A program made the position numbers and the translations under genes. From NCBI GenBank assembly GCA_964016885.1, contig OZ024743.1, positions 213,962,001 to 214,026,000 on the forward strand: 64,000 bases of DNA, written 5' to 3'. Within the stretch, counting starts at the first letter, position 1; the number at the start of each line of letters is the position of its first letter. The notes beneath the pieces were generated by a model, which did no database searches, was not told where the DNA came from, and worked only from the letters and a program-made list of their open reading frames with translations. Positions 1 through 64,000 of the stretch are shown one piece after another. This DNA is from Eledone cirrhosa. Taxonomy: Eukaryota.

Positions 1-99
1 CTAGTGATGGATGTGCGAATATATGTATCGATATATATGTAGGGCTGCATATATTTGTGTAGAAATATGTTACATATACATACTTACACACACATATAT

Positions 100-110
100 G
101 TATATACTCA

Positions 111-180
<70 letters not shown>

Positions 181-184
181 CCCA

Positions 185-225
<41 letters not shown>

Positions 226-317
226 ATAGGAATATATACATACATATATGGGTTATACATATAAGCCATATATGTATATATATATATATATATATATGTA
301 TAACCCATATATGTATA

Positions 318-356
<39 letters not shown>

Positions 357-372
357 GTGCATATATGTATAT
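100..372. repeat. (TA)n-rich microsatellite tract
   Basis: Interrupted TA dinucleotide run; explains the YIYI ORFs here. Confidence 0.95.
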
Positions 373-728
373 AATCACATATGTATAATTCTATAGGTGT
401 TTGTGCGTGCATGTTTGTGCGTGCTTGTGTGTGCACTTGCGTGCGTGCTTGTGTGTGTAGGTAAAGAATATAGAAAAATAAATGCTTCGCTAAAACAACT
501 TATATAGATTTTAAAAAGGTGTGAGAGGATATTGTTTTTGTTATTTTCACGACATTATTTCATTTGTCGATTGACATAAAAAATATTTTCTAATGTTATT
601 TGAAATTTAAATGTACACATATATTTACTTCTTAATTTCTAGTTGTTTTGGGAAAACTGAAAATATTTCAATATTACACATACATACATGCATACATACA
701 TACATACGCACACCCACACACGCATAAA

Positions 729-786
<58 letters not shown>

Positions 787-2169
787 ATCTTTTTTCCATT
801 TAAAATTGCGCTGTGTAAATTTTCTCCACTGCATTTGGAAATCAATAATTGTTTGTTGTTTTTTTTATGTAACGCAAATCATAACGTTGAATATATATCT
901 GAATATCTCCTGCTCTCGCATGTATCCTCCATTTGGCTGATACTCACTGTGGATGTTAATGGAAATGAACCCGTGTTTGGATCGATTAATCAAGGGTTAT
1001 GATCATGCAGGAGGAATTAGCTCTGGGTGTACTCGCTAATGTTATAGTACATCTACAGGGATACCATCACAATTTGAATAAGAATCTTAGACCTGTAATT
1101 GGTTGCTAATGCTTGAAAAATTTAAGAGGTGTGTATTAGAACCACTATTTTCTGTGTATAGTATGATTGCATCTCCTCTCATATGTTATACACATAATGT
1201 TTATACAAATGTGTATATTTCATTACCGTTGCTTCATATTCCAAGCACAGAGAAGGGTGAAATGTTACACACACACATACAATCATGCACAAGCACACAT
1301 ACTCACTCACTTACATACACATATGTCAAACTCCTTCAGTGACACCAAAACTAAAAATGAGCCACGTGTGTGAGTGAGCACATGTGAGTGAGCACTATAT
1401 CATTCTTTACCAATAAACCTTGCATAAACTCAATGGGTGATCGGAGGCCTTGCAATGATGCAGTTGCCAGTTTTACGAAAAAATCCAAATCCGTTCTTAT
1501 TCCGAACTACATCACGAAGACTTCGGAGGAGGATGTGATTGTTCTCCTTTTAATTGTTTGTGAGTATTCTTCATGCTTAATGCCTTATTAGTTAAAAAAA
1601 TCCAGACATGTTTATATGAGAGGGTGTGGATATTCGAGGCTGTAAATGTTACATGCCAAATATATTTGTAATTTATTTTATTGATGCATTACACAATGTT
1701 TACATATGGAAACATACATGTTTACATATACATACACTCAAAATGAATAGACATGAACAAGTATATTTGTCGAAAATTTTGCCAGTGTTAGGTATCGTAA
1801 TTTTGTGAGAATTTATTTTTCAAGTAGCTATTTCCGGAGATACATGATGCATGGAGAAGGGTATTATCAGGTCACATGTATTATGTTTAAAGAAAATCTA
1901 ACAATGAAGGAGATTAAATACTGAAGAGCATAAAATGCCATCATCAACCAATCTTGAAATCTGCAACGTCGAAAATACTTTAGATATTTGTATGAAATGT
2001 AAAATAATTCTTTGATGTATTACAAGTTTGAAACTTAATTTGATATCTAGGTAAGCGTCTTCATCTAATGTGCTGTTTTCTAAGAATATTTATCATCCAC
2101 AATTATCTCTACTATAGATCCTATCGCCACCACCTATATATTCAGAAACTGTAAATCAAGGTATAACTA

Positions 2170-2625
2170 ACACAAAGGCAAGAAATAATAAATCTTTTGT
2201 TTTTCATTGATATTAAACTTTTCAAAACCAAGGATGCCAGTTCTTTGATAGATTGTGTTAGAAGTCTCCGAAGTGTTCTGGCGATACAGTTTGATACTGA
2301 CACATCTATGCATGTTATATTGCAAGGGGAAAAGGTTAAAGCTAGACAGAATTGCACTTCTATACAATAAAACCATAAGATCTATAAATCCGAGTAAATT
2401 ATGCAAATATCTACGTGTACACCAGGAAGATGATATGAAAGAGAAGGCAAATAAAGATAAATTATTCAATGAATACCAACAAGGGTCAGAAAGATCCTTG
2501 AAACAATATTAATGGAAAGAAGACCATTAAAGTAATCAACTTAAAGAAAGTTAGATTATTGAGATGTTCTGCAGTCTCTCCTTGGTGGTCGAAATGAAGA
2601 TAGCAAAATTGATATAAGCACACTT
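2170..2625 (+). pseudogene. Degenerate RT C-terminal fragment of an R4/Dong-like (RLE-clade) non-LTR retrotransposon
   Basis: Across frameshifts: NLLFFIDIKLF (cf. HLLFMDDLKLF), CKYLRVHQ (cf. YKYLG), KDKLFNEY..RVRKILET..NGKKTIKVIN...RCSA..W, matching the usual RT-thumb motif order of this clade. Confidence 0.5.
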
Positions 2626-3004
2626 GTGTTAGTAGTACATAATGGTTTACAAATATGAGAAACTATTATAAGCCTATGCAATCACGAAAAGATGGAATAT
2701 GTTTACAACACCGTTTAAGAGTCATATTACAGCTGGCATTGATATAAGTAGAAAATAGATGAGTAAAATATACATGTGCAGTCATGGAAGAACTACTATC
2801 ACATACAAGCATACATATATGTATTATATATATATACAAGTAATAGACCTGTTTGGAAAACAGTAAGAATATGAATTGTATCGGCTGCTTTTTCATAGGA
2901 AAATAACATATATCAAATTAGGGAGTGTATATTATCTCCGACTAGGAGATTAAAAAACTGTATGTTTCGGGGAGTTTTCTGAGCAAAAAAGATTTCAAAT
3001 TGTC

Positions 3005-3769
3005 TATGCCCTAGGGACCGCATTAGGCGATTTAGCGATCTCTCTCTATAATTCTTAGTCTTTCTCTTTTTAGATAGATACATACATATAACGTCGCGCC
3101 CTTATAATATATGTCTGTATGTCTGACTGTCAGCATTACGTCACCTCCCTGAGGGTGTGTGTGTGTGTGTATGTTTGAATCCCTAAATCTCGAGAAGTAC
3201 CCAACCGACATTTTTCAAACTTTACATGCTTATTACTTATGTTTCAGGAAGTAGCATGCACATAACAAAATTCAATTTTTTGATCCCTTAGTGCCCGCAT
3301 TAGGTGAAAAACTGCGATTTTCAGGTTTTTAGGGGTTATTTGAGGCGTTACGTCAGACTGATTTCCTTGAAATTGTAACTATGTATTAGTCAGTCTCTTC
3401 TTCATACCGTGAGCAAAGAAAATCCAGCTTTTCTATGGCCTAGGGCGAGCATTAGGTTAAAAACTTCATTTTTTTCAGCTTTTAAGGGTTTTTTTGAGGC
3501 GTTACGTCTAGCCCATTTTCTCGAAATTTCAAGGCATATTATGCACATAAAAAATATTCACTTTCTTGATCCCCTAGGGCCCGCATTAGGTGAAAACCTG
3601 CATTTTTCCTGCTTCATCACGGAAAATCTTAAAGATTATCCAGCCATCAGAATATTCGGTTTATTTTCTTTACATATTGTCCTGGCATGCAGCTTTTCCA
3701 CAATTAGGTCTGTTGGCGGCCGGCGTTCCAAAATACCTTATCCCGTGCAACGCCGGGTACCACTGCCAG
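3005..3769 (+). mobile_element. Non-autonomous Helitron-like element
   Basis: 3' GC hairpin CCCGtgcaacgcCGGG (3742-3757) followed by CCAG|T (CTAG-like end); GTCT-type short repeat near 5' end; internal repeats CCCTAGGGCCCGCATTAGGTGAAAA-like at ~3010, 3284, 3438, 3570. 5' boundary uncertain. Confidence 0.55.
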
Positions 3770-4464
3770 TGTTAGTAATTATCAAGAAATAACATTTAAA
3801 ATGTGTATTTCTACCATTGAACATTAGTCATCTATACGTTTTTGGGGGTACGCATCACTTGTTTTAATTATAATTAATATATGTTCAACATAAGCAAAGA
3901 AAGGACACACACATACACCCACATGTATACATTTTGTGTGTGTGGAGAGGAAAGAACAGCGTTTCCCAAGTCGTTGTTTAGAGCAATGGCTATATTAGAA
4001 GATATTAAAGTGCCAAGCAGTGTGACAGAATCCGAAACCACGTAGTTGCCAAGAAAATTCCTTAGCCACAATCTATGTCTGCCCTTATCGCATAGGAAAT
4101 ATATATTTGAAGATTTGAACAGTATATATATACGTTACTGTGTACGATATACAAACTTATGTTATTCTCTATTATTGGTTACAGCAAGAATGCAGACTCT
4201 GCATTTACAACATATAAGAGAACCCACAAATAAAATTGGAAGTGCATACACATTATTATTCTTAAACAGGATTCCAGTCTTTAATTATAATCAAATTATA
4301 CGCTCGCCATAATATAAATGAAGTGGCATTAATTCACTAAATGGTGTTGCGATATTCACTTTTGTTTGAAATTATACTATAGTGTACAGATTATCCAAAT
4401 TAATTATGGAATCAACGTTTGGTTCGTGGGTTGATACATTATGAACCACTTAAACATTTCCCAT

Positions 4465-4775
4465 TTATATTTTGAATCTTGGGTAATAACCGAAATAATA
4501 CGATTGCGAATGCAAGCGGACGAAATGGGGTTCCTCCGAATCGCTTTTGAAGTAACGTTACTCGATAGAGTGCGAAGCTCAGAGATCAGAGAATCACTCC
4601 AGATAGAACTGCTGCTTCTCTGAATTGAGAGATCACAGCTTCGATGTTATGGGTATGAGAGTAGAATCTCTCAGGAAAGAATCGTTGGTCAGATTTTACC
4701 GGAAAAAACCAACTGGCAGGAGACCCAAGGGTAGACTCCGAGCATGACGGTTAGATAACATTCATGAGCTTCTAA
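4465..4775 (+). pseudogene. 3' fragment of RTE-type LINE ORF
   Basis: ESWVITEIIRLRMQADEMGFLR..VTLLDRVRSSEIRESLQIELLLL*IERSQLR.YG..R..QERIV, typical RTE C-terminus; in-frame stop. Confidence 0.75.
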
Positions 4776-6297
4776 AAGGACCCACTTGAAGGAGTGTTTG
4801 ACCACTCTGCTCCCACAAGGCGCTCATCCCCTTTCAGCCCTTAGTCCTTTTCCTCACCTTCCTCCCCCCCCTTTTACTCTCTTTCCTCATCTTTTCAGCC
4901 TCTTTCCTCTTTTTACCCCTTTACCACTTTTTCTCCTTTACACACCTTCGTCATTTTTCTACTCTTCCTGTTTTCCTTCTCCTCCCTTTATCACCTTCAA
5001 ACCCTTCCTCCGTTTCATCCCATCCTTTCCTTTAACCCACCCTCCCCTTTCTTCCCTGTTCCCTACCGCCCCTTCCACCACTTGCTCTCCATCTTCCTCC
5101 TCCCTTTTCTCAGCATCCTTATTTATTTCACTATCTTAACTAAATATGTGTAGCCTCATTACAATGTGCGTTATTAATAATAAGAAGGAAAGCCATTATA
5201 AATCAGGAACGACATATACATAAATTTACTGATTTTCTGACTAATGACGCAAAGTCTGAATTCTATTAAGATGCAGATGCTTACAATCATAGGTGAACAC
5301 AATTACATCACGGTTTCAGCTGCAAACTAACCAGGAATTGAAAGTTATTCGTACAAAAGTTTCACAAATATATTGTCTAGGTCACGTTAACATAAAACCA
5401 AATGAAATACTTAATATTTTAAAAAGTAGGAATGTTAAAACATTCTATTTAAATGTTCATCGAAATCACCGAATCCTACGCTTTTATATATGCATTCCCA
5501 ACACTCCCATGGCCATTTTTGTTTTCTTTATTTCAATACTCTCAATATTGCATCGCTAACTTCCATAGCAATCATCTCTAATATTTATTAATGCAGCTTT
5601 AGAAACACCACTCATTAGGAGAATATAATGTGTAGTCGTTTTTGAAGTGCATTATGACTATGAAGAATAAATAACATTCAAGCCAGGAAATTTAGGCAAT
5701 TCATATGAAATTATAACGATGTTCTATTGCTGTCTCTGTGTATTCTACTTAACTGTAAAGGCCTTGCATTTGATTTTAAAATTTAACGACACCCATTTCG
5801 TAAACTTTCATTTCTGTCTCCAGACATTTTCCCTGTCTAACGATTAGCAGAATACCTGGCTATTATGTCATTTTACATTATAGTCAGTGTATTTACGACT
5901 TGCTTTATTAAAGACAGAATTATATGAGAAATTCTGAGGAAGTGATTCATATTTCTCTAAGAGCACTACTGGTTAATATAAATTTTACCCTTACTGTATA
6001 ATCAATATTCGAAATAGTAATAATAGATGTGAAACGTTTGAATTTATCTCTTTGTTCTGTAGAGTGATATTCATAATTTCCTATAAGGATTCAATTCAAC
6101 ATGAGCTTAAGTGATTTTGTCAGAAATATCTATGATGCCTGAAACTGTTAAATGTAATTTCGACTTCAACTTTCACCTTTAGAATAACAATTCCTTTTGG
6201 CTGCTGTCTCTAAAATTTCGATTCACATGGACCACTCATATATAACAAAAATTAAATAACAACAATATTATTTATGTAAACAATAGCAACAGCAGCT

Positions 6298-6326
6298 ACA
6301 GTAATAGTAGTAGAAGTAGTAGTAGT

Positions 6327-6361
<35 letters not shown>

Positions 6362-6363
6362 TG

Positions 6364-6421
<58 letters not shown>

Positions 6422-6455
6422 CTGAAGTAGAAGTAGTAGTAGCTGAAGTAGTTGT
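6298..6455. repeat. (TAG)n/(CAG)n trinucleotide microsatellite
   Basis: Direct reading. Confidence 0.95.
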
Positions 6456-6470
6456 AGATGTATTAGTGTT

Positions 6471-6668
6471 ATTACCAATACGGTGGTAAAGGCAGTATTG
6501 GTAGAGGGTCGGACGCCATGCTTTGCATGAAAGAGTTACGGCCCTTTATGGTCTGAGGTCAAATCCCGCCGAGGTTAACTTACCATTCATCCTTACGGTG
6601 TCGATAAAATAAAGTACCAGTAATACACTGGGTTAATTGCTGGCCTTCTGCCAAAAGTAGAAACAATT
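6471..6668 (+). mobile_element. tRNA-derived SINE (Deu/Nin-like core), copy 1
   Basis: B-box-like GGTCAAATCCCGCC then core CATTCATCCTTACGGTGTCGATAAAATAAAGTACCAG; homologous to four other copies in the window. Confidence 0.75.
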
Positions 6669-6669
6669 A

Positions 6670-6895
6670 TTACCAATACGCTGGATTACAGTATTGGAAG
6701 AGAGTCGGACGCCATGCTCTGCAGCTAATAGTTGCGGCACTTTATGATCTGAGTTCAAATCCCGCCGAGGTTAACTTCGCCTTTCATCCTTACGAGGTCG
6801 ATAAAATAAAGTACTAGTCACGCACGGGGGTCGATTTAATCGACCTCCCCATCCCCCAAGTTGCTTGCCTTGTGCCTATATAAGAAACGATTATT
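6670..6895 (+). mobile_element. tRNA-derived SINE, copy 2 (tandem with copy 1)
   Basis: GAGTTCAAATCCCGCC B-box; GCCTTTCATCCTTACGAGGTCGATAAAATAAAGTAC core; GGGGTCGATTTAATCGAC hairpin. Confidence 0.8.
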
Positions 6896-6978
6896 ACTAT
6901 TAGCAGCAGCAGTAGTAGTAGTAGTTGAAGTTGTAGGAGATGTATTAGTATTATTATTAGTAGTAGTAGTAGCAGCAC

Positions 6979-7025
<47 letters not shown>

Positions 7026-7887
7026 ATAGTAGTTGAACAGGGTTAGTAATTTTGGTGGCGAGTCAAAGTCAAACCAACAGAATCGGCTACTAAGATGGTA
7101 CTTTAATTTATCAAAACCAATTTGTTTAAAGTAAACTTGACCTCGACGTAATTTGATTTCAGCACGTAAAGAGCGACAGGAGGTAAGAGACAGATGAATC
7201 AGGTATGTGGCGATGATATATAACGGAGACGATATACTTGTTCGTGAACCAACCGCAATAGGTTTGGCCTGTCTCACCCAGTACATGCGTATGTGAGATT
7301 ATATAAACTGTTCTTAACTTGGTTTTATAAGATGAGCAGTACTGTACCGGACGGCCAGTATTTAACCGGTTCGTCGATCAGACAACATCCTAGGCTGGCC
7401 GAGGGCTTGGATTTGCTTAGTCACTTGTTGTTCGACAGATCTGCCGTAGTTAATCTTTGCTTTTAATTGTGTCGAGGTCCTTTTGGAATATGCCGAGCTC
7501 TATATTTTCAGGGGACATTACACGGCAATTGATAAAGAATGTTTTGAGTGTCTATGAGTCTGGCAGTGTCACACATTGCTAGGGGATGAAATTAACTAAT
7601 GTAGGAAAGTGGGTATTTTTACCCGAGTGGTATAAGTATGGGTTGAGTGTGGCAGTCAATAAGAACTGATATCTTCAGAATGTGATGAAATATATAGATT
7701 TCATCAGCAAAGGGAGGAACAGAACTGAAGAGCCCTTGTTGGTTGAAGTAGGTAAAAAGTGGTAGAGGACCCAGATATATTTGGGGAAAAAATTTCGCTC
7801 GAGACAGTGTAACTGTGTCGAGTGTCCAAAAGAATGTATTTCGGAGTGAAGTTTCATTAAACAGATTAATATTGATATAAACATAAG

Positions 7888-7943
<56 letters not shown>

Positions 7944-8052
7944 CTTATGTTTATATCAATATTAATCTGTTTAGTCGCATATATATCTGTATAGTCGCAT
8001 ATATGTTATAGAATGCTGTTAGCTTCTTGCTAAAACAATCTCTATACGTCTC

Positions 8053-8127
<75 letters not shown>

Positions 8128-8261
8128 GAGGTTATATTTAATTTGTTGGGATTGAAAAAGCAAAATATGTTTATAACTGATATAAAGCACTCAACAAATT
8201 ATTGGAGTAAATATACAATATATTAACAAATGGAAACTATATTTATGAAACCATATTTATT

Positions 8262-8314
8262 TTATTATACATATTTCAAGGGCCCCCAAACTATGGTGCG
8301 CTTTCATCAGATAA
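8262..8314 (-). ncRNA. Type I hammerhead ribozyme
   Basis: Minus strand: ttat CTGATGA aagcgc..gccctt GAAA tatgta TA ataa; stem I ttat/ataa. Confidence 0.7.
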
Positions 8315-8405
8315 GATATAATATATCCAGGAGATTCCAACCAGAATGGTTGCAATTTTTCAGGGTATGTCAATATTTATTTATAAAATTAACCTATATT
8401 ATATA

Positions 8406-8464
8406 TTATCTGATGAACGCGCACCACAGTTTGCCTTGGTGGCCCTTGAAACATGTATAATGAA
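8406..8464 (+). ncRNA. Type I hammerhead ribozyme
   Basis: ttat CTGATGA (8410-8416) acgcgcacc..ggtggccctt GAAA (8448) catgta TA atga; stem II imperfect. Confidence 0.6.
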
Positions 8465-8509
8465 ATAAATATGGTTTTATAAATATAGTTTCCCTTTGTT
8501 AATATATTG

Positions 8510-8552
<43 letters not shown>

Positions 8553-8557
8553 GTATC

Positions 8558-8658
<101 letters not shown>

Positions 8659-8665
8659 ATATGTA

Positions 8666-8703
<38 letters not shown>

Positions 8704-8706
<3 letters not shown>

Positions 8707-8898
8707 CGAAGGAAATGTGGTAAGGAACCAGGTGGACCATAACGCACCAAAGTACTCAATACTTGAGGTAGTAGAGTGGGTAATAGGAACCAGTAAGACC
8801 CCGACAGCTGAGCTCAAGCCGTTTCGATGGCTAATTCTGGACAGAAGTAGCCGTCGAAACGGCTTGAGCTCAGCTGTCGGGGTCTTACTGGTTCCTAT
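8704..8898. mobile_element. Family B pLTR fragment with 58-bp inverted arms (3' half of HHR only)
   Basis: Arms 8783-8839/8842-8898; near-identical to 62333-62470; (TA)n on both sides. Confidence 0.85.
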
Positions 8899-9370
8899 AT
8901 ATATATATATATATATGAATATATATATATAGGTGCATATATGTATATATATATATATATGTATATTGTTATACTTTGGGAAGGTCATGTTGCCAACAAA
9001 TTCAGAAACGAAATATATATGTATATATATGTATATATATATATGTATATATATATATATACAGAGCGAAAGAAAGAAAGGGAGAGAGAGAGAGAGAGGG
9101 GGGGGAGAGAGAGAGGTTGGTTTCGAAAGACTTGAGTTTTTCCACCACAAGCCATTCTGTCGACTTGAAAATCTGCAAGATGAAACGCCCGCCCGCGTTC
9201 TCGAAAATGATTTACTGACTGTTGTGCAACTAACCTCTACCGTACTCGTCCCATTGACTGAGTGCTCTATTACAAAAGATATAACCTCCCAGTGTTTTAC
9301 CACTATATATATATATATAAAATAAAATAAACAACCAACATATACTCAAAATTTATATATATATATATAT

Positions 9371-9429
<59 letters not shown>

Positions 9430-9827
9430 TACGAGAAGGAAAACTATGATGTAAACCTGTGACTCGATGGCAGCCAATGATATTGAACTATATTTCTTTT
9501 TGGATATCTGTCATAGTTTTTTTAGGGAATATGATTGGTCGAGTTCACGGCTTTAACCATGAAATAAGAGTCAAACACAGACATCACTTGATCAAAACGA
9601 CTTAGACATGTGTGGCACGAGCATAGATAGCTGTAATAGTAATGGCTTTTTTCCTATTTTGATGAGGCATAGGTAGAATGAATGTATGTCCTTGGTATGT
9701 CTGAGAAAAGGATCAGTTCTCAAACACGGTGTGCAACCTTCAAATATGTATGTATGTATGCAGGCATGTGTGTATGCATGTGTGTATGAAGGCATGTGTG
9801 TATGAATGTATGTATGTATGTATGTCA

Positions 9828-10110
9828 GGTCACCAGTTGGTGCTACTGGTAACATGTATCCCAGTACAACCTGTGCCATGGTCGGGTCGTTGGCGACTAA
9901 ACTGGCAACCCCACCAAGGTTTCTTGGTGAGGAGGGTGACTTTGGACATCCTGCAGGACTAAAAACAAAACCTGTCAAAGGGCAAAGGAGCTCTTAAGAG
10001 TCAATGGCCATCCAAAATCACCGGGAGAGATGACCCCTTAGCCTTTGTCAAGGCATAATTCTAGAAGTAAAACTCTGATATAACACCTGCAACCCTGATG
10101 GAATCCAATG
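9828..10110 (+). mobile_element. Probable 5' UTR of an RTE-like LINE with degenerate HDV-like fold
   Basis: GC-richer segment starting abruptly after (TATG)n; HDV-like order of elements at 9828-9905 (see findings). No ORF recognised. Confidence 0.35.
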
Positions 10111-10459
10111 ATGTTGACTTGTTCTTCTTTTTGGTAAATATCATCTTGGTTAAGAGAGTGGGACTGGTTTTGTGCAGTGCCTTTGATCACTATAAAAGCT
10201 TCACGGCACAGGCATTGCTTTGTATCAGGAGATCTCTCTGCACTTGTCATCACATGGTACCATGGGCCGAGCACTATGTATCAATAATTGTCACAAGTGT
10301 AGTCTTTGTACCAGAGTTTTCAAGTCGCTGGCTGGACTAAAAAGTCACACTCGTTCAGCGCATCGGTAGGGGTTCTCCTACATGGATATAAAGTAGTGGC
10401 CGTACTCGAAAACGAGTTGGCTGCCACCTTGTATGTATGAATGTATATACATATGTATG

Positions 10460-11149
10460 TTCTTCTGGTTTTGTAATTTCACACATTTTTGCCAATAGAG
10501 AGAGAGTCGGTTTCTAACAAGACACAAGACTCTTTCATTGGAATTTACACAACATCAACTAGGTAGATATGTATGCCTGTCTGCATGCATGTGTAGATAT
10601 GTATGTTATTGTATGTGTGGATGTGTATCTTTTGAGTTGTATTGGTGCATGTGTATATATGCTTTGTATCTGTACTTGTGTGCATGCAGTTATTAGATGC
10701 AACATTTTTGGAATGTTGTATGTATGTATGTATGCATGTATGTATGTGTGTATGTATGTTTCTCTATCTCTTAATTTCGAGTACATTTTTGACCGGCCAC
10801 CTTCCTGGTGGCATGGTTGTAAAAGAAAAGAAATTGTCGCGTTTGAATCGCAAGAAAATTTTGCAAATTTTGAAGGTGCCAGCTATCGCAGTCATTTGTA
10901 GTCGACGATTCCAAGTTCAGTTATACTTTGGTCCAAGTGGGTTGGTATAGAACCTGTAGCTCCAATAATGATGGGTATGAAGTTGAAGGTGTATCTCGGA
11001 TACTGGATCTACAAACTCCTCACCAATGGTCTGTAGATGTCCTCCTTCTCTTGTATTTTTCTTACAACGTTGACATCAAGTGAGTAGCTGATCTCTTTAA
11101 CAGAGCACGTTTTCAATGTGTGGTCCCAAACAACAATATCAGACCGGTT
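10460..11149 (-). mobile_element. 3' fragment of RLE-endonuclease non-LTR retrotransposon (R4/NeSL-like) in (TATG)n
   Basis: Minus frame NRSDIVVWDHTLKTCSVKEISYSLDVNVVRKIQEKEDIYRPL..L*..YP.YTF.FIPIIIGATGSIP..L, then GTFKICKIFL: PD-(D/E)xK restriction-like endonuclease; flanked by (TATG)n. Confidence 0.8.
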
Positions 11150-11310
11150 GTATGTATGTATATAAGTATGCATGTATGAATGTATGAATGTATGTATACA
11201 TGTATGTATGTATGCATGTATGCATGTATGTATGTATGTATGTATGTATGTATGTATGTATGTATGTATGTATGTATGTATGTATGTATGTATGCATCCA
11301 TGTATGTGTA
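11150..11310. repeat. (TATG)n tetranucleotide microsatellite
   Basis: Direct reading. Confidence 0.95.
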
Positions 11311-11734
11311 GTTATAGCGAAAAGATCCCTGTGGAAATGACTTGAGCTTCGTTCAAGGCATATATTTCGAAAGAAATATCAATGCCAACCAAAATGAATA
11401 TCTAAATGTAACTATGCTATGAATAATTTCCTTAGTGTGTTTTATCTGATATATAGTCAACTTCTAAAGTATCAGTCTTGCATAAAATGCTAGATATAAC
11501 ATCATGCGCACGCACACAGTCATTATTACAAATGCAAACAAACATCACATGCACACACAGACATATATCATATATATGTATATCTCTCTCTCTCTCTCTA
11601 TATATATATATAGATAGATATAGGTGGTATTTTATCTATCCCTGTACCACCCTGCATCTCCCCATGCAGTGTCAACTCCCGTGATTAGTGGTCTCCCTGG
11701 TCTCAGCATCGGAGACTCTCTCTATAAAAAAACA

Positions 11735-11799
<65 letters not shown>

Positions 11800-12046
11800 T
11801 GTGTGTGTGTCCTATTGTGTAAATGTGTGTATGCATTTGTGAGTGGGTGTATGTAAGTATTTGTGTCTTTGCTCGAGCGTATACTTAAATACAGACATGC
11901 GTTTAATAACATACATAGATTTCTCATTCTCGCTCATACACAAGCACACAAACGCATACAAACAGCCAAGATAACATATATATATGTACACATACATATA
12001 TATATGTGTGTATGTATATAGATACACACACACACACATTTATATA

Positions 12047-12089
<43 letters not shown>

Positions 12090-12446
12090 GAGTATTAAGC
12101 TTAAAAGTTATACGATATAAACACGAAATACTATTTAATAGTTTCTCGAAACAGTTATAAGCATTAAACAATGAAGATTTTATCCTAAGGAATTCTCATA
12201 TCTCATTAACGTTAACTGTACCCAGCAGAGTGGGAGAAATATATTCTGACAATGCTGCGTTTCTTCAATAAGCATCACGAAAGTTTTATTATACCTTAAT
12301 GTATAGGTCTCTATCTATTAAGGTAGACAATGGTTTCAATCATCAACTATAAAATAATGGATATTATGGATATAAATATACTTTAACGTGTCTATACACG
12401 ATAAATATATCGCATTTACATATCTATCTCTCTATCTAACTATCTG

Positions 12447-12593
<147 letters not shown>

Positions 12594-13221
12594 ATAATAT
12601 ATATATATATGTGCGTTTGTGTGTGTTTGTGTGTGTATGCATCTATGTATGTATCTGTCTATATATTTATCTATATCTCTATCACTCTATTTGTTTATCT
12701 CCTTATCTCTGCCTCAATCTATAAAATATATGAATTTTCTAGATTCTATTTGGAAAATTTGCTATGCTAATTTAGTAACTTATGTTATATGTCTCTGTTC
12801 TATGGATATCTATATAATAAACCAACATTAATATGTCTCTCTACAATGCATCTAAATTTAGCTAAGTAGATACATAACCTTTTTATAACATAATCATTCG
12901 TAACAAAGGCGTAACCGTTTCTTGAATTATGGGTTAATAACTTCCACACTGTTTCGGAAGCTCTTCAGTGATTGATGAATTTTTAATAATTTTTCTTTAT
13001 TGCATCTGATTTTGATTATGTATTTTAGTGAATCCATGTCATACGTCATACATTTTTACCCTATATAAATGTTTAACTTATGAAATGTGTTACATAAATG
13101 AATCCAAAATTTAAAAATCTTTAACTATGTCACAGAAAAATGATATAATAAACAACGGAGGATTCATGATTAGTGAAATAAAACCGACCCTCAGAAATGC
13201 TTGCTAGTTCGATAATACGGG

Positions 13222-13420
13222 AAATAATGGTTTCTAATTTAGGCACATGGCCAACAATTATAGGGGAGGGGAATGTCGATTGAATCGACTCTAGTGTATT
13301 ACTGGTGCTTTATCTTATCGACTCCGTAAGGATGAAAGGCAAAGCTAACCACATATAACTATGCTGAAATGCATGGCATCCGATGCTCTACCGATTCTGC
13401 CAATCGACCACCCTCATTAT
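13222..13420 (-). mobile_element. tRNA-derived SINE, copy 3 (internally deleted)
   Basis: Reverse complement of the SINE core (ACTGGTGCTTTATCTTATCGACTCCGTAAGGATGAAAGGC). Confidence 0.75.
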
Positions 13421-13424
13421 ACGG

Positions 13425-13665
13425 GAATATAATGCTTTCTAGTATAGGCACAAGGCCAGTAACTTTTGGGAAGAGAAAGTCGATTAAATCGACCCCAGTA
13501 CATTACTGGTGCTTTATTTTGTCGATCCCGTAAGGATGAAAGGCAAAGTTAACGTTGGCGGGATTTGAACTCAGATCACGAAGGGCCATAACTCTATGCT
13601 CCAAAGCATGGTGTCTGAAGCTCTAAAGATACTGCAAATCCACCACCCTCATGATACGGGAACAT
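13425..13665 (-). mobile_element. tRNA-derived SINE, copy 4 (tandem with copy 3)
   Basis: GGCGGGATTTGAACTC (B-box reverse complement) plus core; homologous to 6670-6895. Confidence 0.8.
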
Positions 13666-13988
13666 AAGATATGTTACATTATGGTGAATATAACTCGCAG
13701 TTATGACAAGCTAAATAGGTAAAACTGAATTATTTGATGTGCATAATATCAAGTATAACAACACCAATTATTAACAAAGATCTCCCTAATAACTGAAGAA
13801 GTGTAATGACAATGTATAAGTGTTTCTTGTTTTGAAACTGGTGGAAAGAAAAAAAAATTCATCATAGAGGCACACATGCCTAACACTCGAACTCATCAGT
13901 ATACAATTAGAATGACATACACACACCCACATACATACATAATTCATGCATGGATGCAGCATACTAATCCCGATCCATATATATATAT

Positions 13989-14071
<83 letters not shown>

Positions 14072-14176
14072 ATGTGTGTGATTACGCGCGTAACAGGTCG
14101 ACAAACAATAAAAAACTAAATGCACGTAAGCAAAGCTTCATAGTTTTTCTTAATACACACACACACACACACACAC

Positions 14177-14275
<99 letters not shown>

Positions 14276-14382
14276 TAAACGGAATAGAAAATGCTGACAA
14301 ATTGTTCACAGTGAAAAATAGTTTAATTAGGAATAAGTGAGAATTAGTAATTGTATTGGTTAGTATTCAGTATTGGTTAGTA

Positions 14383-14744
14383 TAGAGGGTTCGGAATTCT
14401 ATTTCAAAGAAGGACAACGTTTTATAGTAAAACACAATTTCACATGTGCATCGGAAAATGTAATATATGTATTAACTTGCTCAGGTCGTCGAGAACAATA
14501 CATAGGCCAGACCAAAAACAGCCTCCGCCAACGCATGACTGTCCATAGATCCTAAATTAAAATACGGGAATACAGGAAAATACCACTGAGTGAACACATT
14601 GATACCTGTGCCACCCAAAATCATCCCAACTTCAGAATCTTTCCCCTCTACAAATTTAAAGATAATCCCACCCACACGCAGCGCATCAGCAAGGAATCTT
14701 ACTTTATTAGCAAATACGGACCCCGTCTAAACACTTCTCCCTAA
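14383..14744 (+). pseudogene. GIY-YIG endonuclease domain of PLE
   Basis: FTCASENVIYVLTCSGRREQYIGQTKNSLRQRMTVHRS*IKIREYRKIPLSEHIDTC...FRIFPLY...RISKESYFISKYGPRLN; one in-frame stop. Confidence 0.9.
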
Positions 14745-14959
14745 GACGAACCCACAACATACACACGTCAACATAAATACCTACATCAGCACACATCTCT
14801 ACCCACATATAAACACAATGACATACGTAAACACACATGTTCTATGGTGCAACACAAATATAAACAAATTTGCATACCTTTTGATGTCTATAGATATAAA
14901 TGTGCCGACACACACACATACATAAACGCACACATGCATTGCACACTGAGGGGCACATA

Positions 14960-15432
14960 CATTTTTGTGCACAGGTATTACAATACGGCAAAGCCTAATG
15001 AATTCCCCTTGCAGTACGTGCAATCTGGACACACTCCAGATACATATTTGTACACAGGTATACAATTTCTGGACACACTCCAGATGCATGTGTACAATTT
15101 GTGCACAAGTGTATAATTTGTGCACAGGTATACAATTTCTGGACACACTCCAAATACATATTTGTGCCCAGGTATTCCAATACGGCAAGGCCTTACAATC
15201 TGGACACACTCCAGATACATATTTGTGCACAGGTATACAATTTCTGGACACACTCCAGATACATGTGTACAATGTGTGCACGAGTATACAATTTGTGCAC
15301 AGGTATACACTTTCTGGACATACTCCAGATACATGTGTACAATTTGTGCACAAGTATACAATTTGTGCACAGGTATTCCAATACGGCGAGGCCTAAGGGA
15401 TCCCCCTTTCAGTACGTACAATCTGGACACAC
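14960..15432. repeat. Complex minisatellite with hairpin unit TCTGGA-CACAC-TCCAGA and 175-bp higher-order duplication
   Basis: Unit starts at 15024, 15068, 15138, 15199, 15243, 15313, 15422; first three recur exactly 175 bp later. Confidence 0.9.
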
Positions 15433-15661
15433 ACACACACTCACACACACCTTGGTATTATGCCAATACTATATATCATTTCACACCTTTTATTATTAAG
15501 GTTTTTGATGTTCTATTGAGAGAATCGATTTTACTGAAAATATCGAATAATGTACACCATTTTACCAGGAAAAAAATACTGGTCCACCCACACACATTCT
15601 CACACACACACACATATATATAGACACACACATACACACGCGTACATTAAAATACAAAAAT

Positions 15662-15731
<70 letters not shown>

Positions 15732-16394
15732 CTCCGTATAAGACAAGAGGTGAAAAATATCTTTTAACATGTTAAAATATCCCCCACTCACTTACAGACA
15801 CATTCCTACTGACCATCCCTCTACCACGAATTACTCTGCTACACACACACACACTTGTCTTAATAGGCATTTGAATTGTCAACAGGCTGCGGTTCGCACA
15901 CACATCCCTGCTGACCATTATCACAACAACAAACACTTTAATACTACTACACACACACACACATATTTGTTGTGAAAGAGTCATTTCTCAGTCAGCCAAC
16001 ACAAACCTACATTTGGCGCAAAATCAATTTTTAACATTCACATGACCTCTACCGACCAATCAAAATTGTTTTGACCACAAGAATTTTTGCAATACGAATT
16101 GGCGCAAAACTAATTTTAATACCGCTGGAGCCACTTTTTTAACATAAAAACAGGTAGAATTCCCAAAACTAATCAGATCAGAGCAAACTTCACGGACACT
16201 CTATCTCAAAATTATTTTTGAAAAGCATTAGAAATGTGCAACCGGTAAAACTTAAAACCAAAACTGAATACTAACCAATACAATTACTAATTCTCACTTA
16301 TTCCTAATTAAACTATTTTTCACTGTGAACAATTTGTCAGCATTTTCTATTCCGTTTACCAATATATAATAACTTGTGTGTTACACCTCTATTC

Positions 16395-16479
<85 letters not shown>

Positions 16480-16618
16480 TGAAAGTGAGGTTTTTTTTTA
16501 CAAAATGAAAAATAACCGACGAGTCCTACACAAGTGAAAGTATAAAGATAAAAAGATGAAATCGAAAATGCAACTGGTGTCTTATTTAAAAAAAAATATA
16601 TATATAATTATTTGGTTC

Positions 16619-16654
16619 CTTTACCGGTTTCGCAGTTCTTCTGCTTTTCAAATG
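16619..16654 (-). ncRNA. Minimal type I HHR, U3-A8 core variant
   Basis: cat TTGAAAA gcag aagaa ctgc GAAA ccgg TA aag; perfect 4-bp stem II, palindromic ACCGGT stem III; same core as 63049-63084. Confidence 0.7.
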
Positions 16655-17183
16655 TAGAGTTGAGATGGAGGGTCTGTGGTTTTCTCACATCTGGTTGGTC
16701 TATGAATGTTGTCTCATATGGAAAAAAGTGGTTCGAAATACCAGGTTTTTAGAGAAGTAATTTGATTGGTTGGTCAATAATTATAATACATTTCGTGCCA
16801 GTTCGCGTTACAAAGTTCTTCAAACAGGGGGGGGGCGGGCACCGGTTGTTTTTTCATATATGAGTGTTTGAATTTCTTTTTACCTTAAAAAAATGGGCTC
16901 AATAAGGCTTTTTTTAATAAACGTAATTTGACTGGTTATAAATGAAATTATGGCTGTCACGTGAACAAGTTTTCATTAAATTTTCGCGCCCTTATTTGGA
17001 AATCTATTCTGTAGCCTTTTTAGAGAATTTTATGACAAGCAAAATATGATGGTCAAGAGAAATGGGATGGGAGAATTGTTCTGGTTCAGTGAATATGGTT
17101 AGTTCGCTGGGGTGTCAGAATTCAGATTTTCTATTGAAGTAAAGAAAGTAAAGATGTGTATGTTTATTTGTGTGCTTGTGTGC

Positions 17184-17229
<46 letters not shown>

Positions 17230-17507
17230 TGGAAGATGATTCTATTAGTAGAAATGGGGGAGGGAGTTGTGTGTATATGGGTGTTATGTGTGTGTGTGTG
17301 GGAGTATGTTAAGATGGAGAGATATATATTTTGTGTGTGTGTATATACGTGTGTAGGAAAGTGATTCTATTAGTAGAAATGGCGGAGGGAGTTGTGTCTG
17401 TGTATATATATATATAACAAAGGAATTGTGGTAAGGAACCAGATGGACCATAACGCACTAGAGTAATCAATACTTAGGGTAGTTGAGTGGAAATAGGAAA
17501 AAGTATG

Positions 17508-17603
17508 GCCCCGACGACAGAGCTCAAGCCGTTTCGGCGGCTATTTCTGGACTAAATTAGAATGTTTAGCTTGGTGAATTAATAGCCGAACTTGTCAAGG
17601 GGT
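17508..17603 (-). ncRNA. Type I HHR, U3-A8 variant
   Basis: acccc TTGACAA gttcggcta..tagccgcc GAAAC ggcttgagctctgtc GTC ggggc. Confidence 0.75.
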
Positions 17604-18390
17604 ACTTCCTTATATGGGCAGATTGTAGTTGTCAAAAGGATTGGTTAAAATTTGTTGTAAACACAAACAAGTCTATCATGGCATTTGGTGGGAGGTAGGA
17701 GTTGCTGAATTTGCCTGTAGAACAATAGGGGAGTGAGTGGAGCGGTCAAGCGTTGAAAGTGATATGTATACATCAGATTCTAAGGATAGTGTATGAAATG
17801 GAGGAGGGAGGTTATAGAATAGGTAATTCGAATGAGAGTAGGAGACAATAAAAGATAATAGAAATAAATAAAAAAAAATATATATATATAAAATTAGATA
17901 GTGAGAAATGAATAAAACAAAATCTCAATGCTAACTGACAATTCCAGGTTAATAAGTTGTGAATAGAAAAAAACTTATAGAAATTGAGTAGTAACAAAAC
18001 TGATACAAAATTAAAGGGGTCGTACACATCTGCTATAAGTAGTTAGTAAAACGTAATCGGCCAATTCTATCTTAAAATTACAGGGGTGGGGGAACTGAAG
18101 CTACAGAGGCCCGATGGGCTGCATCGGGGTGGACGAAAGGGGAAAAGCAGACGAGGAAGAAAATAGGAGGTCGAAGGAAGTGGTTGGATGAGACGGGGGA
18201 AGAAGAAGACAAAGAGGAAAAGAAAAGAGATACATCTATCTTTGTCTTCTTCTTCCCCCTGTCTCATCCTACCACTTCCTTCCACCACCTATTTTCTTCC
18301 TCCCACCATATGCCATGATAGACTTATTTGTGTTTACAATAAATTTTAACCAATCCTCTTGACAACTTCAATCTTCCCATATAAGGAAGT

Positions 18391-18487
18391 ACCCCCTTGA
18401 CAAGTTCGGGTATTTATTCACCAGGCTAAAAAGTCTAATTTAGTCCAGAAATAACCGTCGAAACGGCTTGAGCTCTGCCGTCGGGGT
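18391..18487 (+). ncRNA. Type I HHR, U3-A8 variant
   Basis: cccc TTGACAA (18397-18403) gttcgg..ccgtc GAAAC (18460) ggcttgagctctgcc GTC gggg. Confidence 0.75.
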
Positions 18488-18564
18488 CATACTTTTTCCT
18501 ATATATATATATATATTATTCAGAATATTAATAAACGAAGACATTCACATAATCAAAATATATG

Positions 18565-18626
18565 TTTTATTATATATATTTCGAATGTACTGTGCTGTTT
18601 TTTCAGGACGTCCTCATCAGATAAAA
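18565..18626 (-). ncRNA. Type I HHR in short element with 23-bp inverted ends
   Basis: ttttat CTGATGA ggacgt..acattc GAAA tatata TA ataaaa; inverted repeat ATATTATTCAGAATATTAATAAA at ~18513-18535 / 18689-18711. Confidence 0.75.
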
Positions 18627-18768
18627 TACATGAATTGATGTATGACATACCTCAACGGACTTCATGGTTCAATTCCAGTATTGGCATATTTATTAATATT
18701 CTGAATAATATTAATAACTCCATTAATAACTATTCATTGAGTAATCAATAAACCATATTAATCTGTGG

Positions 18769-18909
<141 letters not shown>

Positions 18910-18914
18910 TATAG

Positions 18915-19054
<140 letters not shown>

Positions 19055-20450
19055 TATAGGATGTATCTGCGTTTGTGTGTTGTATGTTTGGATCGGATGC
19101 ATGACAAAATGTATATATCACACGATACAAGAATGGTGAGTTCATTATTTATAAAGCAACACCAAGTAAATATTTTCACACGAGTCGGGTATTATCTTCC
19201 CATTGATATTTCTCAGAAAATATCTTTACTTTAGAAAAACTGTGTAAATTGATGATTTGTTTTTCTGTTTCTTGTTTTCAATTCTGCTATGTTGCATAAT
19301 TCTTTGATGATAGAAATGAGTGACCTCCCATGTCCACAAATGATTGCTCCATAGTGAAATTAAATGAACAACAACAACTACAACAACAACAACAAAATAT
19401 CGCCCGAAAGAAATCAAGAAATAGGAAAATACTAACGACAAGAATATACGGTGACAAACAAAGAACAGTATCTATGCAATATTCCTAGACCAGCTCTCGT
19501 AAATGTGTTATGCTGTGTTGCACATAATTTGTGTGCAATATATTCAAAACATAGATCATATATTATTGAATATCATACAGGAATATTTACAACGAAAATG
19601 ATCCGATATGAATCATTAATGGATAATGCAGGATTCCTATATTTCTGGCGCTATAATACAGTTAAAAGTTTTGGGGAATCAGTTTTAGCATGCTGTTATA
19701 GTTAATCCCCATATAAGAATTGAACACGCTTTAATATGTATCTAAGATTAGCGCTTATTTCTAGGCAGTCGTGCAACATTTTACGGGCCATTTCGTTACC
19801 TACAAAGGGAAACTTACTTCATTGTACTGTTTGATTTGTCTATATTTATCTTTGATTCGTTGTACTTTTATAGAATTCTAATGAAATATCCTTCATCAAA
19901 GTTTTTTTTACTTTTCCCGGTTAATATCTAGCCAATTTTCATCGCTAAAATGAATTTGTGTTATTAAGAGTTTTTGGCCGTTGATTATTTACTGAATTTC
20001 ATAGCTCGGAAACCTGCCTAAATGTGAGGACTGCTGACCCAAGAGCTGGTATATATCCTACATAACTGGAAGGATTATGGATTATAACTAACCAGCGAAA
20101 ATTCACAACCTTGCACCCAAAACCTATCCTCACCCTCATTGTAAAACTCACATCTCCATAATATCTTTCTAACACGCCGAAAAAGAAAAGAAGAATAACA
20201 TCCCTTCTCCGAAGATATAAGCTCTATAACATCTATCCAGCACAACAAAACCTTATGTAAATACCCCACTGTATCATTCCTGCCCACATAATCGATTCCC
20301 TATCCCTAAGCACAAACAAGTTCCTTCTATTTTGCACAAGATTAAGTATATGTTATCCTTCTTATCTAATTGAACTCGCACAAATTTTCTCCCCTCCCAT
20401 AAGAACACCCAATTTGAACTTTAATCCACACGATATACGTACGTAAGATA

Positions 20451-20505
20451 TTGAACTGACGAGCTTTGGAAATTACAAATTCCTTAATGAAATGCGTGTA
20501 TTTGA
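20451..20505 (+). ncRNA. Degenerate type I HHR
   Basis: ttgaa CTGACGA gctttggaa..ttccttaat GAAA tgcgtg TA tttga; stems rely on G.U pairs and mismatches. Confidence 0.45.
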
Positions 20506-20681
20506 GAGATGAACATGTCAATTTAACCATACACACGCACACACGCACACACACATATATACACACACATTTTCTCAATGGCTAGGAATTCAGTCCACGC
20601 TTTGCTATTTCCTATCCACTGAATTATTTTTTAATAAGTTTCCAGTGTCCACGCTTTGCCTGGATACTTAGATGAGAATAG

Positions 20682-20763
20682 ACCACCCTGACGACGGAAT
20701 GCTTCTCTGTATCTTCTTTGGAAAATAGATTTATTCCATTCCAGAAACTAATTAGTTGGAAGT
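20682..20763 (+). ncRNA. Family C HHR, copy 1
   Basis: cc CTGACGA c ggaatg..cattcc a GAAAC taatta GTT gg; stem I weakened (accacc/ggaagt). Confidence 0.7.
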
Positions 20764-21199
20764 GATATTTTAGTAAGTAAGTTAATTTTATAATTTTCTT
20801 ATTTTACGTCTTTCATATTATTGTTCTGCAACCCCATGCATTGAACGACAAAGTTACTAAGACAAAACCTATATATTTGCTAGCATTGATATGCATCTGT
20901 ATGTATATATATGTTACTAGATATTAATTCTTTATAATTATCTCCAAATTATTTGTCGAGCAATATTGGCCATGACTGCTGCTATGGTAGCAGGCTGCCG
21001 TCTTATTAGCAAACCACTTTCCACTGATTGACCTCGATGTCACGTGATTGATTCTTTTTGAATTTGCCACCGACGCAGAGGCAGTGATTTTCTCAATGGC
21101 TAGGAATTCAGTCCACGCTTTGCTATTTCCTATCCACTGAACTATTTTTTAATAGGTTTCCAGTGTCCACGCTTTGCCTGGATACTTAGATGAGAATAG

Positions 21200-21281
21200 A
21201 CCTCCCTGACGACGGAATGCTTCTCCGTACCTTCTTCGGAAAATATATTTATTCCATTCCAGAAACTAATTAGTTGGAAGT
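21200..21281 (+). ncRNA. Family C HHR, copy 2
   Basis: acctcc CTGACGA c ggaatg..cattcc a GAAAC taatta GTT ggaagt. Confidence 0.8.
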
Positions 21282-21717
21282 GATATTTTAGTAAGTAAGA
21301 TAATTTTATAATTTTCTTATTTTACGTCTCTCATATTATTGTTCTGCAGCCCCATGCATTGAACCACAAAGTTACTAAGACAACACCTATATATTTGCTA
21401 GCATTGATATGCATCTGTATGTATATATATGTTACTAGATATTAATTCTTTATAATTATCTCCAAATTATTTGTCGAGCAATATTGGCCATGACTGCTGC
21501 TATGGTAGCAGGCCGCTGTCTTATTAGCAAACCACTTTCCACTGATTGACCTCGATGTCACGTGATTGATTCTTTTTGAATTTGCCACCGACGCAGAGGC
21601 AGTGATTTTCTCAATGGCTAGGAATTCAGTCCACGCTTTGCTATTTCCTATCCACTGAATTATTTTTTAATAAGTTTCCAGTGTCCACGCTTTGCCTGGA
21701 TACTTAGATGAGAATAG

Positions 21718-21799
21718 ACCTCCCTGACGACGGAATGCTTCTCTGTATCTTCTTCGGAAAATATATTTATTCCATTCCAGAAACTAATTAGTTGGAAGT
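21718..21799 (+). ncRNA. Family C HHR, copy 3
   Basis: Same as copy 2; inner hairpin capped by cUUCGg. Confidence 0.8.
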
Positions 21800-21965
21800 G
21801 ATACTTTAGTAAGTAAGTTAATTTTATAATTTTCTTATTTTACGTCTCTCATATTATTGTTCTGCAACCCCATGCATTGAACGACAAAGTTACTAAGACA
21901 AAACCTATATATTTGCTAGCATTGATATGCATCTGTATGTATATATATGTTACTAGATATTAATT

Positions 21966-22056
<91 letters not shown>

Positions 22057-22117
22057 CATATATACACATGCAAAATTCATACATATATATATTTGAACAC
22101 ACACACACACACACACT

Positions 22118-22152
<35 letters not shown>

Positions 22153-22154
<2 letters not shown>

Positions 22155-22314
22155 CAAAGAAAGTGTGGTAAGGAACCAGATGGATCATAACGCACTAGAG
22201 TACACGATACTTAGGGTAGTAGAGTGGGTAATAGGAAAAGAATGAGGAACCCGTTCGGAGCTACTTGTCGAAACGGCCGGAGCTCAGCTGGCGGGGTCAT
22301 TACTCTTTTCCCTT

Positions 22315-22317
<3 letters not shown>
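22153..22317. mobile_element. Family B-related rearranged pLTR fragment
   Basis: GTGGTAAGGAACCAGATGGA.. end followed by inverted 3' half of HHR (GAAACGGCCGGAGCTCAGCTGGCGGGG). Confidence 0.7.
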
Positions 22318-22374
<57 letters not shown>

Positions 22375-22375
22375 A

Positions 22376-22491
22376 GTTGAAAAAAAATGAAAACGAAATT
22401 TCATTTCTCACTCTTAGTATGGCACTTACTTAAATGTAAGTATGTATGTATACGTACATACATATATGTATACAGACGTACAGTAGTATGC

Positions 22492-22548
<57 letters not shown>

Positions 22549-23008
22549 CATATACATATATACATACAGGTACAAATACATATATGCACGCATCAGTTTA
22601 GCGGACGTTTATTATAACGCCGCTTTGTTCGTTTGTTTGTCAACAAACCGAACAGCCTGAATTTATGCCATACGGTGTTAAGGCAACCACGTCACCTTTT
22701 TGTTCAACACTGACACAGGAACGATGTACTAGTTTCAAGCTTGTTAGCTATCATCAGCACCGTTTACCCATCTGCCAGATAGTTGAACGTTCGAAAGTAT
22801 ATACTTTCCTTATGAAAATTAACGGCTGAGCAGCCTAATTTGCATATTGAGTGAGTTAAATCGGTCAGGCATACCGAAAACGATAAATTGAAACAAAATG
22901 AAAACGAAATTTCATTTCTCACTCTTAGTATGGCACTTACTTAAATGTAAGTATGCATGTATACGTACATACATAGATGTATACTGACGTACAGTAGCAT
23001 GCATATAT
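22376..23008 (-). mobile_element. Retrozyme-like 511-bp repeat (second unit runs into assembly gap)
   Basis: ATGAAAACGAAATTTCATTTCTC at 22387 and 22898; one HHR within the unit. Confidence 0.7.
22723..22761 (-). ncRNA. Minimal type I HHR
   Basis: ggtg CTGATGA t agct aaca agct t GAAAC ta GTA catc; palindromic ACTAGT stem III; U.U at 10.1/11.1. Confidence 0.8.
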
Positions 23009-23208
23009 NNNNNNNNNNNNNNNNNNNNNNNNNNNNNNNNNNNNNNNNNNNNNNNNNNNNNNNNNNNNNNNNNNNNNNNNNNNNNNNNNNNNNNNNNNNN
23101 NNNNNNNNNNNNNNNNNNNNNNNNNNNNNNNNNNNNNNNNNNNNNNNNNNNNNNNNNNNNNNNNNNNNNNNNNNNNNNNNNNNNNNNNNNNNNNNNNNNN
23201 NNNNNNNN
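23009..23208. other. Assembly gap (200 N)
   Basis: Run of N. Confidence 1.
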
Positions 23209-25540
23209 AGAAATCACACACAAAGCACAAAGGTAGTGGTTGATCATAATTTATTTAAAAGAGAATAATTTGAAGATAAATATAAAAATCACAAGTGTCT
23301 CATAGATCAATGAAAAAATTAAAGAGGGAGTTAAATAAAAGGAAGTCAAATCTTTGTAGAATCATGTCCCGTCACTTAACGACACTTCAATCATTACTGT
23401 CATAACTGGACTCACCCGTATCAAAAATTTTTTGTACATCCTATGTAGTACTGATGGAAATTTAGATGGCCCACGATAAAGATATTTGTATTTATTAACC
23501 AGGTTGATGTTTAAATATTCCCTCTTGTTATGTAGCCGAAACGCTGGGTTGTATAGCAGGGATATTTATAATTGCAACGGTATTTGTTCAACGTACACGT
23601 AAGTGGGCAAAATAAAGCGAAAAGATGTAGAAATTATTGGAAACTAGAGACGAGGGAAAAGGACGAAATGGAAATGAAAGATGGGGAGGAAAGTTGGCTA
23701 ACGAGGGTAAAGATGTGAGTAAAGACGGTTCTAGTGAGCGAAATACGAGGAAATCAGCAGAAAAGGGAGAATGAGGGATTGCTGTTATAGAAAGTGAAGG
23801 GATAAAGTGGAATAAAGTTGGCAACATGAAGGGTAAGAGGTACACATATCGGAAAAGAAAGGGAAGGACAGGGAAGTAAGGAAGTGGGTGTAAATTGGGT
23901 GGAAGGTTATAGCATGTAAACTATGCGAGAGTGCGATAGAGGTGGAAAGACGTGGATGGGAAGGAAGTATAACTGACTCCGATTAAATAGGTCAATTTAA
24001 CGCGTAAGAGGGCGAAAGTAGTGGTAGAAGATGCAGGAAGAGTTATGAAAGCAACTTGTGTTAAATAGAGATATATATTAAAGAAGTGGTAATAAAGTGA
24101 AAAAGGGGGAATGAGGCATAAAGTGGAGGAAAGAAGTAAAAAGGGAGGAAATGGGAGAAACAAGGTAAATGGTGGCACGGAATGGAGTGAAGGGGGAATA
24201 ACGGATTAAAACTACAAAGAAAGGTTTAAAAGGGTCAAGTGTGCAAAGAAAAACGCAATCTAGTGTTATGGACCAAAAGAGCGGGAATTGTAGGAAGTAG
24301 TGTTTCTGCATCAGAAACATTAAAGGAAGAGCTGAGTCAGTGGAATGTTAAACAAATTAATTACCACGAACGTGGATTGTCTAGCCTTTCTGCACTTACA
24401 CTTGATTCGAGAGTCGAAAGGTATGAACTACACTGCGTTGTGGGGGATACAGGAAGACAAAAGCAGATATTTAGAGCTGTCACTTTAGATACATAGCAAG
24501 AATACTCTGAGGTCACTTAAATCAACTATACATTCTCTTGAAGAATGCTGCATAGAAACTGCTGTGTGTTAAACAGTTTCGCGCAATTTCAGATTCTTCT
24601 TCTTCCAGAATGTGGCACCGTGCTCAAATATCATCTAACATAGTCTCACTTTGTAAGTGACAGAAACGGTTTTGAAGCCCGCTATAAGCATCGTAGTTGT
24701 TCTTAATCAAGTACCCAATTTAGAATTACCTCCTTGTCATTGGCTTCAGCAGTGGTGTCTGCTGTTTCACATATTCAGAGCTGACCTCAATGTCTTGCAG
24801 GTCGCGAAATAGCTCATGGGCACATTCTCTCATCCTCTGAATAAGTAATAAAAAATTCGCTTCGAAGGAAATGGTATTTCTTAAAGCTCTTTGAACATAT
24901 CTTATCAGAGGATATGTAAGATTTAACATTTATAGTGCTGCAATTTGAGTGTAAGAATGCTACCTGTATAGAGTATCTAATTATTTTAGGCTATGGCAAC
25001 AACACCATATTATTTAATGGAAATAAATTTGCGAAGAATTTCTATCAGATTTTTGAAAATGTTAGCAAAATGATTAAGGCAATGGCCTGTCACGGAGCGC
25101 TGGTGTTACAAAGACACGAACAACTGTCTGTGTAAAGCTCCGCCACTTGCGCATTGATATTTACGAGTAGGTTGCTTACGTTCGACTGACTGGTACATCC
25201 CTCGCCGAAACAGACGGAAGTCCATTTCATATTTGACACCAAACTTTTAGCAGTCTATAAAAAAATATGTTTGAGAACTCGAGGACATTTTCTAAGACAA
25301 ATTCGTTCTTTTTCTATTATAATTTCATTTGTCTAAGTTATATATGATATTTTCAAACAGATGTTTATAATTGTTGGTTAAATACATTAGTTTTTATAAG
25401 ATGGACACGTTAATTACTTTCGATTTATTTGTTTCGATTTATTGTTTTAGTAATTCTATTTCATATGATGATTTTTATAATGTTTCGTTTTTCCCAGCAA
25501 CAATTTTGTTCTATTTAATGGTAAGATAATGTTTATCATG

Positions 25541-25597
25541 CTACTACTACTACTACTACTACCACCACTACTACCACTACTACTACTACTACTACTG

Positions 25598-25649
<52 letters not shown>

Positions 25650-25650
25650 C
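25541..25650. repeat. (CTA)n microsatellite
   Basis: Direct reading. Confidence 0.95.
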
Positions 25651-25704
25651 AATAATAATTATCATTATTTCTTTTTGGTTTAAGTCCCGAATCTTGTAGG
25701 TCAA

Positions 25705-26400
25705 TACAGAAACCAGGGACAGTGGGTATTTTCAAAGGATAAACAATTTCAAAACGTGAAACAAAGAAAAAAGAAAGTAATAAAATCATGGCAATAAAAA
25801 TTCCCCAAGCTCTAGCCAAGGATAAGGTAAGAATCCTACAGATCATAAAACACCCTAAGGTGTCCCTCTCCTCTAGAAACTCTCCAGCCTACAGGCGCAT
25901 GATCAAAGTAGGCCCATTCACTCGGGCCATTCTCTCAACATTCACTCCCCTTTTACCAAATATACTGGTGGGCAGCACCCTAGAAATTTGAAGAGGTATT
26001 GGCTGAAGAGGACAGTTTGTCTTCAGTCATTTTAGTCGCGTCCAACACACAACCTCTTTTGCTACAGCCACAATAGAGCGGGAAAGTGCCTGCCCTTCTC
26101 GGGACTAATAGCTGTTCGACAAAACTCCACAAGTCCCCAATGCACGGAAACTGAACGATTACTTGCCTCTGCACGGATCACCAACAGGGCCGCTAGGCTG
26201 CACTACCGAGCCTATATATTTTGCCTCGAACTGGCAGTGCTCCCCATTAGCAATTCGAACCCAGGGATTTCTAGAAATTGTCCATAGTTCCCGGTTCGAA
26301 ATTTCTCAGGAATAAACTGTTAGTTCAATTTCGGCGACAACCCAGAATTTCTCCGAGAGCGTCTTTGCAGCTGCCCACCACAGACTACTCTGATGGAATC
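25705..26400 (-). mobile_element. 3' fragment of Tx1/L1-clade LINE
   Basis: Minus frames GALPVRGKIYRLGSA..C...VQFPCIGDLWSFVEQLL, VAVAKEVVCWTRLK, SIFGKRGVNVERMARVNGPTL: decayed zf-RVT-like C-terminus with deletions and stops. Confidence 0.65.
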
Positions 26401-27520
26401 ATGATGCAAAACAATAATGAAATAGATAAATGGCGTGAATGGGCCTAGAACCAATCAGCAAGAAGGTCTCTCCCTCGGTATGTTTAGAGACCCCCAGCAA
26501 CAAGGGAAGTAATCTGGCTGCGGACAATCATTACCAAATAACAGATCACACACAGAATGTACATGTAGCTAGACAGAAATGGACGAGTACGTTACAATGA
26601 ATGAAAGCCATGAAAGACATTCAGACTGATTGAACCATACACTTTATAAGTGAGAATCATGTAGAAAAGAGTTTTGTCTTTGGGTATGATTACTAAATTT
26701 TGTATTTGCATTTTTTTGCCAAATTTTTATATCTGAACACGTGTGTTGAAAGAGATATTGTTATATATATATTTTTTTAGGGAGGGTGGGGGTTATGCTG
26801 TTAATGAAAAAAAACAAAAAAAAAACAACATAAGCACCTGTAGAGTTTCACTTCAGTTTGTTCTTATAATTTTTTTTATTGGCAGCATGATCCTCCCGAA
26901 GTTTAACAATTTCATAAATGATCAGCATATATGTACAAATGATAAACATGATCAAATGCATGTGTAAAGTTACAAAATTAACTTTTATAGGAACGAATGA
27001 ATGAAACCAGGGACTTGTTAAAACAAATATAGTATGTTAGGAATTTGTGACTGAGATAGGAAATTCATTGAGTGTATGTGTGTGTTTAAAGGTTTACAGA
27101 TGTTGATCTATGTATAAATAAATATACAAATACATATTTATTATGGCTGATTGTTTAAATGTCTTATATGTGTGTTTTATGAAATCTTTCACTGAAGATA
27201 TTTAAAAAGATCTTACCTTTGATGTATGAACAGCTTTCTATATCTTTTTGTACGGCATAAATTTTAGTCATTAAGTAATTTCTTTCATATAATTTCAAAT
27301 ATCACACGAACACGATTTATGTACTAAGAGTTACTTTCTGTCTTTATTCTATCTCATCGTTTTTACACTGAATGTGTTCATCAGAAGATTCTTAGAAGTT
27401 CTGAATATCTCAATATTTTAAATTTTGATTTGCATATGAAAACATTTTGTCAAAGTTAAAGATCTCTCTCTCTCTCTCTCTCTCTCACTCTCTCTCTCTC
27501 TCTCTATCTCCCTTTCTCTC

Positions 27521-27560
<40 letters not shown>

Positions 27561-27564
<4 letters not shown>

Positions 27565-27758
27565 AGTTATTCAGGGTTGAATCGGAGGTAACCACAGTAA
27601 GTAAGGTACTCAATACATAGCAGAGTATAAAAGTTTTAATATAGAAGAGCTTCTACAGGACCAGAACTGTTTCATTCGTTAGAAATCATCAGAAATCCTG
27701 ATGATTTCTCACGGATGAAAAAGTTCTAGTCCTGTAGAAGCTCTTCTATATTAAAACT
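27561..27758. mobile_element. Palindromic pLTR fragment: two HHR cores head-to-head
   Basis: 61-bp arms 27632-27692 / 27698-27758; each begins CTGATGA t ttc..GAAA..GTC ctgtag but lacks the 5' strand of stem I. Confidence 0.8.
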
Positions 27759-27781
27759 ATATATATACTGTATATATATAT

Positions 27782-27938
<157 letters not shown>

Positions 27939-30113
27939 TATATACATATATATGGGAATAAATATATAGAGAGAGTGAGAGAGTGAAACAGGAGATATAT
28001 ATATAGATAGATAAATAGATATAGATATTTAGGCAACGATGTATATACGTTCAGGCACATACACGCACATAAATCCACATGTAAACACACATACATGTAG
28101 ACAGACAAATGTATACAGAATATCACATATGAAGCTGGATTCTTTATTATTATACCCCTCTCGTTGTGTATCTTCCATCCATTCCGATAATTATATCGTT
28201 TCCCACCATGTCTTCAGCTTATCTGTATCATTAAATCACAATTTTTATATTCTTCGTTTGTTATATTCTCCCCATCACTTAATCTAATTTATTATATTCT
28301 TCCAGTGCCTGAATTTTATATTTTGTCAAGATAAATTATCTTATCGTAACTAAATTAGCCTTCAGCTAAAAGATTCCTTAGTCAACATCGAACACAATCC
28401 AGAAGCACATAATTTTAAAATATATTTAACAGAAGTGTTTTAAGAATGATGTTTGTATATAATTTAATACATACATATATATGTAAAATATAATTTATAC
28501 CAGTATGGTATATAACTGCTTGAAGCGAAACCGTAATTGTGGCTCACATGGTAAAAGAGATGTGAACCGATTTGCTCTGTTTAGATACAAGAATAAATTA
28601 AACCGTCGTTTAATATGTTGTATCGTTGAAGATATTTGTCGTACATATTTTGATTTACAGAATACTATCTACTATTTTCTCTAGTTTTGTACATACATAA
28701 AAAATTGCTATCCTAATATACTGTAAATTAATATATATGAATGGATGTTAGGATGTAAATATACAGGGTATACTCAGAAAATGTATACACCTGTACATGC
28801 AATATTTATTAGAATGCTGTTGAAGTGTGTATACATTTTGGGGGTGAAACCTTGTATATTTCTAAGTTTCACTAATGTTTGTAAATTTACGTACAACGTA
28901 TTAACATTGTAATTAACCTGCAATACACAGAGGCTCAACATATTTTGATACTTATGCAATGGAAAAAATCGGTGAAAAAAGAGTTAGTATATTCTAATAA
29001 GAACCTTCACTGATTTAGATAAATACTATATATAATGTTGTCCAATGTAGCCACGTTTCTGCTGCTTGAATATCATTTCAATTGCTAATATTTCCAGAAT
29101 TTATCAGTAAATCTTCCAAAAGCAACAACTTTATGTAAATCCTCAAATATAAAGCCAAATTCCTATCGTGAAGCATTGAGACGTATGTGACATTTCGTCT
29201 AAATATTTCTTTTTTCATTTGAATCAGTTCACATACACAAATATTGATTATGCTAGTATAACAACAATTTTCATTGGATTGCTAGTACGGTAATACCTCT
29301 AGAATTTATGCAGTTACTTTTCCAAAACAATTATGTTATTTTCCCCAACAAATATGCAAATTAACAGCTATAAAGCAAAATAACTTGTATCACTTGATAT
29401 TCTTTTATACTGTTGAATTGATATTCTTTTATAGCATATTAGAATTCATTACGTAATTTCATGTTAAAAACGAAAGCGCTGTTAAAGGAAAGGAAATAAT
29501 TATTACAGAATTACTATACAAATTGTTCATAAAACACTGAACATTCTTGCCAGTATTTGCCATGCATGTTTCTTTCATATTCATTTATTGCCCCCCTTCT
29601 TTCATTTCATTTCTTAATCTTTGATGCTACTTCACTATTAATCTTGCAGATGATTTATCATCTCTAAGTATTAGTTTTTCATTTACATTTTCCTGATCTT
29701 CGTACATACACATAATCCCTATCTCATCCTGACGATTCATTTGCCTCGATATTTTAAAATTATTTTAACTAATCACTATTATTTGTAGCAAAATTCGTGT
29801 TACCTCTTGATATATTAATTCCGACCATCTACTGGTCGTTACATTTTCCTCTCTCACTAAATATTACCACCCACCATTTGTGTTCCGTCATTTAATTTTT
29901 ATTCCTTGCTTTCTATATAATGTCATGTTTTTGATTTATAATTTTTGTTTTATAATGTTTCTACGTTAAATGACGGAAAATAATTGGTGGCATTGCTAAC
30001 TCACTTTCGCCCCTTTTGTCTGTCTTTCTTTCTATACTTTCATATATATATATGAGATTTCAGAAGGTGAAACGAAAACACAACAGTTCTCTCTCTCCCC
30101 CTCTCTCTCTCTC

Positions 30114-30246
<133 letters not shown>

Positions 30247-30283
30247 CACACACATATATATATACATATATATATATGTGTAT

Positions 30284-31049
30284 ATAGTAATATTACTAAA
30301 TTTGAAGACTAAAATCCAAAGATGGCTCGATAAGGATAAATATATATCAAATATATAAGAACCCCAGAGCAAGTATTTATTAAAATAACAGATTAAAGAT
30401 TAAGCAAATAATCGCTGCTTTCACCCTTATCGGGATCTTCTGAAACTAAAAAAGTCAATTGTGAACGCAGAAGTAAATATTTTAAAATACATTGCAACCG
30501 TAGGAAGACAGGAAGACGATACTTTGGTCCGTGGAAACGTTCCCTGGCAAATAACGGGAAAAAAACGAAGATAATACGTCATTATTTGTAGCGGTGCAAA
30601 ACAATTACACGCAAAGACAAAACCACGTGTATGGTACAAACAAAGTCGTAGACTAATATTCTATTAGGTCGTTCATGGAGACGTTCTCTGGCAATGAACG
30701 GAAAAACGAAGATGATACGTCATATGTGGAGCGGTGAGAACAATTGCACTCAAAGACAAAACCACGTAAATGGTATAACTGAAGTCGTAGACTAAAATTC
30801 TAACTAGGAAACCGAATGATTCACGGCTTCAGAGTTAAGAATAAAGTAAATAAAATACAGAGGTAATTGAAATTAAATAAATACATACACGCATCCATAT
30901 ATGTACATACACAAGCATACGCGAAAACACTCACCATAAGTATACAAATACAAGCACGTACACATAAAAAAAACTCGCACGCCCATACAGAACACACGCA
31001 ACGCCTGTACCCGCACACATACGAATGTATACACCAAATACACATAAAA

Positions 31050-31090
<41 letters not shown>

Positions 31091-31474
31091 CGTGTATACA
31101 TATAATTAAACAAACGTATATAAATAAATACGTATATAACGCGCGCGCACAGATACCTACATGTAAATACACATATTTTCGGAGACTACGTCAACCAGAA
31201 CACAAAGTACACATATACACACACCCTACATACGTACGAACCCTCATACTCACACAGACGCAAAACTCGTGTATACACATAACCAAATGCATATGTACCA
31301 GAATATATAATATATACGCCATAAGGTATACAATCAAATATACGTACGAGAAAGTATACGTACCTTCACAAAACATACAGGTAATATATACTTACCTATA
31401 CAAATAAGTAATGGTATAAGTATAACATATACTTAGATACCACATGAAGACATAAAATATCCGTGTATAGTTCG
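30284..31474 (-). repeat. 3' pseudo-LTR (contains internal ~140-bp duplication and HHR-like motif at 30397-30447)
   Basis: Aligns end to end with 33644-34873. Confidence 0.9.
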
Positions 31475-31499
31475 TACTATCAGTTAGGGTATATGTGGG

Positions 31500-33601
31500 A
31501 CTGTAATACAGGACATTTTTGTGAAATTTATGTTTACAAGCCGAAATTGCCTAAGATGTTTTGTTTAAGACGGGGACTTTGGCGTAGAGTATTTCCAGGG
31601 CCTCAGCGGCGCAGAGGTCACTAGGTCTTTTATTTCCGTTATACGATCTAGCCTTAACTAGAATCTCCCAGTGTAACTCATATTGCGTGTGGTTGTCTTT
31701 TAGACTCCAGATATAAGCTGAAAGTGACGTCATATTCCTTCTTAAAGGGTTACGAAAAGAATGGGTATGCATGTAAAGACGCTGCTTGAATCTATTGGCG
31801 GTTAACCCTATGTAGGCCCTACGGGACGTGGGTGTTACAACCTTACATTTGTAGACAATGTTACTAGAGAGGCATTTCCCGGATAGGGGCCAGTCATCCC
31901 GATTCCTACAATTACAGTTAGTACTAACTACAGGGTTGCACGTGTTCCAACGGTTAGGTAGTTTAGCTAAATTTGAAGCTGTGATGTTATGTGCAAGGTT
32001 AGGAGTCGTAGAGTAAGAAATGTTAATGGTATTTCTATTAAAAATGTTACTATATTTATGTGTAGGGGGAAAATACTTCATAATAAGGGAGAGAAAGATC
32101 TTAGCTAATGGTGTGGCCACCTCCATATTATATGGTGGGTTATACCATATAATGCGTCGGATCTATTTTCTCTAGGTCTATTCTTGTACTCTGTATATGC
32201 TACCTTATCGACAAATCCACTCCGAGCAAGAGCCTCATCGTAATATGTAGAATGATCGTTTAAAATATGCTCGTTAGTAGATAGACGGGAAAGCCTCAAA
32301 GAAACGTTTCTTACCAGGTTATTGGTTATGCTGGCAGGATGGTTTGAATGCTTACTTATATAATTAAGCGTATCGTTCGGCTTTCTATACGGGTAGTGCA
32401 AGCCATTCGATAAATTGAGGGTAACGTCGAGTTAATTAACGACCGAGAGGTTGGCCTCAACCTGTATGGAGAGGTTGAAGCCTTTAAAGAAGGCTGTGAG
32501 TTCTTTTCTGAACCAGTCGCAAGCACGTGGGCCGCACTTTGTCATGGTCAAAAAACCATCATCACGGTACAAACCACCGCCCACGTTGGGGAATTCTTCT
32601 TAGATAGAGAAAAGAAGGAAAAGGCCGTTAACATCAGTAACCTCCGCAGAATAGCTAGCGCCCATACTCACGTCGAATGGGGTACTATTAGATTTTTTAA
32701 TCCAAATAGACTCTTCGAAATTAATCACCGACTTACAGGCATTGAGGATGACATCAACTTCGAAATCCTTAACCACTGTGAGTGTTTAGCGAAATTGATA
32801 GCTCTAAGGAGAAGAGGTAAAGTGATGGAGGAGTAGTAATTATTGATGTAGAATTGGATAAAACGGCAATGTTCCTTGTTGCATATGCCGTTGAACCAAT
32901 CAATCACTGCGAAAGAATTGTTCCACAGTGCAAGAGGGGCCAAACTTCTAATTTCAGGTATAATTCTATCTAGAATCCTTTTACTAAGTCTACCTAAATC
33001 GGACTTCGTAGGGTTAATAAGCAGAATAGAGGGGTTGTTCGGAACATTGGATTTGTGATCCTTCAGGGTAAAGTGGGGAGAAATAGGGTCCAGAAGTTCA
33101 ATGCGGTCCACGATGTTGTGATCAGAGGTAATTTTAAACCCAGCATCGTTGATTTCATTAATGACGCTCCGATTAGTTTTACGGTAATCCTTAGTAACAG
33201 CATTATGTAGCAGTTGATTGTAAGTACTGCGCTCCACTTGATATAGATTGCCAGTTTTGTCGGAATGGACGTGCACGGTATTAGAATCCTTAATAGAACG
33301 AATTCTATTCTTCAGGTCCCGATGGAATGAAATGCTCCTATTCCGAAATTTGATACTCCGTATGAGTTCCAAGACATCATTTTGGAAAGGTAGCCATGCT
33401 GGATTATTGGAGGGTTATTATAGGTTTTAAACCCAAATTTATCCTGTTTGTTGTCTGCTTTTCCCTGATTATCGAAATAAAAGGCACGCCAACGGAACCT
33501 TTTAAGGAACGCATCTGTTTTTTTATCAGGAGTTTTAGATATGTTTTCCTGATTGGTACGGATATGTCCTTTGTAGAAATACTCAGATGTTGTTTCTGCA
33601 T
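31500..33601 (-). pseudogene. PLE reverse transcriptase + C-terminal GIY-YIG endonuclease (frameshifted)
   Basis: ATG at 33601; STKDISVP..FLKRFRWRAFYF..SDKTGNLY..TLKDHK..LINPTKSDLG..FDVSMGASYSAEVTD..GGLYRDDG..PYRKPN..SNHP..WYNPPY..CNCR..PLSGKC..IVYKC..YIGLTANRFKQR..H..LSAYIWSLKD..LC..E..LNK..CKH; several frameshifts and stops. Confidence 0.95.
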
Positions 33602-33643
33602 GATGAATATAAGTCAAATAGAGTGCTCAAACGAGGGAGCCAA

Positions 33644-34419
33644 ATAGTAATAATAATAAATTTGAAGACTAAAATCCAAAGAGGGCTCGATAACGATAAA
33701 TGTATATCAAATATATAAGAACCGTAGAGCAAATATTTATTAAAATAATAGATTAAAGTTTAAGCAAATAATCGCTGCTTTCACATTTAATGGGATCTTC
33801 TGAAACTAAAAAAGTCAATCTGTGAACGCAGAAGTAAATATTTCAAAACATGTTGCAACCGGAGGAAGACAGGTAGACGATACTTTGGTTCGTGGAAACG
33901 TTCCCTGGCAAAGAACGGGAAAAAACGAAGATAATACATCATTATTTGGAGCGGTGAAAAACAATTACACGCAAAGACAAAACCACGTTTATGGTATAAA
34001 AGAAGTCGTAGACTAATATTCGATTAGGTCGTTAATGGAGACGTTCTCTGGCAATGGGCGGAAAAAAACGAATATAATACGTCATATGTGGATCGTGGAG
34101 AACAATTGAACGCAAAGACAAAACCACGTAAACGTTATAACTGAAGTCGTAGACTAAAATTCTAACTAGGAAACCGAATGATGCACGGCTACAGAGTTAA
34201 GAATAAAGTAACTAAAATACAGAGGTAATTGAAATTAAATAAATACATACACGCATCCATATACATACATACACAAGCATACGCGAAAACACTCGCCATA
34301 GGTATACAAATACAAGCACGTACACATAAAAAAACCCGCATGCACATACAGAATACACGCAACGCCTGTACCAGCACACATACGAATGTATACACAAAAT
34401 ACACATAAAAATATATATA

Positions 34420-34490
<71 letters not shown>

Positions 34491-34873
34491 ATACATATAA
34501 TTAAATAAACGTATATAAATAAATAAATACGTATATAACGTACGCAGACAGATACCTACATGTAAATACACATATGTTCGGAGACTACGTCAACCAAAAC
34601 ACAAAGTACACATATACATACACCCTACTTACGTACGAACCCGCATACTCACACAGACGCAAAAGTCACGTATACACATAACCAAATGCATATGTATCAG
34701 GATATATAATATATACGCCATAACATATACAATCAAATATACGTACGAGAAAGTATACGTACCTTCACAAAACATACAGGTAATATATACTTACCTATAC
34801 AAATAAGTAATGTTATAAACATAACATATACTTAGCTACCACATCAAGACATAAAATATCCGCGTATAGTTCG
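33644..34873 (-). repeat. 5' pseudo-LTR (HHR-like motif at 33757-33807)
   Basis: agttt CAGAAGA t cccattaaatg t GAAA gca..tgc TT aaact on minus strand, ~150 nt upstream of the ATG. Confidence 0.9.
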
Positions 34874-35474
34874 ATCAGACGAGAGGGACTAGATATCCAA
34901 CTAGCCAACTCAGGACATTCTCTACGCGGACAGCTCACCAAAAGACACTCCACCAACTGCCCCATTAACGACACAGACCTATTCCACCAGGCTTACATCG
35001 TATACATATTATTTGGACAAATGCAGCAATTTCTACATAGGTAACACCACCAGACCACTTCACATAAGAATAAAAGAACACCTCAATACTAACTCTTCCT
35101 CATTTAAAAAAACACCTAGTGAAATGCAAACACACCGACAAAAACAATAGTTAGGATAGAAGCTAAGGAAAGAAATCTCTGCAATCTTAGAATTAAAGAA
35201 GCACTAATTATAGACGAAACCACCAATCAATAATAGACTAGAACTCAACACTCAATTTTTAACATGATACAGCACCTAGCCCCACGCTTACACCTCGCAC
35301 ACACACAAGTACACACTCACACACACGCACGCACACACTCACACACACACACTTACAGCTGCAATTATTCTCTCTCACACCCACACATACACGCACAAAG
35401 ACCAGTTTTAACATGATAGAGTATCTAGCCCCCACATTTACATATAGACATATCATCTCACACTCTTTCTCACA

Positions 35475-35505
<31 letters not shown>

Positions 35506-35876
35506 GCATGCTTACACCTTCACGTATTCTCCCAAAACACACTTAAACATACATGCCCAAACCCCTTTTAAAGGGAGACAACTCTTTATCCACCTAACCT
35601 TCATTGGAAATAAAATGGAATTTCTATACAATTTTCTGTCAGAATGTTGGCAAGCTAATTAGAACACTGGATTAACCCCTTTACTTCCCTCCGAAGAAGA
35701 GATATTATCTCGAAAATTAAGGATATTCAAATACATTTAAGGTAAAAGACTAATTGTCAGCAATATCTTTTGCATTTGTATTTATATTCTATATCCATAC
35801 CTGCATTGTTTTGGCCTTCTAACTCAAAAACGTTTATACCTCATTACGCAATGCTTCAAGTAAACTACAATTTCCT

Positions 35877-35880
<4 letters not shown>
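34874..35880 (+). mobile_element. 5'-truncated PLE of a different clade (GIY-YIG fragment + 3' region)
   Basis: IVY..DKCSNFYIGNTTRPLHIRIKEHL..SS..KHL.KC..LRIKEALII..INNRLE at ~34990-35250; weak minimal HHR-like CCGAAGA agagat att atctc GAAA at 35691-35715; ends in (TA)n. Confidence 0.8.
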
Positions 35881-35921
<41 letters not shown>

Positions 35922-36132
35922 TTATAAATATATATATATATATATAGTTGTTATATAGTAAGGTGCATTATTGGTTGTGTAAAATGGTCCAATAACTTTA
36001 TGTTAGCAATATTAAGTTCTCCACGCTTTTGTATATCTCCAATTCCATTCAAGGGAACAGCTAGATGATGTAAAACGGAGTATAAGTATCAAAATCAAAA
36101 TCCGAAGGCATGGTAACATTCCAATAATTTAA

Positions 36133-36206
36133 TCACGACGCATGTTTCAATAAGAGATAGATCGATTGTGAACCCATGATCAATTATCACTGATCTCATC
36201 AGGTGA
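36133..36206 (-). ncRNA. Type I HHR
   Basis: tcac CTGATGA gatcagtgata..tatctcttatt GAAAC atgc GTC gtga. Partner copy 40979-41052 (+) has CTGTTGA (A6U). Confidence 0.8.
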
Positions 36207-37570
36207 AAATGAATTGTCTTCAAATTCTTGATATGAGGGAGAAAAATAACGATGTTCTCTCTCAGAATTCATTACCTCATATGAAGACTCCAGTCAGTCA
36301 GAGACACGGCGACTGCTATTAACGTCAGTTGAGGTCATAACAGTTTTCAGATTTCTATCGCTGCAAGAGACGCTGGAAATCAATCAAATCTGTAGGGATA
36401 CAGTCAGTCCCACCCACATACACCGGCTCGAGGTCAAAGAAAAATATATACATATATATACACACATCAACACAGTATTAAACCTGTAGAGTTAGTGTGG
36501 GAGGGTACACACACACTCTCACACACACCGAAGCGATGTCCGAGAAAAAACAAATACAAGAAAACAAATATAAGTATGTACCAACACAGCACTCACCGAA
36601 AGTTAGTTCACAAAACAACAGAAGCTATATTGGTCAAATCTCAATTTGACGATGTAAATTGGAAATATTGGGTTAACCAACGCCCATACAACACACACAC
36701 ACACAAGCAAGTAAGTTCAGCTCAGTGTTCTGCTATATGTGTATAGATTGAATTGTAACATCCATATCTTCAAGTGTATTTTATGGTATATACACATCCG
36801 AATCGTCCAAAAACGGGTATGTCCGGGAATATACACATACATGTGAAGAGCAAGCAATCAGCTCATATCGAACTCAGTATGTACCGCTGTCCCATTGAAA
36901 ATCCGAGTTTCAAAATCTGTGCGTGCAAGCAACCGCAATGTAGGCCAGCAAAGAGCTCCGTGTCGGGTTGAGTATTGGGTAAATGTGTCCGTAAGTGCGA
37001 TTTCCCGTCATATGGGCCAATGCGCTTTTAAGATAGTTGTTTGAGTGATGGAGGTGTGTTATCCAACACAGAAGGTGAAGTAAAAAAACACAGATAGTAA
37101 AATCCAAAGGATGTGTGTAGGCCCATTAATGGTGTGTCAGTATTATTGTTCAATCCGTAACAGTGATTCCTCCATGGTTAGATGATCACGGGTCAAATCC
37201 TAGTGTAGTGTTCAGTCGGTAGGAACGTGACAGTCGTAATTGTGGGAGCTCAATGTCTAAAGGAAACGGGTACTGTGTGTAGAGTTATGTATAGAGAGCC
37301 TAATCGGTCCTAACTAAGTGTGTAATACGACTAGCTATATCCCAACTGAGAGAACTCAATGGTTAGGGTATCTTAAAGTAAAGGTAGGCGCGCGAAATCG
37401 GTCATGTCTGAGTGAGCAATCAATTACTAACTAGGTATACTAAGTGTGTAATCAATCTAACTATTTACTAGCTAGTTATTCTAAAAAAGTGTACTCAGCT
37501 GCGAGAACTCCGTGGAAACAGGCCGAGTATCGTTTGTAAGTGCGCAAACAATCTTAGCCGTCTAACTTCT

Positions 37571-39513
37571 AGGTAGGGCCCTTAACATTGCTAGCTTACA
37601 CACCGACCTTACATCCGAAGAAATTAACATTATTCTCCTATCTGGAAAAACCTTAATTGATTTCAGCGGTGACCTGTGGACCAGGAAGGATTGGCCAAGC
37701 AATTTTGACATCACCATGGGATCCACGGACTCGGCCCAGGTGACGGATCTGGTGGGCCTTTACGTCTTTGACTGTCTCAGAGTGGAAAAGCCCCACTTGG
37801 AAGGCGGCGCTTACCGTGACGACGTTTTGTTTACTGTATCGTTCCATAATAATAGTATGGTAGAGAGGGTGAGGAAAAAACTAAGCAAATTCTTCAAGAA
37901 CATAGACCTAAGTATAGTATTTGAAGAGAACTTATAGATAGTTAATTTTCTAGATGTTACACTTAACCTCAATTCAGGACTGTTCCAACCCTACCACAAA
38001 CCCAACGAGAATCTAAACTATATCAACGCAAAATCGAACCACCCTAGAATAGTCACTAACGGTATTACCAAAAACGACTCTAGTAGAATTTCAGGACTAT
38101 CTTCCAATGAAGATACCTTTAATAAGATCTCGAATTACTATAATAGCGACCTGGAACGCGCGGGGCATAGCGAGGGAATCTCATTCAAACGACCATTAAA
38201 TAGTAGCAGCAACATTGCCTGCGATAGCTTAGGCCTAAATAGTGACACTCTAGTTAACAGCAGGCGTGATACGAGGGAAGATTTATATAGACTTCATATT
38301 ATATTGCCGCCTAGTCCCAATGCTGTTGGTACCAATAGAAACAACCACCCAGGTACTAACACGGGGTCAAAGCAACGTAACGCCAGCGGAAAGTCTAATG
38401 GTAACCTTAATTGTGGAACCGATAAAACTACCATTGAACGCAGTATAGAACGAGGGTCGAGTAAGGGGAATAGGGACAGGTATGGCAGACGCAGAGTGGA
38501 TACAACCCCGGCTATCCAGGGTAATCCAATGGCCGCACGGGGGGTACACCGCCCTGGAGAGTTGGGACGATTCCGAACACAATCGTGACACCCGAGGACA
38601 CCATCGACCCACAGGCAATTTCCAGTTACAATAGACCAGTAACTACTAGGGAGAGAGGTAATTCTAATATAGTTAGTAAGAATAAGAGGCATCGGACCAG
38701 AAAAGTGCTGTGGTATAATCCGCCTTACTCCACTGGCCTGACCACTAGTATAGCTAAGCTTTTCTTTAGGGTCTTAGACAAATGCTTCCCTAGATCGCAC
38801 AGAGATTATAAACTATTCAATAGAAATGCCATAAAGCTGTCCTACACTAAAACTAGTAACATAGCTCAGAATATAGCTAAGTTGAATTATAGTAGACTTA
38901 GGACAGCCCATGAGGGAATTAGGCATGGCAGGAACAATGGCAGCTCTATGGAGGAACTGACTCATACACGTGAGGCGAGTCAGGTCTCTCCAACTCCAGG
39001 GAATTTACCCATAGAGCAGACAGGGACTGAGACCCGACCCCAAAAGTAACGTGGTCCACCTGGAACTACCCAAGTCGATAGCAAAAAATGTAACTGCAGA
39101 AGCACCACCACCTGCCCCATGGCTGGGAAATGCCTTACCAAAAACATAGTCTATGACTGTAAGGTCTCCACTTCTGATATGTCCTTTAGGTATGTTGGGG
39201 CAACTGTCACGGAATTTAAGGATAGATTGTATAATCACCGCCATACCTTTAATAGATAAGATAAAAAAATAGCACGGCACTTTCTGAATTAGTCTGGAAG
39301 CTTAAACATCAAAATATAGAGCACTCCTTATCCTGCTCCATAGTTTTCTCAGCCCAAACTTATAACGGCAGCACTGGCGTCTGCAATTTATGTATAGCTG
39401 AAACTTTTAATATTATTAGAGACGGCCCCCTATTAATTAATAGGAGAGCAGATTTTTTCAGCAACTGCCAACATAGAACCTTGAAAACCTTCCGCAGGAT
39501 TTTTGGAAGGTAA
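37571..39513 (+). pseudogene. PLE RT (from motif 4) + GIY-YIG, Hydra-clade-like, with expanded linkers
   Basis: FDITMGSTDSAQVTDLVGL..GGAYRDD..VNFLDVTLNL..PYHKPN..SNHP..RKVLWYNPPYS..CNCRSTTTCPMAGKCLTKNIVYDC..YVGAT..FKDR.YNH..CNLCIAE..INRR..CQH; stops and frameshifts. Confidence 0.93.
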
Positions 39514-41124
39514 CCTACCACTAACTCCTCCCTCTCTACTTTAGCCATAGAGTTCTCTCAATAAACAGACAGTCACACACTCAGGTAGTTAGACGGCTAA
39601 GATTGTTTGCACACTTACAAACGATACTGGGCCTGTTTCCACGGAGTTCTCGCAGCTGAGTACACATTTTTAGAATAACTACCTAGTAAATAGTTAGATT
39701 GATTACACACTTAGTATACCTAGTTAGTAATTGATTTCTCACTCAGACATGACGGAATTTCGCGCACCTACCTTTACTTTAAGATACCCTAACCATTGAG
39801 TTCTCTCAGTTGGGATATAGCTAGTCGTATTACACACTTAGTTAGGACCGATTACGCTCTCTATACATAACTCTACACACAGTACCCGTTTCCTTTAGAC
39901 ATTGAGCTCCCACACATACGCCTGTCACGTTCCTACAGACTGAACACTACAATAGGTTTTGACCGGGGATCATCTACCCATGGAGGACTAACTATTACAG
40001 ATTGAACAATAATACTGACACACCATTAATGGGCCTACACACATCCATTGGAATTTACTATCCTGTGTATTTTTACTTCACCTTCTATGTTGGATAACAC
40101 ACCTCCATCACTCAAACAAATATCTTAAAAGCTCATTGGCCCACATGACGGGAAATCGCACTTACAGACGCATTTACCCAATACCCAACCATACACGGAG
40201 CCCATGCTGGCCTACATTGCGGTTGCTTGCACGCAAGGATTTGGCGGCTCGAATATTCAATGGGACAGCGGTACATACTGAGTTCGATATGAGCTGATTG
40301 CTTGCTCTTCTCATGGATGTGTATATACCTGGACATACCCGTTTTTGGACGATTCGGATGTGTATATACCATAACATACACTTGAAGATATGGATGTTAC
40401 AATTCAATCTATACACGTATAGCAGATCACTGAACTGAACTTACTTGCTTGTGTGTGTGTGTGTGTGTTTGAATGGGGCGTTGGTTAACCAAATATTTCC
40501 AATTTACATCGTCAAATTGAGATTTGACCAATATAGCTTCTGTTGTTTTGTGAACTAACTTTCGGTGAGTGCTGTGTTGGTACATTCTTATATTTGTTTT
40601 CTTGTATTTGTTTTTTCTCGGATTTCGCTTCGGTGTGTGTGTGTACCCACCCACACTAACTCTACAGGTTTAATACTGTGTTGATGTGTGTATATATATG
40701 TATATATTTTTCTTTGACCTCACGCCGGTGCATGTAGGTGTGGAATGTGTGTGTACCCATTAACATTAACCGTGACTGACTGTATCCCTACAGATTTGAT
40801 TGATGTCCAGCGTCTTTTGCAGCGATAGAAATCTGAAAACTTTTATGACCTCAACTGAGGCTAATAGCAGCCGCCGTGTCTCTGACTGACTGGTGTGTCT
40901 CCATATGAGGGAAGGAATTCTGTGAGAGAACATCGTTATGTTTCTCCCTCATATGAAGAATTTGAAGACAATTCATTTTCACCTGTTGAAATCAGTGATA
41001 ATCGATCATGGCCTCACAATTGATCTATCTCTTATTGAAACATGTGTCGTGATTAAATGATTGGAATTTTACCTTGCCTTCGGATTTTCATTTTGATATA
41101 TACAAATATATATATATATTTATA

Positions 41125-41490
41125 TATTATAAAATATCAGGAGGCTGGACTGGTGTAAAACCTTGAAAGGTTTATTATACTATGATCATTTCAATGACCG
41201 GGTTCAATATGAATCCGGTGACATCATCAGGTATTCAAAATGTAACAGAGGAATATAACATATTAAATCTGAACCCGGTCATTGTAATGATATAGTATAA
41301 TAAACCTTTGAAGGATTTACACCAATCCAGCCTCCTGTTATTTTATTATAATTAACTCCGTACTCACACCATCCACTACACAAACGAAGACGGGTGAGTT
41401 GCATTACGTTGAGTGCTCTCCATAATATTACATCGAGATTGACCATACGGAATGACCAGTTATATCCAGTGGTGAACCAACAAACCTAAA
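41125..41490. mobile_element. Palindromic pLTR fragment with HHR
   Basis: Arms ~41125-41205 / 41271-41350; TA tracts on both sides. Confidence 0.75.
41177..41234 (-). ncRNA. Type I HHR
   Basis: atac CTGATGA tgtcaccgg..ccggtcatt GAAA tgatca TA gtat; palindromic TGATCA. Confidence 0.75.
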
Positions 41491-41491
41491 T

Positions 41492-42057
<566 letters not shown>

Positions 42058-42087
42058 TTTTATATATTTATATATATTTATAAATAA

Positions 42088-42140
<53 letters not shown>

Positions 42141-42146
<6 letters not shown>

Positions 42147-43055
42147 ATACATTATAAAGAAAGAAGAAACATTAGATATAATTAATAAGATATACCATAC
42201 CTAAATTTCTCCATTACTCCACGACTACGTAGTTTCGTGGCTTACTATGCAAAAACACTACATCACAGAGATACAGTATCTTTGTGAGGTTTCCCGACTT
42301 ATCAAGAGGATACCTCATTTAGATTTTCAAAACACGTCCGTAGGACGCGATTTAGAATCCCGAAAGGCGGAGGGGGAGTCCATCACGTGATACAGCGGTT
42401 AAGAAACAGAGCTAAGCCTCTTACAACCAAGAAAGAAATACCACAAAAGGCGGAGGGGGTATCTATGTCAAAGGCCGAAGAAGAGATGGCTAGGGTGGCG
42501 AGAAGTTTGAGTAATTAAAGCTATGCAGCAGTCACTACACTTCAGTTGTTACTCTACCGTAGGGATTTATAAACAATATAAAGAAATACACAGACACACG
42601 CGAATACATTCATATACATGAATACACCCACATATCCATGAATTTGTGTGGTGCCAACATTAACCGTGTTGCTCTATGAATAATCGGGACAAAATAATCC
42701 GAATGGACTAGATTGATTCAATATCAGAGCTATATAATACATTATAAAGAAAGAAGAAACATTATATATAATTAACAAGATATACCATACCTAAATTTCT
42801 ACATTACTCCTCGACTACGTAGTTTTGTGGCTTACTATGCACAAACACTACATCACAGAGATACACTTTCATTGTGAGGTTTGCCGACTTATCAAGAGGA
42901 GACCGCATTTAGAGTCTCAAAACACGTCCGTAGGACGCCGCGAGATAGAATCCCGAATGGCGGATGAGGGTCCATCACGTGATACAGCGGTCAGGAAACA
43001 GAGCTAAGCCTCTTACAACCAAGAAAAAAATACCACAAAAGAATCTAAGACTAAG
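42141..43055 (-). mobile_element. Retrozyme-like 590-bp tandem repeat x1.5 (family D), U3-A8 HHR per unit
   Basis: Unit starts 42141 and 42731; HHRs 42218-42310 (tcctc TTGATAA gtcgg..ccac GAAAC tacgta GTC gtgga) and 42808-42900 (G12A). Confidence 0.85.
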
Positions 43056-43057
43056 AC

Positions 43058-43104
<47 letters not shown>

Positions 43105-43154
43105 TGTATGTATGTATGTATGTATGCATGTATGTATGTACGTACGTATGTATG

Positions 43155-43348
<194 letters not shown>

Positions 43349-43350
43349 TG

Positions 43351-43382
<32 letters not shown>

Positions 43383-43736
43383 CATATATATATATACACA
43401 GTTCGAGAGTAAACCAATCTTGAAGAGAGAGATGGAGATAAGGGAGGAGAAAAGAGATTGGTGAAGGTGTTAGAAGCCAAAAGCGTAAAGGCATGTGCTC
43501 GAAGTGCAGTATGCAGTGGGAGGCAGCTAGAGAACTGGGTCCATGCAGAGATTAGGTGCACAGAGCTGGAAATATTCACTAGTTAAGCAAATCAAGGCCA
43601 CAACATTCACAGGGAAGACGTTAGTTTAAGCATAGTTGCAGAATAGATGTTAAATGTGAGATATTGTATGGGAGGTAACTTATAATTGTCTAATTATAGA
43701 GTTCAATATTTAACATGTAATGGCGAGATTTGATGA

Positions 43737-44460
43737 CTATGTTGGGTCGAATATTCTGTTGGCGAAGAAATATGCCCTACGATGGTGACAGTTAATAATT
43801 TTCTCGTTTCTATCCTTTATAGATGGTGGTCGCGACAGAGTTATGTGATAGGCCTCGGTAAGACAGAGATCACAACAGTTTCTTCGTCCATTGGACGCTG
43901 CGGATCTAGCCAAGATATCCCAAGTAAGTGAGTGTTCAATGTTGGTTTATTTAAGATTTTGAATGAGCCTAGCTAGAGATGTTGAGCATCTGCTGCTAGG
44001 GTCGCGGATGGAAAATGAGTGCGCATTATAGCGTACCTTAAATGGGTTAGAGGAAGAGCCAATATAGGAGCTAGTGTGTGATGCCGTTCTAAATGTGCAC
44101 CTATATACTATATTGGGCGTAAGGCATTGTCCGTTAAATGGGCATGCATTAGGGTAACGGCAGTTGTAATTACTGTTGCGATTAGTAAGAGTAGGGTTGT
44201 TTAAACTATGCGGCTGGTGTGTACTAATAGGATTGAAGGGGGGAAATATGCTACTAGGATAAGTATTGGTATAGTTGCGTGGTGTATTTATGGGAGGTAG
44301 TGGTACCGCGTTGTGGGAGTTAGATTTTTTTGGTTTATGTTGGTTACTAAATGCGATGTCGCTAGCTAGGTTCGGTGTCGTGGAGAAGGAGATTTTAATA
44401 TTGTTTTTATTAAAGAGTTTGTAGTATCTATGCTTGGGGGGAAATGTTTAGATAGGATAG
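43737..44460 (-). pseudogene. PLE linker + GIY-YIG fragment (Hydra-clade-like)
   Basis: KHRYYKLFNKNNIKISFSTTPNLA..NCRYPNACPFNGQCLTPNSIYRC..SYIGSSSNPFKVRYNAH..STSLA..LK*..WDILA..CDLCLTEAY..RNE..CHH. Confidence 0.9.
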
Positions 44461-44551
44461 AGAAGAAACTGCAACTATGCGTTAACCGACGTCTTCCATG
44501 TGTATTTTGTGGCCTTGCGATGTTTAATAAATGAATATATATATATTTATA

Positions 44552-44611
<60 letters not shown>

Positions 44612-44733
44612 AAATTAAGATAAATTAAATGAATATAATCCGAATCAAAATTATGGGTGTCATGCCATAACGGCGTGCGCCATATCGCCCGCAAAATAAG
44701 CTCAAAGATTCTATCGCGTAGGTTCGAGCATTT

Positions 44734-44820
44734 TATAATAACTAGAAATTGATTAACATATATATAAACATGAATAATCACTGGATTATTCATGTTTATA
44801 TATGTTAATCAATTTCCAGT

Positions 44821-44826
<6 letters not shown>
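44734..44826. repeat. ~45-bp-arm near-perfect palindrome adjoining (TA)n
   Basis: TATAATAACTAGAAATTGATTAACATAT..AATAATC actg GATTATT..GTTAATCAATTTCCAGTTATTATA. Confidence 0.85.
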
Positions 44827-47000
<2,174 letters not shown>

Positions 47001-47134
47001 GTGCGGATGCATTCATGTATATGTGTGTGTCCGCATGTATCTGTGTGTTTCTAAATATATCGTTAATAACTCCCTCTGGTCGAGCAACCTTTGAAGTGTG
47101 GGGACTGTTGGAAAGATTCCATTACTCATACATA

Positions 47135-47202
<68 letters not shown>

Positions 47203-47266
47203 CATATATATATACATATATATATATATACATATATATACATACATATATATATATATATACATG

Positions 47267-47340
<74 letters not shown>

Positions 47341-47350
47341 TATATATATA

Positions 47351-48314
47351 GATAATTTAATATATCTACTAACATAAACGCACAGATGTATGCTAATGCC
47401 AGCAAATACACCGGGTATGTCATAGTACCTAGGTGGTTCAATGCAGGAGGATGCAGAACAATAATATAAAAGACGTAAAATAAGAAAATAAAAAAAAAAA
47501 ATTTTTTTTTCAATTAACTTACTTAAATTTTCACTCCAACTAATTAGATTCTGCAATGGGATAAAGACAGTTACGCAATGAACTGTTGAGAATTTCATTG
47601 CGTCATCAGGGAGATCATTCTCAGCCAAGTCTCCAGGCAATGCACGGACACTGGGGACTCATATAAAAATAATAATAATTCGGTAAATGGAACAGCTATC
47701 GAGGACTGGATTCCAGGTACTGAAAATTCTCACTGCTACTGGTCATATGGCCGATTCTAAAGAATCAATCACGTGACACAGAGGCTAGTCAGTAGGAATG
47801 GGATAGTAAGATGACAGATGCCTACTAACACCCCCCATAAAAATTTAGAAGTGGTTTTTGGCAGGTTTGCTCGACAAATCAGTGATTTGGAGATAAATAT
47901 AGATAATTTAATATATCTACTAACATAAGCGCACAGATGTACGCTAATGCCAGCAAATACACATGTTATGTCATAGTACCTAGGTGGTTCAATGCAGGAG
48001 GATGCAGAACAATAATATAAAAGACGTAAAATAAGAAAATAAAAAAAAATAAAAATCCTTTAAAATTAACGTACTTACTTAAATTTTCACTCCAACTAAT
48101 TAGTTTCTGCAATGGGATAAAGGCAGTTACGTAATGAACTGTTGACAATTTCATTGCGTCATCAGGGATATCATTCTCAGCCAAGTCTCCAGACAATGCG
48201 CGGACACTGGGGACTCATATAAAAATAATAATAATTCGGTAAATGGAACAGCTATCGAGGACTGGATTCCAGGTACTGAAAATTCTCACTGCTACTGGTC
48301 ATATGGCCGATTCT
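47351..48314 (-). mobile_element. Family C tandem repeat, ~551-bp unit x1.7, HHR per unit
   Basis: Unit starts 47351 and 47902; HHRs 47533-47613 (GAATC variant) and 48089-48169 (GAAAC); stem II gcaatg/cattgc; extra fragment 48833-48898. Confidence 0.88.
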
Positions 48315-48835
<521 letters not shown>

Positions 48836-49098
48836 TCATTGCGTCATCAGGGATATCATTCTCAGCCAAGTCTCCAGACAATGCGCGGACACTGGGGATT
48901 TCTGAAGACGGCGTATATATGTGTTGGTATGTATATTTAATCTTGATAGTTTGTATAATTTTGTATAATTTTGTACATAGATCTGTTGAATATGCATGCC
49001 AATTCTAACACATATATATCCTAGAAACGATCGTTAAATAATGAACTTTTTTTGTTTAATATAAGGAACTGTTTCATTGATTATTCATTATTTGTTTA

Positions 49099-49194
<96 letters not shown>

Positions 49195-49196
<2 letters not shown>

Positions 49197-49282
49197 GGAA
49201 CGAGTAGGACCCCGACGGCCGAGCTCAAGCAGTTTCTAAGAAACGACTTGAGCTCAGCCGTCGGGGTCCTACTCGTTCCTTA
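49195..49282. repeat. Family B palindrome of HHR 3' halves
   Basis: AGGAACGAGTAGGACCCCGACGG..GTTTCT a AGAAAC..CCGTCGGGGTCCTACTCGTTCCT. Confidence 0.85.
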
Positions 49283-49296
49283 CAACGTTTACTTCG

Positions 49297-49336
<40 letters not shown>

Positions 49337-49453
49337 CGAAGGAAATGTTGTAAGGAACAAGGTCGACCATAACGCAGCAAAGTATTCAATTGTAAACAAT
49401 TGTTATCGGTATGGTGAACTAACTGTTGTGTAACCACATCTCTCTCTCCCCCC

Positions 49454-49532
<79 letters not shown>

Positions 49533-49538
<6 letters not shown>

Positions 49539-50100
49539 GACGTAAAATAAGAACATTTTAAAAATTAAAATCTAACTTACTTACTAAAATTTTCACTCCA
49601 ACTATTTAGTTTCTGTAATGGGATAAATATAGTTACACAATGTAACTATCGAGAATTCATTACGTCATCAGGGAGTCTATTCTCAGCTAAGTTCCCAGGC
49701 GATGCGCGGACACTAGGAACCCATATGAAAATAATAATTCAGTGGATGTAATAAGCTAGCGGGAACTAAATTCCATAGCACTGAATTATTATTTTTATAT
49801 GGGTTCCTAGTGTCCGCGCTTTGCCTGGGAACTTAGCTGAGAATAGACTCCCTGATGACGTAATGAATTCTCGATAGTTACATTGTGTAACTATATTTAT
49901 CCCATTACAGAAACTAATTAGTTGGAGTGAAAATTTTAGTAAGTAAGTTAGTTTTTAATTTTTAAAATTTTCTTATTTTACGTCTTTCATATAATTGTTC
50001 TGCATCCCCCTGCATTGAACCACCTAGGTACTTTGACATAACTTATATACTTACTAGTATTAGTGTACATCTGTACGCATATGTTGGTAGATGTATTAAT

Positions 50101-50102
<2 letters not shown>
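49533..50102. mobile_element. Family C head-to-head insertion with two complete HHRs
   Basis: Arms 49533-49744 / 49779-49990; HHRs 49595-49676 (-) and 49847-49928 (+): actcc CTGATGA c gtaatg..cattac a GAAAC taatta GTT ggagt. Confidence 0.9.
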
Positions 50103-50143
<41 letters not shown>

Positions 50144-50800
50144 GATCAAGTGTAAAATTAGCAGAAAAAAATAGATTAAAAACTGACCAGAGAATACAGA
50201 AGTCCCTTGTTTCAGATAAGAATATCTTTTTCCCAGGTGTATGTACTCTCACATATATTTTTGACTTCATCCGTAATTTGACACCTGTTTTAATATCGCA
50301 CAAGCTTGGAAGGTTGCAGGTATAGCCATATGACTGTGTTGACTAATAAATTAATATTCCTCCTCGTCTACTGCTTTTCAAGTGCAATCACTTTTATATG
50401 GCTTTGATTGTTTAATATTGAACCAATGCTTCGCGACAAATTGCAAAAGCAGCCAGAAAGATTTATATGGGAAAACATAACATAAAGACATAATGAAAGA
50501 AACTCTATTGTTCTTTTTTGCTGGACTGCAAAGCGAATATAAATGTCAATACGTGTACATGTCATATAACAGGTAACAATACAGAATACGGTATTTGTTC
50601 TAATGGGAATGCATGATAGAAAAATATAAGGAGCCATTCATCAAAAACATTGTGAGCACAGGACATTAGTCAAACATGTCTAGCCTCTTTCGTAGCAAAG
50701 TAGTGACAGAAAGAAGGGTCGAAATCAGGTGACTTGTAGTTGAGTATGTGTCAAATGTGGAGTGGGGACAGAGAGTGTGAAGTGAGATCAAGGACAGGAA

Positions 50801-50862
<62 letters not shown>

Positions 50863-51319
50863 TTGTCGAGAGTGTAAGTTAATAGGTAGCTAATGAACGA
50901 AGAAGATCGTATCGTTACAGTGAGAAAAGTCGCACACGGAAAAATATAAAACACGCGGCAGGAACGAAGAAAACAGATATGTCCTCGTTACCTCACTCCT
51001 TTAGATTGTGTAATTTCTTTCATGAGGCTAGAAATCTCCAGCTACCAATCGTAAAACGGTCTTATTATTTTTTAATCACGTACTGACATTCCTGTCCTGT
51101 CTGGTTGCTTCAAACCATCAGGAAACCTGGGTTCAATTTTATGGAATTTGTCTCTTTGCATGACAATTCTTTCCCAGGTGATCGTTGGAAGTGACCATAG
51201 ATTCTTGCATTCGTTTGTCCCCCACATGCTTTCCTCTTTTGTCATGTACTACGTTTATTACTTGTGTAAGGCTATGCGTTTCTCCATTGATTATCTATAA
51301 ATAAATAGATAAATAAATA

Positions 51320-51407
<88 letters not shown>

Positions 51408-51412
<5 letters not shown>

Positions 51413-52194
51413 GAGAGAAGAAACATTTAGATATAATTAGTAATAAAATGTACCATACCTAAACTGCTCCTAGATTCCTCGACTACGTAGTTTCGTGGTA
51501 TAAACAAAAACAATACATCATAAAGATATAGAGTCCCTGATGGTTGGGTGTGGATGCATTCATGTATATGTGTGTGTCTGCATGTATCTGTGTGTTTCTA
51601 AATATATTGTTAATAACTCCCTCTGGTTGAGTAATCTGTGAAGTGTGGTGGCTGCTGGAAAGCTGCCATTACTCATACTTCTCGCATCCTTCACGACCTC
51701 TTCTACGGCTTCGATATAAATACCCCCTCCGCCTCTGTGGTATTTTCTTCGGGGTTATAAGAGGCTTAGCTCTGTTTCTCGACCGTTATATCGCGTGACT
51801 ATCTCCCCCTCCGCCTTTTGGGATTCTTTCTCACGTCGTGTAGACGCGTTCTTGAGACTAGTAAAATGAGGTATCCTCTTGATAAGTCGGCAGGCCTCGC
51901 AGGGACTCTATATCTTTATGATGTATTGTTTTTGTTTATGCCACGAAACTACGTAGTCGAGGAATCTAGGAGCAGTTTAGGTATGATACATTTTATTACT
52001 AATTATATCTAAATGTTTCTTCTCTCTTCATAATGTATTTTTAACTATGATACTGGTTCAGTCTAGTTCAACCGGATTGGTCTGTCCCAGTCATTCATTG
52101 AGCAACATCAGTGAGGTTGGCACCCTTAACTCACGGTTGGGTGTGGATGCATTCATGTATATGTGTGTGTCCGCATGTATCTGTGTGTTTCTAA

Positions 52195-52201
<7 letters not shown>
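51408..52201 (+). mobile_element. Family D unit (593-bp period) preceded by inverted fragment
   Basis: GGTTGGGTGTGGATGCATTC at 51542 and 52135; 51408-51540 inverted relative to ~51900-52031. Confidence 0.85.
51874..51963 (+). ncRNA. Type I HHR, U3-A8 variant
   Basis: tcctc TTGATAA gt-c-ggca..tgccac GAAAC tacgta GTC gagga; perfect 5-bp stem I. Confidence 0.85.
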
Positions 52202-52246
<45 letters not shown>

Positions 52247-52494
52247 CGTACGTGTGCGTGTGTGTGCATATATATATGAATATATATATTTCATTTTTAT
52301 TAAGAATAAGTAGTGAGTCTTATTACTGTGGAATTTCGCGGGCTGATGACCCGTTGATAACCAGGCGTAAGTCCAAAGTATCGAGACTCACTATTTAGCC
52401 TTAATAAAATGATTAAATCTTTACTCTGGTATTGAGTACACTCTTCCATCAACTGTCTACCACATACCGAAATATATATATATATATATATATG

Positions 52495-53845
52495 TAGAAG
52501 GTGAGTAATATTGTAGAACAATAAAACAATGCATATATCAGATAAGTAGCACTTAACAGTTGGTAGAACTGGAGTATATATTAAAGAAGAAATTAAAAGA
52601 TGGTTAAAGAAGTTCCATATATTTTGTTATGCGCATTTCGAAAACAACATCATCCTGGGACAAACATTGTGTTCTCATCAGATAAAATAATGTAAAAACA
52701 CTTGTCAACAGGAAAGTGCAAAGCCTACATATGACAGAAAATATAAGAGTAAGAAAAAGATAGGAAAATAGAAAAAAAGGGAAGAAGTAGGAGAAAAGGG
52801 AAAAAGAAAGTGAAGAGAGGTAAAAAGGAAAATGAAAGAAAGAAAAGAGAGAAAGAGAAAGAGAGAGAGACTTTTGATCAGGAACGCTGTCAAAATGAAA
52901 ACAGCTGTAAATAACTAACAGCTAAAAGGTAAATTGATGAAGTGTATGTGCGAATATTATAGATGCTATTCAAATATTAAAAACTGGGTATATTATTTTA
53001 TATTGGGTTTAAATACTAAAACTTGGACTAAGAAGTGTAAAAATGTATTAATAAAATAAAATAAAATTAAATTAAAATAAGTATTAAAAAATGTTTTTAT
53101 ATAAAATAAAAAAGAAATAAAATAAAATAAAATAAAAAAAAAATAGTCTATGTCAAAATTAAAAATTTCTATTAAAAATCCATATATGTGGGGTATACTA
53201 TTTAATTATTATTTAATATCAACAAGTAAATAAAGGAAATTTCTAGAAAGGTTTATAAACGTAGAAAAACCATATGACGTCATAGTTTGTTTACAAAATC
53301 TACGAAGGTTTGAGCGAAAATATAAGGCTATCGAAAAAAGTCAAAGGAATAAAATATGCTGAGAGAACTAAATTAATACATTGTAGAATATAATTAAATG
53401 TGTGTAAAAATATATATTACAAAATATATATATGTAAAAAGAATATATATGTAAAAGAATATGTGTAAAAAAATTAACCGTTATTCGTGGAAAAAGTTAT
53501 AGGACAATAGCTATATACTTTGTGGAAGGTCTTGAAGGATTTATGATTGCAAAGACCAAATAAATCTGTTCTTCTATTTATTATAGAGTTGAAATTCGAG
53601 ATAATGGTAATTTTTTCAACTAGACATACATTACAAACACTAGATATGGAAGCATTGGAGTATGGAGATGCGTTGTAGATTTTAAGCCAATAAAGTTCGT
53701 AATTAATGTTTTTGTCTTTTAAGGACCAAATAGACGGGGAAGAGAGCATCGTTACGGTATAGTCCGCCACCGAGGCAGGGATTTCCTCTTTTATCTACGT
53801 CAGCAGTAAGAGCCCAGCCAGGTCCGTTACCTGTGCAGAGTCGCT

Positions 53846-53848
<3 letters not shown>
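52495..53848 (-). mobile_element. Internally deleted PLE: RT motif 4-5 fused to EN C-terminus, long 3' region with HHR
   Basis: SDSAQVTDLAGL..GGGLYRND (53848-53745) joined to IWSLKD..YELYW..CNVCLVEK..INRR..CNH (53740-53520). Confidence 0.85.
52620..52689 (-). ncRNA. Type I HHR
   Basis: tattttat CTGATGA gaacacaa..ttgttttc GAAA tgcgca TA acaaaata. Confidence 0.8.
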
Positions 53849-53911
<63 letters not shown>

Positions 53912-55129
53912 TAATTTCAGCGAGATCGAATTTCGGCAGTGGTCGAAAACAGAGCGAAACGCAATTTCAGAGTTATACGGCAAGCGCTCCATGGGCTAAA
54001 AAAAGATCAGAGCAATAATATATGCACATATACACATATATGTATATGTATATACATATATGTGTATAATTGTATATACATATATGTATATGTATATACA
54101 TATATGTGTATATATGTATATATGTATATATGTATATGCTTGAGTATATGTATATGTCGGTGGATGGTTATATTTGTGCGTGCGCCTCTCAGTAATTTCA
54201 TTTATATACGCTCAAATAAATGTGTATGTCTAAATACTTTCGATTATATGGTGTAGAAAAGTAAGATGACAAATTGTTAATATTTTATGTCCATATCCTG
54301 TAAGGAAGATACATAATTCTTTCCTCCTGTAACAACTTCGTAATTTTTAATATCCATATTCTGTCAGAATGCAATAGGCTAATATTTCACCTAACGTTTC
54401 ATCCATCATTCACAGATAGTCATAAACCTCTTGCTTCTATTGATTGATGTTTTGAAAATTAATAATTTGCAAGGAATATATTGGCCTTGTTTCTATGCAC
54501 GTTATTTTATGGATATTTCCTGAATATCCTGTAATATAGAGAAAATAAAACAGAGAGATATGGATTGAAAATGCAGTGAAGTTTATTTTTAAGTTAAGAA
54601 AACGTCATATCCAATATACCTTAAATATTTATATGTTGCATTTTATAATCTATTTTATGAAATGCCTAAACAAACGCGGGATGTGCAGCTTTTAGTTATG
54701 ATCATATAGTGAAGCTTTTCAAATGAAATTGCTTGGTGTAATATTGCAAAAATTCTTCTTTAGTTTTATTAGAATTATGGAAACATCGGAGTACATAAAA
54801 ATATAAAATACATACGCAAGAGTGCTTGCACAAAAAACGGACGGAGCCCATATTTAGAGAAACCTTACAGAAAGAACATTGCTTATTCGTTTTGATAAAA
54901 AGATCCACTCTCACATGCAACGTATGTCTCATCCATCCGGCGATTTATCAATTACATGGCAGTTTATTTCTGGATATTTATCTCTGGTAAAGGAGGTCAG
55001 TATTGGAGTGTATCAACAGAACTTCGTCTATATTGCATATACTTTTATCAACCAAATTTCCACTGCATATTTATTGGATGGTGACCTAATAAATATGGTT
55101 CTTCATATTATACCTAAAGGGCTGTATAT

Positions 55130-55345
55130 TAGCAGTATAGGTAGAGTGTCAGACTACATTCTTTGTGGCATAGAGTTACTACACCCTTTACGTTCTGATT
55201 TGAAATCTTACCGTGGTTAGCTTTGTGTTTTATCCTTACGGGGACGATAAAATAAAGTACCAGTAATGCACTGTGTGGATTTAATCGACTTATCCCTTCC
55301 CTAAAATTATTCACCTTCTGCCTAAATCAGAAACCAATATTATAC
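55130..55345 (+). mobile_element. tRNA-derived SINE, copy 5 (diverged)
   Basis: ATCCTTACGGGGACGATAAAATAAAGTACCAGTAATGCACTG core. Confidence 0.7.
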
Positions 55346-57379
55346 CTCGTAAATGTTATGATTTAATCTTTTAATATTATCACCAACAATTGTACTTATA
55401 CTGCCCCAAAACTTCTTTTCACACCCGTCTATGTGCATCACCTCTCCTGATCTCCAAATTCATCAAACAGCTAACAACCCTTCCAGCATATCTCCTTCAT
55501 TATCAAGAATTATTCCTCGTGATGGTCGCAAATATTCCTTACTAACGCGGCCGAGGCGTGTAGTAAAGCTATTGCAATCTTCAACACTCTACACGTTTCC
55601 ATGAACTAGTTACAACTAACACATTTCTAATCTTCCCCCGACCTCTACCAGGCCACACATATCTCTACACATATCAGTTTTTACGATGATTGGCTTATCT
55701 TAGCTATGAAAATATCATAATTTACCATATGGCATTTTCAATCAGTGGAGTTGTCTGTGTCCTGCTAATTTTAGTTTAAATAAATTTGAGATTGCTTGAG
55801 ATTTACCCCAGACACATCAAGTGTAGCTATGTCCTTAACTAAAACCACCATCATAGTCATATCTCATGACATTCTACAAACAACAAATACTCAATCCAAC
55901 AAGTGTTTTAATTGATTCACTCGTAGCTGCGTGCACTGCAGTAGCTCAAGTAGGAAACAAGACCTAAAAAAATTAAAGGTAATCTGGAAGGGGTTACATA
56001 GTACTGTAAATCACGCAAGTACTAACCGAATCCCGAAGGATGCATTCGTGTATCCCAAGTTCTTCGGGATGTGTGGTGGTATTATTTCTCCTACATGTTC
56101 AGTTGGCGAGTGACCCGTTTTGATATTATTTTATGTTGCTAGTGTTTAGTTTGGAGAGGTTAGGAGCCTAGCACGAACTGGCTTAAATAGTGTTTCGTTT
56201 ATGTGCCATCTCTTTTCATTCGTGTTGGAAAATGTGATATATGAGTTATGTATATTCTATAACATGTTTGTTCGTCGATCCTTTTGGGCGCTCTGCTGTT
56301 TTGTTTTCAGTTAATCAGTGTACTATTGTCATTTATATATCAATATATAATATATTGAAAATATACAGATGCTACCTAATAGTTTAATTTATACGTTAGT
56401 CTCAAGGTAGCTCAAATAAATCTGTACCCCTCAAGGAATCTTGTTCTAACGCGCTAATCTACCCACCGAATAGGCTAACATTAATTATAAAGAAAACATA
56501 ATAGAGATATACCTGTAAGAAAGAGCTGCTTTACATATTTAAATATCTTATCTTCCGAAATTTCATTTCTAATCCTAAATTTCAAAAAGCAAAACATATA
56601 TGAGATCAGAGATAATTAATAGATTTTGATGAATTTGGAAGTAAATGTTGTATGAACGTAAGCAATGGTAACTAAGCTTACCCTGAAAACTTATTATTAA
56701 GTTAAAGTGACATGAAGAATTCTTTACTAATATTGGATTTACAGGGCCAAATAAAATTCACAAACTGTGTTTAATTAAGCTATAAAATATTACAGAATTT
56801 ACTACCTTGAACAAACACTTCTCGTTTCCATGGATACATGATCATTTATTTGACGTTTATGGGAATCCTATGTATATATGATTAATTTAGAAATTATTGC
56901 AGGTATGAGATGTTATCTAAGAAAAGAAAAAACTAAAAAAATATGTTTCAGAAAATAAGTTCATTGAACTGAAATTTGGAGGTTTGATTAAATTTAGTTC
57001 AGATAATTTCTCTCAAAGATATATCCTCTTTGATCATTTGTATACAAGCTTCTTCGTACATTGCTCTGAAGATTCTAAAACTTTTAATTTCCTCTTATAT
57101 ATATTTTAAAACCTTATATTCTTTCTTTGTTTTCTATTGCCTTCTGAGAAAAGTGATTTCATTCTTCTGATTTCTATAATAAATATAATCTTTATAGATT
57201 ATAATAATAATATTCTTACACGGAACTGAATCTTTCTTAATGCTTTGTTGATGATATTCAAATATTGATTTTTAAAAATTTTTTTACGTGTATAATGGTT
57301 CCCTTCCAATACTTTTATGTTCTGTATATCATGGTGATTACTATGGCGACGGTGGGGATAACTATAACAATAATACAAC

Positions 57380-57380
57380 A

Positions 57381-57419
<39 letters not shown>

Positions 57420-57429
57420 GCTCGTGCTG

Positions 57430-57486
<57 letters not shown>

Positions 57487-57531
57487 TTTATTACTGTTGT
57501 TGTTGTTCTTCTTCTAATATTATTATCATCA

Positions 57532-57578
<47 letters not shown>

Positions 57579-57580
57579 AC
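57380..57580. repeat. (CTA)n/(TTA)n compound microsatellite
   Basis: Direct reading. Confidence 0.95.
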
Positions 57581-58629
57581 AACAACTACAATAATAGCAA
57601 CAACCATACTGGTATTTGCTGTAAACTATTTCATTCTTCTCAGATAGGGTAAATTATGTCATTTTCTCTGCAATATTTAATTCATTTTCTTATCTCCTCT
57701 AATATATATCTTCATCATTCTCTCTGGAAATTAATTTTACGTTTTATTTATTTTATATTTCACCTTAAGGTGAAAGAGAAGTTTCATACTTCCGGATATT
57801 TAGAAGAATGTTAAATTGATGCATGTGTAGTAATATATATTGTTAAAATCCAATAGAAATAAATAAATTTGGAAATATATCACGCCTTGAGTAGAAATGT
57901 TATTGCTGTATAGAAAAAAATATTAAATCATAAAAAGAAACGTGTTACATAGAATTTTTGAATAGCTTTACAAAGAAAAATATAATTACTCAAAACTCTC
58001 CATATACATGCATTCAATGTCACAAGAAGTAATTCTAAATATTAATAGATTTCTTCAGAAATAAAACGCCGCAAAGAACGTGTATTATACAAATGAATTT
58101 GAGATTGCAAGATCTTGCCTCGTTCGCTGTAGTATACATTTGTTATGTAATATAACCTATGTGCCTATCACCCCAATTTACCATTAATGTGAGTATCATG
58201 TTGACATTAAAGTTCAATAAGATATCGTTCAAATAAAACAATACGCCAATAGTTCAATATCTTGTTTTGTTCTCATTAGAAGGTCAAAATTGTTTGGCAG
58301 AAAAAGAGTTTATTGGAATTAATATATTCAATTACATAATAAAACATCGATGTTTGTATGTTTGTGTGAGGCCGCCATCATTTCCGTTTATGAGTGTTCC
58401 ACGTGCTTGAGTAAAGATACGGCCTGTTTGTAAATATGATTGATCATTCTACAGACACGTGCAACCATAACAAAATCCCAGTGTAAATACTGATATACAA
58501 TGTCTGACAACGCTGGGTATTCAAATAATATGCCTGATTTCCTAGAATACATCAAGTATCTTTCTCAAGACTACATCCGCCCAATAAGGACGCCATAATC
58601 ATTCAGGCAAAGTAAAACCGATATAATAT

Positions 58630-58812
58630 CTACGAATACAGTTGGACACACTAGAAGAGGAAGACCAAGGTTAACGCATGTTGATGCCCTAAGGACAGAC
58701 ACTGGTCTATTGGAGACGCAGGATATGGCAGCGATAATGAGGGACAGAGACCGCTGGAGAGAACTCGTCCATGGATCTCGGGAATTTTACCCGCCTTAGA
58801 ATAGAATAGAAC
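58630..58812 (+). mobile_element. Extreme 3' end of RTE/RTEX-like LINE
   Basis: GHTRRGRPRLTHVDALRTDTGL..DMAAIMRDRDRWRELV..* then (AATAG)n tail. Confidence 0.75.
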
Positions 58813-59847
58813 AATTGTAGCGATATATTATCCGATGAAAATATAGGACATAAGTGAAAATTCATGCACCTACAGAATTATAAAAAAAAACATATTTTAA
58901 GATTCAACATTTTTAGTTATCGTTATGCGCAATTAAAACCTATAATGCCATTAACCATATAAAAACACCGATCCGCTGATTGCTAGTGATTGTCTAACAT
59001 ATTTACCACAGTCCGTCATTTTAGGGTTTTAATGTTTGTGTAAAGTTTAAACAAGTCCAAATATCTTATCTCTGATTTTTAAACGAAATATAATGCAAAT
59101 TACTTTCTATGAGCCCTATATCATTGTGATTTACTGGGATATCTACAGATTAAATGGAAATAAAGAGGGTAAATAATTTACACAGAGAGTGAATTTAAAA
59201 TAAATATATCGAACAACTATATATGAAGACACATTTCTGTGAAATGTAATATTAATCGTTTTTCAAATATTCTTCTCGGATTCGAAGAGTGGGAGTCACA
59301 TTAAATGAAACCCTACTTGGATTAATATATTAGTGATTTTGTCATAATACTTTGAAACAATAACAATGCGGAACCACAAAGGTTGAAATATTGCTTACCA
59401 GAAAACTACTTTAAATGTATATAATACATTTTCCATCTTTTCTATGGACATAGCATGTCATTGTGAATATTTGTTGCCAAACCTTCCAGGTTGAAAGATT
59501 CGTTCAGTCCATATGATTAATCATATAATAATCTAAACAAACGATTCTTGAAACAATTCTTTATGTGTAAAATAAAGAAATTATGTTTCATTTCACGATC
59601 ATTTACACTTTCCTCTTTCAAAGTCAATATATTCGCGCATCTCACTTCCCAAACCAGAAGTTACCGATAATTCTTTTCATTGTTACATACACGCAACATC
59701 TTATATCAAAAGAAATTAAGAAGATTATTGAAAAGTCCGACTTTTTAAAAAATGCCTTTTATGGATATCTATTTAGGATTTTATGTAAGTATAAGTAGGT
59801 ATGATTACACCCCCCCCCCCACACACACACAGACACACACACACACG

Positions 59848-59940
<93 letters not shown>

Positions 59941-60009
59941 GTATACATATATGTATGTACGTATACATACTTACACACACACACATATTTATATATATAT
60001 ATATATATA

Positions 60010-60212
60010 TGCTCTACGGTTCTTATATATTTGATATATATTTATCCTTATACGAGCCCTATATGTATACATATATGTATGTACGTATACATACTTACAC
60101 ACACACATATATATATAAATATTTACTCTACGCTTCTTATATAATTGATATATATCTGTCCTTATCGAGCCCTCTTTGTATTTTAGTCTTCAAATTTATT
60201 ATTATTACTATA
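60010..60212 (+). mobile_element. Two solo 3'-terminal fragments of the 30284-34873 pLTR
   Basis: CTCTACG..TTCTTATATA..CCTTATCGAGCCCTCTTTG..GTCTTCAAATTTATTATTATTACTA matches reverse complement of 33644-33740. Confidence 0.8.
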
Positions 60213-60281
60213 TATATATATATATGTAAACTTACCACTTTCGTGTAAACAAGTGCTATTATGCCTCATATCATGTTACCT

Positions 60282-60351
60282 TATTTTATCTGATGAGAAC
60301 ACAATTTTTGTCCCAGGATGATTTTGAATTTGAAATGCGCATAATAAAATA
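60282..60351 (+). ncRNA. Type I HHR (same family as 52620-52689)
   Basis: tattttat CTGATGA gaac..attt GAAA tgcgca TA ataaaata; 8-bp stem I. Confidence 0.8.
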
Positions 60352-60397
60352 TATGGAACTCTTTTAACTCTTTTAACCATCTTTTAATTTCTTCTTT

Positions 60398-60439
<42 letters not shown>

Positions 60440-60442
<3 letters not shown>

Positions 60443-60800
60443 GTGGAACACTGGAAGGTAATATCCGTAGTGGCAGAGCACTCACTGCATGGGACAAGTC
60501 AGGTAGAAGTGGTTACACAACAGTTACTTCACCATACCGAGAAAAACTGTTTCACCTTAGCCGTTCCTATATATATCACTCCACATAATGGCATAATTTA
60601 TCCTCGCATTTTCCCCGTTCATCGCCAGGGAACGTCTTCACGAACCAAAGTATCATCTTCTTGTTTTCCCTCGGTTGCAACCTTTTTCGAATATTTACTT
60701 CTGCGTACACAGATTGATTTTTTTTTTAATTTCAGAAGATCCCATTAAGGGTAAAAAAAAAAACAATTCTTTGCTTAAACTTTAATCAGTTATTTTAATA
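60440..60800. mobile_element. Chimeric head-to-head insertion of two unrelated pLTR fragments
   Basis: 60440-60525 is the reverse complement of the 9215-9303 family; 60595-60800 matches the pLTR of 30284-34873. Confidence 0.7.
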
Positions 60801-61008
60801 TATATATATATTAAAACAGGGAGAAAGAGTCGATTATTAAGAAGAAAACTATATTTATTTCCTTTTTTGTTTCCCTCTCCCTTTTTTCCGGGTTAGAAAA
60901 TGATTAAAACGAAATGTTTTTATTTGTGTGAAGTGTTAAGGTATTAATTGATTTACTGATTATATAACAATGGCATTTATTTATCTATTTATATATTTAA
61001 TTATTGTC

Positions 61009-61045
61009 TATTACCGGTTTCAGCATTTTTATGCATTATCAAATG
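61009..61045 (-). ncRNA. Minimal HHR, U3-A8 variant
   Basis: cat TTGATAA t gcat aaaa atgc t GAAA ccgg TA ata. Confidence 0.65.
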
Positions 61046-61292
61046 ATAGTGAAATGTGTTAGTGTGGTGTCGCATATGTTATAGAGAAGGTGCAGATAGA
61101 ATAATGTTATTTACAAACAAGGATTATGAAGTGAAAAGAAAAAAAAAAGGAAAAAAAACGTGCATAATGTAGAGCATAAAAAGTCAATGTGGAAGCATAG
61201 TTATTGAAGTTAAGCATCTCAAAATGTGTTAATATAGCAAGAGTGCTTAGTTGATCCATGATTCCATGATGGAGGCAAATGGTGGACTAAGG

Positions 61293-61327
<35 letters not shown>

Positions 61328-61379
61328 GCGCATTTATTATTATTACGATATATATATAATCTCTCTCTCTCTATATATA

Positions 61380-61454
61380 TATGTAGATATATATGTGTAT
61401 ATGTATATATATATATATATATATAAATATATATATATATATGTATATATATAC

Positions 61455-61485
<31 letters not shown>

Positions 61486-61486
61486 C

Positions 61487-61529
<43 letters not shown>

Positions 61530-61548
61530 TATACATATATATATATAC

Positions 61549-61581
<33 letters not shown>

Positions 61582-61609
61582 CATATATTATACATATATA
61601 TATATATAC

Positions 61610-61668
<59 letters not shown>

Positions 61669-61717
61669 CATATATATACATTTATATATATATACATATA
61701 CATTTATATATATATAC

Positions 61718-61782
<65 letters not shown>
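61380..61782. repeat. (TA)n tract
   Basis: Direct reading. Confidence 0.95.
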
Positions 61783-61889
61783 TAGAGAAAATTGAGGTTG
61801 GTAATGGCAGATGGAATATATAAGAGACAGAATACTTTTTTGTGAAAAAACATAATTTTATAATGTAAGGAAATTATAAAGGGTATAAA

Positions 61890-61935
61890 AAATGACCGGT
61901 TTCGATGGGTCTGCAAAAGCCATCTTTGCAAATGT
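61890..61935 (-). ncRNA. Minimal HHR, U3-A8 plus A6C variant
   Basis: acat TTGCAAA gatgg..ccatc GAAA ccgg TC attt; 5-bp stem II, weak stem I. Confidence 0.55.
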
Positions 61936-62190
61936 TGATTAATATTAAGAAAAATTAATAATACGAAGAGTTAAAATTTGAGATTTGAAAATTCAAGTAT
62001 AAAATTCATTGTGGGATTTCATAGCAGTTTTCATCTAGGTAGCAAGAACAGGTTGACTGCTGTGTCCCAACCAACCAACCAACCAGAAATTTATAGATTT
62101 GTAAATTTGTAAATTTATAAATATATAATAAATTGAAGTGAAAGCAAGGTGGTGCGTGTGTTTCTTATTGGCAACATGACCCCCCCAAAG

Positions 62191-62307
<117 letters not shown>

Positions 62308-62332
62308 ATATATGTATATATATATGTATATA

Positions 62333-62803
62333 ACGAAGGATATGTGGTAAGGAACCAGGTGGACCATAACGCACCAAAGTACTCAATACTTGAGGTAGTA
62401 GAGTGGGTAATAGGAACCAGTAAGACCCCGACAGCTGAGCTCAAGCCGTTTCGACGGCTAATTCTGGACTAAATGAACATTTATCCTGGTATTTAAATAG
62501 CCGATCTTCTCAAGGGGTAATTCCATATATGGTCAAAGTGATTGTCAAAAATCAGTAGTAATTCTGTGGTTGCAAATTAGTAGGGGAGATGGTGGCTAAA
62601 CCTGCTGGCAGGTTTAGCCACCATCTCCCCTACTAATTTGCAACCACAGAATTACTACTGATTTTTGACAATCACTTTGACCATATATGGAATTACCCCT
62701 TGAGAAGATCGGCTATTTAAATACCAGGATAAATGTTCATTTAGTCCAGAATTAGCCGTCGAAACGGCTTGAACTCAGCTGTCGGGGTCTTACTGGTTCC
62801 TAT
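62333..62803. mobile_element. Family B near-perfect palindrome with complete U3-A8 HHR on each strand
   Basis: Arms 62410-62605 / 62608-62803, one mismatch seen; HHRs 62425-62518 (-) and 62695-62788 (+): acccc TTGAGAA ga-t-cggcta..tagccgtc GAAAC ggcttga(g/a)ctcagct GTC ggggt. Confidence 0.92.
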
Positions 62804-63048
62804 ATATGTATATATATATATATATAGATATACATGTATATATGTATATATATATGTATATATAAAGATTAGGATTGGTGCTCTGAAATCGCGATGTATA
62901 CATGCATGTATGTAAGTATAGTATATTTGGCAATATACCCTATGTTTAATTAAAACAGTTTGAAGACCTTGCACTATCATTTTTAAAGTAGTGACTATGT
63001 CACCTACTTCTTTTTTCAGCAAAAGTATATATATATGAGAAGCATATA

Positions 63049-63084
63049 TATTTGAAAAGCAGAAGAACTGCGAAACCGGTAATG
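63049..63084 (+). ncRNA. Minimal HHR, U3-A8 variant
   Basis: tat TTGAAAA gcag aagaa ctgc GAAA ccgg TA atg; downstream 63085-63160 matches reverse complement of ~16545-16618. Confidence 0.7.
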
Positions 63085-63156
63085 GAACCAAATAAATATA
63101 TATATTTTTTAAAAAATAAGACTCCAGTTGCATTTTGGATTTCATCTTTTTTTCTT

Positions 63157-63227
<71 letters not shown>

Positions 63228-63320
63228 ATCTGTAATCATTCCTATTCATACTTACATATAATCTTTAATAAATATCCATAAAACCATTTGAATTGAAGTC
63301 GGACTCAGCCACGCGCCTTC

Positions 63321-63379
<59 letters not shown>

Positions 63380-63661
63380 TTACTTTAGAGTGAGGAAAAG
63401 CTGAAGAACGTCTACATTCACACACATATATATATAACAAAGAAAGCGTTGGAAAATCCTAGAATTTCTTTGGAAGGTTTTTTGATATGAAATTATGTGT
63501 TGAAACAGATATTGTTATATTTGGGGAGAGTTATGTTGTCCAACATAATAATAAAACATACCCACTGTTTCGTTTGGTTTTCACTTCAGTTCAGTATATT
63601 TATTCAGTTCAGTACATTGGTTACCAGCTAAATTATTATATTGACAATATTAGGACAACGT

Positions 63662-63950
63662 GTCAAAGCAATACTATATGTCACAAAATATATCAATAAG
63701 ATTAGTGACATGGCTACCTCTGTTTCTGACAAGGAATTCAATGATGGTGGGCTGGTTTTGGTCAAACAGTATTAGACAAGTCGATACATCTCCAGCAATA
63801 AAGCTATCTGGGTTTGATATCCAACAGTGGTCAACCTCATAGTCCATCTAGAAAATGAATAGAGAGTGTACTTCACTGAGACCACTGCTCATCAGTTTGC
63901 ACAAGCAACACCTGACACTACTCTAACTGCTTTTAAAATAAATTGCCACT
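63662..63950 (+). pseudogene. Helitron RepHel fragment
   Basis: VKAILYVTKYINKISDMA..VKQY*TSRYISSNKAIW..YPTVVNLIVHLENE*RVYFTE..PDTTLTAF, the conserved post-Rep segment of Helitron RepHel. Confidence 0.85.
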
Positions 63951-64000
63951 TGTAAGACTTGGAATCGAAGGGAGCAGAGTCATTTCGTGGAAGGTCATGA

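Follow-up and report, generated by a model that had tools for sequence, protein, structure and literature searches.

What lies at positions 49839-49928 of the whole 64-kb stretch of DNA analysed (hereafter the window) is very probably a hammerhead-type motif in a retrozyme-like repeat. On the forward strand the motif reads GAGAA-UAG-ACUCC-CUGAUGA-C-GUAAUG-AA-UUCUC-(hairpin)-UUUAUCC-CAUUAC-A-GAA-ACUAAUUAGU-U-GGAGU, and re-reading of the sequence has shown that all the coordinates given in a preliminary description were right (parts in Table 1). CUGANGA, GAAA and UH are arranged around a three-way junction open at stem I, as in a type I hammerhead, with the core at 49852-49923 (+), and the cut is predicted from the hammerhead consensus between 49923 and 49924. 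In an alignment of 25 natural copies, taken mostly one per cluster, the stem I variants pair on inspection by eye, and the distal stem I (ACUUA/UAAGU) is paired in 96.8% of the cells with one-sided changes only. Stem III is invariant in this alignment and gives no covariation information, and the core is identical in the majority sequences of 13 subfamilies, N7 excepted.

Table 1. Features of the motif and of the repeats that carry it (window positions).
Feature	Position	Strand	Remarks
Tandem array	20569..21972	+	518-bp unit; hammerheads at 20688, 21206 and 21724
Inverted-repeat insertion, same family	41540..41964	.	full hammerhead at 41678 (-), partial copy (+)
Tandem array	47342..48315	-	556-bp unit; hammerheads at 48165 and 47609
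Third piece beside the 47342..48315 array	48833-48898 (48.85 kb)		broken by (TA)n
Inverted arm of the focal insertion	49531..49744	-	second hammerhead, core 49671-49600, stem III mutated
Sense arm of the retrozyme-like element	49779..50103	+	5'-truncated unit, 3' end at (TC)n(TA)n
Distal stem I, 5' strand ACUUA	49831..49835	+	predicted; pairs with UAAGU 49940-49944
Pseudoknot, 5' strand GAGAA	49839..49843	+	predicted partner UUCUC 49868-49872
Stem I, 5' strand ACUCC	49847..49851	+	partner GGAGU 49924-49928
Catalytic core C3-A9, CUGAUGA	49852..49858	+	from sequence
Extra base between A9 and G10.1	49859..49859	+	C here, A in one clade
Extended stem II	49860..49908	+	IIa, pyrimidine-rich internal loop, inner hairpin IIb
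Stem IIa, GUAAUG/CAUUAC	49860-49865 / 49903-49908	+	6 bp
UUCUC	49868-49872	+	in stem II internal loop
Inner hairpin IIb	about 49874-49894	+
Extra A between C11.1 and G12	49909..49909	+	constant across lineages
GAAA	49910-49913	+	G12-A13-A14, then first base of stem III
G12-A13-A14, palindromic stem III and U17	49910..49923	+	stem III ACUAAUUAGU at 49913-49922; U17 at 49923

A strict R10.1-Y11.1 pair placed directly after A9 and before G12 is not found, because C.A or A.A intervenes. This C.A had been taken as an invariant replacement of the 10.1-11.1 pair, a view that has to be abandoned since a whole clade has A.A and the constant pair is the next one, G-C in 24 of the 25 alignment rows. The base at the 49859 position differs from C in 386 genome copies, and the first 100 of them listed comprise 67 with A, 32 with U and one with G. 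In a 102-row tree the A-bearing copies make up a 16-row clade (support 100/99) plus three sporadic rows elsewhere; the U-bearing copies are scattered over the subfamilies, a distribution that CpG decay would give. The opposing A (49909 position) varies in 30 scattered copies and in no lineage, and no lineage has taken a Watson-Crick pair at the C.A position. Since the C position varies by lineage, the next G-C is constant and Penelope hammerheads offer a precedent, the simpler reading of the core would be A9-(C or A)-G10.1...C11.1-(A)-G12, in which two additional bases, unpaired or mismatched, bracket an ordinary G-C pair. Hammerheads of Penelope elements are described as typically carrying one base inserted after position 9 and before 10.1, together with a conserved G10.1-C11.1 pair (PMC4209133), an extra A is present in a viroid hammerhead example (PMC1636495), and mismatches (U.U) are known at the base of stem II (PMC3088659; PMC7229834). 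With one base inserted at either side of stem II, the range of tolerated hammerhead cores would be widened.

Copies of the motif and their carrier element

Ten copies of the motif were detected in the window (E <=2e-6) with a covariance model built from 25 copies. The four outer stem II variants reported previously at 20.7-21.8, 41.6, 47.6/48.1 and 49.6/49.9 kb are found in those places, the UUCUC of the 48.1-kb copy is indeed mutated (UUGUC), and the one copy said to have a mutated stem III is that at 49.6 kb. The preliminary description had missed the third piece beside the 47342..48315 array, a partial copy without the core at 41.7-41.8 kb (+) and the mutation of A15.1 (GAAU) in the 47.6-kb copy. 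An exact-pattern search of the 3.0-Gb genome gave 6,685 matches against none for the reversed pattern, so the occurrence of the motif is not due to chance, and the repeat that carries it has about 7,000 genomic copies.

A comparison with Rfam Hammerhead_1, proposed in the preliminary description, leaves the motif below threshold. No matches were obtained in the whole window at the Rfam gathering thresholds, and no hammerhead family was among the 70 matches to 47.4-50.1 kb at E up to 10. RF00163 gave 18 matches over the cut-off from 74 scored candidates genome-wide, and the four matches listed (within L262-L266) all belong to another, canonical Hammerhead_1 family of this genome. A family of ~7,000 copies is therefore missed by Rfam here, and ribozyme censuses of animal genomes may undercount as a consequence. 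The exact pattern had no matches in viral contigs. A single match in a metagenome contig (L091) was excluded from the analyses as a chance match. It lies in a bacterial contig, lacks stem II and overlaps the end of an ORF that we take to be trpS-like. The organisms B-D, with 3-7 low-depth contigs each, were left out as evidence of spread.

A looser pattern for distant relatives gave 8,154 matches (13 in the control), mainly from a different hammerhead family. This separate and very abundant family (L193:1320-2720, L192-L221) accounts for most of the first 100 of these matches, has one extra G after A9, and is located downstream of the end of a GIY-YIG-like ORF, within an inverted insertion in (TA)n; on these sequence features it is a canonical Penelope-like element (PLE) hammerhead. 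Other repeats were observed in the window: a family with CUGAUGA preceded by UUUUAU or similar, at 8410(+), 8310(-), 52681(-), 60290(+) and 18620(-), whose copy at 8.2-8.5 kb forms an inverted pair with (TA)n at its end and contains a hammerhead-like core; a small hammerhead-like motif in an inverted pair at 27698(+)/27692(-) (27.6-27.8 kb); a compact hammerhead-like candidate with a 7-bp stem I at 22727-22757 (22757(-)); and a short palindromic repeat family of the GAACGAGTAGGACCCCGACGGC...GAGCTCAGCCGTCGGGGTCCTACTCGTTC type between (TA)n tracts, at 49200-49440, 8700-8930 and 62200-62470.

The carrier units are non-coding, ~520-580 bp long, arranged in tandem or inverted, and end in microsatellites. 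In the loci sampled, 149 of 155 tandem spacings were 500-580 nt, inverted neighbours were head-to-head in 64 of 68 cases, and microsatellites were found at 239 of 280 3' ends and 52 of 70 5' ends. Two clusters of 3' ends are seen past the predicted cut, one at about 50-70 nt and the other at about 170 nt, and a unit folds better than its shuffles (z -3.5). In the focal insertion, the sense arm shares 78-82% identity with other window units, and the inverted arm, with 97% identity over 215 nt, reaches (TA)n at the shorter of the 3' end points. A transcript entering this insertion from upstream is predicted to fold into a hairpin of about 215 bp (-370.9 kcal/mol) that would bury the ribozyme, so that the 49.8-kb copy would probably be an inactive insertion product rather than a source.

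The arrangement of non-coding units in tandem, with a type I hammerhead in every unit, is that described for non-LTR retrozymes (PMC7229834; bioRxiv 10.64898/2026.07.22.740005), and the tandem and inverted insertions biased to microsatellite targets follow a pattern described for Penelope-like elements (PMC8557442). The carrier is likely to be a non-LTR retrozyme-like, Penelope-type non-autonomous element; the preliminary description had recognized the motif itself, as now confirmed, without giving this mobile-element setting. No PLE protein match was found inside the window units, and neither an autonomous element with this hammerhead nor pLTR homology to an autonomous PLE was found in the loci sampled. 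Two of the 18 5' ends that are not at microsatellites directly abut Penelope-like ORF sequence. In one of them (L160:700-1740 / L267:5970-7300) the PLE ORF runs into a truncated unit, with an inverted PLE end on the other side and (TA)n flanks, and 29 other copies of this PLE continue with their own, different 3' end, without CUGANGA within 330 nt; in the other (L045, 380-1760) an inverted RT fragment is joined to a retrozyme unit. Both junctions would be accounted for if a PLE RT had switched templates, and could instead be later deletions; these chimeric insertions are candidate footprints of trans-mobilization and a tangible clue to the enzyme by which animal retrozymes are moved. Six ORF fragments, mutually similar by tblastn, are presumed to be Penelope-like from their motifs (GIY-YIG-like YIG, WYNPPY and a Cys linker), and a Pfam search of the six gave no match. 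Three broken Penelope-like ORFs with GIY-YIG-like ends, without a Pfam match, were observed in the window at 31551-33414(-), 37566-39450(+) and 43818-44468(-), the first of which lies between tandem repeats of 139-141 bp (30532-30802 and 33893-34162).

Covariation of stem II and the putative pseudoknot

In the 25-copy alignment 96.9% of the cells pair across the structure and 36 cells are changed on both sides, a number of double changes that was reached in none of 500 shuffles, and slid controls were paired in only 33-53% (best 52.6%). Pair 2 of stem IIa is A-U in 9 copies, U-A in 9, C-G in 4 and G-C in 3, and pair 5 is G-C in 15 and U-A in 10. In the 102-row tree, with the trait columns included, at least three independent double changes were found at pair 2 and at least two at pair 5. 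RNAalifold independently predicted IIa and the base of IIb, with double changes in 6 of 11 pairs. When stem II domains were folded in isolation, IIa was formed in all 22 (in one of them with 5 of its 6 pairs), followed by a pyrimidine loop of roughly 7x7 and an inner hairpin, several of which are closed by cUUCGg. Stem II of the hammerhead is thus supported by covariation for which there is hardly an explanation other than selection acting on the RNA structure as the element was copied, and the double changes, the shuffles, the slid controls, RNAalifold and the tree all bear out the selection on structure put forward previously.

The UUCUC of the internal loop, predicted to be unpaired (P >=0.88) in 21 of the 22 isolated domains, would form with GAGAA a pseudoknot of 5 bp conserved between the peripheries of stems I and II, and this pseudoknot is considered probable, a competing fold being also predicted. 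GAGAA is constant while both its flanks vary, and UUCUC is constant while the spacer runs from 1 to 4 nt; since about half of the element columns (196 of 384) are invariant across the 13 subfamilies anyway, at a mean distance of 0.17, the invariance alone is weak evidence. Enumeration of the conserved 5-bp Watson-Crick helices in the alignment left only IIa, III, distal stem I and GAGAA/UUCUC, with IIa and III coming in a shifted and an alternative register. The central pair is G-C in 6,713 genome copies and A.C in 48, which are distributed across subfamilies with none in the GGAAUG-C lineage. With a UUUUC loop not followed by U, it is G.U in 54 copies and A-U in 21 (C-insert copies only). The A-U copies, all 21 of them, come from a single lineage that has 27 UUUUC copies, 21 of these with GAAAA. 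In a 38-row tree built with the two trait columns dropped, the A-U copies correspond to a (starred) clade of seven rows and to two of the three rows of another, G.U copies being interspersed with them or adjacent. One or two compensatory events along a G-C, G.U, A-U path would account for this distribution, and a coincidence would have a chance of roughly 1-3%, as estimated from branch lengths of ~0.01-0.025 and not from a formal test. The pairing claimed in the preliminary description is therefore plausible, with one natural compensatory lineage, and not proven, with only 1-2 events at one pair.

Only one dispersed lineage has a variant GAGAA. Positions 1, 2, 4 and 5 of this motif are changed in 44, 36, 53 and 34 copies, scattered or in local arrays, at a rate similar to that of the invariant A before G12. 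The searches for pseudoknot variants fixed the GAGAA side, and in UUCUC variants were sought directly at the central base only. In the A-U lineage the pseudoknot duplex is weak (-0.6 versus -3.3 kcal/mol), and the terminal C has been lost in 4 of the 100 rows listed, belonging to one small sub-lineage and one other. Most loci came from searches for variant positions, and alignment A1 holds five copies with sporadic GAGAA changes and a misaligned loop (L011), a sampling that lowered the pseudoknot pairing to 94.4%. The spread of pseudoknot variants within long local arrays of units (G000:C2:312.57-312.62 Mb, C28:8.79-8.86 Mb and C3:88.38-88.40 Mb) suggests DNA-level amplification free of RNA selection.

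The 3' strand of the stem II internal loop, UWUAYYC (49896-49902), was also observed to be conserved across lineages and to resemble the 5' strand of stem I. It could pair with the downstream GUAAG or with GGAGUGAAA; the pairing of UUUAU with GUAAG is found in 98% including G.U, with no change of Watson-Crick type. Two rival helices, GCUGAGA/UUUUAG and UAGA/UUUA, were discarded with no double changes.

Dimer cleavage and alternative readings

Position 17 differs from U in 73 genome copies, so that the retention of U throughout, as described from the window, does not extend to the genome. A dispersed lineage of 23 copies uses GUA, and 12 copies have G, scattered or in one local array; at the lineage level the change is only to A, never to G. 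GUU is a slower cleavage site than GUC or GUA. The 10-nt palindrome of stem III folds in the monomer as 3 bp and a tetraloop and between copies as a duplex of -9.0 kcal/mol, from which cleavage in dimers is predicted. Dimeric cleavage through a palindromic stem III is an established model for such motifs (PMC4209133, PMC6765202). The double hammerhead was more stable than two single ones by 1.4-7.4 kcal/mol in four of four natural two-unit stretches; in the four dimers both hammerhead folds lie above the MFE, the double one by 2.6-11.6 kcal/mol, and in all 22 single copies the active fold lies 1.3-8.4 kcal/mol above it. In a published test, eight of nine Xenopus retrozyme dimers remained uncleaved in vitro (bioRxiv 10.64898/2026.07.22.740005).

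By a small preponderance, the motif is read here as a type I hammerhead of a retrozyme likely moved by a PLE, which would cleave itself mainly as a dimer and in which a likely pseudoknot would tie stem I to stem II and accelerate cleavage. Transcripts reading through tandem arrays would fold into double hammerheads with the 10-bp stem III between neighbours, and the cut after GUU would give unit-length RNAs, possibly circularized, to be reverse-transcribed into (TA)n targets by a Penelope-like RT/endonuclease acting in trans. The pseudoknot would stand in for the canonical contact between loops 1 and 2 and offset the sub-optimal core. An activating effect of the pseudoknot is judged clearly the more probable over an attenuating one, in which element and pseudoknot would be real and cleavage would be timed, monomers or circles staying intact and dimers being cleaved. 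This attenuating switch, an unlikely reading overall, has been reported for the barley/cereal yellow dwarf virus satellite hammerhead, and in many subfamilies the monomer MFE fold traps the core CUGAU with the stem III AUUAG, so that silencing of the monomer looks plausible. However, in the natural pseudoknot hammerheads tested by mutation the pseudoknot raises activity 20- to over 100-fold (PMC3088659), and the polarity, with A5 nearest stem I and U1 nearest IIa, would fit parallel stems I and II.

It is equally doubtful, or slightly more so, that no pseudoknot exists, GAGA extending stem I with a downstream UUUU(A) and UUCUC being kept for protein/RT binding or loop geometry. Such an extension is favoured over the pseudoknot by nearest-neighbour MFE in most full-region folds and subfamilies, the G-to-A change also improves the GAGA/UUUU pairing, the conservation of the opposite loop strand UWUAYYC is likewise without a proven partner, and compensatory pseudoknot events are only 1-2. 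Nevertheless, it has no double changes, its 90% pairing equals the shuffled mean, the G23 pair is broken in 5 of 25 rows, and it fails to explain that the sole lineage with a changed GAGAA also changed the exact partner base in UUCUC. It is very improbable that the motif derives from a hammerhead that has lost all or nearly all catalytic activity and is retained as a structural signal in reverse transcription or dimerization: the consensus is departed from in three ways at once (two extra bases and GUU), stacking of A9.G12 might be perturbed by the A inserted before G12, and low in vitro activity is described for PLE hammerheads (PMC4209133), but the core is unchanged across the 13 subfamily majorities except N7, lineage-level changes at position 17 are only to A, and the unit-length tandem organization fits cleavage.

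A bolder extension of the favoured reading, that of an active dimeric ribozyme, is rather unlikely: a new architecture, in which the doubly expanded core and GUU would be licensed by the internal-loop pseudoknot as a monomer/dimer switch, in a retrozyme mobilized in trans by a Penelope clade without its own canonical hammerhead, as the chimeric insertions L160/L267 and L045 would reflect. If true, an animal genome would have converged on the design of the yellow dwarf satellite. The subfamilies are natural alleles for kinetics, with G-C, G.U or A-U in the pseudoknot, C or A as insert and GUU or GUA at the site.

Comparison with known hammerheads and retrozymes

This combination in an animal repeat was not found described in full-text literature searches whose reach left most subscription papers outside. 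Similar PLE variants may already have been described by Lunse et al. in 2017. Stem I-stem II pseudoknots are predicted in about 40% of hammerheads (PMC3088659), and the novelty implied in the preliminary description was overstated. Further literature on the subject includes PMC10085705, PMC3185516 and PMC2632901.

The element resembles the metazoan non-LTR retrozymes (Cervera and de la Pena 2020, PMC7229834; Li et al. 2026, bioRxiv 10.64898/2026.07.22.740005) in its non-coding tandem units with type I hammerheads, low GC, thousands of copies and co-occurrence with Penelope-like elements. Its units are of 520-580 bp, compared with RNAs of 170-400 nt (PMC7229834) and consensus lengths of 51-972 bp (bioRxiv 10.64898/2026.07.22.740005), and its helix II has about 50 nt with an internal loop rather than about 4 bp. 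Unit-length circular RNA, an expression form of non-LTR retrozymes, would be a possible product of the element reported here. With the PLE hammerheads (Cervera and de la Pena 2014, PMC4209133) it shares the extra base between A9 and G10.1, the conserved G10.1-C11.1, a palindromic helix III, a short helix I, a longer helix II and tandem plus inverted insertions. Unlike those hammerheads as described there, it has one more inserted base (the A preceding G12), a 6-bp stem followed by internal loop and hairpin, a 10-nt palindrome, GUU and a predicted pseudoknot, and no coding partner was found in the loci sampled.

The pseudoknot hammerheads (Perreault et al. 2011, PMC3088659) have a Watson-Crick link of stems I and II in place of loop-loop contacts, as is predicted here; in the human C10orf118 hammerhead it has 5 bp, the length predicted here (PMC3088659; PMC11300833). 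Helix II of the crystal-structure form (Zhan et al. 2024, PMC11300833) consists of a very short stem, and its loop provides the pseudoknot helix. Unlike in these hammerheads, the partner proposed here is an internal loop beyond the 6-bp IIa, in a high-copy metazoan repeat.

Precedents exist singly for the pseudoknot, for the extra base after A9 and for dimers. In the cereal (barley) yellow dwarf virus-RPV satellite plus-strand hammerhead the contact is a pseudoknot between loop 1 and a helix II bulge, and extra core bases are present. Its helix II, like the one described here, is unusually long and holds internal loops (PMC1636495, Table 1). Its peripheral contact lowers cleavage (PMC3152364) and a double hammerhead is needed (PMC6466107); a peripheral contact affecting the rate and a double hammerhead are predicted here too. 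As compared through secondary descriptions, it differs in being a plant viral satellite with an AUA site, a 6-bp helix III and a contact that slows cleavage.
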